A stretch of DNA of 64,000 nucleotides from Gracilinanus agilis. Its lineage: Eukaryota. Where the stretch lies: assembly GCF_016433145.1 (NCBI RefSeq), contig NC_058133.1:485857547-485921546 (forward strand), read 5' to 3'. The notes beneath the pieces are model-generated. The model ran no database searches. It was given only the letters and a program-made list of their open reading frames with translations, and had not been told where the DNA came from. A program made the translations under genes and the position numbers. Positions 1 to 64,000 of this stretch are shown in pieces; position 1 is the first letter of the stretch, and the number at the start of each line of letters is the position of its first letter.

Positions 1-405
1 ATTCTGGTACATATAAACTTGCTTAGCTAACTAAATAAAATGGAATATGGATTGTCTTTTTTTGCCTTTTTTCCCCCCAAGAAGGTAATAAGACAGTCAC
101 TATTTATGGCTTTGTTAAGAGCCCTGGATTTTACAGCTCATACTTTTTTATTCCTAAAAAAGGGGTGAAGGATAATAAAGTTGCATTATCTTTTAAAACC
201 AGTGAGAGCCCATAAATACAGGTTTTGATTTATAAGCTGTGTTTCAACAATTGCTGTCCTCCTTTGCTATTTGTTTACTTCAGAATCATAAAAACTACTT
301 GAGGACTTAACATTTTTAGAATATTGTGGCAAATCCAAGGAAGAATGTTCTACTATGATGGAAGAAGAGATCAAGAAATAGTCCATTTAGCACATGGATT
401 CAGAG

Positions 406-1750
406 CTAATTTAGCAGGTCCTCACAGATGAAAATGTCCTCAGAAGCAGTAAAATAATTTCTCACAAGATTGCTGGGCCCGTAAATCTCGCCCAGCAAGA
501 ATGTTTTTGAGAATTGAAACCTGTTGAGCTTCAGACAGCAAGATGCTGTCCCACCTTCTCTATGGGGATGTAACCCTATTGCTAAGTTTCCAGTGAATTG
601 ATACTCTCTCACATGGTAGACGTCATCCTGAAAAGGTTTCTCCCAGCTGCCAGAATGAGTCTCTAATTTGAGTGCATCAAGTGAAAATGTGTAGGAATAG
701 GACACATTAACAAATGACTGTGTAGACTCCTTATGGACTGGAGTTTGGCCGAGTTGAGTGGTCGTGTGTTCTCATTGTGCCTAGAAGGGAAGAAGGTCTC
801 TGACTTTAGACTTGACCTTCCCAATAACTTGCCTAAAAGGAGCATGGCATGTGGGCTCTATTTGAAGCCTTGAATCTTGGTAGATCCAGCTATGAAGGAT
901 TTATAGCTCTGTTTACACATAGTGTAGATTGACCCATATTTTTCTGTATAAACATTCAGCTTGACTTCTACAAAGCCAGTCTTTCACTCCCATAGCCCTA
1001 TGACAGCAGAGCTTCCCAGAGTATGACAGCTCATGGTCAAATCCTGCCACCCCAAACAGCTTATTAGCCACTGCCTGCGCATCAGGCTGGGGCTTACTCT
1101 TTTTACACTGGAACATGGGTTTAAGAGGCTTCACACACACACCAGTTTTAATAAAGGCATTTTTTAGGATGTTTAACATGGCTGATTCTACCATGATGTA
1201 CAGCACAGCCTTGTGGAATGCCTTGTACTCCTTTAAGGTCAGGGGAGGGGTGTTTTCTAAGACTTGCTAGGACCCTCTCGGTGATCATCTCCGCCCACTG
1301 TTTCATTAGCCTCCTTGATCTATCCATCAGCCTGCTCTTTCCAACTCATCATTCATTGTTCGTGATTTAGGCGTTCACCCTGGTTTGGGCTCTCAGATCC
1401 CTCTTGCTCTACTCATGTTAACATGTAGCGCTCCATTCCTCTCCCCTCCAGCTGTGAGTACTCCTCAGCCAGCAGCAAAGTCAACAGGAAAGCCTGATTT
1501 CTTCTAAATGCTGACTGCATCCCCCAAGCCTTGACTGCTCCAATGACTACTTTGAAGGCCTGGCTTCCTAGGAGTGTGGCCCTGTCAGGCCCCTGAGGTC
1601 AATGCCTGTAACTCCACTCGGGGCACTAGACTGGTGGTGAAAGCTTCAAGGCCTCAGAAGAGGCTGTGTTCAGCCTGTCCCTGGGAGAGTTCCTCCTGCG
1701 ACTCTCAGAAGATTCCTAGGACAAGTTAGATAAAGAAGCCAATCCCGCCT
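406..1750 (-). pseudogene. Decayed ORF resembling PNMA-family / Ty3-Gypsy Gag (tentative)
   Basis: ORFs 913-1206 and 406-705 share one frame, which has only 4 internal stops over ~285 codons (1260->406). Motifs FRRNQAFLLTLL, SPNQGERLN, WIDQ..LMKQW, NTPPLTLKEYKAF..VES, LKPMFQ and VAGFDH are collinear with PNMA1/2 motifs as recalled. Frameshifts and deletions are required. Confidence 0.4.
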
Positions 1751-1949
1751 CAGAGTGCTGCTCCTCATTAAGGTTGGGGCAGACAACCCTTCTCCCTCCC
1801 CCCCCCCCATGCCATTCTCTCCTGAGCATCCTTTAAAAGGCACCCATCCTGGGGAGCCTCTGTGGCCACAACTTCTCCTTCTAGCTATTGAGAAATCTTG
1901 GCTGCACAAAGCATTTCAGGATTGACCTACTAGAGCACACAGAAGGCTT

Positions 1950-2358
1950 GTATAGACTCAATTACAAAGTACTCCTTAAAGAAATAAAGAACAATTTAAA
2001 TAGCTGGAAGAATACTTAGTGCTCATAGCTAGGCCATACCAATATAATAAAATGACAATACAACAACATTAATCTACACTTTTAATTCTAAACCAGTTAA
2101 ATTCCCAAGGGAATACTTTATAGAACGTCATAAAATAACAAAAATTCATTTGGAGGGGCAGCTGGGTAGCTCAGTGGATTGAGGGCCAGGCCTAGAGACG
2201 GGAGGTCCTAGGTTCAAATCCAGCCTCAGACACTTCCCAGCGGTGTGACCCTGGGCAAGTACTTGACCCCCATTGCCTACCCTTACCACTCTTCCACCTA
2301 CAAGTCAATACACAGAAGTTAAGGGTTTAAAATTTAAAAAAATAATTCATTTGGAGAA
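1950..2358 (+). mobile_element. LINE-1 ORF2 fragment, split by a SINE insertion
   Basis: Translates to a YKVLLKEIKNNLNSWKN...KFIW-like L1 ORF2 segment, interrupted at 2155-2343. Confidence 0.7.
2155..2343 (+). mobile_element. Opossum-type tRNA-derived SINE (SINE1_Mdo-like)
   Basis: Head ggggcagctgggtagctcagtgg, B-box ggttcaaatc, A-rich tail, TSD aattcatttggag on both sides. Confidence 0.9.
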
Positions 2359-3542
2359 ATCTTGGTTGTTGCTCCTAATCTCAACCTTACCTATTTATTT
2401 AATCATGTTTCTTTTGTTCCTGTCTAAACCACTACCACCTACTTGTCTTATCTGCTTTATTAAAAATCTCTAATCATTTTGTCTTGTCCAGACCTTTGCC
2501 CTCCACATAGATCTCCTTGTCTTTGTCATTATCCTCCATCTCACCTTACCAAGGCTGGTAATAATTGAGTAAGCAGAACACCTGTGCCCTGACCCTGACT
2601 ACTTCCCCCCTCCATTCATCAGACAAGTCCCAGGGTAACCCTGGAAATTTGTGTGTCCCATTGATGTGGGATGAGCCCTTTGGTTGCCTACCATTCGGGC
2701 ACCGCCAAAAGAGAATATGACTCTAGAATGGGTCCCTCTGCTTATGAGGGCGTAACTTTAGCGGACCTTTCTGGCTGCTTCAGGCCCTTGCCCCACTTCT
2801 ATTGAGTAGGTTTCTGGGCATCTTCCCAAATAAATAGGACAGATTTCTCTGACGTAGGCCCAGTGAAACTGTGGCCAGCAGTCTTCTTAATGGAACCAAA
2901 TAATCTAGATGATCTCTAAGGTCCCCTTTAGCCTAAAGCTATAATTTTTTAAATTAGCCTCCAGTGTGCCTGTCAGGCTAAATTCCTCATGCTTAAAGTA
3001 CAGTGAAGACAGACAACAGTACCTACCCCCATCCTGGTTCTGCACGTAGGCAGTGATAACCTGCCCTTTGATCTGGTCCATCCAAGGTATCTTACACATG
3101 ATGGCCAAGGATTTCTAGTGGCAGCAAATCCAAGCAGATGGATGTTTGTACGTTAAGACATATACTCTGCAGAAGGTACAGCCAAAAGACCTCTTAGGAC
3201 CCAAATTAATTCCCTTGGGCTGTGTTCCCCAAAGATTTCATTGTTGAACTCTGTGTGCAGTATGGCAAAACTAATCTTGCACTTTAGGAGAAAAAAAATC
3301 ATACCCTTGAATAAAATCCCAATACTACCTACATCATTCATCATCTCCAACCTAACCGCCCTTCATTCCTCCTCATTGCTGAATTTTGTAGAGTAACATC
3401 TCTTGGTCCTCCACTCAGAATATCCCCTCTTCACTGTGAACTACAGATTCATTCCATGTATTTTCCAGCAAAGTAGACATACAAACCTTTGATCCAGCAT
3501 CCTCCAAGCCAATCTATAGGCATCCTTCAAGAAGATATAGAA

Positions 3543-3728
3543 CTATGTTGGTGACCTGAGGCATACATGACAGAGAGGGCTGCTCCCCTTCCCCCTCTCC
3601 AGTGCACCTGAGGACATTTTTTATATCACCCACGCCTCTACCCAGGAGCCCAATGAGAGCACTTCCTCCTCTCTCTGGGGTTAAGTTGCACTTTGAGGAC
3701 TTGGTCTCTAAAAGGTTTGCTGTCACCA
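3543..3728 (-). mobile_element. Non-autonomous hAT (Charlie-like) MITE, family A
   Basis: Homologous to copies at 7385-7545 and 46374-46592; 8-bp TSD atatagaa/atctagaa. Confidence 0.75.
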
Positions 3729-4012
3729 ATCTAGAACATCCAAGTTGATCAAAATAATGCTCTTCCAGGAAAATCCCTATAGTTGGGAAATTAAGTATGA
3801 CTGTTAATCCCATATCACTGCTCTCCCTAATAATCTCCCCAAAATGGCCCTTGCCCTGTCCCCAAGTTCATCAAACTAGTCAGCTATGAAGTACGGTTTG
3901 AATTATTTAAACTCAAGATACACCCTATAGTTCTTCAGCCTTTGCCTAACTAACTTGATGGTATGACCTTTTACCTACTACATTTGTATTCTTATCACAT
4001 ATTTGTATAGAT

Positions 4013-4215
4013 CAGTGATGGATGGGCAAACTGCGGCCAGGCCTGCAGGCCAGATGCGGCTCCCTGAAATCTATCAGGCTGAGCACATTATTCCTAATCT
4101 GACAAATACAAGGAGTAGGATACAGTACAATGAAACTTCGAAAGAGTTGCCTTGGAGACAGACTGACAGATGAGCATTTCCTTTGGCCCCTCTTTAAAAA
4201 GTTTGCCCATTGCTG
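4013..4215 (+). mobile_element. Non-autonomous hAT element (OposCharlie1/OC1-like)
   Basis: TIRs cagtgatg(gatg)ggcaaact ... agtttgcccattgctg; flanks gtatagat/gtctaggg fit the nTCTAGAn hAT target. Confidence 0.75.
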
Positions 4216-5129
4216 GTCTAGGGTATGGATGAATTTGGAATTCTGTCTATCTTGAATTCCACATTCCAGCAAAAGAAACTTGAATGCTTCATTGACCAAA
4301 GAAAGTATAGGCTAAAAAACTGGACCTAGGAGCTAGCCATCTCCCTCTACCTCCATTTAGCCCTGGATCCCGCCCCAACCATCAGAAAAAGAAATGAGTG
4401 TTAAAGCCCTTGAACAATTCCCCATTACTTGTCTAACAATACATCTCCCAGAAGGTGGCCCTGACAGACCTTAGGAGGATGTGCTCCTAGTAATCCTTCC
4501 CTTCCCCTCTGGCAGGGTTTCCTGTCTTCCCTATAAATAACAATTCCTAGAATGAAGGAGAGAAGGATGTGGTTCTAAAAGCTCTCCTCAGGAGGGTAAG
4601 ACAAGCTTCCCTCGATTGGAAAAGAGCTGCCCAAAAAGCCCTGAACCACCCAAAAAAGGAGACATTTAATAGAGAACCTCAACCAACACAGCTTGCACTC
4701 CCTGAAAACATCTCCTCTGTTGCTTCCATTAGCCTATTGTATTTTGATCCATCTCATTGACCAAACTTCAGGCATCAGGTTTTGCCTTTTACCTACAAAC
4801 ATTTTTCCACTCTTTTAGTTGATCTTTCCACTGAGTGATCTCACTGCCTTTTTCACCCTATCCCAATTGTGCTGTCCTGAGCTTGAGTGCCTGTGACATC
4901 TAGCCTTCAGATTACCTGAAAAAGCATCGTCCTCAGCCCCTTGATGGACGCCAGCTTTATCCATCCTAAAACCTTTCCACTAAACCTGCTACTCCCTCAA
5001 GCTGTTAGTCTACATTTCTTCTTTTCCTTCACTTTTTCCTTTTTTTTATTTACCATCTTGTTTCCCTTTCTTCATCTTTTTTTTTCCTCTATCCTCTGAG
5101 TTTCACTATATTCCTTGGCTCTGACCTTG

Positions 5130-5640
5130 AACTTCTCCCAATAATATATCCTCTTCCTTGGTGATATCATCCTTTCCCATGATTTCAATTATTGCGTCTT
5201 TATTGCAGTTAATTCTTAAATCTATATACTTAGATATGATCTCTCCCCTGAGTTCTTGAGTCTCATATTTATGCCTGTTAGATCTGTCTGGATTTCCAAT
5301 TTGTACCTCACACTCAACAAGTCCAAAATTAACTCATCTTATTTCCCTTAAAACCCACATCTCTTTCCAGCTTCCTTCTTTGTTGATGACCACCATTTTC
5401 CTAGTCATCCAAGTTCATTATTGGCTCTTCTTACCTAGTCAGTTTAAAATCCCATCAGTTCTGCTTCTGTCTCTCTTAGGTCTCTCTCCTCATCTCCACT
5501 CACATACTAGCACTACCTTAACATGGTCTTCTGCTTCCATTCTTTCCCTTTTGCAGGCAGTCTTCATGCAAATGCTAAAATTGTCTTGCCAATACATGGT
5601 CTGCTATGACACTTTCTTGTCTAAAACAATCTGATTGTTT
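5130..5640 (+). mobile_element. LINE-2 fragment
   Basis: L2-typical motifs such as ctcaacaagtccaaaattaactcatc and ttcccatgatttcaattat. Confidence 0.6.
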
Positions 5641-6574
5641 TAGGGGATCTGATTCCAACCTGCATTTCTGTCCTGTAAGTAATGGTTTTAGTGGGAAAAG
5701 CACGTCAGAAGACCTGGATTTCTTATATATAGTTTATGAAAGCACTGGTATAACCTCTATCAGACTATTTAGCACCTCAAGAAGAGGGCAAGGGAAGAAA
5801 ACCTGAATCCTAAAATGTCAGAAAACAATGGTCAAAAACCATTTTTACATGTAACTGAAAAAAATAAAAGAACCAAAACACCTGGATTTCAGAATCTCCT
5901 ATATTCTCACCACAGAACTAAAAGGTAGCAAATTGGTCAGCACTCTGGATTTGATATGGGTGCCATCTGCTGATTTTCCTAGAAACTAGTGAGTGAGTAG
6001 GAGGGTGTCATCTGGGAAGGCTGGTATAAAGCTGTAGTGCCAGCATTTGATATTTGAATGGCTACATGCTATGTTATCTGATGGTCATAAAATATCCCAA
6101 GAGCACTTCAAATCACAAAAAAGGAAAAAACAGTCCTATGGAACAGGATTCCTAACCCTCAGCCATTTCATATACTCCAAATTTGGAGTGTGTTGCTTCT
6201 GTCATACTGATGTATGGATCAGATAACTAGTACAGCATGTTCCTGTGCTTTTTAAAAAGATCAAATTATGAATGGCTTATACATGAGCATCATGGAAAAG
6301 CAACCAAAAAAATACTTCTTAAAATAAAGTTAACTTGGGCTTATCTGAGTGCTTTGGAATGCAGGCCACATAATATTTAGTATGTAAATTCTGTATTCCT
6401 AACTGGGGTAAGAATATTTATGTTGACTATGCTTATTCAGGAGTATTTTTTTAAAATCTGGATGTCTGAAGTTTGGGTGCAAGAAAAAAAGTACTTCTTT
6501 CCAAATAGTTTATAGTGAAGAACTATTTCCCTATTGCAGGTAACCTGCCCGTGTGAGGCAGAATTTAACCCTAG

Positions 6575-7640
6575 TCATGCATACATAAAATGTGTGTATG
6601 AAATGCCTATTCTGTACCAAGTACTGTGCGAAGCACTGAAGATACAAAAAGAGGCCAAAAGAAAAAGTCCCTGCCCTTAAGGAGCTTACCGTCTAATGGG
6701 AGAGACAAGATGCAAACAAATATATTTAAAGGAAGTTATATACTGGATAAGTAGGAAATAATTAACAGAGGGAAGGCACAAGAATTAAGTGGGGTTGTCA
6801 AAGGCTTCCAGTAAAAGAAGGGATTTTAGATGGGACTTATAGGAAGCCAGGGGAGTCAGCAGTCAAAGCAGAGGAGGGACAGTGTCCCAGGCATGGGAGT
6901 CCACCAGAGAAAATACCCAAAACCAAAAGATGGAAGGTCTTGTTTGTGGGACAGCCAGGAGGGCCGTGATCCTGGATAGGTAAGGAGAAAGGTGTAAGAA
7001 GACTGGAAAGATAGGAGAGAGCTGGATTATGAGTGGATTTGAATGCCAAACAGAGCTTTTCGTATTTGCTTCTGGAGGTAATCTGGATCCCCTGGAGTTT
7101 ATTGAGGAGAGGCGGAGGAATGTGACAGTATTGGAGGAAAATCCCTTTGGTGGTCCAACAGAGACTGCAGGGGGGTGGGAAGCGCCCTGAGACAGGCAGA
7201 TTATGTCGGTAGTCCAGGTGTGAGGTGATGAGGGCCTGTGCCAGGGAGGAGGCAGTGTCAAAGGAAGGAAGAGATGCTGCAGAGCTGAAAGCGCAGGCTT
7301 CGGCACCAGCTTGGACATGGGGGCTGGGGAAGAGCCTGGCTCTAGGCTCTTGGTCCAAGGGCCTCGGAGGAAGAGATGCTTGGACAGCCTTGGTGAACGT
7401 TTTAGAGATGGCACGGCCAAACTGCAACCCTCACGCTGCCTGGCAGGGGGAGGAAGTGCTCCCATCGGGCTGCTGGGCAGAGCATGTGTGCAGAGGGGGA
7501 GGGGAGCCGGCACGCAGGGGCATGTGCCACACCTTCACCAGCATGGGGCTAGGAAGAGGGGAGGACTAACTGGTTCAGTTCTGCTTTGCTCAGTCAGCAC
7601 TTGGGATGTCAGGGAGAAACTGGACAGGAGGGACTAGGTG
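6575..7640 (-). mobile_element. LINE-2 3' part (marsupial), interrupted by a hAT MITE
   Basis: gtccctgcccttaaggagcttac L2-tail motif followed by long L2-like purine-rich sequence. Confidence 0.7.
7385..7545 (+). mobile_element. hAT MITE family A, decayed copy
   Basis: ccaaactgcaaccctcac and gtgctcccatcgggctgctgggcagag shared with 46374-46592. Confidence 0.65.
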
Positions 7641-7733
7641 GACCCTGAGGTAGCTTTGTGTCAGATAAGCATAAGTGTGGTTCTGGAGGTTGGGGGACAA
7701 AACAGAGCATCACCAAGGAAGAGTATGTATCAA

Positions 7734-7937
7734 GGGGCAGCCATGTGGCTCAAAGGATAGAGCGCCAGGGCTAGAGAAAGGAGGTTCTGAGTTCAAATGT
7801 GGCCTCAGACATTTCTTACCTAAGTGATCCTGGGCACGTCATTTAACCCCAATTGCCCAGCCCTTACCAATCTTCTCCCTTGGTACTGGCACTTAGCATC
7901 GATTCTAAGACAAGAGGTAAGAGCTTACCAAAAAAAG
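7734..7937 (+). mobile_element. Older opossum-type SINE
   Basis: Diverged SINE head and tail; agtatgt repeated in both flanks. Confidence 0.8.
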
Positions 7938-7949
7938 TATGTCTTGAAA

Positions 7950-8110
7950 GAGCATTGCCGGAAGAGGCTGTTGGCAGTGTCTGGGCTGCAGAGATCCAGG
8001 AGGATGAGGTTTGAGACGAAGCCATTGGCTGTAGCAATAAAGAGATCATTATCATATCGACCCACTGAGCCTCCTGGCAGCCGGCTTGGCCGCGGCAGCC
8101 AGGACTGGAG
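7950..8110 (-). mobile_element. LINE-2 reverse-transcriptase fragment
   Basis: NDLFIATANGFVSNLILLDLCSPDT matches the L2 RT motif NDLLLA.SNG..S.LILLDLSAAFDT. Confidence 0.65.
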
Positions 8111-9491
8111 TTGGCTCTTCTGCCTGAGGCGATCGTTTGGGGGCATCTCACCCAAACACACCAGTGTATTCCTCTCACATCTCACCAACAGTTCATCGCA
8201 GTCATTAATGGAACATCCTGTCCTTGTGACTCGTCTCAACACCTGCACACACTCTCAACTAGCTTCTTGATTTGCATGGCAATTAAACAGCTGGGCTGAT
8301 GATATTTTAAAGAGAGAAAAAGTCCTGGTGTGTGAACGGAGCAAGGAATGTCACCGACACTTTTGTTTTCACCCTGGAAACTTCAGGTGTCTAGAAGATT
8401 TCAGTCTCTTCTTAATGGACTTGGCTCTGGTGTGTCATCTGAGTATTGTCCCTGCCTTTCCCTCTGTTGGGAAGAGTTTTTGCACATCACAGTGTCCTGG
8501 CCCAGACTAGGCTCAGGCATAGGAGCTAGTGTAGAAGAGAAGAAAGGAATGGAATGGGACACCAAGGTAGCTCCTCTTCTGGGGAGCCAGTAAGGACTAA
8601 ATTATTAGCATTTGTCTTTCTGGGGAGGATATGGCATAAATGAATTGATTCTTCTGTGTGTCTGTTTTAATCTTCATTTGAAAGCAGAGAGAGAGAAATG
8701 GTCACATAGAAGAGCTGTTCTCGGAACATTCTAGTGCATTCATCAGGGGCACATCTTTGTGTATTCTGGAGAAACTCTAGGATCTTGTAGACTAATGAGG
8801 GAGGAGGAGTAACAAATAGGAGTAAAGTGAAAAAAGAAAAATAAGCTCAGCTCTGTGACCACTATCATTTACCTCAGCATTTACTGACAGCAGCCCAAAG
8901 ATCAATAGCAAAAACATTCTTCAGCCCATTTTTACATTAAAGAAGTTGTAACTCTTAGGGAAAACTAATTTGCTGAAAATCAAACACTAGTAAATGTGGG
9001 GCTTCTACCCTGATTAGAATATGAAGCACTTTTGTATCTTATCCCCTCACTAGTAAGCCCATTGAAGGCAGGGACTGTTCAGGACTCTGCTCGAATATAT
9101 TTCCAAAGACGAGACTCATTCCTTTCTGAGAGGTGCCATTCCTTTCTTGTATGGCTCTGATCACTGGGAAGTTCCTTATATCAGAACTGAAACTTCAAAA
9201 TTTCACTGATCAAATCCATTATTTTGCAATTCACTTGTATAATTCAGCGATTTCAGAGACCCCCCATATCTCCATTTCTGATGGGCGGTGGCTCTTGGCT
9301 CGTTAGCTTTGTTTCTCTTCTTTTACAAACTAACCAATATAACAGGGGAATCACTGGCTGAAGGAACGCTGACCCTCAGCTCATCTCAAGACCAGTGACA
9401 ATCACAGAAATAGTGAGGGCCAGAACCTGCACCAGAACTAGACTAGACCTCCAGGTTTCTTGAGAGAGAAATCTTTTATGAGAATCATCTC

Positions 9492-9500
<9 letters not shown>

Positions 9501-9527
<27 letters not shown>
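9501..9527 (+). repeat. poly(A) run
   Basis: Direct reading. Confidence 0.95.
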
Positions 9528-9528
<1 letters not shown>

Positions 9529-11499
9529 CACTTTAACCTTGAATTTTCTTTAAAACTGGGTATATTTATATTATGCCAGGAGCAACTGTTTTTAGGGCAA
9601 GATCCTAAACTACAAAGATAGGCAGCCTTTATGATTGAGACTAAAGAGAGAACTTTAGCTGACATGGGAAAACCATTATGATCGTAAGTATCTCATCAGG
9701 ATTCTAGTTTATGAACTAGAGAAATGTGAAACTTTGGTTTTTAGGTTTATATGACCCCCCTTTCCTCTAACAAAATCCTCCAGGGTCTCAATGGCAGACA
9801 AAACGCCCCAGCTTCTTGAAGGCTATGCATGAGCTCACAGAGTCCCCCCAAAATTGGTCCAGCATTGAATTCAAGCCAGGCACTGTGACTGTGTGTGACT
9901 GATCATGCAGTCATAGTAGTAACTGGGACTGGTCATATCAGTGTAGCCCCTGGTTAGGCGGGGCAGTGTGTGTGATTTTTTTTCTTTTTTTAGACACAAC
10001 AGCTCTACTAAGGGGTAGATGTCTGGGATCTTCATCAGTGAAAAGAGGATCCATACAGATGAAATACTGGATCCCTGAAGTGCTGGCCTTCCTCACCTGC
10101 CACTGGAGTTTACGAAGACATCATTTCTGAGACAGTCTGTTCTTCCTTAGTCTCACAGCCCAGGAAATAAAAAAAGTTTCCCCATGGGAAATACAATATC
10201 AGTTTTATGGTAGAACTATCTCAGGATCCTGTAGGACCAACAGTATAATAAAACTGTTCTCTTTTTTTTTTTTTTTTTTAAATGATGCCTCCAATGACCA
10301 GGTCACATATACCTGTTAAAGTAAAACCACAGGAATCTCTCCAGTCTTGGTTGGAGTCTATGATTATTTAAATGTGTCTAATAGGGAAGTTCCCAAGGCC
10401 CTTGAGCTCTTCAGATTGTAAGAGGGGAGTCCTGTTGGATTGAGTGATGGAGCTCTCTCCTTCCCCATCCCCCTTTTTAGCTGTGTGGCTCTCTGCTGTC
10501 TTGGGCACTCGTGAGTTAGGTTTAAAACACTTTAGGCATCTCACAAAACGGGACCACCTGTGGCAGGAAAAAAAGGTTTAGAATGAAAGTCCCTGAAGAA
10601 GTAGGAACTGTTCAGTATTCATGGCTGTAGAAAGGAGGCAGCTTAGGAACTGGCCCGGCCTGGGACCACATGCAACTTTCAGTTTCCAGAATGTAGAAGA
10701 GAAGTCACTGATCCAAACGAGGCTTTCTCTTTAAGTACGGCTTTGACTGTGTTGTCATCTGAATTGTCACTTTGTCCACAGAACTGGTCTGAGCTGTCCG
10801 TGGGCAAGAGCCAGCCAATAGAAACCTCTGAGGAGCTTATTTTTTTTTAATGGCACATAAATCAAGTGAGATCACATTTGGCAGAAAATTTAGCACTTGG
10901 GAAGGGAGAGTCTACTGCTTCAGAGTTATGCTTTTCTATTAAATCATTAGGAAAATGGTGCCAAAAGAACTTTCTTTCCCTCCCCCTTCTTGCCCCCCAA
11001 CAAGAGTGAATTAGGAATGACTGGAGTATGGAAACCACAGTAGTGATACTCTGGGGCATTATGCTAAAAGAGATGGTTTTGGGGTCTCTAGTTTGGGGTC
11101 TTCTGTGCTCATAGGGGCATGATGCAGAGGGGCTGCCAACTGCAGGTGTGTTTAGCCTTGGGCCAGATTCTGTGGTATAAAGGTCACCTGGGACCTGTAT
11201 GAGGTCTTCTTGAAGGAGGAAGCCAAGAACCTCTGCACTGAGATTCCTAAGATGACTGCATAAGTAAAGGAAGACGGGCATTCGAGGGAAGAGGAGTTGG
11301 GCATTTTACTTAACTAGAACCTTATGGGGGCTGTGATGGCCCAAAAAGCCAAGCCAGTCTTAGAATAGATTAATAGGCTGTAGTGAATCTACTCCAACAT
11401 TGGCTTGGCTCTTTTGGCCATCATATCCCCCTATAGCTCTGTTTGCAGAGGGGAGTGGCTATAGTAGGGAAGCCCGGATGATTAGAGAATAGGGCAGGA

Positions 11500-11780
11500 T
11501 GAGGGTCTTATACTATATGAAGAGCTGTTGGCTTCACTCCCAAGAAAGCAAAACTAACTAAGATCAGTCATTGGAAGCTGTTACAAGGAAGTTGCTTTCA
11601 GTTCAAAATAAGAATTGTTTAACCATTAGAATTCTCTGATAGTAGGGAATAAGCTTCTTCATGGGGTAGAGTGAGTTCCTCATCACAAAAAGTATTTAAA
11701 CAGAAATTAAATACTTTAATCACTGTCATGAAAGGGATTTTGTACAGATGCCAAAGGTTTGGAATCGACGAATTATGAGG
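11500..11780 (+). mobile_element. CR1/L3 3' fragment
   Basis: L3-type 3' motifs, e.g. gagtgagttcctcatcac...gtatttaaacag. Confidence 0.5.
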
Positions 11781-12312
11781 TCTCTAGTTGTAAGACTGGA
11801 GATGATCCAGGAAGAAGACCTTGAGGGAATTTAGAGACAATAAGAGTTAAGAATACACTCGCAGGAATTTGTTTTGCTAGTGTGTGATATTTTCAGTGGC
11901 ATTTTTAGAAACTCTGCAGTCATATCATATACTATATTGTTCAAATGTTTGCTTGTATATGTTGTCTAATTTTTAAAACTTCTTTCCCTTCCTTAGGCAT
12001 GTTTACTTTTCTTTGCAATAGCTTTTAAAAGAACGTAGAACTCTGGGCAATATTAAAGAATTCATTTTCATTGTCCCCGGGTTTATGATGACTTGTGTTC
12101 TGGCCCCAACACTTCAATTTAAAATCCATTCCCTGAAGTGAGTAACAATTGTTTGGCTTTGAAATCTTAGTTAATGGGAAAAGGCGAACTCCTTTTCAAG
12201 TTCAGACTCTGCGTCTTTTGACCCGGGTGTTTATCCTGTCAGAAACTGATTTTACTCGGTAGATATTTAAACAATGACCTGCTTAAATACTTGACATTCT
12301 TCTCTTTCTCAG

Positions 12313-15300
12313 CCATCTCTTCCTGTACTATATACACTGTCTAGCCAAGCAACACATGAAGCTGTTCATCTCCTTTGCAGGATGTTGGTCTTTGATCCAG
12401 TAAGTAATGTTGGATTGCTGGGGGGTTTAAATAATATTTTAATTTTTTTTCCTTTTAAAAGACTCATCCTGGTTTGGCCAAGATGGCAGTTGTGGATTAT
12501 CCTTTTTTAAGCATCTGTTTCCAGCCCAGCAGGTATTTTGCCCACTGACCATACCAACACTGGGTCTTTCACAATGGTGCTGGTCTTTTACCAGTTCAGT
12601 TCCAGGGACTAAAGTAAAAAGTTAGGCACCGCATTACCTCTTGTCCCTCTCAGAAACCAAAACAAAATGTCTGACACCATCTTAGGTTTAATTAGAGACC
12701 TAAGAAAGGTCATTTGAAAAGACTCACCATCGTGTTGCATATCAGCGTTGTTTATCAGTTTGATGCTAGGAGAGCGCCTTCCTAAATGCTCTACCATTTC
12801 TAGACTTGTCCTTTATTTTAAATATATAAGCAAAACTTGTAATTTGTCATTTACTGGGTTGGCTTCTTAAATGCTGAAAAAATGTTTCTGAGGCCCCTCT
12901 TCCCCGTTATATCCTCTGAACTATAAAAACGGATGCATTTCTTCCCTTGCTAAGAGTGTTGTTATATTTAATATTGTGGCTTTTTCAGCCTCAAAGTAGC
13001 ATAAAGCCAAGGGCATACACTTAGCTTCTACAAAATGCCTCCATTGCTTTGAAGCAGCCAAGAAGGGCCTTCAAAATGAACATCAAAAACGTTCTGTCGA
13101 CGTGGAATCTAGAGACCCCAAACTTGTGGCTTAGTGAGATCTGATGAACCCCAAGTTTTAGAAATAGCTTGTACTTTGGAGACCCCCAAAGCTTGTGCTT
13201 GTTCCCTGTTCCCTTGAGAATCCACCCTGAAGGGAATCTCAGGCTAGCAGTTGCAGACTGAATAATGGACCCCAGGGTAAAAGCTAAGTGATTCTTTTGC
13301 CTTAGAAGCTTCTCCCATAGTACCACATTCCCCTTCAAGGGATCAAACTCGGGACCTTCAGCTTACATGACTGACAGGCTTCTGACTGCGCCAAAGAGTC
13401 ACTTAGCTTTTACCCTGGGGTCCATTATTCAGTCTGCAACTGCTAGCCTGAGATTCCCTTCAGGGTGGATTCTCACGGGAACAGGGAACAAGCACAAGCT
13501 TTGGGGTCTCCAACCTACAAGCTATTTCTAAAAGTTGGGGTTCATCAGCTCTCACTAATCCACAAGTTTGGGGTCTTTAGATTCCACGTCGACAGTTCCT
13601 TAGAAAGCCTTCTCCCACCCCCTGGTGCCATACTTGGGATACGTTGGGAGTGGTGGCCCAATATTGAAAATGAAAGGATTCCATTTAGTCAAATGCATTG
13701 TCATTTTTGGCAACGACATCCATGAGAGATAAGATTTTTCCTATCCTGAGAATATAAATTCAAGGAGGTACCATGTGGGCAGCTGGGTAGCTCAGTGGAT
13801 TGAGAGTCAGGTCTAGAGATGGGAGGTCCTAGGTTCAAATCTGGCTTCAGACACTTTCCAGCTGTGTGACCCTGGGCAAGTCACTGGACCCCCATTGTCC
13901 ACTCTTACCGCTCTTCCACCTAGGAGCCAATACACAGAAATTAAGGGTTTAAAAAAAAAGAAAGTACCATGGCAGCAAGGGAGGCGAGCCCTGCTTCTCT
14001 TCCTTCCAAGTCAGGGGCTCCCCCTAGTGGTGTGCCTTGCACGTGTCCATTCAGATTTTGCCTCTTACCTGACGTCGATCATTCAGTGAGAGAAGACAGT
14101 CGTGTGTGCAGAGCAGACGCTGACCCTCGCGCCCTTCTCTCCCATTTTCAGTCCAAAAGAATATCTGCTAAGGACGCCTTAGCCCACCCCTACCTGGATG
14201 AAGGGCGGCTGCGATACCACACCTGTATGTGTAAATGTTGTTTTTCCACCTCCACTGGAAGAGTTTATACCAGTGACTTTGAACCCGTCACCAACCCCAA
14301 ATTTGATGACACTTTTGAGAAGAATCTCAGTTCTGTTCGACAGGTAAAAGGTGAGTCGTGAGGTGCACGTTCCATTCTGTAGCCCAGTGCGAGGGCCGGG
14401 CCCCAAGCAGAGCAGCGCTTTGTGCCACAACGCTATAAAGGTTAACTGGGCACCTCCAGGGCAGGGAAACGGGCTAAAAAACGTTGGAGGCGGCACTCAT
14501 TTTCTAGCATGACTTCCTGTGGCAGTGGCTCAAGTCATCCTAGTGAAATCTGGGCCCGCTCAATTGAACTGAATAGACAAATCTTATTGAATACTCTTAG
14601 CATGAAAAGCACAGACAATAAAAAATATATATACTCATGTGATTAGGAAAGGAGAGAGGAGAAATTTCTAATATAAATCCTCCATGTAATTCCCTAACCT
14701 GGGGAGAGAGGTAAGTCGGCCACCAGAATACTGATCTCCTTGTTGCTAAAAGGGGCAGCCCTTAAGATGACTGGATTCTGGGAGCAGCTGGGTGGCTCAG
14801 AGGATTGAGAGCCAGGCCTAGAGACAGGAGGTCCTAGGTTCAAATATGACCTCAGACACTTCCCAGCTGTGTGACCCTGGGCAAGTCACTTGACCCCCAT
14901 TGCCTACCCTTACTGCTCTTCTGCCTTGGAGCCAATACACAGTATTGATTATAAGATGGAAGATAAGGGCTTAAAAAAAAAAAACTGGATTCCAAGCCAT
15001 GTAGATTAAAAACGTGAAGTTATACTTGGAACAGTTCGATATCCAGCCGAGATGAAGAAATCTGGATATGTCAGGGAATCAGCTAGTAATTTAGATTTGG
15101 CCTGACGCACCATGCCAGCTGGATCTTTAAAGTGATATTCAGAGCCACAGGAAGAGTTTACCCACAAGGCATCTCCTTGCAGCGTCCTCCCAAGTTTGGA
15201 GACAGCTCACCTCCCTTCCGTGCCAGTGTTCTCAGTCACTGCGGTGCTTATCAGATGGGCCCCAGAGAAGCAGCAGGATTCTCCCTCTTAGATGACTGGC

Positions 15301-16911
15301 AATTCTCACTGAAGCTGTACGAAGCATGGCTTCGGCTTTGGCTTGGCTGCAGCCAAGAATCCCAAGCTTCTGTGAACTGGCAGAGATTATGTGATCTGTG
15401 TTTGCTCCACAGAAATTATTCATCAGTTCATTTTGGAACAGCAGAAAGGAAACCGAGTGCCTCTCTGCATCAACCCTCAGTCTGCTGCTTTTAAGAGCTT
15501 CATTAGGTATGTGGGCCTCGTTTCTTTTATTCCTAGTGATAGCTGGGCCTTTAGTTGGAATTAAAGATGCTTTTGTGATGCAAAGTTATCTTAGCTACCT
15601 CTCACTTAATTTGGATCAAGGGTAAGAATGTTTTTTTGAATGAGTAACCAAAACATTTATTAAAAACTTTGCATTTAACCAAAATTTTAGTTCTCACTGC
15701 TATCTTCACACTTAGCTTCAGCTCAGAATTAGATAACTGCACTGTATAGTTCTCCAAGATGGAAAGTGAGCTCCATACACTGCGTGTCACAGAAGCCTTA
15801 GTGCAGTTTGACGCTGTTAAAGGCTGGAAACACATGATGTCTCCATACTTCGCTTTGCTAACGATAGGTCAAAGAAAACTTTCCCCCCACTGCTAAAATA
15901 GCAGTTCTATTCAAATAACATTTTGAAGCCCAGCCCAAAGCCCACAAGAATTCACTGAGCAAAGTATGGTTCTAAAGTCTCTCTTCTCTCTCTAGCTCTC
16001 CTCTTCCTATCTCTGGGTCTCTGATAAATGTATCTGCTTCTCCTGTTTCCTCTACTTATCTCTTCCCACCATCCAAGTGAATTCACTGAGCAAAGTAGAT
16101 GGCAAGAATAAGCTTAGCTCCAAGGGTCTCTCTTCTCTCCGATAAATTCATCTCATTTCCTCTACTTACCTCTTCACATCATCCTCTTTTAACTGGGCCC
16201 AAAATATATCCATTATATTTATTGAGTAAACATTTTATTTTCAACCCCATAAATTTTTAAATGTCTTTTTAGACCAAAAAAAAATCCAAAGCGAAGTTAT
16301 TTTTACTTCCAGATCTTTGAACAAGGTTCTGTGAGAGAAACTAAATCTAAGACTCCATCTCTGGTTTTAAGGAGGTAACAGAATACACACAAAAAATACC
16401 AGTTCAGGGCAGGAGACAAGCAAGTTACACATAGAATAAATAATTGGCTCTCTTGCTCATCTGGCCTTTGGAAAAAGAAACCTGCCCACGCTTTCACCTT
16501 GGGTTAGGCTGATCAAGCCAGGAAACATTTCAAAGCCTGACATATAAATTGTGAAGATCAGGTTTTAAATTTACCTTTTCTGAATCTTAGAAGGCTACAT
16601 CTTCTGTGCCCAACCCCCGACCACCCCAATTAGTTTTAGATTCTTGAAATGCACCTTTCTGATAAATATAACTTTAAAGATGACCACAAGAACAGCAAAG
16701 AAATTGAAAACCAGAACGGTGTCTTGCGTTTTTGTTGTTTTTAAGGAAGAGGGTAAAAGAAGGGCCTGGAAAGGGAGGGAAGAAGAAAATATTTCCAGAT
16801 TGGCAGTGCTGATTTTTGCTCGGCTGATCGTGTCCCCTTTGTTTTGCTTTATTTAGTTCCACTGTTGCCCAGCCATCTGAGATGCCGCCATCTCCACTGG
16901 TCTGGGAGTGA
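12313..16911 (+). CDS. NLK: Nemo-like kinase, C-terminal coding exons (5' exons lie upstream of the window)
   Basis: Exons 12313-12399 (PSLPVLYTLSSQATHEAVHLLCRMLVFDP), 14152-14350 (SKRISAKDALAHPY...SSVRQVK), 15413-15506 (EIIHQF...KSFI), 16857-16911 (SSTVAQPSEMPPSPLVWE*). All AG/GT; 435 nt in frame. Confidence 0.98.
13094..13595. repeat. Long inverted repeat (arms 13094-13300 and 13390-13595, 89-bp spacer)
   Basis: Manual alignment of the left arm with the reverse complement of the right arm gives ~10 differences in ~207 bp. Confidence 0.97.
13328..13400 (-). pseudogene. tRNA pseudogene derived from elongator tRNA-Met
   Basis: GACTCTTTGGCGCAGTCAGAAGCCTGTCAGTCATGTAAGCTGAAGGTCCCGAGTTTGATCCCTTGAAGGGGAA aligns ungapped at ~52/73 nt to vertebrate tRNA-Met(CAT) as recalled. 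TTC->TTT in the T-loop, broken acceptor and T stems, no T-run terminator. Confidence 0.75.
13776..13960 (+). mobile_element. Opossum-type SINE (short-tail variant)
   Basis: SINE head and B-box; TSD gtaccatg. Confidence 0.9.
14779..14983 (+). mobile_element. Opossum-type SINE (long-tail variant)
   Basis: SINE head and tail; TSD actggattc. Confidence 0.9.
15830..16210. mobile_element. Probable decayed ERV LTR with internal tandem duplication
   Basis: CT-rich LTR-like composition ending in ttttaactggg; gaattcactgagcaaagta occurs twice ~131 bp apart. Confidence 0.35.
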
Positions 16912-16955
16912 CCGGGGAAGATACTTACTGTACTACTGAAGATGTAGCTTTCCAC

Positions 16956-17135
16956 NNNNNNNNNNNNNNNNNNNNNNNNNNNNNNNNNNNNNNNNNNNNN
17001 NNNNNNNNNNNNNNNNNNNNNNNNNNNNNNNNNNNNNNNNNNNNNNNNNNNNNNNNNNNNNNNNNNNNNNNNNNNNNNNNNNNNNNNNNNNNNNNNNNNN
17101 NNNNNNNNNNNNNNNNNNNNNNNNNNNNNNNNNNN
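16956..17135. other. Assembly gap (180 N)
   Basis: Direct reading. Confidence 1.
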
Positions 17136-18216
17136 CATGTTTTATGAATTCTAGTGCAGCTGTTATGGCTCACCTCAGAACAAATCAAGAATTGAACCAA
17201 ATTTGGGACAGTTGTTTTGGTTCTGTGTTGTTTTTGTTTTTATTTTTATTTTTTTAATTGAAGTGAGATTGTACACACAAAAAGGACAGTCATACATTTT
17301 TATATTTGAGCCATTCCTGAAGATTGGGGGTTTTCTAAAACTAAGAAATACAGTGAACCTGACTGCGACCAATCATGAAGCCACATCAACTGGCACCTGA
17401 CTGTGGCTACACCAGTTTGGGAAGGGAGGGTTAGGGAGGGGGAGGGGCATGCCACCTGATGATCAAAATCCTATAAATAGCTTCTCCTTAGAGCTGTGAT
17501 GGTGACGTGTGCTGTTCTCAAATCAACTGTTGTGGGTAGAGAAGAATGAGTTTGTGACTAGGCAAGACTAAACTTCTGTTTTCCTTACCCAGTATATATA
17601 TATAAATATATATATAATATAAATATATATATATATTTAATCTATTTTTATTAGAAGTTTTTCTGCTCTTTCTTACATAAAAGACCCCCCCCAAGCATGC
17701 ATCTTTCATGTATGTAAATAATTCCATTTCTGGGTTAATTTCAAAAGTACCCCCAACATTGCTGTATAGCGATAAACTAGCTTGCACATTTTAGGTCTGT
17801 GAAATTTTGTGAGACTTTTCCTGCACTGGACAGTTTAAAAAAAAATTTAAAAAGACAAAAACATTAAAAATTTTTTTTAAATGCCACAAAAAAAACACAA
17901 CAGCCCATAGGGAATTCTGTTGATTGTGTTTGTGTCCTTAGGCAAAGCTGTGGGAGTCTTGAAATGTCCCAGTAGTCAATAACTTATTCCTTTTTTTCTG
18001 TTGGAACACTGAATTCTTCTGTGCATATGTATATATGAACACAAACTGAAGGCCTCTACCTCCTGGAGTCATACAACTTGGCTTGTTGACCTCCACATGC
18101 TGATGATGATGATGATGATGATTATTTTTTTTAAGTTCAGTGTGGAGACTTGAAACTTGAATGTCCCTTCCAACTTTTATATTTAAAAAAAAAAAAATAA
18201 AACAAGACAAGAACAT

Positions 18217-18365
18217 NNNNNNNNNNNNNNNNNNNNNNNNNNNNNNNNNNNNNNNNNNNNNNNNNNNNNNNNNNNNNNNNNNNNNNNNNNNNNNNNNNNN
18301 NNNNNNNNNNNNNNNNNNNNNNNNNNNNNNNNNNNNNNNNNNNNNNNNNNNNNNNNNNNNNNNNN
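18217..18365. other. Assembly gap (149 N)
   Basis: Direct reading. Confidence 1.
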
Positions 18366-19300
18366 TCTAAGCTGAATCTGGAAGCTATTAGTAAGTTATG
18401 TTTGGAAGTTTTAACTTCAATGAAGTAATTAATTAATCGCTGTGAAAGAGACAAACATTGAACTACTAAACAAAGATGGTGCGATATCTTTGTTTTTTTA
18501 TGAGGCTCCTGAGAATCAACCCAACTGAAGCATTTCAATTCACTTGAATGAGAAACGTATTTAGTTACCAAAAGAGCCCAAGAAGACACTGTTATGAAAG
18601 GTACAATCTCAGAGGTTGGTCAGTTAACGTGGCACACTTGCTGGTCACTTTGTACAATGTAGACTTGAAGTACGGTGGTGAAAACATTAAATGTGACGTG
18701 TGAAAAAGCAGGGGCCCAGTTTGATTTACTTCCCATTCCTCCCTTTCCTTCCAGTTAGGGTTACAGTCTAACTTCAGAGCATTTGGAGACATTCTTCCTT
18801 GGATCACACAACTTTTTCGTGTCAAACTAACCAGACAGTGCCGTAGGGACTCATACAGTGTTGAGGCTAGAGGCTTATCGAAGCTTGTCTAAACTTTTAG
18901 GGAGGAGGAAGCTGAGGCTCAGCAAGCTGACTTGCCCCAAGTCCCATAGCTCCTTAGTGGCACAGCAGCATTCCCCAGCCTGGAGCTCAGGTTCCCTCCT
19001 CAGCCCCAGGCAAGTACAGTATTCTTCCCTTTACACTAGTCAGAGATGGGCAAAGTCAGTCAGACAAAATCATTCGGTTTTTCTTCTGGTTTCTGATAAA
19101 ATATAAAGATGAGTGTTAGCATTTCCCTCAGGTCAAACTTGCCAGACATCTCCTTTGTGCACAACACTCCTTTTTCATGCCCCCAAAAACCAAAGCTTCA
19201 GCAAAGTCAGTTTTGGACAAAAATTTAGAAGAGATATCTGAGAAAAATATATGTGACACCTGGAACCTAAAACTCATCCTCACTAACTCTTATTCAGTCA

Positions 19301-19308
19301 GACACACA

Positions 19309-19368
<60 letters not shown>
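19301..19368. repeat. (CA)n microsatellite
   Basis: Direct reading. Confidence 0.98.
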
Positions 19369-19370
<2 letters not shown>

Positions 19371-20989
19371 GGCTGGTCATAAACAATTCCAGGTGGACCG
19401 ATCTGCTTATCATACTAAAGGTTCTGGTACCTTATCATTGTTTAAATCAAGAGCCTGAGTGAATGAACAGGTTAGATAAAGAACCCAACAGGATTCGAGG
19501 GAACTACTTGGAGCCAGTGAGCAGTGAAGTCTTTGCTAGTCTAACCTGAACGATTTTTTTTTTTAATTCTAGAAAGACATAAAATCATTGGTATTTATTA
19601 ACCTCTCATTGCTATACAAGTTGTGATCCACTTTTTAGATTAGGAAACACTCAAATGGCTTGCCTATCATCATATATAGTATTGAAGCTGGAATTGAACC
19701 CCTAAACCAGTTCCTTAGAAGCCCCCACTTGAGTACCCTTTATTTAGCACCACAGTCCTTTCTTGAAGATAAAAATCCTAATTGCTGAGGATCTCTTCTG
19801 GTTCTAAAGCCTTCTCCCACTTAATTGTAAGGGCTAACAAAAATTCTTGGGAGCATGTGTTTGCATGTGAGTGTTGGCTCTAGGTGCATTAAACTCCCAT
19901 GGACCTGGTTTTTTGCTAAAGGGTAGATTCTTTCTTCTTCAATTACTAGTATCTCAAATGAGGGAACTGGCTGCCGTCCTCCATAAGATGGTAACTACAC
20001 CCCTCCAGACCCTCAAGTACACTTCCCTTTGGCCATCTTTCTGCCATGCGGTGCTCAGTACCCTCCCAGGAGGAGCTGTGCCACTTGGCTTTGGAGTCTG
20101 TGCCCTGATGCCATGTCCTGGTTGCCAAGACACCCCTCCCTACCGATATATCTAGTCTGCCAACCTGAGTATACTTCATCCCAGCCACCCCCTTCTTGCT
20201 CTGGGAATGGCACTTATGTCAACATTCCCATTGCTTCCAGATAGGACATATCAATCAACTGTGCTTTACTCACCATCCCAGACTATAATAAAACTCCTTT
20301 CCTAGGCACAATTCCCCTCCCTGTATTATCCCCTCTTAAAATTTAAAAGAGCTCCTGGAAGACAAACTTAACACAATGATAATCACTTAACAAGTGCTTA
20401 ATAAGTGATGTTTTGTTTAATTCTTTCATAGCACTCGTTACCCTTACTCTTTTGGGCAAAATGTTTGCCTGGAACTACAAAAACAAAATCATTCTTGCTT
20501 TCAAGAAGCTTTCATCCTATGAGAGATACGTATTCATGGATAAATAAGGGAGATGCCCAAATAAGTTCACTGTGGTTTGGTCTGGGAGGAGGTGACTAAT
20601 AAGGAAGGGCAATCAAGAGAGGCCAAGAGTCAGGTGTAAAGTCATGGAGGCAGGAGATGGTATGTCATGTGCAAGGGCCAACTAGTAGATCAGTTTTGAT
20701 GGAGACAGAGTGGAAGTAATCCTATAAAGACAAGCTAGTACCAGATAGCATTTTAAGTGCAAGTTTGGGTTTTATTCTAGAGATAACGGGGATCTTTTTG
20801 AGCAGGGGAGTGAGATCATCAAACCTTGGGGCTTTGGGGGCCAGCCTTCTAATTTAATTGGTCTAGGAAATTCCCAATGAGAAAACACTTTCTACCAATG
20901 TAAATCTGCAGATCAGCATCTGCTCTGAGTACCCAGGATTACACAGGATTCATCAAGAGTGTAATGCCTGCTCTTCACAACAAATGTTT

Positions 20990-21135
20990 TTAAACCCTCC
21001 CCCCTTTGGTCTTAGAATGAATACCAAGCTCCAAGGCAGAAGAGCAATATGGGCTAGGTAATTGGGGTTCAGTGACTTGTCCAGGGTCACATGACTAAGA
21101 AGTGTCTGAGGCCAGAGTTGAACCTAGGGTGTGTG
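20990..21135 (-). mobile_element. Opossum-type SINE, 5'-truncated
   Basis: Reverse complement of the SINE body and tail. Confidence 0.75.
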
Positions 21136-21149
21136 TGTACATATGTATC

Positions 21150-21830
21150 CAGAGACATGCGACCTCCCAGGATAGTAGCTGTGGGGCAGATGGACTAAAG
21201 ACAAAAGACACTGGATTCAGGATGACTTATGGTGACCTCCTGAACCAGAGTAGTTATGGTATGAGGAAAAGAGAAGGGGATAGATGTGAGAAATTATGGA
21301 GGAAAGATTTTAAAAAGAAATCTTGGCAACTCATTAGATATGGGAGTTGGAGGGCAGAGAGAATAAGAAGTCTAGGACTTTAGAAATGAAATTGTTACTT
21401 GAAAAAGTTGCCAAAATATTTTCTTAAAACAAGTTCATGACCTCCAGGTTAAGAACTCCTGATTTGGGGGACTTCTAAGTTGTGAACTCAGGTAGCTTAG
21501 AAGAATGGTAGTACCTTTTACAGAAAAAGAAGCGTCAGAAGAGGAGTCAGTTTGGGGGAAAGATCATGAGTTAGGTTTGAATATGTTGTGTTTGAGATGC
21601 CTGTAAGCTATCCAGAAGGAGCTATCCAACAGACAATTAGAAACACAAAATTCCTCTGCAGAAAAAGACAGTTGAACCTATGGGAATTAATGTCTAAAGG
21701 GAAGAGGAGTGCCCTGGAGTATACCTACACATAGGGAGCAGAACACAGTGATTCTGCTGCAAAGAAGGCTAAGAAGAATTCTAAGAAAACTATGACAGCA
21801 GTGCCACAAAAACCCAAAGGGGAGAGAATA
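21150..21830 (-). mobile_element. LINE-2 fragment
   Basis: L2-like purine-rich sequence such as gtttgggggaaagatcatgagtt...tttgagatgcct. Confidence 0.55.
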
Positions 21831-23111
21831 GCTTCCCCTCTATTATTCTGGCCCTTGGTGGTAGCGTCCTTCCCCAAAGGACACCAAGCTTGGCCTGATG
21901 ACTGTAGAAAAGTATGTGGCTCCTCTGGCCCCTTATCCTGTCTTCCTAATTAACAAACTGGAGATGAGGTAAATTCATCCTTTCTTCAAGCCAAAAAATG
22001 GCTTACCAACATGCACATTTTTCATTAATACCATATTCTCTTTGACAGCAGAATCATATGCCTTAGAGGTCCACTAGCTAAGTCACCCACTGGTAGTAAA
22101 TGGCAAACCAAATCTAGGTCTTCTGATTCCTGCACCATGCAGCCCTCAAGCCTTGCTCTTGACCTTAGACAAGCAAAGAAAGGTGAGGGAGTAGTAGATG
22201 CTTCCAGCATAGCACCGGTTCCCACCCTTTCCAAACACTGTGTCTACTATGAGCAAAGCAATAAGCTAAGAACTGGAGAAGATGCTGCTGGGATAAATAA
22301 GACTTGGCCTGTCATCTCAATAAACAGTGCTATATGTTGAGTTTTTGTCTCCATTTTAAAGTTTTACTTAAATGTTTGCTAGTCCAAAGGCTAGAGTTCA
22401 AAATCATGAGATTAGGTTGACCAGATGCCTAGAAAGTCAACAGTAAGAAAACAATTTCCTTTCATCTCTAAAAAACAAACAGATCCAAGAATATTATTGA
22501 CTAAACAAGCACACAGCTCTACCGGCTGTATTTGAGGCTGACAGAAGCTTGCTTTTCGTTAATAATTGAATAATGTTCAGATTCAGAGGTGTGAAACCAC
22601 CGGCTGGCTTTAGAGCAGCAGTACCTTTCCCAATCTTATCAGCCACTTAAAATTTTCCACTAGTAACAAAATATCTTGAAATGTGATAAATGGTATCTGC
22701 ATTTCTCCTTTGATAACTACTTTTAAACCTTGCAGATCTAGATTCCCTTTTAGACCCACATCTGCCTCTTAACTCCTATGTAACCTTGGGCAAATCAAGG
22801 TCTGTTTCATGCTATTTCACCATCTGCAAACTAGGGGATTGATGGAGTAAAACTATTCATTATCTTTAAGTTCTCCAAGCTCTAAAACCTCCTGTGACTG
22901 CCTCCTTCAGTATCATTTTGGGATAAGTACAAGGGAAATGACACAACTAGGCTTCAGGAGACCTGGGTTCTAATCCCAGCTCTATAAATCTGGCTCTGCT
23001 GGCTGGAAAAAAGTCCTTCTGAATCTCCATCTCTTTTGCAAAATGAAATGTGACTCTGGGCAGGTATACTTTATTCAAAAGAGAATGGCTTCAGTAAAGA
23101 AAGGTAGCATA

Positions 23112-23294
23112 GGGCAGCTGGGTAGCTCAGTGGAGTGAGAGTCAGGCCTAGAGACAGGAGGTCCTAGGTTCAAACCCGGCCTCAGCCACTTCCCAGCTGT
23201 GTGACCCTGGGCAAGTCACTTGACCCCCATTGCCCACCCTTACCAATCTTCCACCTATGAGATAATACACCGAAATACAAGGGTTTAAAAAAAA
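23112..23294 (+). mobile_element. Opossum-type SINE (short-tail variant)
   Basis: 16-bp TSD aagaaaggtagcatag. Confidence 0.92.
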
Positions 23295-24659
23295 AAGAAA
23301 GGTAGCATAGATTATGAAAATGTGAGGAAATGGATTTGTCAATGAAGGTGAATGAAGGCCATAAGGGATGCAATTTTGTCATGATAGTATACCACAGACC
23401 ACCTAAACAGAAGGAATAAATAGATCAGTCAGGGAAACAGCTCTCAAGCCTAGCTAGTCATTGGAGACTTCAGTTATCTAGACACTAGATGCTTGTTCCT
23501 AGAGCTCTCTGCCAAAAGGAGTATATGTAATAATGTTTTTTACCCTAGTGTTAAGTTCATCTCTCAAAAGCTGAAGGAACCAACAAGATCAAAAAAGAGC
23601 AACTGAGTCTAGAGCCAGAGGATGTGGGTTCAAATCCCATCTATTATCTGTGGGAACATAGGTAATCACTTAAACTTCTTTTGGTCCTTATATTCTTCAT
23701 CTATAAAATGAAGGGGTTGGAACAAAAGGTCTCTCTATAGTCCTTAACAGCTCTAAATCTAAATCCACCTTATGAAACTATTAGAAAGGAGTAATTGGTA
23801 CCTTAAAAGCCCATCACTACTCCCTCACTGTCTGAAAGACTGAAAAAAAAAATAAAGCTTATAATCTGAAATAAACCAGTATAGAATTAAAATTAGTACC
23901 ATAATATATACTATTACAATAATGTAAATAAAAATAATATTCCCCCCAAAAAATGGACTCAGTAAATGCAGTGAACAATATTGAATCCAGATACCATAAA
24001 CTATGCCTGGACACACAAAATGCAGCAGGCAGAAAAGGATGTGGGGGCCGGTAGTTGTACTAGTTGCTTTTACTCAGATTTTTTTTAACAAAGATTTTAG
24101 GTAGGAGGGGAGTGGTATGAGGGAAACACTGTAATGAATTTATAAAAGTCATTAGTAAAAATTAATTTTTTTTTCTCCAGGAGACAAGAGATGTGAACCC
24201 CGAAATCTCACCCTGAAAGCATTCAAGCTTTAGACAGATATACAGTCTTACTATTTTTATTTGAGAGCCTTTGTCTCAAATAAATTTGAACTCCTTTCTG
24301 TAGAGCACAGGATAGACAAATAATTCTAAATTGAGGCAAAAATGGAAAACACTAGATGATAAATATAAAGAATTCTGAGAAACTTGCTAACTTTAGGAGC
24401 CTAATTGAGCAAATTACAACCTCTCCAAGCCTCAATTTCCTCAAGTAAAATGAAGGGATTAGATTGGTCTCTCTGGTCCCTGCCAGCTTTCAATCCATTA
24501 TTCTGTTCCTTAGCATGTCATTCACATGTAGGCTTTTTTGGCAAGTCTTCTAACCTCTTTAAACCCAATTTCCAACCTCCATCTCCAGACTGAATTTGAA
24601 CTCTGGTCTTTCTGACTCCAAGATTAATGAGGTATGCACTGTACAACCTAGCTACCCCC

Positions 24660-24870
24660 AAATACTGACTCATTTGATTCTCATAACAACCCTTGGAGGC
24701 AAGTGCTATTATATACAGTACTTCCATTTTACAGATGATTAGCCTGAGGAAAATAGCAGTTAAATGATTTGCCCAGTTAAGAAACTAGGTAAGTGGGCTA
24801 GGCTGGATTTGAATCAAGGTCTTTCTGCCTCCAGATCTAGCACTATATCCACTATGCCTCCTAGCAGCCT
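24660..24870 (-). mobile_element. MIR/CORE-SINE
   Basis: ccattttacagatga...tgatttgccc...ggatttgaatcaagg CORE motifs; one of many MIR-like relics in the window. Confidence 0.7.
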
Positions 24871-25869
24871 AGCTAAGTTATTATAAGAAAGAACTTTCTA
24901 ACAATTAAGTTACCCAAAAACAGAATCTATGAATAGAGGTAGTGGGTTTCCCATTTGAAAAGGACCATTAATCAGGAATGTTGAAAGATTATGAGGTTGG
25001 ACTATAACCATTGAGGTTCATGCCAACTCAGTATTTGTACATCTTGGTGTGAATTTAAGTCAATGTGTTCCATCTCCCACAGAGTATTTGCATTCTAAGT
25101 CTTATCTTTAATTGCAAAGTAATGGTTTTTGGACCCAGTTAAAAGAATATACAAATAGCCCTTAGGGAAAGAAAGTGTTGGGTAAGAGGGGTGGAGAAAG
25201 CCAGAAGAGGAGAGTGACTTCCAAGAAGCAACTTCTGTCATACCTCTAGGAAAAAGATGGTTGGTATTCAACTTGGATCATGTTAAATACTACTTAGGTA
25301 AACAACTATATGGACAATGGCCACTGGACTGCAGTCTGTGACAAATTACAATGGTGTAGATTCCCCCCACCCACCCCCCAGTATTTTTTTAAAGGGTGAA
25401 ATTTTACTAAAATGAAAATCAAGGATAGTCTTGAGATGTCACAAAAGGACAATATATAGACTGTTTGTGTGTGATGTGATGTGATGTGATGATGATGTGT
25501 GTGGGGAGAGAAATGAAAGGCACCCTTGCTTGCCAGACTACCCCAGTTCTCTTCACCCTACCAATTCCACTTCAAGACCAGCCAAATGAACGACCTCCGT
25601 TTTTAAAGACCTGCTGCACCTCCGCAACTCAATGCCTCAACAGTAATTATAACACGTATATAAGGCTTTGGTGCTTTCCTCACAATAATAATACCGCACT
25701 TAAATTGAACTTCGGTGTTTTCCTCACAAGTTTGGGGTAGTTAACTCAAGTTACATGCTCCCAAGGCCGCCACCACCCCAAAACAATTTAAATGAACATT
25801 ATTAAACGACTTGAAAAGCGCTTCAAGGGCAAAGCCCTGGTGCTTACAATCTAAGGAGGAGCTCTAATG

Positions 25870-27100
25870 TGCCGGGAGTGGCCTTGACCGTTCCCCACCC
25901 CCATCCAAGACCTCGACGCCCAATCTCCGGCCTCAGAATAGGGCTAATTAGACCAGCAGGAGGACAGCCCGGGGCCATGGGGCATTTAGTGTTGGCGAGT
26001 AGGGAACCCCCAGGAGGCACGCACCTTTCTCGGCCCGTTTCCTCCCCTGAAAATGAGGGGTCCCTTCCGGTCCCACCCTACGACGACAGAAGGAAATGCA
26101 GTGGGGCGGGGAAACCTAACAGGTAAGGGAGGTAAGGGGCTGGCCTCGCACTGAAAAACAAAGGCCTCCCTCGTCGTCCAGTCAGCCCACAGGGTAGGAC
26201 CAGGCCAAGCCGGCTCAGACTTCAATGCCCTACGCGCGCGCTCGCGTAGTCCAACCATCTGACCTGAGGAGACCCCTCCTCTCGACCAATCCACTTCTGC
26301 CGCCCCTTGCCACGCCCCCAGGCGATGGCCCCCGAGAGCCAATCAGCGCGGCCGGCGTGACCTGGCGCGAGGCGCTAGGCGCTGGGACGGAGGTGGGGCG
26401 GGACCGGGGGATAGGAGCGGGGGCGGGACCGAGGCGTCCTGGCGGCGTTCGCCCGGCGCTCGCGCACTTGTGCGCCGTTCGGTCCTGGCGAGCCAGGTTT
26501 CTTCTCTGCTCCTTTGGCGGCCTGGCCGGGATCTAAGGCATGATGCGCGCACGGGGCGGGGCGCGAGCGCTGGAGTACCTGCTGGGCCTCTACTTCCTGT
26601 CGCACATCCCAATCACGCTGCTCTTCGACTCGCAGGCGCTGGTGACGTCTGACAAGTTCCCGAACGAGGTGAGGGGCGCATGCTCGCCGCGCGCGGTTCT
26701 TTCCACGCCTGCGCTCGGCCACGAGGTGGCCTAGCTGGTCCTCTTGGTTTGAACCGCAATGTTCGCTAGCCGTAGGGCCCAGGGCCGAGCAGTATGCCAC
26801 GCGCTTCCTCTATAAGGTCGGGACCAGGGCCTCCCTACCTCTCCTTGAGACTGTGAGAAAAGCGCCCAGCAGGATTACAGCACCTTGGCCAAACCCCGCC
26901 GCACCCCAAAAGCCGATTCCCCCCCCCCGAACTCCCTCAGCGCCAGGCCCCACACAACTCAAATCTTTGCTTCAGGACCACGAAACTCGGTCTTCGGCCC
27001 AAGGCCCCCCCAAAAGTATAGACTGTGCCCCCGCGGCCACGCTCTCCGAGGAGACTAGGCCTATCTTTCCCGGGTGAGGTTCCTCGAGTCCCCTTGCGGG
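25870..27100 (+). promoter_or_regulatory. TMEM97: CpG island / TMEM97 promoter
   Basis: Dense CpG; CCAAT at 26286-26290 and 26339-26343; several GGGGCGGG GC boxes upstream of the ATG at 26540. Confidence 0.9.
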
Positions 27101-30100
27101 GTTCACTGGCCATTGCCCACTGGCCTCCCAGGCTGTCCTGTGGAAGAGTCAGCACCTCCCAGGTTCCTGAACTGACCCCCCCCCCATTCCCTAGGCACCC
27201 GAAAAGCCCATCTTCTGGAACAGAAACTCTGTGGCCCACTTTTTGCCAGTGTCCCTTCGTCCCTTCTTGGATTCAGTTTCACCTTTAGGCCAAGACCTGA
27301 AACCTAACTCCCCCAGATCCCCTGCCCTGCCTGCCTCCCTCCAGCCCTCCATGCTTCCCTTCCACCCCAGTTGGTCTCTGAATTCCATCTTCTTCTGTCA
27401 AACCTCTCCGAAGTCCTTCCCAGTTTGACTTCTCCTCGGGGACCTGGCCCTCCATGGTGATCTCGTGAGGACGCCTGGCCATAAAGGAGAATCCGTAGGG
27501 CAGGTGCATGGGACCTGCCTGCTGCCCAGGCTGGGGAGGGAAATGTTTAGCCAGAGGACCCAGAGCTAGTAAGTCAGCATCAAGACAGGATTTGAACCTA
27601 GTTGTCCCGTCTTCAAAACAAATGTCCATCCTTTGTAACACTTTGGTTTTGTTAATCTGGGGAAGCCTAAGGACCCCTTCTAAGAATAATAGTTTAAAAT
27701 CATTGAAAGAAATGGTAAATTTCAGTGAGAGGTTATGACGCTAAAAATGGGGGAGGGGAAGCTCGAGGCGGGAGGGGTCCCATCAGTTCACAACCCCTTC
27801 AGAATCCCACTTTAAGAACCCCAATATTAGGGTCTCAAAGGGACTCTCAACATCAAATTTCAGTGAATAGCTGAATAAGCCCACAACCTCTTTTCTCAAA
27901 TAGCTATTAAAGTCCGAGATTCAAGCCCCTCTTATGCTTTCCATGTGCTGTGCTAAACGCCAGGGACCCAAAGGCAAAAGCAAAACCATCTTTGCCCTTA
28001 GGGATTTTATATTCTAATGGGGGAACCAACTTGCATATATATAAAAATAGGTATAGAACATACAAAATTAGTACAAGCTGGTTTACTGGGGGAAGGAAGG
28101 CAGTATCTAAGCTGAACCGGCTGGATCAGGAACCCCTTTTTTTGTAACCTAGTTTTTTTAATTTTTTTTTAAACCCTTCCCTTCTGTCTTAGAATTGATA
28201 CTATGTATTGGTTCCAAGGCAGATGAGCAGTAAAAGTTAGGCAGTGGAGGTGACTTGCCCCGGGTCACACAGCTAGGAAAGGTCTGATGCCACATTTGAA
28301 CCCAAGACCTCCCAAATCTGGGCCTAGCTCTCAAAAAACTGAGAGCCTACCTGCCCCAGTTTACCTTAATTTTCAAAAGTAATATTTCAGGAGAGAAGTA
28401 GTTAAAATTGTGCTGTGAATTTAAATTGGATTAATTTAAGATCATTTCTAGTCAAATTGTATCCAACTGCAATCCTAAAATTAGCAATTTTAGGATTGCA
28501 ATGTTTGTCCTGGCAGTACTTTCCCTTGAGTTGATTTCCTTACTTTCCAAGCAGGTCTATACTTATCCAACTTGTTCCTCATCTTTCAATTTGAAAAAAA
28601 TTCTTTTGCACCAGACTGGTGATTTCAACAGTATAGGAAGATAGGAGGACATTCCACCTACCAGTCTGTTGCAGTTTATTGTCTCCAAATTGTCTAGGGC
28701 ACAGAGAGTACATTTGTTGCCCATGACTGTTCAGCCAGTGTGTGTTAGAGGTAAATTTCTTCCAGACTTGCAAGGCTAGCTTTCCAACAAAGATATTTCC
28801 CAAAAATTAACAGGGAGAATATCCTTGGATTTCATAGAATACTAAACTTATTTCAAGCTGGTTCTGTTTCCTGTAAATGGTGTTGATGTTTTTTCAAACA
28901 CTCATGAGGTTTACTGGGGCAGTTTCCCTGACTCCTACCCTTAAACTTCTCTAGTTCAGATCTTTGGGATCTTTTTTAAAAAGACAAGTTTGTGGGGCAG
29001 CTGGGTAGCTCAATGGAATGAGAGTCAGGCCTAGAGACGGGAGGTCCTAGGTTCAAATTTGACCTCAGACACTTCTCAGCTGTGTGTGATCCTGGGCAAG
29101 TCACTTGACCCCCACTGCCCACCCTTACCACTCTTCTGCCTTGGAGCCAATACACAGTATTGACTCCAAGACAGAAGGTAAAGGTTTAAAAAAAAATAAA
29201 AAGACAAGTTTGTTGCTTTCACTCTCCAACCCAAGTAGCTATGTGTACCCTTCTCCCTCATTCAGTGCACTAATGGTAAAGTCTAGAATACCATCTGATT
29301 CCCATCCCTTTCCACATCCTAAACTGATTTTTGTGGCCAAAAGAAGAGCTTATTTTTTTCTAATGCAAGCCTATACCTGACCTTTCGAGGAAATGAAATA
29401 TAATTTAGGGGAAGAGAGACCTTGAGATACTGGAAGAATGTTAGGTCTTGGAACTGCTACAATGGGCAGTTGGGGGCATCATAGCAGTTTAATGGGGTTT
29501 TTTTCTTCAAAGAAATGGCAGCTTAGGACCAGCTTCACAGTGGGATAGTCAATACCTTGTGGAGGTTACTTCAGATGTGAGATCTCTGCACCATTGATTT
29601 TATTTTATAATGTTATAAATTTTTATTATAAATTTGCCAATCATACACAAACATTCCAATAGTCAGAGAATAAGAGAATTGTTTTTGGAAACAATTAAGT
29701 ATATCTTGTATCTTAAAAACATTAAAGTTAACAAGGATGTAACAAAATTGCTGTTTGTGACCCCCTTCTGAACTTTTTTGTGTTTATTGGTTGGGTGTTT
29801 TGGTTTTTTTTGTTTTTTTTTTTTTAGATTAAAAAAAGTTTTACTGATACTCTTTTCCTGCAAGTTTAAGAATTGCAGGTGATCAGGATCTAAAGAATCC
29901 ATCACCACTTCTGTAAGGCTGAGTAATTGCCCATATTAATATCATTTTATTCATATACATTGCAAAAAGTCATTCTTGCTCAGCCGAAGAACAGTTCTAT
30001 AAGTTCTGTATGTGCACAGCACCAGTGAAAGTACAAAGAAGCCTACTTGGAAAGCCAGGTAAAAAAAAATTAGGAAGGTTGCCTGGTGAACAGTTAAAGG

Positions 30101-32292
30101 CATCCCTGCCTCATCAGATTATTGTGAAAATCAAATAACCTTTGTACTGAGCTTTACAAATGTAAAAACACTACATGAATGTCAGTTGTCATTATTATAC
30201 AGCCATGGAAAGTAGCCTGATGCATCCATTTGCCATCTGATAGGGTCAGACTGGATACTTGTTTTAGACCAGAGCACTCACTCTCCCTGACAAAATTTTG
30301 GCTCCCTTTTTTTAAAGACTTCATGAAGATCTCCACCCTTTTGTTAAGACAGCATCACCTCAAATGTGTTAGGAACAATTTTTTTTTAACATAATTATTT
30401 CAGGACATCCCCTCCCTCGTGTTTCTTGGTGTGGGTGACACTGACCTCTTGTTGGATTTGAGAGTTACCCTCATCTAAAACAGCCATTAACAAGCCATCT
30501 TTCAGATAGGGTAGTTCTTCCTACAAATCATCCACTGGGGGGATTCTTATTGGATTCCACTTGAGAGCATATTTTTCTGGGGTTTATCTCCAATATATAG
30601 CCCATATGGAACTTGCACCCAGCACAGAACCCCAGTGGGGTAAGGAGTAGCTTTGTGCATGTAGGAATCAATGGCCAGAGTTCATTGTCTTTGAGGGCAA
30701 TAACCTCAATCATGTTCCATAGAATCACAGCTATGGCCTTCTTTCCCTTCTGGAATTTTAATCAAAAAAGTACAATCAGGAATGAGTTGTTGTTTTTCTC
30801 AAATAGATATCCCAGACTGTGCCAGAAAAGGTATGAAGTCAGATCAGAGTCCTGCCTCTGAAGAAACTGATCAATGAGAAATCTAATGAAAGGTTTGACA
30901 GTAAGATGAATGGAAAATGGATTGTTTGGGCTCCTTAAAGCCCCAGCATCTGTGTGCCTGTGGAATAAGGTGCTAACCTCTTGTCTCTTCCAGTTAACAG
31001 ATATGCTGAAGTGGTATGCCCAGGCTTTCAAAGACCCTCTGATAAAGGACCCTCCAAGTTGGTTCAAGGCGTTAATATTTTGTGAACTTGTGTTCCAGCT
31101 GCCTTTCTTTCCCTTTGCAGCCTATGCCTTCTTCAAAGGTTAGTAAAGCAGTGGAAAAGGATTTTCAGTGATTATGTCCTGAAACTTCATTTTTACTCAA
31201 AAACCAGGCTTCAGAGACTATTCTTTCCAAAATGTGTTTGTTGGGACCTGGGGCTTTTAGGAGAACAAAAAGCTACAGGTCATTTTTGAAGAGAAAGGGG
31301 AAATAGAGCGCTGAAAGTCTCATGAAGTTGAATAGCCTAAGGGACAAAACCAAGAATGAAATTGTAAAGGGGGCTGGGAAAGTTGAGTCGGAGACCTGGG
31401 CACTAGCCAAGGTCAGTAAGGTTAGATGCCAGTGTGTGTGGTTGTCACTTGATGGGCACCAAATACACTGATGTCCTCAGGCAGAGCTCACGCTTGTTAC
31501 AATATGTGGCCACTGGTCAGTTCTATAATTTTTGCCTATGCTTAACCCAGTTTACTTTCTTATAAGTGAGCTTTCTTTTCCTATTGGGAAAGCCTTATGA
31601 ACAGTAGGATCATGCGATCTCATGGCACCAAAAGGAAGACCTATTTGGCCATTCAGAAGAAAACATAACAGACTCTAAGCTGAAGCAGCTTTTAAAAGGC
31701 CTCTCAAACTAGGACCTCTCTTGGTATTGATCTGTTGATGACTTCAATGTGTGATGATTGAGCCTATGTATTTACTTATGGAAGCTGTCTTCTGATTGCC
31801 CTGAGGTTTTCAGATTCATATTCCAGCTGCCTTTCTCTCCTTTAAAGGACTTAATGTTCAATTTGGACATCAGGCAGTGCCATGTAAATATGGGTTTCTT
31901 TTGGCACCAATCTGCTGCTGGAGGAGGAGGCAGAATTGCCAAGGTGTACTGTGATTTCACAGAGAGGCCAAGAACTCACTGCTACTCTTATTTTTTGGAG
32001 AAGCGTTATAAACAAACATTGACGTTTTTCCTCTGTAATTCTTTTAGGAAGTTGCAAGTGGATACGCATCCCTGCAATAATCTACTCTGTTCATACAACA
32101 ACAACACTAATTCCAATTGGCGCCCACATCCTGTTTGAAACTTTCCCCCGAGGACCTATGACATTTCAGGAACGCCTCAGCCTTTTATCCATCTATATCC
32201 CATACTTCTTCATTCCAGTCATACTCCTGTTTTTTATGCTTTGGAGTCCTCACTACAACACTTTAGAAAAAAGGAAAAAAAAAACAAGGTAA
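26540..32292 (+). CDS. TMEM97: Sigma-2 receptor / transmembrane protein 97 (172 aa)
   Basis: Exons 26540-26668 ([32 protein letters not shown]..), 30994-31138 ([23 protein letters not shown]..), 32048-32292 ([23 protein letters not shown]). Canonical splice sites; 519 nt. Confidence 0.97.
28153..28357 (-). mobile_element. Opossum-type SINE
   Basis: Reverse-complement SINE with poly-T at its left end. Confidence 0.85.
28994..29196 (+). mobile_element. Opossum-type SINE (long-tail variant)
   Basis: 17-bp TSD taaaaagacaagtttgt. Confidence 0.92.
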
Positions 32293-33439
32293 AAGAACTG
32301 CTGGCAAGGGAGGGAGGTTTCCACTGGGCCTTGTTTGGGCTCAGTTTCTCCAGGCTTCCCTTTAAATAGCAGCAGCAACACACAAGAGTAAGACAGTCAG
32401 TGGGAGAGCCCATTCCAGTTTTAATCTGCCAAGGGAACTGAGAAGGATTGATTGCCTGAGGATGGCCAGGGAAGCCTGTTGGGAAACAGTACTGAATACC
32501 TAGTGTATGCCTTAAGTGCCATTTCAGAATTCCGAAGAGGGACACACCACCAGAATCCCTGGAACAAAAGATTCTTTGAAACTGTCTTATCAGTCAGATT
32601 CTAGAGGTTAGTTTGGTCCACAATCCAAATGGTGCTCTTCCCTCCAAGCCATATAACAGGGACTGGTCAAAGAAAAACATGTTTCCCAGTCAATTTTTCA
32701 TACAGTTGTTTGTCTCATCCCAGATCAGATCAAATTTCAGGTGCAAAAATACCTGACCTCTCTCTGGCCTTTTAGTCTCATGGGACTAATAAACTTTAGT
32801 GCTCCAACTTCCTTGTCCATTTCAGACTTGTACTTGTAGAGCTGGTTTTAAAGGATCATAAATTCCCCTCAATCAAGAGGAATTTCTCCAAAGGGAATGA
32901 GATTCTGTATTTTACTTTTCTTTTTTTAAAAAAAGAACATTTAATGGAAAAGACTTTTAATAAATGAATCCTTTTTAAAAATTTATTTGAGCAAGTTCCA
33001 TTCCCATCAAACTCTTCAATCAAGTATTCTGGCTTAGTGCTTTTGTTGACTCTTACTGATTTACCTCTTTAGAAGTCATCCAACCTAAACCCTGGTTTCC
33101 AAGCAGTGTTATTTTCAAAGTTTCTTCTCATTAACCACCTGCTAATTATACCACCCTGTGGTTCAACATCTTCACTCTCACCATTAAACTTTATCATCTT
33201 TTCTATTATAATTTAAGTCTACACATACTAATGGAGATGGAGAATAGCTGTTCACCACATTCTGTTATCCCTGCCTTACTTGGAAATGACCTGCTAGTGA
33301 CCCAAAAATTTGTTCCTGAAAGCTAAGTTTGCTATTCTCCATAAGTAGGGAAGGCCCCAAGCAGCACTACATGGCAGCTCCTGAATACCTGGGTGCCCAT
33401 GCATTTATTCGTGCAGGGTCCCCCACGCCCAAAACCCTC

Positions 33440-33740
33440 CCAGTGGGGTTCCATTCTCCACTTCACATCTCCTAGATGTTCCTTCAGCTCCCTTCCTGGA
33501 GACTTCCCCTATCCCTACCTCAACTCTGACCTTTTTCTCTTTCGGAGCAGTAAGCAAATCAACTACTATTCCTGGAAAAGCTGTCAATTAATTACTCTTC
33601 CCTGGCCTCTACTACCTTGTATGTGTTGGCTTTCTCTGTTAAACTGTTAAGTTCCTTAAGGGCAGTCTTTGATTTTTGTATTTGTATCCCCAGTGCCCAT
33701 TCCAGTGCCCGAATGCTTTTCATTCATTCATTATGTGCTA
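33440..33740 (+). mobile_element. LINE-2 3' end inside the probable TMEM97 3' UTR
   Basis: gttccttaagggcag...tgtatccccagtgcc...cattcattcatt L2 terminus. Confidence 0.6.
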
Positions 33741-34288
33741 GAACAGCCTAATCAGCTGCTCCTTACAAACTACTCTTTAATTGTTCAAAATTGACTCTTG
33801 TGTAACTAATTCAAATAAAGGTGGCTGCTGAGCATGTCTTCTTTGGTGGCTTACTCGGGAGAGGGCATCTTCCAGTGAGGACTGCGAACGTGTATTCAAA
33901 GTACAACAAGCAGATAACCAAAATCTAGAAACAATAATTTATTGCCTTATTTCTTTCAAAATGGTAGGTGCTTCAAAAAAGGCCTGGTGTTTACAGGTGT
34001 CTCTATAAGTCAGACAACACAGGAGAGTCCACAGCAAAGATGGTCAGCCCTGCTGTCCCTGGCTTCTGGACAGGCAAAATCCTGGTTACTGCCATCTGGC
34101 TATAAATGGGCAGGATTCTAAAAAAAGTTTTATTATTGCCTTTCAAGAAGACATGATATTTGTTCTGATCCCAAATTGCATATGTGCAAACATAGTCATC
34201 AAGTTTACTGGAATGATAGAGGTTTCTCTATGTAGGTGTATGGGGGGGGGGGGGGTTGGTAGTTTTTTTTTTTTCTGTAAAGATCAGT

Positions 34289-37200
34289 TTATTTCTGAAA
34301 AATAAATTGGTCAATAAATTCATTTTGTTCTGCTTCTACTTTACACAAAGCTTCATATTCAACCCGATACCTGAAAGACAGAAAATTGTTACAAATCCTA
34401 AAGAGGGATGAATTGAAGGTAAACAAACCCATTTGTTTAATGTGTGTACATGTTATGGAAGCAGGGTGCTCACGTGATTCTGAGGAAGCAAGAAGGTTCA
34501 GAAATTCTCAAAAAGGCAACCATTAAAAGGAAGTGAGAGCAAGAAGACAGAAGAAATTAAGTGAAGGAGGAGAGAAAAGGAATACATCAAAATCCCAGAG
34601 TTTTATCGAGCCTGTGCACATTTCTTTCCAGGATGTTCTGGGACAGCTTTTACCCTACAGCAAAGATAGCCATGCTTAAGCCAAACTTAAGACTTTCCTT
34701 CCACACTTTTCATCCTCTGACAAAGTTAGAAATGTTTTCCCAAAACAACTAATCACACTGACCAAAGAAGAGACTGGAAAATGTACCTACTCTCTTCTTT
34801 GCTGAGTGGGGGGGATTATGAACACTGCATATGCCATCAGAGACTGATGATAACACTGGTTTTACTGAAATGGATTTTTTTCTCTTTAATTCTTTGTTAC
34901 AAAAGATGGCTCACTTGAAAGGGGAAGGAGGAGAGATTCAGAAATGATACCTTGCAATATAAGCAAAGAAAAATGATAAAAGTCATGCTTTTGATCAAAA
35001 CCCAAATCTTTGACTAGTCAACAGTTTTAAGACATGGTTCCCTAGGCTCCAATGGAAAAGAAACGCTCAGGGGCTTAGAGGCGGTAGCGAAAAGCCTAAC
35101 AATAAAGTCTAAGAAGAAAGAATGGAGGTCAGTTCTGCTCATAATTCTTACCTTTCTAGCTGCATTTTCTTTTCTGCTATTAGAGCCTGGAGCTGCTGCT
35201 GTTGGGCCTCCCTTTGCTTTGCTATGGATTTAAGCAAATTGCGTGCTCCAATTGCCTGTGGAGACAGATAACTTAAGGAAACTGAGCTGCAGTGGTCCTG
35301 CTGTGTTCAGTGTCCCCAGAATAGGACATCAAAAGAGGATCAACAAAGAAAGTGAGGGCCATATGCAGCTACACTATCAAATCAGTGATATGATGGAAAG
35401 ACCATTCAGAGGAGAATCAGAGGGTGCAAAGAGGGCACAGGTGGTCTACTTTCAGTTTAACCTATCATCAATGAAAGAAATGTTCGTTTTAAAATTGAGT
35501 GCTACACCTGCCTCACAATGCCTTTAAAACAGGCAGCATGGAGCAGAAAGGAAGAAGAGGGCAGGAAAGGTCAGGGAACCCAAGGCTTCATTAAGACCAG
35601 ACACACATCTCTGACATTCTAATCTTACCTTCATCTTCTCATTTTCAGCTTCTTTTGCAAGTTGGTCCACAAGCTCAATTAGGCCACCTACTATTTTCTG
35701 AAACTGGCCGATTTCTTTCAAGGAAAGAAAAAAAATGAAGTTTATTTTCTCTAGCTGCATCTCTACTTCCTGTCAAGAGTTCTTCAGGGCAAATTCTGCT
35801 TAGGCAAAATTTTGGGCAGCTAAAGCTGGTGAATTTGATGCCTGAATCCTTAATGCCCTGGGACTGACAATTGTAGTGATCCCTTCAGATCTCTGCTGAG
35901 CCCCATCCATTTTAGTCCATCATAGGTCTGTTGTGGGACATTGAAAACTGTGGCCTAAGGATCAGCTGTGGATTTTAGTAGTCATATAAACACACAGAAT
36001 AATGTTGATCTTAACACCAAAGAACCCAACCTATTTCTATATATATTCAATTTAGGCAGAAGGAGCAGGGGAAGGTAAATATTTCCCCATTGGAATGAAA
36101 TCTGATGAAATATAAGTGATGTGGCCTAAAATGTCCCTAAGACCCTGCCAAGTAGCAACGAACAATCAAAAGGCCATGGAAACAATAACTAGGTGCTTAG
36201 TATGGGCTGCCTTTCAGATAAGACATATGGGTGGCTTAGATTTACAATTATGAGAAAATTCCTTATATCACATAACTCAAGTCCTTGGTTAAGGGAGTTC
36301 GGATTCCCAGTCACACAGGACTAGGTTCAAACAATGCTCCATTTCCATAATCGCTACCTTCTTTAGGGTCTGAGTAGAAAGTAGAATTTGACTGAAAGTT
36401 GCCCTAAAGTACTTAACATATCATTAGCATCGCACTTACATTCCCTCCACACACACACAGTGAAACATGGGTACAGTGACATCAGTTCTCTGGGAGCATC
36501 AGAGCAACAAAAACCCAAACAAATGGCCCCCTTCTCCTTAGTAACTATCAAGATAAAAAGCATTCCTGAAAACCCCACTCCCCTCCCACTTCACCTCTTT
36601 AGCTCCTTACCTTACTCGCTTGTTTACTGTGTCTTTTACTACTAGCTATTCTACTACTGTATTCTCTCAAAGTTAGCTCCCTCTCCATGGAGTCAGTCTG
36701 AGCTGTCAATCAATTCTCTGGCTGAGACCCCACTTCACAAGTAAGATTATCTGACTTAGCCAAGGCCAGGAGGAGAGGTCATCAAGGGCAGAAGGTGGAC
36801 TAGGACACAGGTCTCCTGATTAATAAATGAAATGTTAAGATAAGTCTGAGGGAAATCCAGCTTTTTTGGCCAGGTTTGGCTATTACTGAAAAAGAGTTTA
36901 ATGCTATGGGTTACTAATAACCTTTCATTTATATGTATAGGAAACACTATTCCAACTAAGCTTGTGGAAAAGAACTATCCGGTCAAACAAAGTTAATCTC
37001 AGCTCTCTTGATGAGCCTAGAAGAGACCGGTATAAGAGCAATGAAAACCCAATCCCCTACCATAGTGGAGAGGTATTGAGAAGAACATTGTTGAGAAAAG
37101 CTAGGCAGTCAAGTCATGAGTGGTGCTTCAAAATGGATCCTAGCAACTACCTAGGAGCCAAAGACTAACTTCTCTGTGCTCTAGAATTCTAAGGTGAAGT

Positions 37201-37663
37201 GAACTATACCAATAAAGTGCCTGTACTAAGTTTGGTGTTAATATGAATGAAAAGGGGAAAGAGGGACCAATTGTCTAAGGATAGTAAACCAGCGAGAAAC
37301 TGAATGGATCCCATCTTCCTATTTATCAGTAATGGGAACAGATCTGTTAGAACCCCCAGAACCAGAGGGGGCCTGTTCTTTAAAAAACAGGTGGCACTGA
37401 GAGGCAGGGTAAGTAGCATGAGCATCGGCAATGATAGCCCCTTCCCTTCCTCATGTGGGAGTGGGCATAAGCCTTGATTTCTGTGGGCTCCCTCCAAGGG
37501 AGGCAGCTGAATGAGAAGGAGCTATGAGCTACTTACTGTCCACAAAGTCCTTGCATTCCTCCTTGAGTTCTATGGTCTGCTGAGTTACCTCAGGGTCCAA
37601 CACTCGAAGTTTGTTCAGCTCATCAAAGTGAAGGCCTGCATCACCCAGGATGTCTTTAGCCAT
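34289..37663 (-). CDS. IFT20: Intraflagellar transport protein 20 (132 aa)
   Basis: Exons 37663-37537 ([26 protein letters not shown]..), 35714-35629, 35255-35152, 34370-34289 (..[13 protein letters not shown]). 399 nt; canonical splice sites. Confidence 0.98.
34301..34318 (+). terminator. Tandem AATAAA (34301-34306, 34313-34318), candidate distal TMEM97 poly(A) signals
   Basis: Followed by U/GU-rich ttttgttctg; they lie antisense inside the last IFT20 coding exon. Confidence 0.5.
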
Positions 37664-38271
37664 GGCTGGAAATAAAAAAATTCCATACCTCATTTACTCT
37701 CCAATGATCAGAGAATATTCTCCTCCAACCCAACCTAACACTCCTTGTCAACACCAAAATGCCAAGTGTTCCAAAGCAACTTATCCACATGGGCCCACTG
37801 GCTTGTGCAGACCAGGAGTAATCTGTACCCTCTCCCTCTGTCTCTACCTTTCTTCAGAGAGCAACAGCTCTAGTTTGAGGGAATGATCCCAGCTGGTGGG
37901 AATGAAATGTGCCACAAGAAGTACAAAGTTCCAGGAAGAATAAAGTCCATTCGCCTGTCAAAGGCACCACCTCCTTCTGCCATAATAATCCATTCTAAGT
38001 GGATGATTGGCGGACTCAAGCTCAGTGAGACCTAGGATCTCAGAATCCTTTAGGGAAACATCACTAGAATGTAAATCATGGACGTTTTAACCAGCTGCAC
38101 TATAATGTAATAAGGTAATGCAGAGCTTACAGCAAGGGACCAATGTAGTCTCCAATAAGAGCCAAAGAGGAAGGACTTGCCAGTTTATTTCTAGGACTGT
38201 CCAGGAATCTGTAGGTATTCTGATGATAAGATGACTAATAACCAGTTCTTAATAGAGATGTGTCCCTAGAG

Positions 38272-38437
38272 CAGGGGTTGGCAACGTATGGCTCTTTCTG
38301 CAGGAGCCATAACGTCCATTTTTTTTTCAGGCGCTGTTACAGGAGCGCACTGTGAGCACTGTACGGCTCTCACAAAATTACATTTTAAAAAATGTGACGT
38401 TTACCGCTCTCATGGCCAAAAAGGTTGCCGACCCCTG
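38272..38437 (+). mobile_element. Non-autonomous hAT MITE, family B
   Basis: TIRs caggggttggcaac / gttgccgacccctg; perfect 8-bp TSD ccctagag. Confidence 0.9.
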
Positions 38438-38592
38438 CCCTAGAGTATAGAACACTCTATCAAATTACCCTAGCATGAGGTGAATATCCCCTAAAAAAGC
38501 ATATAAACCTTTTGTTCTCAACCTAGGCTCACCAAGCAACATGCTGATTTTGATATTTAGTCTCCTAAGAAGACCTACCCACCAAGAAGTAG

Positions 38593-38880
38593 TGTTAAGA
38601 TTAAAAATGATAAAGACTGAGATAATAAGAGAAATTAGTAGTTTAATTAAAGCCATGGCCATGTTGGTAAAATATATATATGACCGTGCCTGCCTAGCTT
38701 TTAGAATTACCACCAGAGCCCATCCTCTCCGCGCATCAGTCAGCTCCTCAGGAAGATCAAGAAGCATTCTTTTGGCCCTCCTCTGAATTTAAACTGCCCC
38801 CTGCGTGGGGACCTTTGACGTCCCCACGCCCTAAGACCCTTGGAATCATAGGTAATGTAGTCTCAAAGTCTCCCACATGT
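38593..38880. mobile_element. Probable solo ERV LTR
   Basis: Starts TG and ends CA; TATA-like aaaatatatata; internal perfect 10-bp hairpin at 38803-38829. Confidence 0.45.
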
Positions 38881-41329
38881 CCATAGGGAGTCTGCTAGAC
38901 ACTTCCCTGAATTTAAAACAAACAGTAGTGACCTATATAGATAAGCAGTATGGATTCTCCTGTTACAAATAAACAAATTGCCATTCTGAATTATTGGTTA
39001 CTATAGCCCAAGACATGTGTGCCAGATCCCTAACAATCTTTTAACATTAACACAAGGCTCAAAAAAAAAAAATTCCCTCCTGACACCTCCCAGAATTCTT
39101 GTACTTTCTTCAAGGCTCACCTCAGCTATTTCCCCATTGAATCTTCCTGATCCCTACCCTCACCACCCCAGGTATTAATATTCTTCACTACTTTCTTTTT
39201 CCTTATATCTATAGATGTTTCCCTCCAGTAAAATGTAAACTTTTTTTTTAAACTGGATCACCCATTTATCTCCCTCAGGCTGGAAATATAGTGGCCTTTC
39301 TAGGCCTGGCCCCAGTACTGATCAGCATAGAAACTCTCCATGGAAACTTCAAACCAAGCTGGAAACCTTAAGCAATCTCATGGGTCCCCCACCTCCACTC
39401 CATCCCCATTCATTGATGGACTCTGTATGGACATCCAATCAGATTTAGATCCACTGTGGCTCAGAAATCTGGAGTACAATGAAGTAATCAGACAAAGGGA
39501 TTACAGGCCTGCCCACCATGCTGGTTAGAAAATAAATTTCTGAAGGGCAAGGTCTGTGTTCTTGTTGTCCCTGCTCCTGAGCACTGGCACCAGCCTGGAC
39601 TTTTTTTATAACTAATTGTGATTTAACTGGTATAACAAACTCTTGTTGATGAAACTCTCCATTACCCAAAGCAGATCAGCAATTGCTCTGCAAGTCTGGA
39701 TCTGCCCCCCAACCCCACCCCAGGAAGCTTCCTGAAGGCAGGGCCAGTCTGTATTTTCTTTGGACAAATATAATCTCTTTGGCAAAATATCTGGCACATC
39801 CAAGTGTTATATTGAAACTCTGGGAGCTGAGAGTCTCACTGTTGACTGACAGGTGAAGACCGTTGGACATCAGAATGTTCCCAGAGGCCATGAGGACAGG
39901 GGAGAAAGCGGTTGGCCAGGGGGGTATAAATACCCTGGCAGCCCTGGCTTTTGGGTCCTTTCATTTCCCTTGGACCTGAGATCTGTAGACCCTGGTCTAT
40001 TGGGTTTTGAGACTTGCTTGGTTCAACCTTGCAAGAACTCTTGTCTAGTACCTCATTAACATTGCCGACCTGTATCCAGACCATGAATCCTCTTATTCTA
40101 CTGTCCCTAGATATTTAGGAATTCAAACCATCTTTAGTTAGCTAGGTCTCCCAGGGCCCGGGAGGGATCCGGGAAGTGGGCAGGAGAAGAAGATGAGGGT
40201 GGAAAAGGGTGGTTCCTGAAGGCTGTAAAGGCATAACATCTAGCAGGAAGAAGAAGCTGAAAGACATCAAACAACAGCTTGCTTGCTCTGGTTTGGCTGT
40301 GGCCAGGCTGAGCCAGAGGAGCTAATAACAAGCCAGAATCACTTACCTGCCTACAGCTCTGAGGGATTACTATTATCAAAATTAGTTTAGGGTTTCCCAA
40401 TTCCTCTTCCCATTTCCTAATACTCCTTCTTTGCTAATAGCTATTCAAGTACCTTCCTGGAGTGGTTGTTTCATCACTTCTCTAGGAAGGGAGCAACGCA
40501 GTCAGATAAACGTGTCCAAGGCTAATAGAGCCCAATATCCATCATTAATCAAACCCAGGTGGGACCTGAAGGGATACCATCTACTGACCTGAAGGATCCT
40601 GCCTGGGCACTGTTATAAAGGAGGGAGGTGTTACATCATCTAGCTAGGTGGCAAGACTCAGGTGATCTTGCTCTAGCCACATATCTGAACTACCACTGCT
40701 GTCACTCAATTAACAGAGGTAGTATTCAGTTTACCCTCTCTCTATCTCTATCTACCCCATTTGTTTATAACACAAGTCATTCAACCAATCAACCAGCTTT
40801 CAAAGCACTATGCTAGGAAGAGGGAACAAGATGACATATCTGAGTTCTTGCCTCACAGAGCTTACACTGTCAGGGAATTGGCAAAGTACACATGCCCAAT
40901 ATGGACAAATAAATACAAGGTGGTTTCTAGGGGAAATCACTAGTGGTGGAGGGAGGGAGGATCAGGAGAGTTTCCTGCAGGAAATGGCATGTTGAACTAA
41001 GCTTAAGAGAAGTTTGGGGATATTAGGTGAAATGGGTCAAACTGACAAAAAGCCAGACAACAATCCCTCCAAAGGGGCCCGGTCCTAGCCTCCCCCTGTC
41101 CCTCTCAGCAGGGGTCTTTCACAACCAGCTTTCCAGTCTTCTTACACATTACTCCTTCCTCAACTCTGTGATCCAGCCAGAGTACCCTTATCATTGTTCT
41201 CTACACAAGACAACCTGCCTCCCACCTCCACACCTTTGAACTGGCATTCCTTAGACCTAAAATGCACCCTGTCTTCACCTCTACCTCTTTAAATCCTGGT
41301 TTCCCTAAAGACTCAGTCTAAAAAGAGAG

Positions 41330-42830
41330 GAGGAGCAAAAATGACAAAGTAGCCCAAACATCAAACTCCCAAAAATGTGAGTAAAAGAAGCTCTGGCTCA
41401 ATAAAATTACAGTAAATAATGAAATGAAGTTAAAAGATGAAAAAAAGGAAAGAAAACATAAGGTTCTCATGGCAAAACAGACCCATAAAAGAGTGAGGAG
41501 AGATAAATGAAGAATCACTGTGCTACCTAAAAGCAATTACAAAAAAAAAGATTCTCAAAATCATATTTCAAGAAATCATAGGAAAAAACTACCTGGTTCT
41601 CCTACAAGCAAAGAGAAAAGTGTAAACAGAAAAGAATACATCTAAAAGACACTTTAACTAAAACTCACAGGAACACTAGAGCTAAAATCCAAAGTTTCTA
41701 TATCAGAGTTAAATACCACAAAGAAGATTTCAGTAACAAGGAGCCACAGTCTGGATCACATTTGACTTAACAACTAAAACTACACAGAAGAAGAGAACTG
41801 GGAATGTAATACCCAGAAAACGGAGAATATAGGTTTACAACTAATAACTTACAAACAAAACCAAGTATGATCCTTTGGAAGAAAAAAAATGAACTTTTAA
41901 TAAAACAAACTTCTGAGTATTCCTGATGACAAGACCAGAGCTCCGTAGAAACTCTGACATGCAAATCCAGGAGTCAAGAATGACGAAAAGGTAAATTCTG
42001 ATGAACAATCATAAGATACTAAAAAAGATAAAAACTATTTACATTCTAATATGGAAAGACAATACAGGTGATCCTGCTATACCCCATTATCATCACAGGT
42101 CCTACAAGGAGTTTGCTAGGGGAAGCTTTTTGGTAAGTTTAAAAGAAGAAAGGGAGAGAAAGAGAATACACTGGAGGAGAGAAAGAGGAAGATTAGGGGA
42201 AATAATCAAAACACACAAGCAGAAGACTACAAACAAAAAGGAATGGATGGTGGGGGGAGGGAGGAGGCAGCAATTGAATGGACTTCACTCTCATCTGAAC
42301 AGATCAAAGAAAGGAAGAAGAGAGGTTTCACTCAACAGAGAAAAAGAAAGAAAAGGGTATAAAGATGACAAGGAAGAGTGCATTAAGGGAAGGACCAGTC
42401 CTAAGCAAAACAAAGGATGTACAAAAAAAAGTATAACTCTTCCTAGGGTGGCAATGAATTGGAAAATGAAAGGCTGACCACCAGCTAGAATGGCTTTACA
42501 AGTTGTGGTCCATGAATGGAAGGCTATTATGCTTTAAGAAATGACTTGGGGGAAGGGAGGTTGGCCCAGTGATTAGAGTCCTAGGTCTGGAGACTGAAGG
42601 TCCTGGGTTCGAATGTGGCCTCAGACACTTCCTAGCTGTGTGACCCTGGGCAAGTCACTTAACTCCAAGTGCCTAGTCCTTTCTGCCTTGGAACAGAAAG
42701 AGAAAGAAAAAAATAAAAAGAGGATAGATGGATGGGATGGATGAAAGGGAAGGCTTCGGAGAAACTAGGGAAGACTCCTGTGGACTGGACAGGAAGAAAG
42801 CAGAAGCAGGCGAACAATTCATAACAAAGA
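41330..42830 (+). mobile_element. Fragmented LINE-1 (ORF1 end, inter-ORF spacer, 3' piece) with a SINE at ~42549-42700
   Basis: LMTRPELRRNSDMQIQESR resembles the marsupial L1 ORF1 C-terminus; L1 3' motifs at 42490-42830. Confidence 0.65.
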
Positions 42831-43336
42831 AACAGATCTGAAAGCCAGGGTAAGGCTCCCCACGACTCCAGAGGGCTCTTCGTACTCTTGGGACTGCCCG
42901 CTTCGTCCCCTGGAGACTTATTCTGAGGATTTGCTGGTCACCAGTTTTGACTTTCTAAGGACTTGGCTCAGCCGCACCTTCTGCACGAGGCCCACCCCCA
43001 TTCTGCATGCATATGTGTACACCGGTGCGGTCTCCCAAAAAGTACAGAATCCCTTCCGCCTCTGTGTCCCCAGCACTGGGCGCGGTGCACCTGGTAGGCG
43101 CTTGACAACCAACGGTTGACTGACTGATTGACTGACCGAGGGGGTGGGCCTAGCCAGACCAGGGTGAACTTCGGCCTTCCTCTGTCCGTGACTCGCTTTC
43201 TGGTCAGTCCGCGACCACGAACCGGGGGTTCATCAAAAACCTCCTGGGGAAACTGAGGCATCTCCCCGCACACTGGGAAGCCAATCGTAGCGGGAGCCCT
43301 GCAGCCTCTCCTTCCGAAGGCCAACCTGCCACCTAC

Positions 43337-43500
43337 CTGTTGCTGAGGCCCGCTGGTGCTAGGCGGGCGCGGGAGACAGCGGCTCCACTCTCCGGTGGGT
43401 AGCTGACTCCACCGCCCGGAGCAGCCCGCTCCCGCCGCTGCCACGGCTACAGCGCCTGTTTACTGCATACGTCATTTCCCCGCAACCCAAGCTCGTCGCC
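43337..43500 (-). other. IFT20: IFT20 non-coding first exon (5' end approximate)
   Basis: Donor ACAG|GTAGGT on the minus strand; the coding exon starts only 2 nt before its ATG, so an upstream exon is needed. Confidence 0.6.
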
Positions 43501-43779
43501 GGAAACGGTTCAACCTCCCTCTCCGCAGTGTCTGCTGGGAAGTTGAGTCCGAGACGCGATGGCAAGACCACGGAGTCAGCCCACACCTCCCCTAATCCTT
43601 TGCGCCGAAAGAGGGTATGGAAGTCTCTTTCCTTCTTTCCCCGGGATAAGACGGCCCCGGAGGAGGTGTGGGAACTAGGAAACACCCACAGGGCACGTGC
43701 CTTCGTTCTCTTTGCATGCTGGGGGTTGTAGTCCTGGGCCCTCCCCAGCAAGGCTAGGGAGCAGGGAGGGGAGGGAGCT

Positions 43780-43943
43780 GACTCGGGGTGGAGCCAGCAG
43801 AGGATATGAGCTCATGAGAGGAGCCAGGGGCGGGGGCCGGTCCAGGCCGGGCTGGGGTCGAGGTCGGAGCGATCTGCTTGGCTGAGATTGCAGAGCCTGG
43901 AGCCAGGGCCGAGTGAGCTCTAGGGGGCTATCCCGGGACAAAG
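43780..43943 (+). other. TNFAIP1: TNFAIP1 non-coding first exon (5' end approximate)
   Basis: Donor AAAG|GTAAGA at 43943/43944 in the CpG island. Confidence 0.65.
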
Positions 43944-44029
43944 GTAAGAAATGGGCTGCGCCCGCTCGGGAAGCTCCTACTCGGGAGGGAGGTTCAGCTT
44001 GGCCACCAGCCCACCCGCAGCGCCCGGGG

Positions 44030-44372
44030 CCCGGACGGAGGAAAGAAGAGAAGGGTTAGGAAGAGAACAGGAAAGAGAAGGGGAGAAGGAGAAGACGGAA
44101 AGAGAAGGATGGGAGGAAGAGGAGAAGGGATGGGGAAAAGGAAAGGGATGGAAGGAAAAGGAAGACAAGAAGGAATGAAAGGAGAAGGGATGGAGGAAGA
44201 ATAGAAAGAAGGAAGAAGTGAGACATTGAGAGGAGGACGGAAAGAAGGAAGAAAAGGAATGGGATGGAGAAAGAGGTCAGCGCAAAAGAAAAAGGAAGGC
44301 TGGAAAGGAGGCAAAATGGAACTTCTTTGAGGACTAGAAGTTGTTTTATTATTATTATTATTATTATTATTA
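44030..44372. repeat. GA-rich low-complexity tract followed by (TAT)n
   Basis: Direct reading. Confidence 0.9.
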
Positions 44373-45269
44373 ATTTTATATCCACCTGTGTGACACCACT
44401 AAAATGTTTATTGAATAGAAAGACTGGCTACCAGTAACTCTTTCCAATAAGGATTGACTTGTGAGCATCTTTAAAACCTTGGGATGGAGGGAAGGAGTCT
44501 TCTGGCTAAAGTGCCAGCAGCATCCCTGATGCTCTCTTCTAGCTTCTTCCTCCTCCCCGAATCCAAGACGGTAGCTGTCGGGAGGAGGGACACAACAGTG
44601 AAAATTCACTGTGAATTCCCCTCCCCCATGGCCTTTCTTTCTGAGGCCTTTTTTTCCCTTCCAACCTCTTCTCTAGTCACATCTATTTCCTTCTGCCCTT
44701 TGGGTTCCCTATTCAGTAAAGTTTCCACTTACCTTATTGGTTGAGGCGCAAACATAGAACCTTAAACCTCCCAAAGAAATGGCAGCAAAACAAAGTCCGG
44801 AAGGAAGAGCACTGAGGGTATCAATGGAAACTTCATTTTCCCTGGAGTCATTTTCAGGGCGTTCCCTTTGGGTGGAATTTAAGAGCCCATTGGTTAAAAG
44901 TAAAATGTACTCAGACCTCACATTATCCAGGATAGGCTCCTTGCTCAAAAGCAACTGCATTGTGAGGAAAGGACCATGCTTGGCTCCTGACTTGCTAATG
45001 GCTTCCGAAGTTGGAAAATCCCTTTGCTTTCTCATTCAGTTGTGTTTCTTGGTTTCTTTGGGAAGGAAAAGGAGAGATTTCAAAAACCTCCTAAAAGGGC
45101 TTACGTTGAAAAGGAAAAGGAAAGAATTCTTAGGTTAGCTGTCACAAAATTCAGAAAGCAAGGACTATATTCTCTCCTTGCTTTTCTAGTTAGGATGATC
45201 ACCCTGCTAAGTACAGAAAGATGCCTTCTCCAAATCCCGGTATGTCAGAGGCTAAGAGGCTACTTCTAG

Positions 45270-45760
45270 TCCAACCCATACTTAGTAATGACACCCTCTG
45301 CAACAGACCCAGCAAGTTGTTCTTCCCTTTTTTGAAGACTTCTGCTTTAAGTAGATCCCCCAACTACCTGAGACTGGCCACTTTTGATTCACTTTCATAA
45401 CTAAACCTATTTCTCTACAATTTCCACTCATTGTTCCTGCTTCTGCCTTCACGAATCTTACAGAATCACTCTAATCTTTTTCCTATCTGATAGATCTTCT
45501 GATATTTGTAGAAAGTTAGCATTCTTCCCCACTAACTTTTTTCTAGACCGAATACTCCAATTCTTTTAATCCTGGGAGCCTTGCATTATTCTAGGTCCTT
45601 TTTCCTAAAATGTGGTGCCCAAAATTGAACATAACCGTCCAGAAGTGTCTGACTCTATCAGGATTCTCATTTCCCTTTTCTTTGGTGCTAGACATCTGTT
45701 CCTACAGCCAAAGACCATATTTGATTTTTTTCTGACATTCTGTAGGTACACTCGGTTCGC
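45270..45760 (-). mobile_element. CR1/L3 fragment
   Basis: cctaaaatgtggtgcccaaaattgaac and related L3 motifs; more L3 pieces at ~46170-46370 and 46600-46800 flank the hAT MITE. Confidence 0.6.
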
Positions 45761-46373
45761 TGCAGTGCATTAACCCTACTCCAGCCACACCTGCCTAGCT
45801 GCTACTAGCTGTATGACCTTGAGCAGGTCACTTCTTCATTAGTCTTGTCCTCTTCCTCCTCTATAGAGTGAGTTGACCTAGGTGAACCTAAAGGCCACTT
45901 CCAGCTCTAATCCTCTTATGTTATTTAGTCATTTCAGTCATATCCTTGACTCTTCATGACCCCAATTTAGAGTTTTCTTGACAAAGATTCTGGAACAATT
46001 TTCCTTTTCCTTCCTCAGTCTATTTTACAGATGAGAAACTAAGGCATACAGGGTTAAGTGACTTGCCCAGGGTTATACAACTAGTGTCTGCGACCAGGTT
46101 TGAACACAGGAAGATGAGTCTTCCTGATTCCAAGCCCAGTGCTTTATCCTCTGAGCCACCTACTTGCCCTGATGCCTCTCCCATTTTCTTAACTTGTAAA
46201 ATCTATCTTATTTGGGTCCAAATGTAAGACTCTACCTTTATCACTATTCAGTTTCTCATTAGATATAGCCCAACATTCAAACCTACAAAGAACTTTGTAG
46301 ATTCTGCTGTCATTCAGAAATTTGATCCATACTTTTATTCTAGTCACCCATAAAAATGGTAAACAATATAGAC

Positions 46374-46592
46374 CAGTGATTTCAAACCTTTTAGAGCCCA
46401 AATGCCCAAACTGCAACCCTCACATGACATGTGAACTCCACCCCTTACCCCAGACAGGGGAGGGAGGAAGGAAGCACTCCCATTGGGTTGCTGGATAGAG
46501 GGGCGGATCATGTGAGAAATGTCCTCAAATATGGTGGAGAGGGGGAAGGTAATAGCCCTCTCCAGCACTCGTGCCATAAGTTCACCAACATG
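46374..46592 (+). mobile_element. hAT MITE family A
   Basis: 5' cagtgatttcaaacct, 3' aagttcaccaacatg; homologous to 3543-3728. Confidence 0.8.
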
Positions 46593-47255
46593 GCCATAGG
46601 CCAATCCCAGATCCCTGAGGCACCACTAAATGAAGGCCATATTGAACACTTCAAGTATAATCATTCAGTATCCAGCCTACATCCCTCTATCTTGTCCACA
46701 ACAGGTTGTCAGATAACTTTGCTAAAATCTCCAAGAACTCCATTCATTATAGAACACACTTTTTATTTCTGGGTCTTTTCCCAAAAGTCTGAAATTTCTT
46801 CCTTCTATTTAGCCTAATAGTTCTTTTTAGCCATAGTTCTAGCTCCAAAGTCAGTATTTAATGAGTACCTACAATGTGCCAACACTGTGTTAGACATAAT
46901 TCTTGTCCTAAGAGAGCTTACAGTCTCACTGGGAAGACAAGCTTGGTATTGGGGGAGGGGGAGGCAGGGAGGTGCAGTCTGTGTCTTTCTTCTGTATTCT
47001 GTGTTCTGTTCCAAGGATAGATAAACAATTAGGCACACCTCGCTGATCATTTCTTTGGACCAAACTTGTGTCCATAGGAGTAAAGAACTCCAAAAAAGGA
47101 AGTTTTCTCTGTTAAATCTATTGTCTTTGAGAGTTGCCTGGGATCCTTGAAATAGTAAAAAAACTGGCTCAGTCATGTAGGTCTTGAACCCAGGACTTTT
47201 TTACTTATAAGACAGCCCTCTAAGAACTTTACCCCACTACCTTGAAAAAAAAAAA

Positions 47256-47422
47256 TGGTAGGGAGGCACAGTGGATAGAGAGCCAGGCCTAAAGTCAGGA
47301 GGTCCTGGGTTCAAATGTGGTCTCAGACACTTCCTAGCTGTGTGACTCTGGGCAAGTCACTTAACCTCACTTGCCTAGCCCTTACTGCTCTTCTGTCCTA
47401 GATATTAAGAAGGTAAGGATTT
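47256..47422 (+). mobile_element. Marsupial SINE followed by (TTG)n
   Basis: SINE head, B-box and CORE. Confidence 0.8.
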
Positions 47423-47480
47423 GTTGTTGTTGTTGTTGTTGTTTTAAGTAGATGGGAAGAAAATCAAACAGGCTCTAATC

Positions 47481-47638
47481 CAGGGTTTAGCAAGGTATGG
47501 CTCTCGAGCCATATCTGGCTCCACCTCCTGACCCGCCAGTCTGGGCAGAGCCCCAGGATGTCCCCCAGGGGGCCCTTCAGCCTCCATCCTCCTCCTTCCT
47601 TCCGCAGCCGTTTATGGCTCTCACGGCCAAAAAGGTTG
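47481..47638 (+). mobile_element. hAT MITE family B with replaced interior
   Basis: Ends match 38272-38437; TSD ctctaatc at 47473-47480 and 47639-47646. Confidence 0.8.
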
Positions 47639-48714
47639 CTCTAATCCATAAGGGACTGACCCTATATACTTCCTCCAGGGCCCACTAGCATCTAGAACTA
47701 CATATCTCAATGAAACCTGTGTTTGGGGCTCATCTTAAGACTTTCCTGGAACATGAAGCATTCCTAAGGTCTTCTCCATCCACTCAGGAAATAGAAGAGT
47801 TGGGAAGCCCTGCCCTACTAGAAAGACAAGACAGCAAGGGGTCTTCCATTCATTTCTTTAGATAAGGGAAAGCTCTAATGATTTCAAGAATTCTGCACCC
47901 AGAAAAGAGAGAATCAAGAAACCAGCACCATGAGGTCAGGGCTCTCCAATTCTTCATGACCTCTTTCTTTCCAGGTTCTCCTACCTCTCTAACTGCTTCT
48001 TCTCAGTCTCCTTTTTATTAGATTCTTTCCAGGTCACTCCTGAGCATCCTCTAGGGCTCTGTTCTCACCCAATTCTCCCTTTTATTATTATATTTGGTAC
48101 TCTCTTCAGCTCTCATAGATTTGATTACGTTTATGCTGCTGATTCTCAGATTGACTTATCCAGCCCTACCCTCTCTGCTGACCTTCAGTCTGGCAGCTGA
48201 AGATACCGATACCTTCATCCTAGCTTATTTCAATCTTTTCTCCCAAGTCATGTTGCTAACTAAGTGGTGGCTCTCTGTTCCAGTTCCTTTCCACATATTT
48301 GTTATGGGTTGATTTTTCTTTCTTAATGTTGGGAGGGAGGGAAGGGATAGGATGCAGATCAGAAAATAAAATGAAATGAAAATTTTTAAATTACTCTTTT
48401 CACTTCCCTTGATTCACTCCCATTGAAAAATAGGACAACTTGGTGCTTTATTCCTGACAGAGCCTGGAGATTGGCCGAATTCTCAGTCTCACTAAGACTT
48501 TGATTGGTTGGCTAAGATTTAATTGGTTTACTGGAAATCTTCTATGTCCTAACTTCATAATATCTCCTGACTCCTATTCTTTCTTCCCTTCTGCCTTCAG
48601 TCCTGAGATTATGAGGCTCTGGCCTCCACCAATTGCTTACCTGTGACATCCTCCACCACAGTGGAACGCCCCAGGCCCACCTCCTGCCGTGTGGTCATCT
48701 ACCTGCAACGGGAG

Positions 48715-51700
48715 ATGTCCGGAGACACCTGCTTGGCTGGCCTGTGTCCAGCCTCAGGGTCTAAGCCCAAACCAGGAGGCTTCAAGGGCGGTGGGCTGGG
48801 CAACAAATACATCCAGCTCAATGTTGGGGGCTCTCTTTACTATACCACGGTTCGCGTGCTCACCCGCCATGACACCATGCTCAAGGCCATGTTCAGTGGG
48901 CGCATGGAGGTGCTCACTGACAAGGAGGGTAAGGACCCAAGGCAGAGAAGGAAGAGGGTGGGTGGCAGCAGGAAGCCATAGGGCTGACTGGTTCGGGGCA
49001 AACCTTGCACAAGAGATATGGGCATTTTCCCTTTCATAGACTATTAGTGATGAGTGGGACCTTCAGGATGGTCCGCTCCATCTCCTCATCTCATAGGTAG
49101 GTGAGGGCCCAAGAAATGAGTCTTCCTATGCCTATCCATACAACCCTTTGAAGTTTTTGGAGCAAAAGAAATAAAGTACTCTGGGTACAGCAGTAATCCC
49201 ACTGGATTCTGATCTGAATTTTTAGGCTGGATCCTCATAGACCGATGTGGGAAGCACTTTGGCACCATTTTGAATTACCTCCGAGATGACACCATCACTC
49301 TTCCCCCAAACCGGCAAGAAATCAAGGAGCTGATGGCAGAAGCCAAATATTACCTCATCCAGGGGCTGGTGGACATGTGTCAGGCAGCACTGCAGGTATG
49401 CAGAGGGCCAGGTATCAGTGCCCAAGCAGCAACCCTCCCCTACTCTCCTTCATGGACTTGTTCTTAAAGAATTGGACAGAGACAGATTTGAGGTAAATCC
49501 AGTGCCAGGTCAACATGGCAGCAGAGCTTCTGGTTCTCCAGAGGGACTGACAACAACCATTATCTGTCTAAATATTTGCCTACCAAGTTGTCTTAGCCTG
49601 GAACCCCTGACTGAATCCTGTAGGCCATCAACTTACCAGTCAGTCATCACTGCCCACAGTCAGTCACTTACCAAGTCAGAATAGGGCCCTGATTACACTG
49701 GGGCCTGGAGAGCGTTGGCATAACCTCTGGATGGGGAGGCAAAACATCTAGGTTCTAAGCCTTATCTTGCTACTATAAGAGCGCCTACTTCCCAAGGTGA
49801 TGGGGCATTCTGAAGATAAAATGAGATATTTGTAAAGTGCTTTATAAAGTTTAAGCCCAATCTTATCCTTATCATCATCATCATTCCTGAGCCTCTTTTT
49901 CATCCGTTGTAAAAAAGGGGAGCTGCCCCCTCAGGTTATGGAAGGGGATGGGCAGTGGCCTTGCAAAGCTGTCCAGGTAGCTCCACTGGAGACTATCAGC
50001 ATAGCTGGAAGCAGTGTTGCACTCCTCGCTGGTACCAGGCACAAAGAGAGTGTGATCCCATAACACCCACCCCTTCTCTTGCTTGCACACATACAGGATA
50101 AGAAGGACTCCTATCAGCCTGTGTGCAACATCCCCATCATCACATCCCCAAAAGAGGAGGAGCGACTTATTGAAGCCTCCACTAAGGTAGCACCACCCTT
50201 CCAGAGAACACCGAGGGGAGGGGATGGGAAGGGGAGGGGGGAGGGATTTGCAGGGAATCAGGCAGACCCTCTTCATCTCTTATCTCCACCCTTCCCCCTG
50301 TAGCCTGTGGTGAAGCTACTTTATAACCGAAGCAACAACAAGTATTCCTACACCAGGTGAGAAGCCTGAGAAGGAGCCACTGCCAGAATCAGGAGGGCCA
50401 CCCCTGGAATGGATGGAAAGAGGGAGCCAAGCTAAGATGCCTCTTGGAACAGCCACACTGAGTGTACATTCCCTTTGGGCAGAGAGAGAAGGGCTAATAG
50501 GGAATGTCCTGGGATGTGAGTCCATAGGGACAAGATACAGGCCAGAAAGTAGCAAAAGAAGCTTGGAAAGCACTTCCCCAGAGAGCACTAATGGACTAGA
50601 GGTCTGGGGCCACAGGAGCTGCCTCTTCTTCCACCCATTGCCCAAGTAGGGACTTATCTTGAGCTCAGGCGTGCCCTCCAGAGTATCCTTCTCTTCCTGG
50701 TCCAGATCTCTGAACCACCTTTGATGACTTAGCTCCAAAAGAAGAGCAGAGAAGAACAACATGTGTAAGACCATTTCCATATCAAAGATGAGATCTTAAA
50801 AAGATCATCTTTATTCTCCTGTGTCTAAGCTATTTAAGGGAAGTTCCACTCTGCTATCCCTTTCTCCCCAGTTCTGTTGTCCATCCCTTTGGTCAGTTGC
50901 AGGCTCTCTCCTGTTTTGGGGCCTGGCATAAAACTAGTGCAGAAGAGTTCCCTGGTTTTTCACAGCCACAGCAACCAAAGAAAACTCTAGTAGTCACCAA
51001 AATGTTGTGCCTCTGAGGCCAAAGGGAAGGGACCCAGCCCAGTCTACAGCCTTAGCTCTTCTCTGCTCCAGAGACCAAGGACTCACTTCACATCTTCCAA
51101 TGTCTTTGTTTTGTAGCAATTCCGATGACCACTTGCTTAAGAACATTGAACTGTTTGACAAACTCTCTCTCCGCTTCAATGGCCGTGTGCTCTTTATTAA
51201 GGATGTCATTGGAGATGAAATCTGCTGCTGGTCTTTCTATGGCCAAGGCCGGAAGTTGGCCGAGGTGTGCTGCACCTCCATTGTCTATGCCACTGAGAAA
51301 AAGCAGACAAAGGTACACCAGGCAGCCCTAGGAGCTGGGGTTAAAAGGGCTGCTTTGTTCCCATTGAGACATAGTATGTAGATCCATTTTTATAGACTTG
51401 GGCCTGCAGGTCATTGAAGTTCAGGGAGAGCCCCAATACTGGGCCTACAGGCTGGGCAGCCACTATCAACTAGATGAGTGTCTTGAAGCATCTGGGTAAT
51501 AGTTGTTGCCTGTGACTGATATCTTGGAGAGACAAGAAATCTGAAGGGCCAGGGTGGCTTGGGCATGCAAGCAGAGGATATGGTAGTCAGAATAGATACG
51601 GGTAAGAGGTTTGCAGAAATATCCAAGACAGCTTCCCAAGTCCCACTGTATTGGGGCATGGTGATGTCTGGCATAGGTCATGTCTGGAAGAGAAGGAGGA

Positions 51701-52564
51701 GGGGGAAGAATGAGCTTGTCCTCAAAAAAAGAGCCCTTAGTGTCCCTGAAGTTAGCCCAGGAGGTCTGAGTATGGTGCCAAGTATAGAATTCAGCTAGTA
51801 TGGGGCCTTAATTTTGTCCCTTTCCCTTTCCTGTAGCACAAAAACCCCAACGGGTAGATGGGCAAGGGAGGCTCTACTCCATTTAGCCTGAGAGGAAGTT
51901 CAGAAAAGACAACTTAATTACTTATAAGTTAAAGCTGCAAAGGCCTTTAGAAATCACCTTCACTACCATATTCATTTGACAGAGGTGACTGAGGTTTCAC
52001 CACATTGAGAGGCAACAAGGTCAGCCAGGCACTCCTCAATGTCTGTTGACCTGCTGTCATAAAGTACAGTATGGCCGTCTTCCCACAAGACAGCCAGATT
52101 TCTGAAAGCATGTATACTGTGTCATTCACAAGCGAGGGTTTCTTCCCATTTCTTAGAAGAGAAAACTGAAGCCCTGCACTGAGATGGGTTCTTATTCTAG
52201 CTCCAAGAGAGATTTTGGTGTTTTGGGGAGTTGCCTTCTGCAATAGGCAATGAAGTTATAGGACTGTGACCAGGTCACCAGCCTTGGAACCCTTTTCTAA
52301 TCCTTCTTGGTTCCCACCACCCCCCAGGTAGAGTTCCCAGAGGCTCGAATCTACGAGGAAACACTCAACGTCCTGCTCTACGAGACACCCCGAGTCCCTG
52401 ACAACTCTTTGTTGGAGGCTACAAGCCGCAGCCGGAGCCAGGTGTGCCCTGGTGAGGATGAGGAGGCCTTTGAACTACGGGACCGAGTCCGTCGCATCCA
52501 TGTTAAGCGCTACAGTACCTATGATGATCGGCAGCTCAGCCACCAGTCCACCCATCGGGACTGA
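48715..52564 (+). CDS. TNFAIP1: BTB/POZ-domain adapter for CUL3 (BACURD2), TNF-alpha-induced protein 1 (319 aa)
   Basis: Exons 48715-48928 (acceptor at 48601), 49226-49395, 50097-50186, 50304-50356, 51117-51312, 52328-52564. [33 protein letters not shown]; 960 nt in frame; 3-aa insertion (AGL) relative to the human sequence as recalled. Confidence 0.98.
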
Positions 52565-55180
52565 CAGTGCCTCTCAGTCTTGGGATCCAGACAGCCCAGG
52601 TTCCCCCCCTCTGGGGTGCACCCAAACCAGCATCACTTGTTGGGCAAGTGTCTGTATTTGCCTCTGCCCCACCCCTCTCCAGAGGCTAAGGGGAGCAGGG
52701 TAGGGAAGGACTTTTGTCCTGCTTCTCTGCTCTGCCCAAGGTGACTGAATCTTGCCCATCAATGGCATAACTAAGCCTTTTTCCTCACCTGCCTGGTTCC
52801 CTGCTGGGATAACTCCAGGGTACTGTTCTTCAGTTCAGCCTTATAGCTCAGGGGATCAACCTCTCCAAATTCTCATTAAGAAGACCCTGAAGCTCTAGGC
52901 CTCGGTTCTTCCTTGTACTCTTTGAAGGGTCCTCTTGCCCTTCACAAGTTTGGGGCACTGTTTTAGGGCCTCTTTCTGAGATACAGTAGGAGCTGAGAAT
53001 TCAGTTCTAGGGATGGAGAGGCCCTAGGCAGTCCTCTAGGAAATTTCTAATCACCAGTGATAAGCAGCAGCTTTTTTTTTTTTATAAGGAAGAGGATATT
53101 TTAAATTCCATGACTGAGCCACCCCTTCAGAGCGGGGGATCTGAGGGAAGCTACCTCAACTCCCCTTGGTTCTCTTCGATCATTAATGTAGTTTCTTCAG
53201 AATATGTTCTATTCTTCTGCAAAGAGACTTCAGCCCTGATCCATCAACTTTTCACCAGAGGAAACAAGGTAATCTCCCCATGTTTTCCTTTTTCAACCAT
53301 TCTGCCTCTTTCCCCAGGACCCATTCCAGAGAAGCAAAGAAAAATCAGTCAGTTTCCTTCTTGGATGAAAAGAATGAAATGGTTGGTCTTGCTATAAAAA
53401 GGAACCAGAGTCCAGCTGCCAGGGCCCTGGGAAATTTAAGAAAAGGCCAAATTCTCAGGCTGGAACAGTGGTAGGTCCAGATGAAAAGAAACTTAGTTTC
53501 TGCCAGCACATAACCTCCACCAGGGAGTCCACTACCCTAGGGCTGGTTTCTACCTCTGCTTTTTTTAGCTCTTTCCCTTATGGGTGCACTCTCAACCACA
53601 CTTTTGGTGTGTTCTCTAAAGGACCATGAGGTGGTGGTGCCTGCATCTTGCCTGCAGTAGATGGTCACTTGGCCACACAAACAATATCCATACATGTTTA
53701 GTGGGCAAGCTTCTGAAAAAGGTAGCATGGTGGCTTCAAAAAGCAATGGCTCCTCTGGCCTTGGCAGAGCAATAATACAGAAGGGAAGGGCCCAAGCTCC
53801 CTTCTGCTGGATCACTTAGCTTATGGAATCTTCATTGTCAGGGGATGAGAATCAGACAGCTTCTCTTCTGGGCCACAGGCCTCCCTTAGTTTAGTTTAAT
53901 CTCCAGAAAAGGATCTTTTCAAAATTCTTTTCCAGAAGCCAGTGCCTCCTTCCTCCCCAGATGACTGTGGTTATCAAATCAGCTGATGCATCTCAGGCTC
54001 TTCCTGCCTCTATTCTTCTAATGGTGGCTTCTAGGAGCCCAAACTGGCCTTTGTTTCTTGGTTCATTCTCCTCTCAAAATCTTGAATGTAGCTCCAAGAC
54101 TCTTAGAATGGCACCTTAACAGCCACCTATTAATGTTCCCACCCTTCATCAAGGCAAGATAATTGTAAGTTCACCTTTCTTTGGTTAGGAAGTCAATTTG
54201 AGTGTGGTCTGACTTAAGGAGACCAACAGTTAACTCACTGTTACATCCTTCGGCATTCAAGGTGGAAACTCGGGCTGCTGTTACCTCTCTTTTGGCTTCT
54301 GTTCACTGTTCTAACCCCCTCAAAGTAGTCCTAGGCCACCTGCCAGGACAGGAAGAGATATGTGGGCTCATGGAATGTTATCACCCTTTTCTCTAACCTT
54401 TTTCCACACAGAAATGAAGACATGTTAGTAGGCGTTATCTTAAATTGCCCAGGCCGAGACTGTCTGAATTCTTGGTCTGTTGAGATGACCACTGCTGCTT
54501 TCACCAGAAACACTATATAGTTGGAGACTTTCCTTTAGAAAACACTAAGTCTGCAATCAAAAGTAGATATTTTTCAAGTGTTCACCAGGAAATCCTTAAG
54601 TCACTCATCTCTTAGCTGTGGGAACTTTTGACTTCAGCAGCCAGAGTAAATGAAAAATAGATCTGAGACAATCACTGCCTGACTGCAGAACCTGCCGCTA
54701 TGGCCCTTCCCCCAAACCCCAGTTCAACTCTAAGTGGCTTTGGTATTTGTTTAGTATAGCACTTTTGAAATGACTGTCCTACCTTTAAAATGCTGTTGTT
54801 CCTGTTGGTTTTTTTAAGTCAGAACTGGACAACCTTCCCCTGACATATACCAAGAGGTTAAATGAGGTTTGGGTGAGGCATGACAGAGGCTCAGAGCTGG
54901 TATTGCTATTTACTGCCCCCAGACCCTGTGCTTGAAACTTCAGGCCCCATTTTGGCAGTTTTGTTGGAAACCAACAGCCAAACAGTTGGAGATTATGCTT
55001 TGTACAATCAGGCTACTTCCTGATCCAAGGGAGGTCTAAGATTGATTTTCCCATCTCTGCCTCAAAGGTCAGGTAGGCCCTTGGCTGAAATGAGGGCCTC
55101 ATTCTTCTCACTAACCTTTTAAATGGCAATATTTCTTTCTCCCCGATTAGCACAGGCAATGGAAGCAAACACTAATTTTT

Positions 55181-55186
55181 AATAAA
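55181..55186 (+). terminator. TNFAIP1 poly(A) signal AATAAA
   Basis: Followed by GU-rich ttgtgtgtgatgtgg at 55221-55235. Confidence 0.7.
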
Positions 55187-55215
55187 ATCCTGTTACACCG
55201 TACACAAAGTGGGAA

Positions 55216-55221
55216 TTTATT
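55216..55221 (-). terminator. POLDIP2 poly(A) signal AATAAA
   Basis: TTTATT on +; a GU/U-rich element (tagtgtttgctt) follows on the minus strand. Confidence 0.65.
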
Positions 55222-56466
55222 TGTGTGTGATGTGGCATAGCCAGAGGTGTCAGTCTGGAGCAATTCTTCTATTCCCTCCTGGATCACAAAACCCGATTTG
55301 GTCCAGTTGTACTATTTCAGGCACTCCCTAGTCAGAGTAGAAATCTAATTTTTAACTCCTGAAATGGGTCATGTTGTCCCCTTGGTCATAACAGCCCAAG
55401 CAGTTCCAACAGGGCAAGTTGGATATAGATGGCATGTTAGAACTCTGCTGCTGATAAAGGCAGCTCTAATCTTACTTTACTTAGAAAAATACAATTCTTC
55501 ACCTTCCAGGAAGCATGGCAGAAAAAAAAGGTTCTCAGTGAGGAGAGGTAGCTGGACCGGCCTCTAAAACCAGTTCTGCCCATCTTAATCATTTGAGTTA
55601 ACCCAGACCCCCTTTTATAATTCTCATCCACATTGGCGCCCAAGAATTCCAATGACTAAGTAACCCTATCCCAGAAACTACAGGTTTCACCATTCCCAGG
55701 CATCCTAGGTGAGCTATGTTCTCAAAAGCCTGAGATAAAAGGTGGACACATAGTATCTAAAAACTCTTACCAAGGGCTGGACAAGTCAACTTTTCTGTGA
55801 CCCCTGGCTAGAGACCCTCCCATGCTCTCATCCTGCGATTGCCAGGCTTGCCAGGAACCAAAGAGTTTGATGGGAAAGAACTCTTGCCTTGCTCCATACT
55901 TCCAACACATGGCCAAGGTCAGGAGAGGCTGGGTCAGATGGCGTTCTGAAACAAACTCCCAGCCAGAGGTGGAGCTCTCTTGAGAGAAGGGTGTTGGAAA
56001 AAAGGACCGTGCTCAGAGTTCTGGTGGTTTCTTTGCTCTCAGAAATGGCAAGAGAGTCAAGTGCCTGGTGCCTGAAGGGGATGAGCTGGTGCCCTGATGC
56101 AGAAATGGAAAGGGCAGCCAGGCATGCACGGATTTATTGACCAAACTTCGCACTCCGAAGCACCTCCGAGAAATGGGCAGGGGGATAGCCCTCCTGTCTC
56201 CTGGGACAGCCAAACGGGAAGTTTTACTGGAACATGGTACAAGCAGGGCAGGAAAGGCTGCTTCTGAAGGAGCCCAGTGAGGGGGGTCTTTAGAGAAAAT
56301 TGTTACATAACCCAAAAAAAAACCACAACCAAATGGAACAAACTATAAGAGACAACACCAAACCTATGGTGGCCTGGGAGAGGTGAAGAAAGCCCAATGT
56401 TCTGCAGCAGCTGTGAGGTGGAAGTCATTTAGGTAGGCCAAGGCTGGGCATGGACCCTGAGTTGCC

Positions 56467-59400
56467 CTACCAGTGAAGGCCAGAAGGGGGTGTTTTCTCA
56501 TCCTTATTGCTTTCCAGAGAGAAGGGAGGAATTCGGACATCAAAGTGAGATCCATCAGGCCTCTCAAAGCGGAACGTGCCCCTGTAAGATGGACAGAACC
56601 TGGCTCAAAGAGAGTTTTGGCCTAAGCCCCTCATCCCTATTAGGAACCTCACTTTCTTAGCTATGGAATAAGTGGGGGAAAATGGCCCAAAGCTCTCACC
56701 TCCCCAGCATGGGAAAAGGGAAGGGCCCATGAAAAGCTGAACCTTCCTACCCTGCCCATCCAACTTCCTAGTGGTGTCAAACAGTACAGACTGTCTTGTT
56801 CTAAACCTGGGGTCCACGACTTTCTGGAAGGTCGGGGGGGAATGACAACATTGTGACAACTATACTTCAATAAAATTATCTTCCACTAGTCCCAGTCCCT
56901 TATATTCAGGCATTTAAAAATATTATGGGCTTCCCCAGCCTGGCAAGATGATTCTAGGACTCACAAAAAGTTTAAGAATGAACATTTGTCCTAGGCTCTT
57001 GACTACCCGGACACAGTGTGCTGGATTGCAGGGACAAAGGAAGGTTCAAGAAGATAGCAATGACTGTCCTGGCATGTCCCAGGATGAGAGGCTCACTCAC
57101 CACATGTGCCCACTGGAGGCCTGCAGAGAAACATGGCTGCTGTACTGGAAAGCTGGCTGTTCTTTGGATAATACAGGCTCCTGGTGGGGTTTGTGAAGGG
57201 GTAGAATCAGAAGAAGCAGCAATGGACACTCACAGGGACTGACTCTTATCCGACCCTGCTGCTGCCCAGAGCCACTTCAAGCTACCCATGGGCCAAGCCT
57301 CCAGATCTGGAGCATCACCAAAAGAATATCGGAAATGGACAAGCTGGTCAATACCCTGCAGGTGCCCCCTTTGGTGCCAGCTAAGATGACCTGACTAATG
57401 GCTTCAGTGTTGAATGGATAGACAAGAGTCCTGTTGCCAACACCCCCAAAAATTTCATCCCCCAGGAATATTAATGTAGTTTTGCCAGAAGCTGTGTCAT
57501 CCACTGCTTATCCCCTCCCCAAACGTACTTAAAAAGAGAAAAATAAAAGACAGGAGTCAGAAAGAGTCTTAAACCCAGCCACCGGGTATCCAAAAGCCAC
57601 CAGGAAGGGAAGCTCTCAGCCTTACCCTGCCTACCACACCTCGGCCGCGCACCGTTTCTAGCGTGCCTGACAAGCTGAATATCCTCCAGTGACGTTCCCG
57701 AAGCTGAACTACATCACTGTCCAAATTTTCCAAACGGATACAGTAGCGCCACTGCCCAAAGAAGGAGAGGGCTGGTCAGGGCTGGGGAGGGGTCTAGGAG
57801 TGAGACAGTGGGCTGTCCTGTTAGGGGAGGATAACCTCTCCTCCCTCCCCAGTCACAGAAAAGCCAACAACAACGCCTGAGAACCTGACCTGATTTTCTC
57901 TTTCCCTGGTCAGAGGGGAAGAGCGCATTCTTCCTCCAAGCCAGCACCACACCACCCCTGCCCTGAGGGCTCTGTGGAAAGGAAAACTACTCACCCAGTA
58001 GACATGGGAATTCTGGGCCTCCTAAGGAGAGAAGCACAAAGATCATTAGCCCCACAGAAGGAGGACCAAGTGCTCAGAGGAGGGGCATTACAGGGCAGGC
58101 CCAAGGGGTTTAAAGAAGTCAGTGCTCCCAGCAGGCACCAGACTGTGAACATGAACTGAGGCAGCAAGCCAGTGGGCCTCCTCCCCTTAAGTTTGCTCTT
58201 CAGGATGGGGGGAGCTTTTGCCCTAGACCTCACTCTTATCTATGCTCCCCCTCCTGTTGAACCTGATGGAGCAATGACACAAGGTATAATGGGAGGAGAG
58301 GAAGACAGTGTAACCCAACCAGACAGAGGCCTAGACTCAGTCCCTGCCTTTATCAATTCTGAAGCAGAGTCAGGGTAGGACAGGAAGCTACAGAGCAAGG
58401 AGGCAGATCAAGATCCTGGGGCAAAAGGACCTGCGCTGGGCCAGCCCAATGCCATCTTCCCTGCCCTGAGTCAAGAGGGGTCATTCTGCACAAAGGATAC
58501 ACTGGAGAAAATATCAAACAAACTGACAATAGATAAAGCCCTAAAAAAACCCCATTCTCAGCCTGCAGAGCCTAGACCCAGAGTGGGGTATGCCCAGGAT
58601 GGGGACCTACCCTCATGCCCATGTAGAAGGGGATGACAGTGACACGGATGTTCTCGGTAGTTTCCCGGTGGACATCTGACAGCTCCAGCCAGGGGTGATT
58701 CTTCTCCTGCCAAGCACGAAGTGTCTCTCGAGCCACAAAGGGTGGAGCTAAGAGAGGAGTGAACCCACCAGCTGACCGCAGGGCTCTGCCTCAGGTGCAC
58801 CTGAAAGGTTTCCTCCATTCTTCCTGCTCAGCCCCTCACCCTACTCCCCCCCTCAGGATGCACATGCCTCTGCCTAATCAGACCCCAAGACAGAGGAAGC
58901 AGAGCATCTGGAAGGAAGCCTGGGCCAAGGACAAGCTCTAAGACCACCCACAGTCTCTGGAAAAGGCCGTCCTGGTCACCCCAGCATCAATCCCTAGGGG
59001 CCAGTACCTTTTGACTGTTCATAGAGGAGAAACCTTTCAAACAGCTCATGCTGGATGGGAACCTGGTCAGTGGATGTATAGGGGAGGATGTCTTCATGGC
59101 TAACATAGTCCAGGCCTAGGAAAGAAAAGCAAAGAAGCTCAGTGAGTGCCACTGAAGAAACAGAGGAGAGAGGCTCTTCTGAGGGCAGAATTGCCAAACC
59201 TGTGCTGGGGGTGTGTGGGTGGGGGGGATTGGAGCAGACCATACCTGAGCTACAGACCCATTCCTCCCACTCCTTAGGGCTCCTTTCCTTTCTGGATCAC
59301 AAATACATAAACTTGGTTCCCAATGAAGAGGCCCTGGCTGAAAGGAAGCAGGTCCTAGTGAGACACAGAGACTTGGGCCTGCCCACCTAGCTTCCTGAAA

Positions 59401-62400
59401 CGAGCCTGGTACTAACACTCGGCCAAACAAGGCATTTCTTGAAGAATGCCAGGTGTATCCCACGATCCCTTGCCAGCTTCAAACTTTCCTTCACGTACCT
59501 GGTATAGCGTAGAGAGCTCGACTGTCATCATGGTTGGCCAAGAACGTCACAGCTTCTGTCTGAGATCTCTGAGACTGAGGCAAGAGAGAAGTTAGGAGGA
59601 TTGGTCTCTGCACACCCACAATGTGAAGGGGCTTCATCCCTGGTCTTGGTTCTGGGAAGGACCAAGGCTGTGTTGTTTCCATCTCACTCCCACCACACAT
59701 ACCTGCTGCCTCTACTAAAGCTCTCAGGCAGGGCACTGGTCTCTCTCTTGGTCAAGGGAATCTGGGGCCCGATATCCTTGTGCACTTACTATGTGTGGAC
59801 AGTCCCGGGCATCAATCAGCACCTGGTAGTAAGTGTGAGTTTTGCCTTTCACCTCCTTAGAGCCATGGCCAGCTGGGTTCTCTGTTCTGGGTATGGGAGA
59901 AAGGTCTCAGTGAAGCAGTTGCTGCATATTCTATAATCTACTTTTATGGGGTGGAGACAGGATGGAGAGCTGGGAGGCTAGCAGAGGAGAGTTCCCAAAT
60001 GAGCTCCTCTGCCAAAGGCACTTCAGGGTTGACTTGTAATGATTCATACCCTCCTGGGGGTGAAGACTAGAAACTGAGGGTATATGTTGGCACAGCTTAG
60101 GCCTTCCTCTCCAGCACTTAGTACTCTTGTCCCCATCCCTCAGTGGTGCTATCAGAGCACTCAAACATCAGACAGACCACTGGGGAAATGCCATCTTCAC
60201 CCTGGGACCCATTATGAGGTGCTTTTCTTCTCCCTTGAGACCACTCCCCTGGCACCACTTGTAAGATACAAACACAGCAGGGAGGCTTACTTTTCTGGGG
60301 CTGTAGAAGCCACATCCCGGTCATACAACCTGGCCTGCCAGGGAAACAGGACAACACCTCGGTACCCAAATATACTATGAAGAAAGAGCTGCAAGAAAAG
60401 AAGAGTCTGTTGAGCCCATGCAAGCCTGGCTACAACATCAGTCTCAGACAAGAACATCACTTCTTTCAGAGACCCAAAAGAGACCCAGGCCCCAACCACA
60501 TACAAGAGAAAAGGAAAAGAGACACCTGCCCAGACAAGGGCGACTAGTGCCCTTCAAAGCCAAGTGGCAAAGTGCTTGTTTCACTCTCAATATTCCTTCC
60601 TAAACATATTCAAGAGAACCTCCTCCACTTGCATCTAAGTCCCCCTAAAATCAAACCATCCCTACATACTTTCAATTGGGAGGTCCAAGGCAAGTCACTT
60701 AACCCCTCTCCATCTGTTATCTCCTCTGTAAAATGGAGATAATAGCAGCACCTGCCTCATGGAGCTACTGTGAGGATAAAGCAGGACCTCATGTTAGCTG
60801 CCATCATCATCATCACTATGACCCTCTGCTAATCTTAGACCACTTTCACCCTGGTACACACAAGTACAGTAGAAACCAGAACTCCCCAAACTGGGGGCAC
60901 CTACTGCTCTCACCCAACCTAAGCCCTAAACCTGTCATTAGAAAACTCATCTGGAAGAAAACCAGCCAATTTCTCATGACTATAAATGGTGACCCCAGTT
61001 ACCATCACTCCCCAGTGGTCATGGTCACTCCCAGCACTTACCTGGCCTGTCTCATATTTTCCATTCTGCTTTGGCACTTCAAATACACCAACTGTTTCCA
61101 ACACTTTGCCCTCTGGTCGGTTTCTGAAGAGAAGGAGAGCACTGAAATGAATGGTTTGGGATTCGGAGAAATTACTGAAACTGGACTTAAGGGATAATAG
61201 AGAAGAGCTGAAGAGAGGCTCTACCAGTACCAACAACCAATGGCAGGTGCTTTGTTTAGAGGACACAAGAGAACATCACAGTACACACTGCTGGGTTGGA
61301 GTCAATAGATCTGAGTTCAAATCAACCCTCAGGCCTTCTGGCTGTGGGACCCTGGGCTAGTCACTTCACCTGTCTGCCTCAGTTTCCTCAACAATAAAAT
61401 GGGGATAATAACAGCACCCACTTTTTAGGCTGTTATGACAATCTGCAAAGTGCTCAGTCCAGTGCCTGGCACATAGTAGGTATTCTAAAAGTTCCTATTT
61501 GCTCCTCTCTCTCATTTATTTGACAGACAAGAAGGGAGCTGTATAAAGGTTCCTCATAAGGCCCATCCACATCTCCCTAATACCCATCCCTAATCCTAGG
61601 CACTACAACAAATTGAACCTTCTCAGTTTCCAGTGTGAGCAGGGGAGACTCCCTGCAATCTATGCAATATGGGGACACCTCCCAGATTTCCCATGAACCT
61701 CCCAGGCTCTTTCATCCAAAGCAAAGATCCCAGAGCTCTTCTGCCCCGTGCCTACAGCAGCACACTCTGTACAAACACATCAACTCCATCTCCACAAATG
61801 AGACAAGAATTCATATTCCCCAAGTCTCCAGCTAGAGACACACTGAAGCCTGGGAGTTCTTCTGTTGTCTCTGGCCATGCCTTAGACCTCAGGGAAGTCA
61901 AAGCCCAGGCATAGGAGACCCAGAATGGTCAGGCATAAAAATTAAGCCTAAAAAGGGAGGCACAGTCTGGGGAAGGGGATGGGGGGTGGAATGGGGGGAA
62001 CAGGACTAGCGGCCTTGAACTTAAATCCTGCCTCAGGGGCCTAGGGTGGGACCTCAAGATAGTCACATAACCAACCTGGGCCTCAGTTTCCTCATCTATA
62101 AAACAGATGGGACTCAGGGGTCTCTAAGGTACCCCACACCCTCCTTAAGTCGTTCTGCCCTTGATTTCTCAAACAAGTTACTACTTCCTTCACCTCAGTG
62201 CCTCTGCACTGGCTGCTCCTGTCCTCAGAATGCTCAGCCCCTCAACTCTGACTCTAGTTTCCCCTCTTCCTTCAAAGCTCAGGTCCCACAGGAAACCTTA
62301 CATATTTCCCAACTAGTGCCAGCCCCTTGCTGATGGCCTTCCATGTATACATCTTCTAGGCCCATAGTTATTTATATGTCCTCTCCATCAGACTGTGAGC

Positions 62401-63804
62401 TCCTTCCTCAAGGACAGTTTGGCTTTGCTTTCTGGCAGTTCTAGCATCCAACATAATGCTTACCACAGAGTATTAGGTGCTTAATGTTTGTTTACTGATT
62501 GAATAAGAGCCCAGATATGATGCCTATCTATAACCTCCAATTTATCAGATCTGTAACTTATTTGTATAGTTATTTTTCATGCCATCCCCCGCCATCAGAC
62601 TGTGACCTCCTCCAGGGCAAGGGCTGTCTTTTGCCCTGCTTTATATCCCAAGAATTTGCCAGAGGCCTAATACTCAGTAGGTGTTTAATAAATGCTTGTG
62701 GATTGGCTGTTAGGTGTGGGGGTTACAAAGGCATACCCACTAACTGGCCTGGTGGCACTGGGCAAATCAATTTCTCAAAAACATACAAATTAGTGCTAAT
62801 TTTCTATGATTTCAAGTTGTAAAAACAAAGGAGTTCCCTACCTTAAGGAGCTTACTACCTAGGCAGTGTGCTAGGGGCTGAACCTGGAGGTTAGTTCTAA
62901 CTTTTCATGATTCTAGACCTAAATATCAAACAGTCGCCACCCTCAAGGGACTTCTTTTCTGTTACTGTATGGACCAAGCCTTCAAGGCCAGCCTCCTAAG
63001 AACTTACTTGCCCATTACTGCATGGTCCAGGCACAGGAAGAAGAAAGACAAAAAACAGAGTCCCTGCCCTTGAGGGCCTTGTCAATTACTATATAGTTCA
63101 AATTCAAATACTATATAGTTCAAACACTAGATTTAGGCACTAGGGGAAAAGATCAAAACAAGAGTGTCTGCCCTCCAGAACCTTCCACTCGATTTGTCTT
63201 TTACACTGCCGTCCAGGCACTGGTTAACGAACTTGACAGCCAAATAGAAAACCAAGCACCTCTGCCCTCTAGGAGCTTCCATTCTACTTGTTGTCTATTA
63301 CTGTAGGGTCTAGGCACCAGGGCTAGAAATACAAGAGTCCCTGTCTTCGAGAAGCTTCTACTCTACTTGTCCATTACTGTAACATCCAGCCACTGTGGTC
63401 TGGCCACTGGGCAGCCAAACACAAGGAGAAGAGCGCCTCTCCTCGAGGAGCTTCCACTCTACTCGACTAGCGCCCAATGGCCTAGCCACAGGGGAGCTAA
63501 AGACGCAAAGAAGAGTCCCCAGCCCTGTCCTCAAGGGGCATAGACTCCACCGGATCAACACCAAAATTTCGAAGAACAGCTCTTCAGGAGCAGGGGCCCC
63601 GAGCCCCCCTCCCGCCCCTCTCACTTCCCCCGCCCCTCCCCCTCACCGGGAGGAGAGGTGTCTCCGCGCTGTGGCCGCGACAGGGGTCGCCGGGGGGAAG
63701 GTCGCGAGGGGCCGCAGTGCCCGGGCCGCCGCCAGCGGCCGGGACCACCAGCAGCAGCAGCGGCTGCCCACGGCTAGGGCCCGCCGGGCCACACAGCCCG
63801 CCAT
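56467..63804 (-). CDS. POLDIP2: Polymerase delta-interacting protein 2 (367 aa)
   Basis: Exons 63804-63647, 61123-61042, 60388-60291, 59886-59790, 59574-59499, 59115-59008, 58747-58611, 58021-57995, 57751-57626, 57180-57101, 56581-56467. MAGCVARRALAVGS..TPPSGLHW*; 1104 nt in frame; all GT-AG. Confidence 0.98.
62150..62705 (+). mobile_element. LINE-2 3' fragments
   Basis: agactgtgagctcc.., agactgtgacctcctccagggcaagg and agtaggtgtttaataaatgcttg L2 termini. Confidence 0.65.
62780..63550. repeat. Degenerate tandem array (~8 units, ~85-110 bp) of an L2-tail-like unit
   Basis: Recurrent g(t)c(c/t)aggcac...aagagtccctgccct..ggagcttcca.tctac. Confidence 0.7.
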
Positions 63805-64000
63805 GTCGGCGCCTGGGCCGCCGCGGACACGCGGACTCGGTCACGGTCACAGACGCGGATGCCTACGCGGAGTCCTGCGCGCCGCCTCCGCCGCGCGGCG
63901 CCCCGCCCCCGTCCCAGAGGGCTCAGCGTGCCGCGCTCCCCGCCCGCCGCGGCCGCTCTAGGGTTCCCCCCGGAAGTGCCTCGCCGGCTCCACTGGTCAC
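63550..64000 (-). promoter_or_regulatory. POLDIP2: CpG island / POLDIP2 promoter and exon 1
   Basis: CpG-dense; CCGGAAGTG ETS/GABP motif at 63970-63978. Confidence 0.88.

What the first reader, a model, noticed from the sequence alone, without database searches (positions are those of the whole stretch)
13094..13595. ~500-bp fold-back wrapped around a tRNA gene in NLK intron 8
Seen: arms 13094-13300 and 13390-13595 differ at only ~10 of ~207 positions, including a ~75-bp perfect stretch. The arm consists of the 5' flank of a tRNA-like gene plus its first ~11 nt, so a truncated second tRNA head points at the full copy. The arms contain an internal repeat (gagacccc(c)aaa(g)cttgtg at ~13112 and ~13179). 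No convincing TSD or known TIR was found. Inference: a recent inverted duplication by template switching at a Pol III gene, which is an established fork-pausing site, or an undescribed palindromic mobile unit. In the NLK pre-mRNA it would form ~200 bp of dsRNA between exons 8 and 9, a potential ADAR or endo-siRNA substrate or splicing modulator, and a cruciform-prone DNA site.
Basis: partly seen in the sequence, partly recalled or inferred. Interest (0 to 1): 0.75.

Follow-up and report, generated by a model that had tools for sequence, protein, structure and literature searches.

The report
Fold-back mobile-element insert, NLK intron
A 500-base stretch in an intron of the opossum NLK kinase gene, made of two mirror-image 205-base arms around a decayed tRNA-like piece, most likely is a small non-coding jumping element that inserted here, not a working tRNA gene or a special feature of NLK.

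Summary
The inverted repeat is real: arms 13094-13300 and 13390-13595, 95% identical (9 substitutions, 1 indel, a 77-base perfect run), 89-base spacer. (1) Read as 13095-13594, the unit starts TGTCG and ends CGACA and is flanked by a perfect 4-base direct repeat, GTTC. That is the end and target-duplication signature of integrase-type (Ginger/LTR-like) insertion. (2) An 18-base stretch just inside the left arm copies, 18 of 20, the host DNA just outside the right end. The "tRNA gene" is only a relic: ARAGORN calls it only at a relaxed threshold, and Rfam gives no hit.

Best reading (about 0.45): a non-autonomous fold-back element, later patched in its loop with a short copy of neighbouring DNA. 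Main rival (about 0.3): an inverted duplication made in place.

This scan has noted the same signature (TGT...ACA ends, 4-base duplication) on other DNA of this genome at least 13 times. One follow-up reported thousands of copies. I did not check those notes.

Copy number, assembly correctness and expression could not be tested. Interest is modest.

The parts
13091..13094 (.). left copy of the 4-bp direct repeat GTTC (candidate target-site duplication)
   Evidence: read directly; identical to 13595-13598
13095..13300 (+). left arm of the fold-back; outer end reads TGTCG
   Evidence: 95% identical to the reverse complement of the right arm
13112..13133 (+). subrepeat copy 1 in the left arm (mirror copy at 13556-13577 in the right arm)
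   Evidence: local alignment to 13179-13201, 0 of 500 shuffles reach the score
13179..13201 (+). subrepeat copy 2 in the left arm (mirror copy at 13489-13510 in the right arm)
13300..13317 (+). D1: 18-nt stretch at the left base of the loop that copies host DNA lying just right of the unit
   Evidence: matches D2 at 18 of 20 positions with two 1-nt gaps; 0 of 500 shuffles reach the score
13318..13327 (.). 10-nt linker between D1 and the tRNA-like relic
13328..13400 (-). decayed tRNA-like relic in the loop; its first 10-11 nt lie inside the right arm
   Evidence: ARAGORN at -ps85 only (Thr-like, TGT), weak D and T arms; not called at default settings or by Rfam
13390..13594 (-). right arm of the fold-back; outer end reads CGACA
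13595..13598 (.). right copy of the 4-bp direct repeat GTTC
13598..13617 (+). D2: host flank sequence that D1 copies
12400..14151 (+). NLK intron that holds the unit (exons at about 12310-12399 and 14152-14350)
   Evidence: NLK peptides recalled from memory are found in frame on the + strand; exon ends inferred from GT/AG and the reading frame

Best explanation
The unit 13095-13594 is one copy of a non-coding fold-back (MITE-like) mobile element.

Insertion (inferred from the sequence signature). It was inserted into the NLK intron by a DDE integrase or transposase that cuts the target with a 4-base stagger. This left the duplicated GTTC on both sides of ends that read TGTCG...CGACA. The two 205-base arms are its terminal inverted repeats. 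Each carries two copies of a roughly 22-base subrepeat, which may be protein-binding sites. The loop carries a decayed tRNA-like piece as cargo.

Loop patch (a second, inferred step). The loop later broke at its left base. It was rejoined by an end-joining reaction that copied 18 bases from the host DNA next to the right end (D1 from D2), starting at a 2-base match (CC).

Consequences. The element has no coding capacity and would depend on an enzyme made elsewhere. In NLK pre-mRNA it should form a roughly 205-bp duplex. I have no evidence that this affects the gene.
For: The fold-back is real and far beyond chance.

End signature. A perfect 4-bp direct repeat sits exactly at the arm ends, and the ends are TGTCG/CGACA. 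This matches the TGTNR termini, 4-bp duplications and 40-270-bp inverted repeats described for Ginger elements and Gypsy LTRs (PMC2836005). A 4-bp match at a fixed boundary has a chance of 1/256, and the TGT start a further 1/64, before allowing for the several signatures I looked at.

Other features. A subrepeat occurs twice per arm. D1/D2 is significant and lies within 1-3 nt of the inner end of the left arm and the outer end of the right arm. Short flank-templated inserts, mostly under 25 bp, are a documented scar of polymerase-theta end joining (PMC5068794). Palindrome centres are known break sites (PMC3300023, citing the centre-break mechanism).

Substitution pattern. The arms differ by 2 transitions and 7 transversions. 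That fits poorly with two identical copies decaying neutrally (P about 0.008-0.025). It is easier to accept if the arms were never identical.

Leads only. 13 unchecked notes from this scan report TGT...ACA fold-backs with 4-bp duplications in the same genome. One follow-up reports thousands of copies.
Against: No second copy of the arm or loop is in the 64-kb window, and I could not measure copy number in the genome. Very small runs of the same organism hold only 13-15% of the sampled words of 12700-14000. The neighbouring SINE alone could account for that share, so the unit is probably not a high-copy young family.

The target GTTC fits neither Ginger1 (CCGG or CCGT/ACGG) nor Ginger2 (RTATAY) preferences. 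Mobile Ginger elements have not been reported in mammals in what I read.

D1/D2 needs a separate second event. The inner arm boundary coincides with nt 1-11 of the tRNA-like piece, where 2 of the 10 arm differences sit. That is what fold-back priming in place would predict. The flanks are unique in the window, so no empty site could be shown.
Confidence: 0.45

Rival explanations
1. The inverted duplication was made in place. One arm is older local sequence. A nascent DNA strand that ended at the 5' end of the tRNA-like piece folded back on an imperfectly complementary 11-nt site (13290-13300 against 13390-13400) and copied about 195 nt of its own strand. That strand could come from replication, break repair, or reverse transcription of a small RNA primed at a nick. 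In this reading D1/D2 (18-20 bp, or 22 bp with GTTC if the left arm is removed) is the target duplication or repair scar of the same event.
For: The innermost 11 nt of the arms match only 9 of 11, while the next 77 nt are perfect, as expected for a priming site followed by copied DNA. The switch point falls at nt 1 of the tRNA-like piece, as I numbered it by eye from the sequence and one base from the start of ARAGORN's relaxed call. The D1/D2 direct repeat brackets the tRNA-like piece plus the right arm like a long target duplication. Fold-back and template-switch inverted duplications are well documented (titles and abstracts of PMC10622511, PMC7954356 and PMC11724301). No other copy is in the window.
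Against: It leaves the perfect GTTC repeat and the TGTCG/CGACA ends as coincidences, roughly 1e-3 to 1e-2 after allowing for choices. Continuing the fold-back copy past the arm would give GAAC, not GTTC. There is no A-rich tail or LINE-type nick site for a retroposition version. The 2:7 transition-to-transversion ratio is odd for arms that started identical. The tRNA identity of the centre is weak.
Confidence: 0.3
2. The unit was born as an aberrant cDNA of an LTR-type retroelement and was then inserted by that element's integrase. A plus-strand strong-stop DNA read on through the whole tRNA primer. It snapped back on its own short LTR through the 9-of-11 complementarity and ran off at the LTR's 5' end. 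The palindromic product, with two identical TGT ends, was integrated with a 4-bp duplication.
For: One story covers the TGT...ACA ends with a 4-bp duplication, a tRNA-like piece in antisense orientation after the left arm, the arm boundary at tRNA nt 1-11, and the exact common outer end of both arms (run-off). The stretch 13095-13327 begins TGT and ends ACA directly before the tRNA complement. Self-priming of strong-stop DNA is a known side reaction (title and abstract of PMC6088434).
Against: No complement of the CCA end lies at the junction. 233 nt is short for an LTR, and I saw no TATA or poly(A) signal. D1/D2 stays unexplained. The tRNA identity is weak. No related LTR element was identified in the window, and no precedent for integrating such a product was found.
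Confidence: 0.1
3. Assembly artefact: a chimeric or fold-back read or a mis-join created the second arm.
For: Palindromes are a known artefact class. The assembly has gaps nearby (N runs at 16956-17135 and 18217-18365). I obtained no read-level check. The best run holds only 0.69 of the sampled words.
Against: The arms differ at 10 positions, there is a unique 89-nt spacer, and a clean 4-bp duplication flanks the unit. Artefactual fold-backs are normally perfect and have no duplication.
Confidence: 0.05

Closest known systems
Ginger1/Ginger2 cut-and-paste DNA transposons and their non-autonomous copies (PMC2836005)
   Same: Termini of the TGTNR type (here TGTCG), 4-bp target duplication, terminal inverted repeats within the reported 40-270 bp range (here about 205 bp).
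   Different: The target GTTC fits neither the reported CCGG or CCGT/ACGG preference nor RTATAY. No transposase partner was identified. Mobile Ginger elements are not reported in mammals in that paper, only the domesticated Gin-1 gene. The copy number of this unit is unknown.
Fold-back MITE copies with TGT...ACA ends noted by this scan in the same genome (s1-153820 and others; unchecked AI notes)
   Same: The same end letters, the same 4-bp duplication, fold-back build, intronic or repeat-embedded sites.
   Different: Those are 115-400 bp with 35-101-bp arms. This one is 500 bp with 205-bp arms and a tRNA-like loop. I could not compare sequences, so a shared family is not shown.
Fold-back / template-switch inverted duplications at breaks or forks (PMC10622511, PMC7954356, PMC11724301)
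   Same: Inverted copy next to its template, a spacer between the copies, and imperfect microhomology (9 of 11) at the inner junction.
   Different: Those events do not make a 4-bp direct repeat at the outer ends, nor ends reading TGT...ACA. Short-range events are usually tens of bases, not 200.
Polymerase-theta templated inserts at repaired breaks (PMC5068794)
   Same: D1 is an 18-nt direct copy of nearby DNA (298 bp away), starts at a 2-nt match, carries two 1-nt slips, and is within the usual size (under 25 bp).
   Different: Most templates reported there lie a few bases from the junction, not about 300 bp away. Here the distance is only short if the 205-bp arm on the other side of the break had been resected.
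tRNA genes and tRNA-derived SINEs
   Same: The loop shows a tRNA-like order of A-box-like and B-box-like motifs (2 mismatches each) and a weak cloverleaf.
   Different: No call by ARAGORN at default settings or by Rfam. The tRNA-like piece is central and not at the 5' end of a retroposon. There is no LINE-type tail and no A-rich end.

Membership tests
Ginger-like / integrase-type DNA transposon (non-autonomous copy) | Termini follow TGTNR ... YNACA | tested here: met
   13095-13099 TGTCG and 13590-13594 CGACA; criterion from PMC2836005
Ginger-like / integrase-type DNA transposon (non-autonomous copy) | 4-bp target-site duplication | tested here: met
   GTTC at 13091-13094 and 13595-13598, 4 of 4. 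The C and G next to the ends could equally extend the inverted repeat by one pair, so the boundary is not unique.
Ginger-like / integrase-type DNA transposon (non-autonomous copy) | Terminal inverted repeats of about 40-270 bp | tested here: met
   arms of about 205 bp, 95% identical
Ginger-like / integrase-type DNA transposon (non-autonomous copy) | Target preference CCGG or CCGT/ACGG (Ginger1) or RTATAY (Ginger2) | tested here: not met
   the target is GTTC within ...AACGTTCCTTAG...
Ginger-like / integrase-type DNA transposon (non-autonomous copy) | An autonomous partner with a Gypsy-integrase-like transposase and the same ends in the genome | not testable with these tools
   only this 64-kb window is readable, and no such gene lies next to the unit
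MITE / fold-back element (generic) | Several copies with the same ends and different target duplications | not testable with these tools
MITE / fold-back element (generic) | Small, non-coding, with terminal inverted repeats and a target duplication | tested here: met
   500 bp. The only long ORF (105 aa, minus strand) has no homologue in the word search.
Functional tRNA gene | Canonical cloverleaf recognised by tRNA finders or covariance models | tested here: not met
   ARAGORN default: 0 genes. Rfam: no tRNA hit at E<=10. Only a call at -ps85, with 3-pair D and T arms and A instead of U at position 33.
tRNA-derived SINE | tRNA-like head at the 5' end, a LINE-derived or A-rich tail, and a flanking target duplication of the retroposon | tested here: not met
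   the tRNA-like piece is central, preceded by 205 nt; neither end has a tail. The 18-22-bp D1/D2 repeat brackets the relic plus one arm, but without a tail.
In-place fold-back / template-switch inverted duplication | Microhomology at the switch point, the copy adjacent to its template, and no target-site duplication | tested here: inconclusive
   9-of-11 complementarity at the inner junction and adjacency are met. A perfect 4-bp direct repeat at the outer ends is not expected.

The most novel reading that the evidence does not exclude
The unit is a fossil of an aberrant reverse-transcription product. A short LTR plus a read-through copy of its whole tRNA primer snapped back on itself and was then integrated by a retroelement integrase. 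If the many TGT...ACA fold-backs with 4-bp duplications in this opossum genome arise the same way, LTR-element integrases would be producing a family of hairpin 'MITEs' from their own dead-end cDNAs. As far as I could find, that route to fold-back elements has not been described.
Probability: 0.1. Interest if true: 0.75.

Novelty: new variant of a known kind. Interest (0 to 1): 0.35.

Why it matters
If the mobile-element reading holds, this is a large member, with unusually long arms and a tRNA-like cargo, of a class of fold-back elements with an integrase-type insertion signature. That class appears to have been active in one opossum lineage, and mobile elements with this signature have not been described in mammals in the papers I could read. 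It would point to a source of transposase or integrase activity worth identifying.

For NLK itself the likely meaning is small. Introns often carry inverted repeats, and the unit lies 695 nt from the upstream exon and 556 nt from the downstream exon. The locus is also a neat natural example of a long palindrome that seems to have been stabilised by an asymmetric patch in its centre.

Tried and rejected
- **Reads.** I therefore have no read depth, no junction check and no RNA evidence.
- **Proxy for other copies.** A word search with the 105-aa ORF that spans the left arm gave no hits. This says little, because non-coding eukaryotic ORFs are rarely in that collection.
- **Extensions of the palindrome.**
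  - The two halves of the spacer are not significantly complementary to each other (182 of 500 shuffles do as well).
  - The palindrome does not extend into the flanks (218 of 500).
- **Flank similarities.**
  - Homology between the loop and the right flank does not reach beyond D1/D2 in local alignment.
  - A 14-mer in the left flank (13018-13031) that resembles the inner arm end is borderline (5 of 500). I treated it as chance.
  - A third D-like site at 19803 is compatible with chance.
- **Empty site.** A reconstructed empty site finds no repeat copy spanning the junction in the window.
- **Other readings rejected.**
  - L1-type retroposition of the relic plus the right arm (22-bp direct repeat) was rejected, because there is no A-rich tail and no suitable nick site.
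  - Other transposon signatures do not fit the flanks: TA, TTAA, and 8-bp duplications.
- **Papers.** No paper on marsupial fold-back elements was found.
- **Gene identity.** A search of solved structures with one exon gave nothing. The NLK identity therefore rests on peptides I recalled from memory and found in frame. I did not build or search a joined exon model.

Full report
**Observation.**
- *Arms.* The sequence at 13094-13595 is a fold-back. Arms 13094-13300 and 13390-13595 are reverse complements of each other at 95.2% over 207 nt, with 89 nt between them. A base-by-base list gives 9 substitutions and one 1-nt indel. None of them falls in 13215-13291, a perfect run of 77 nt. Eight fall in the outer 120 nt and two in the innermost 9 nt. 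Seven of the nine substitutions are transversions.
- *Subrepeat.* Each arm holds two copies of a roughly 22-nt motif, at 13112-13133 and 13179-13201. No dinucleotide shuffle out of 500 reaches that alignment score.
- *Predicted fold.* As RNA the region folds into one long hairpin of -410 kcal/mol, against -150 for shuffles.
- *Copies in the window.* Nothing else in the 64-kb window resembles the arm or the centre.

**The gene around it.** Peptides that I recall from human NLK are found in frame on the + strand: LYTLSS...LVFDP at 12328-12399, and RISAKDA...HPYLDEG...TNPKFDD...FEKNL at 14158-14328. A further exon lies near 15424-15477. The intron therefore runs from 12400 to 14151. The unit sits 695 nt from its start and 556 nt from its end. 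The gene identity rests on my memory of the protein, not on a database hit. One exon searched against solved structures gave nothing. I did not build or search a joined exon model. The exon number (intron 8) was not checked.

**The "tRNA gene".**
- ARAGORN with default settings finds no tRNA anywhere in the window.
- Rfam gives no tRNA match at E<=10, either on 1.8 kb or on 125 nt centred on the loop.
- Only when ARAGORN is relaxed to 85% of its threshold does it draw a cloverleaf. It lies on the minus strand at 13328-13399, has three-pair D and T arms, and has anticodon TGT. At that setting ARAGORN makes 12 calls in this window.
- A-box-like (13383-13393) and B-box-like (13339-13349) motifs are present with two mismatches each and sensible spacing. 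Matches of that quality occur at chance frequency (300 found against 304 expected; 102 against 111).
- By eye the stretch resembles a vertebrate elongator tRNA-Met. That is my recollection, not a test.
- I call it a decayed tRNA-like relic.

- *Ends and target duplication.* If the unit is read as 13095-13594, it begins TGTCG and ends CGACA. It is flanked by a perfect 4-bp direct repeat, GTTC, at 13091-13094 and 13595-13598. The C at 13094 and the G at 13595 can be read either as one more pair of the palindrome or as part of this repeat.
- *D1 and D2.* The 18 nt at 13300-13317 (D1), which begin at the last base of the left arm, match the 20 nt at 13598-13617 (D2), which begin at the last base of the right GTTC. 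The match is 18 of 20 with two single-base gaps, in direct orientation. No shuffle out of 500 reaches that score.
- *An equivalent reading.* Taken together, these facts can be read another way. If the left arm is removed, a 22-24-nt direct repeat brackets the linker, the relic and the right arm. Both readings imply the same empty site, in which the left flank runs through a single GTTC straight into D2.

**What does not extend.**
- The two halves of the spacer are not significantly complementary to each other.
- The palindrome does not run into the flanks.
- Similarity between the loop and the right flank stops after D1/D2 in local alignments.
- The flanks are unique in the window, so no other repeat copy shows the uninterrupted site.

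**Best explanation.**
- *The insertion signature.* TGTNR ends, a 4-bp duplication and inverted repeats of 40-270 bp are the structural signature reported for Ginger DNA transposons, which share it with Gypsy LTR ends (PMC2836005). A 4-bp repeat at a fixed boundary (1/256) combined with a TGT end (1/64) is unlikely by chance, even after allowing for the handful of signatures I considered.
- *Other support.* Subrepeats inside long inverted ends are also usual for transposon ends. The excess of transversions between the arms (P about 0.008-0.025 against a neutral spectrum) is easier to accept if the arms were never identical.
- *What I propose.* I therefore favour a non-autonomous fold-back element inserted by an integrase-type enzyme, with the relic as loop cargo.
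- *Explaining D1.* D1 then needs a second event. I propose a break at the left base of the loop, repaired by end joining that copied 18 nt from the other side of the break, beyond the resected right arm, starting at the shared CC. Flank-templated inserts, mostly under 25 bp, are a documented scar of polymerase theta (PMC5068794). Centre breaks of palindromes are a known route to stabilised, asymmetric centres (PMC3300023, which cites the centre-break mechanism).
- *Status.* Both steps are inferred. Neither is shown.

**What this scan noted before.** Thirteen notes on other DNA of the same genome describe fold-backs with TGT...ACA ends, most with a 4-bp duplication, of 115-400 bp. One follow-up states that one such family has thousands of copies and is absent from two related species. 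Another follow-up could not prove a family. These are unchecked AI notes. I could not compare sequences, so I use them only as a reason to think such an insertion activity existed in this lineage.

**Main rival.**
- *The model.* The inverted duplication may have been made in place. A nascent strand that ended at the 5' end of the relic would fold back on the 9-of-11 complementary site at 13290-13300 and copy about 195 nt.
- *For it.* The innermost 11 nt are the least similar part next to a perfect 77-nt run. The switch point coincides with nt 1 of the relic. D1/D2 would be the scar or target duplication of the same event.
- *Against it.* The GTTC repeat and the TGT/ACA ends become coincidences. 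Copying on past the arm would give GAAC, not GTTC. There is also no tail or nick-site signature for a retroposition version.

**Further rivals.** A hybrid reading is an aberrant LTR-element cDNA that read through its tRNA primer, snapped back and was then integrated. It would join the tRNA-like centre with the integrase signature. It lacks a CCA-complement junction and any identified LTR family, and it leaves D1/D2 unexplained. I give it about 0.1 and list it as the novel case. An assembly artefact is unlikely, given the 10 arm differences, the unique spacer and the clean duplication, but it is not excluded by reads.

**Limits.**
- The run search found one good holder (0.69 of the sampled words) and no RNA holder. 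Tiny runs of the same organism hold only 13-15% of the words. The neighbouring SINE alone could explain that share, which hints that the unit is not a high-copy young family.
- Copy number, the orthologous site, polymorphism and expression therefore all remain open.

**Consequences for the host.** The predicted roughly 205-bp intronic duplex would be a good substrate for RNA editing, but intronic inverted repeats are common and I have no RNA data. With an 89-nt spacer, hairpin or cruciform formation in DNA should be much reduced. PMC3300023 reports stalling for 320-bp inverted Alu repeats with 0- or 12-bp spacers but not with a 52-bp spacer.

**Verdict.** The structure is real and tidy, and most likely a fold-back mobile-element insert with an integrase-type signature and a patched loop. 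It is not a tRNA gene and not evidently functional. Interest is modest (0.35). It would rise if the family and its enzyme were identified.

Noticed in passing
window 11326-11431: A second, unrelated small fold-back: 46-nt arms (83% complementary), a 14-nt loop, ends GGGGGCTGTG.../...CCCCC, flanked by TAT/TAT(A). It looks like a different MITE type (TA or TWA duplication).
   Followed up: partly
window 13773 to about 13990 (+): A marsupial tRNA-derived SINE copy lies directly downstream of the unit in the same intron. It probably accounts for the roughly 10% word share seen in runs of other organisms.
   Followed up: no
window 25725-25737 (-) and 52943-52955 (-): The 13-mer CCCCAAACTTGTG from the arm's subrepeat occurs exactly at two more places in the window (about 0.002 expected under uniform composition), but the surrounding sequence does not align with the arm. 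Unexplained; it may be a motif of an old repeat.
   Followed up: partly
window 13623-13640 (+): Just after D2 and a run of five C, the host flank reads like a primer-binding-site-type complement of a tRNA 3' end (it begins TGGTGCC). Anchored to D1/D2, the next 12 nt match the loop at 8 of 12, and all four mismatches are transitions. This is borderline (roughly P 0.04 before the transition argument) and not significant in local alignment.
   Followed up: partly
window 13094-13595: The arm differences are 2 transitions, 7 transversions and 1 indel, an unusual spectrum for neutral decay. No model explains it well.
   Followed up: partly
window 28156-28233 / 29125-29202: 78-nt inverted repeat, 85% complementary, 891 nt apart; probably two oppositely oriented copies of an interspersed repeat.
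   Followed up: no
window 19798-19820 (+): A third D-like site (GTTC...AAAGCCTTCTCCCAC) shares an exact 15-mer with D2. It is compatible with chance in the pattern test.
   Followed up: partly
window 16956-17135 and 18217-18365: Two N runs (180 and 149 bases). They are assembly gaps or masked stretches, and I left them as they are.
   Followed up: no
window 13977-14005 (+): A short G+C-rich hairpin scores E=0.017 against the togavirus frameshift element model, well below its gathering score (26 against 40 bits). I take it as chance.
   Followed up: no
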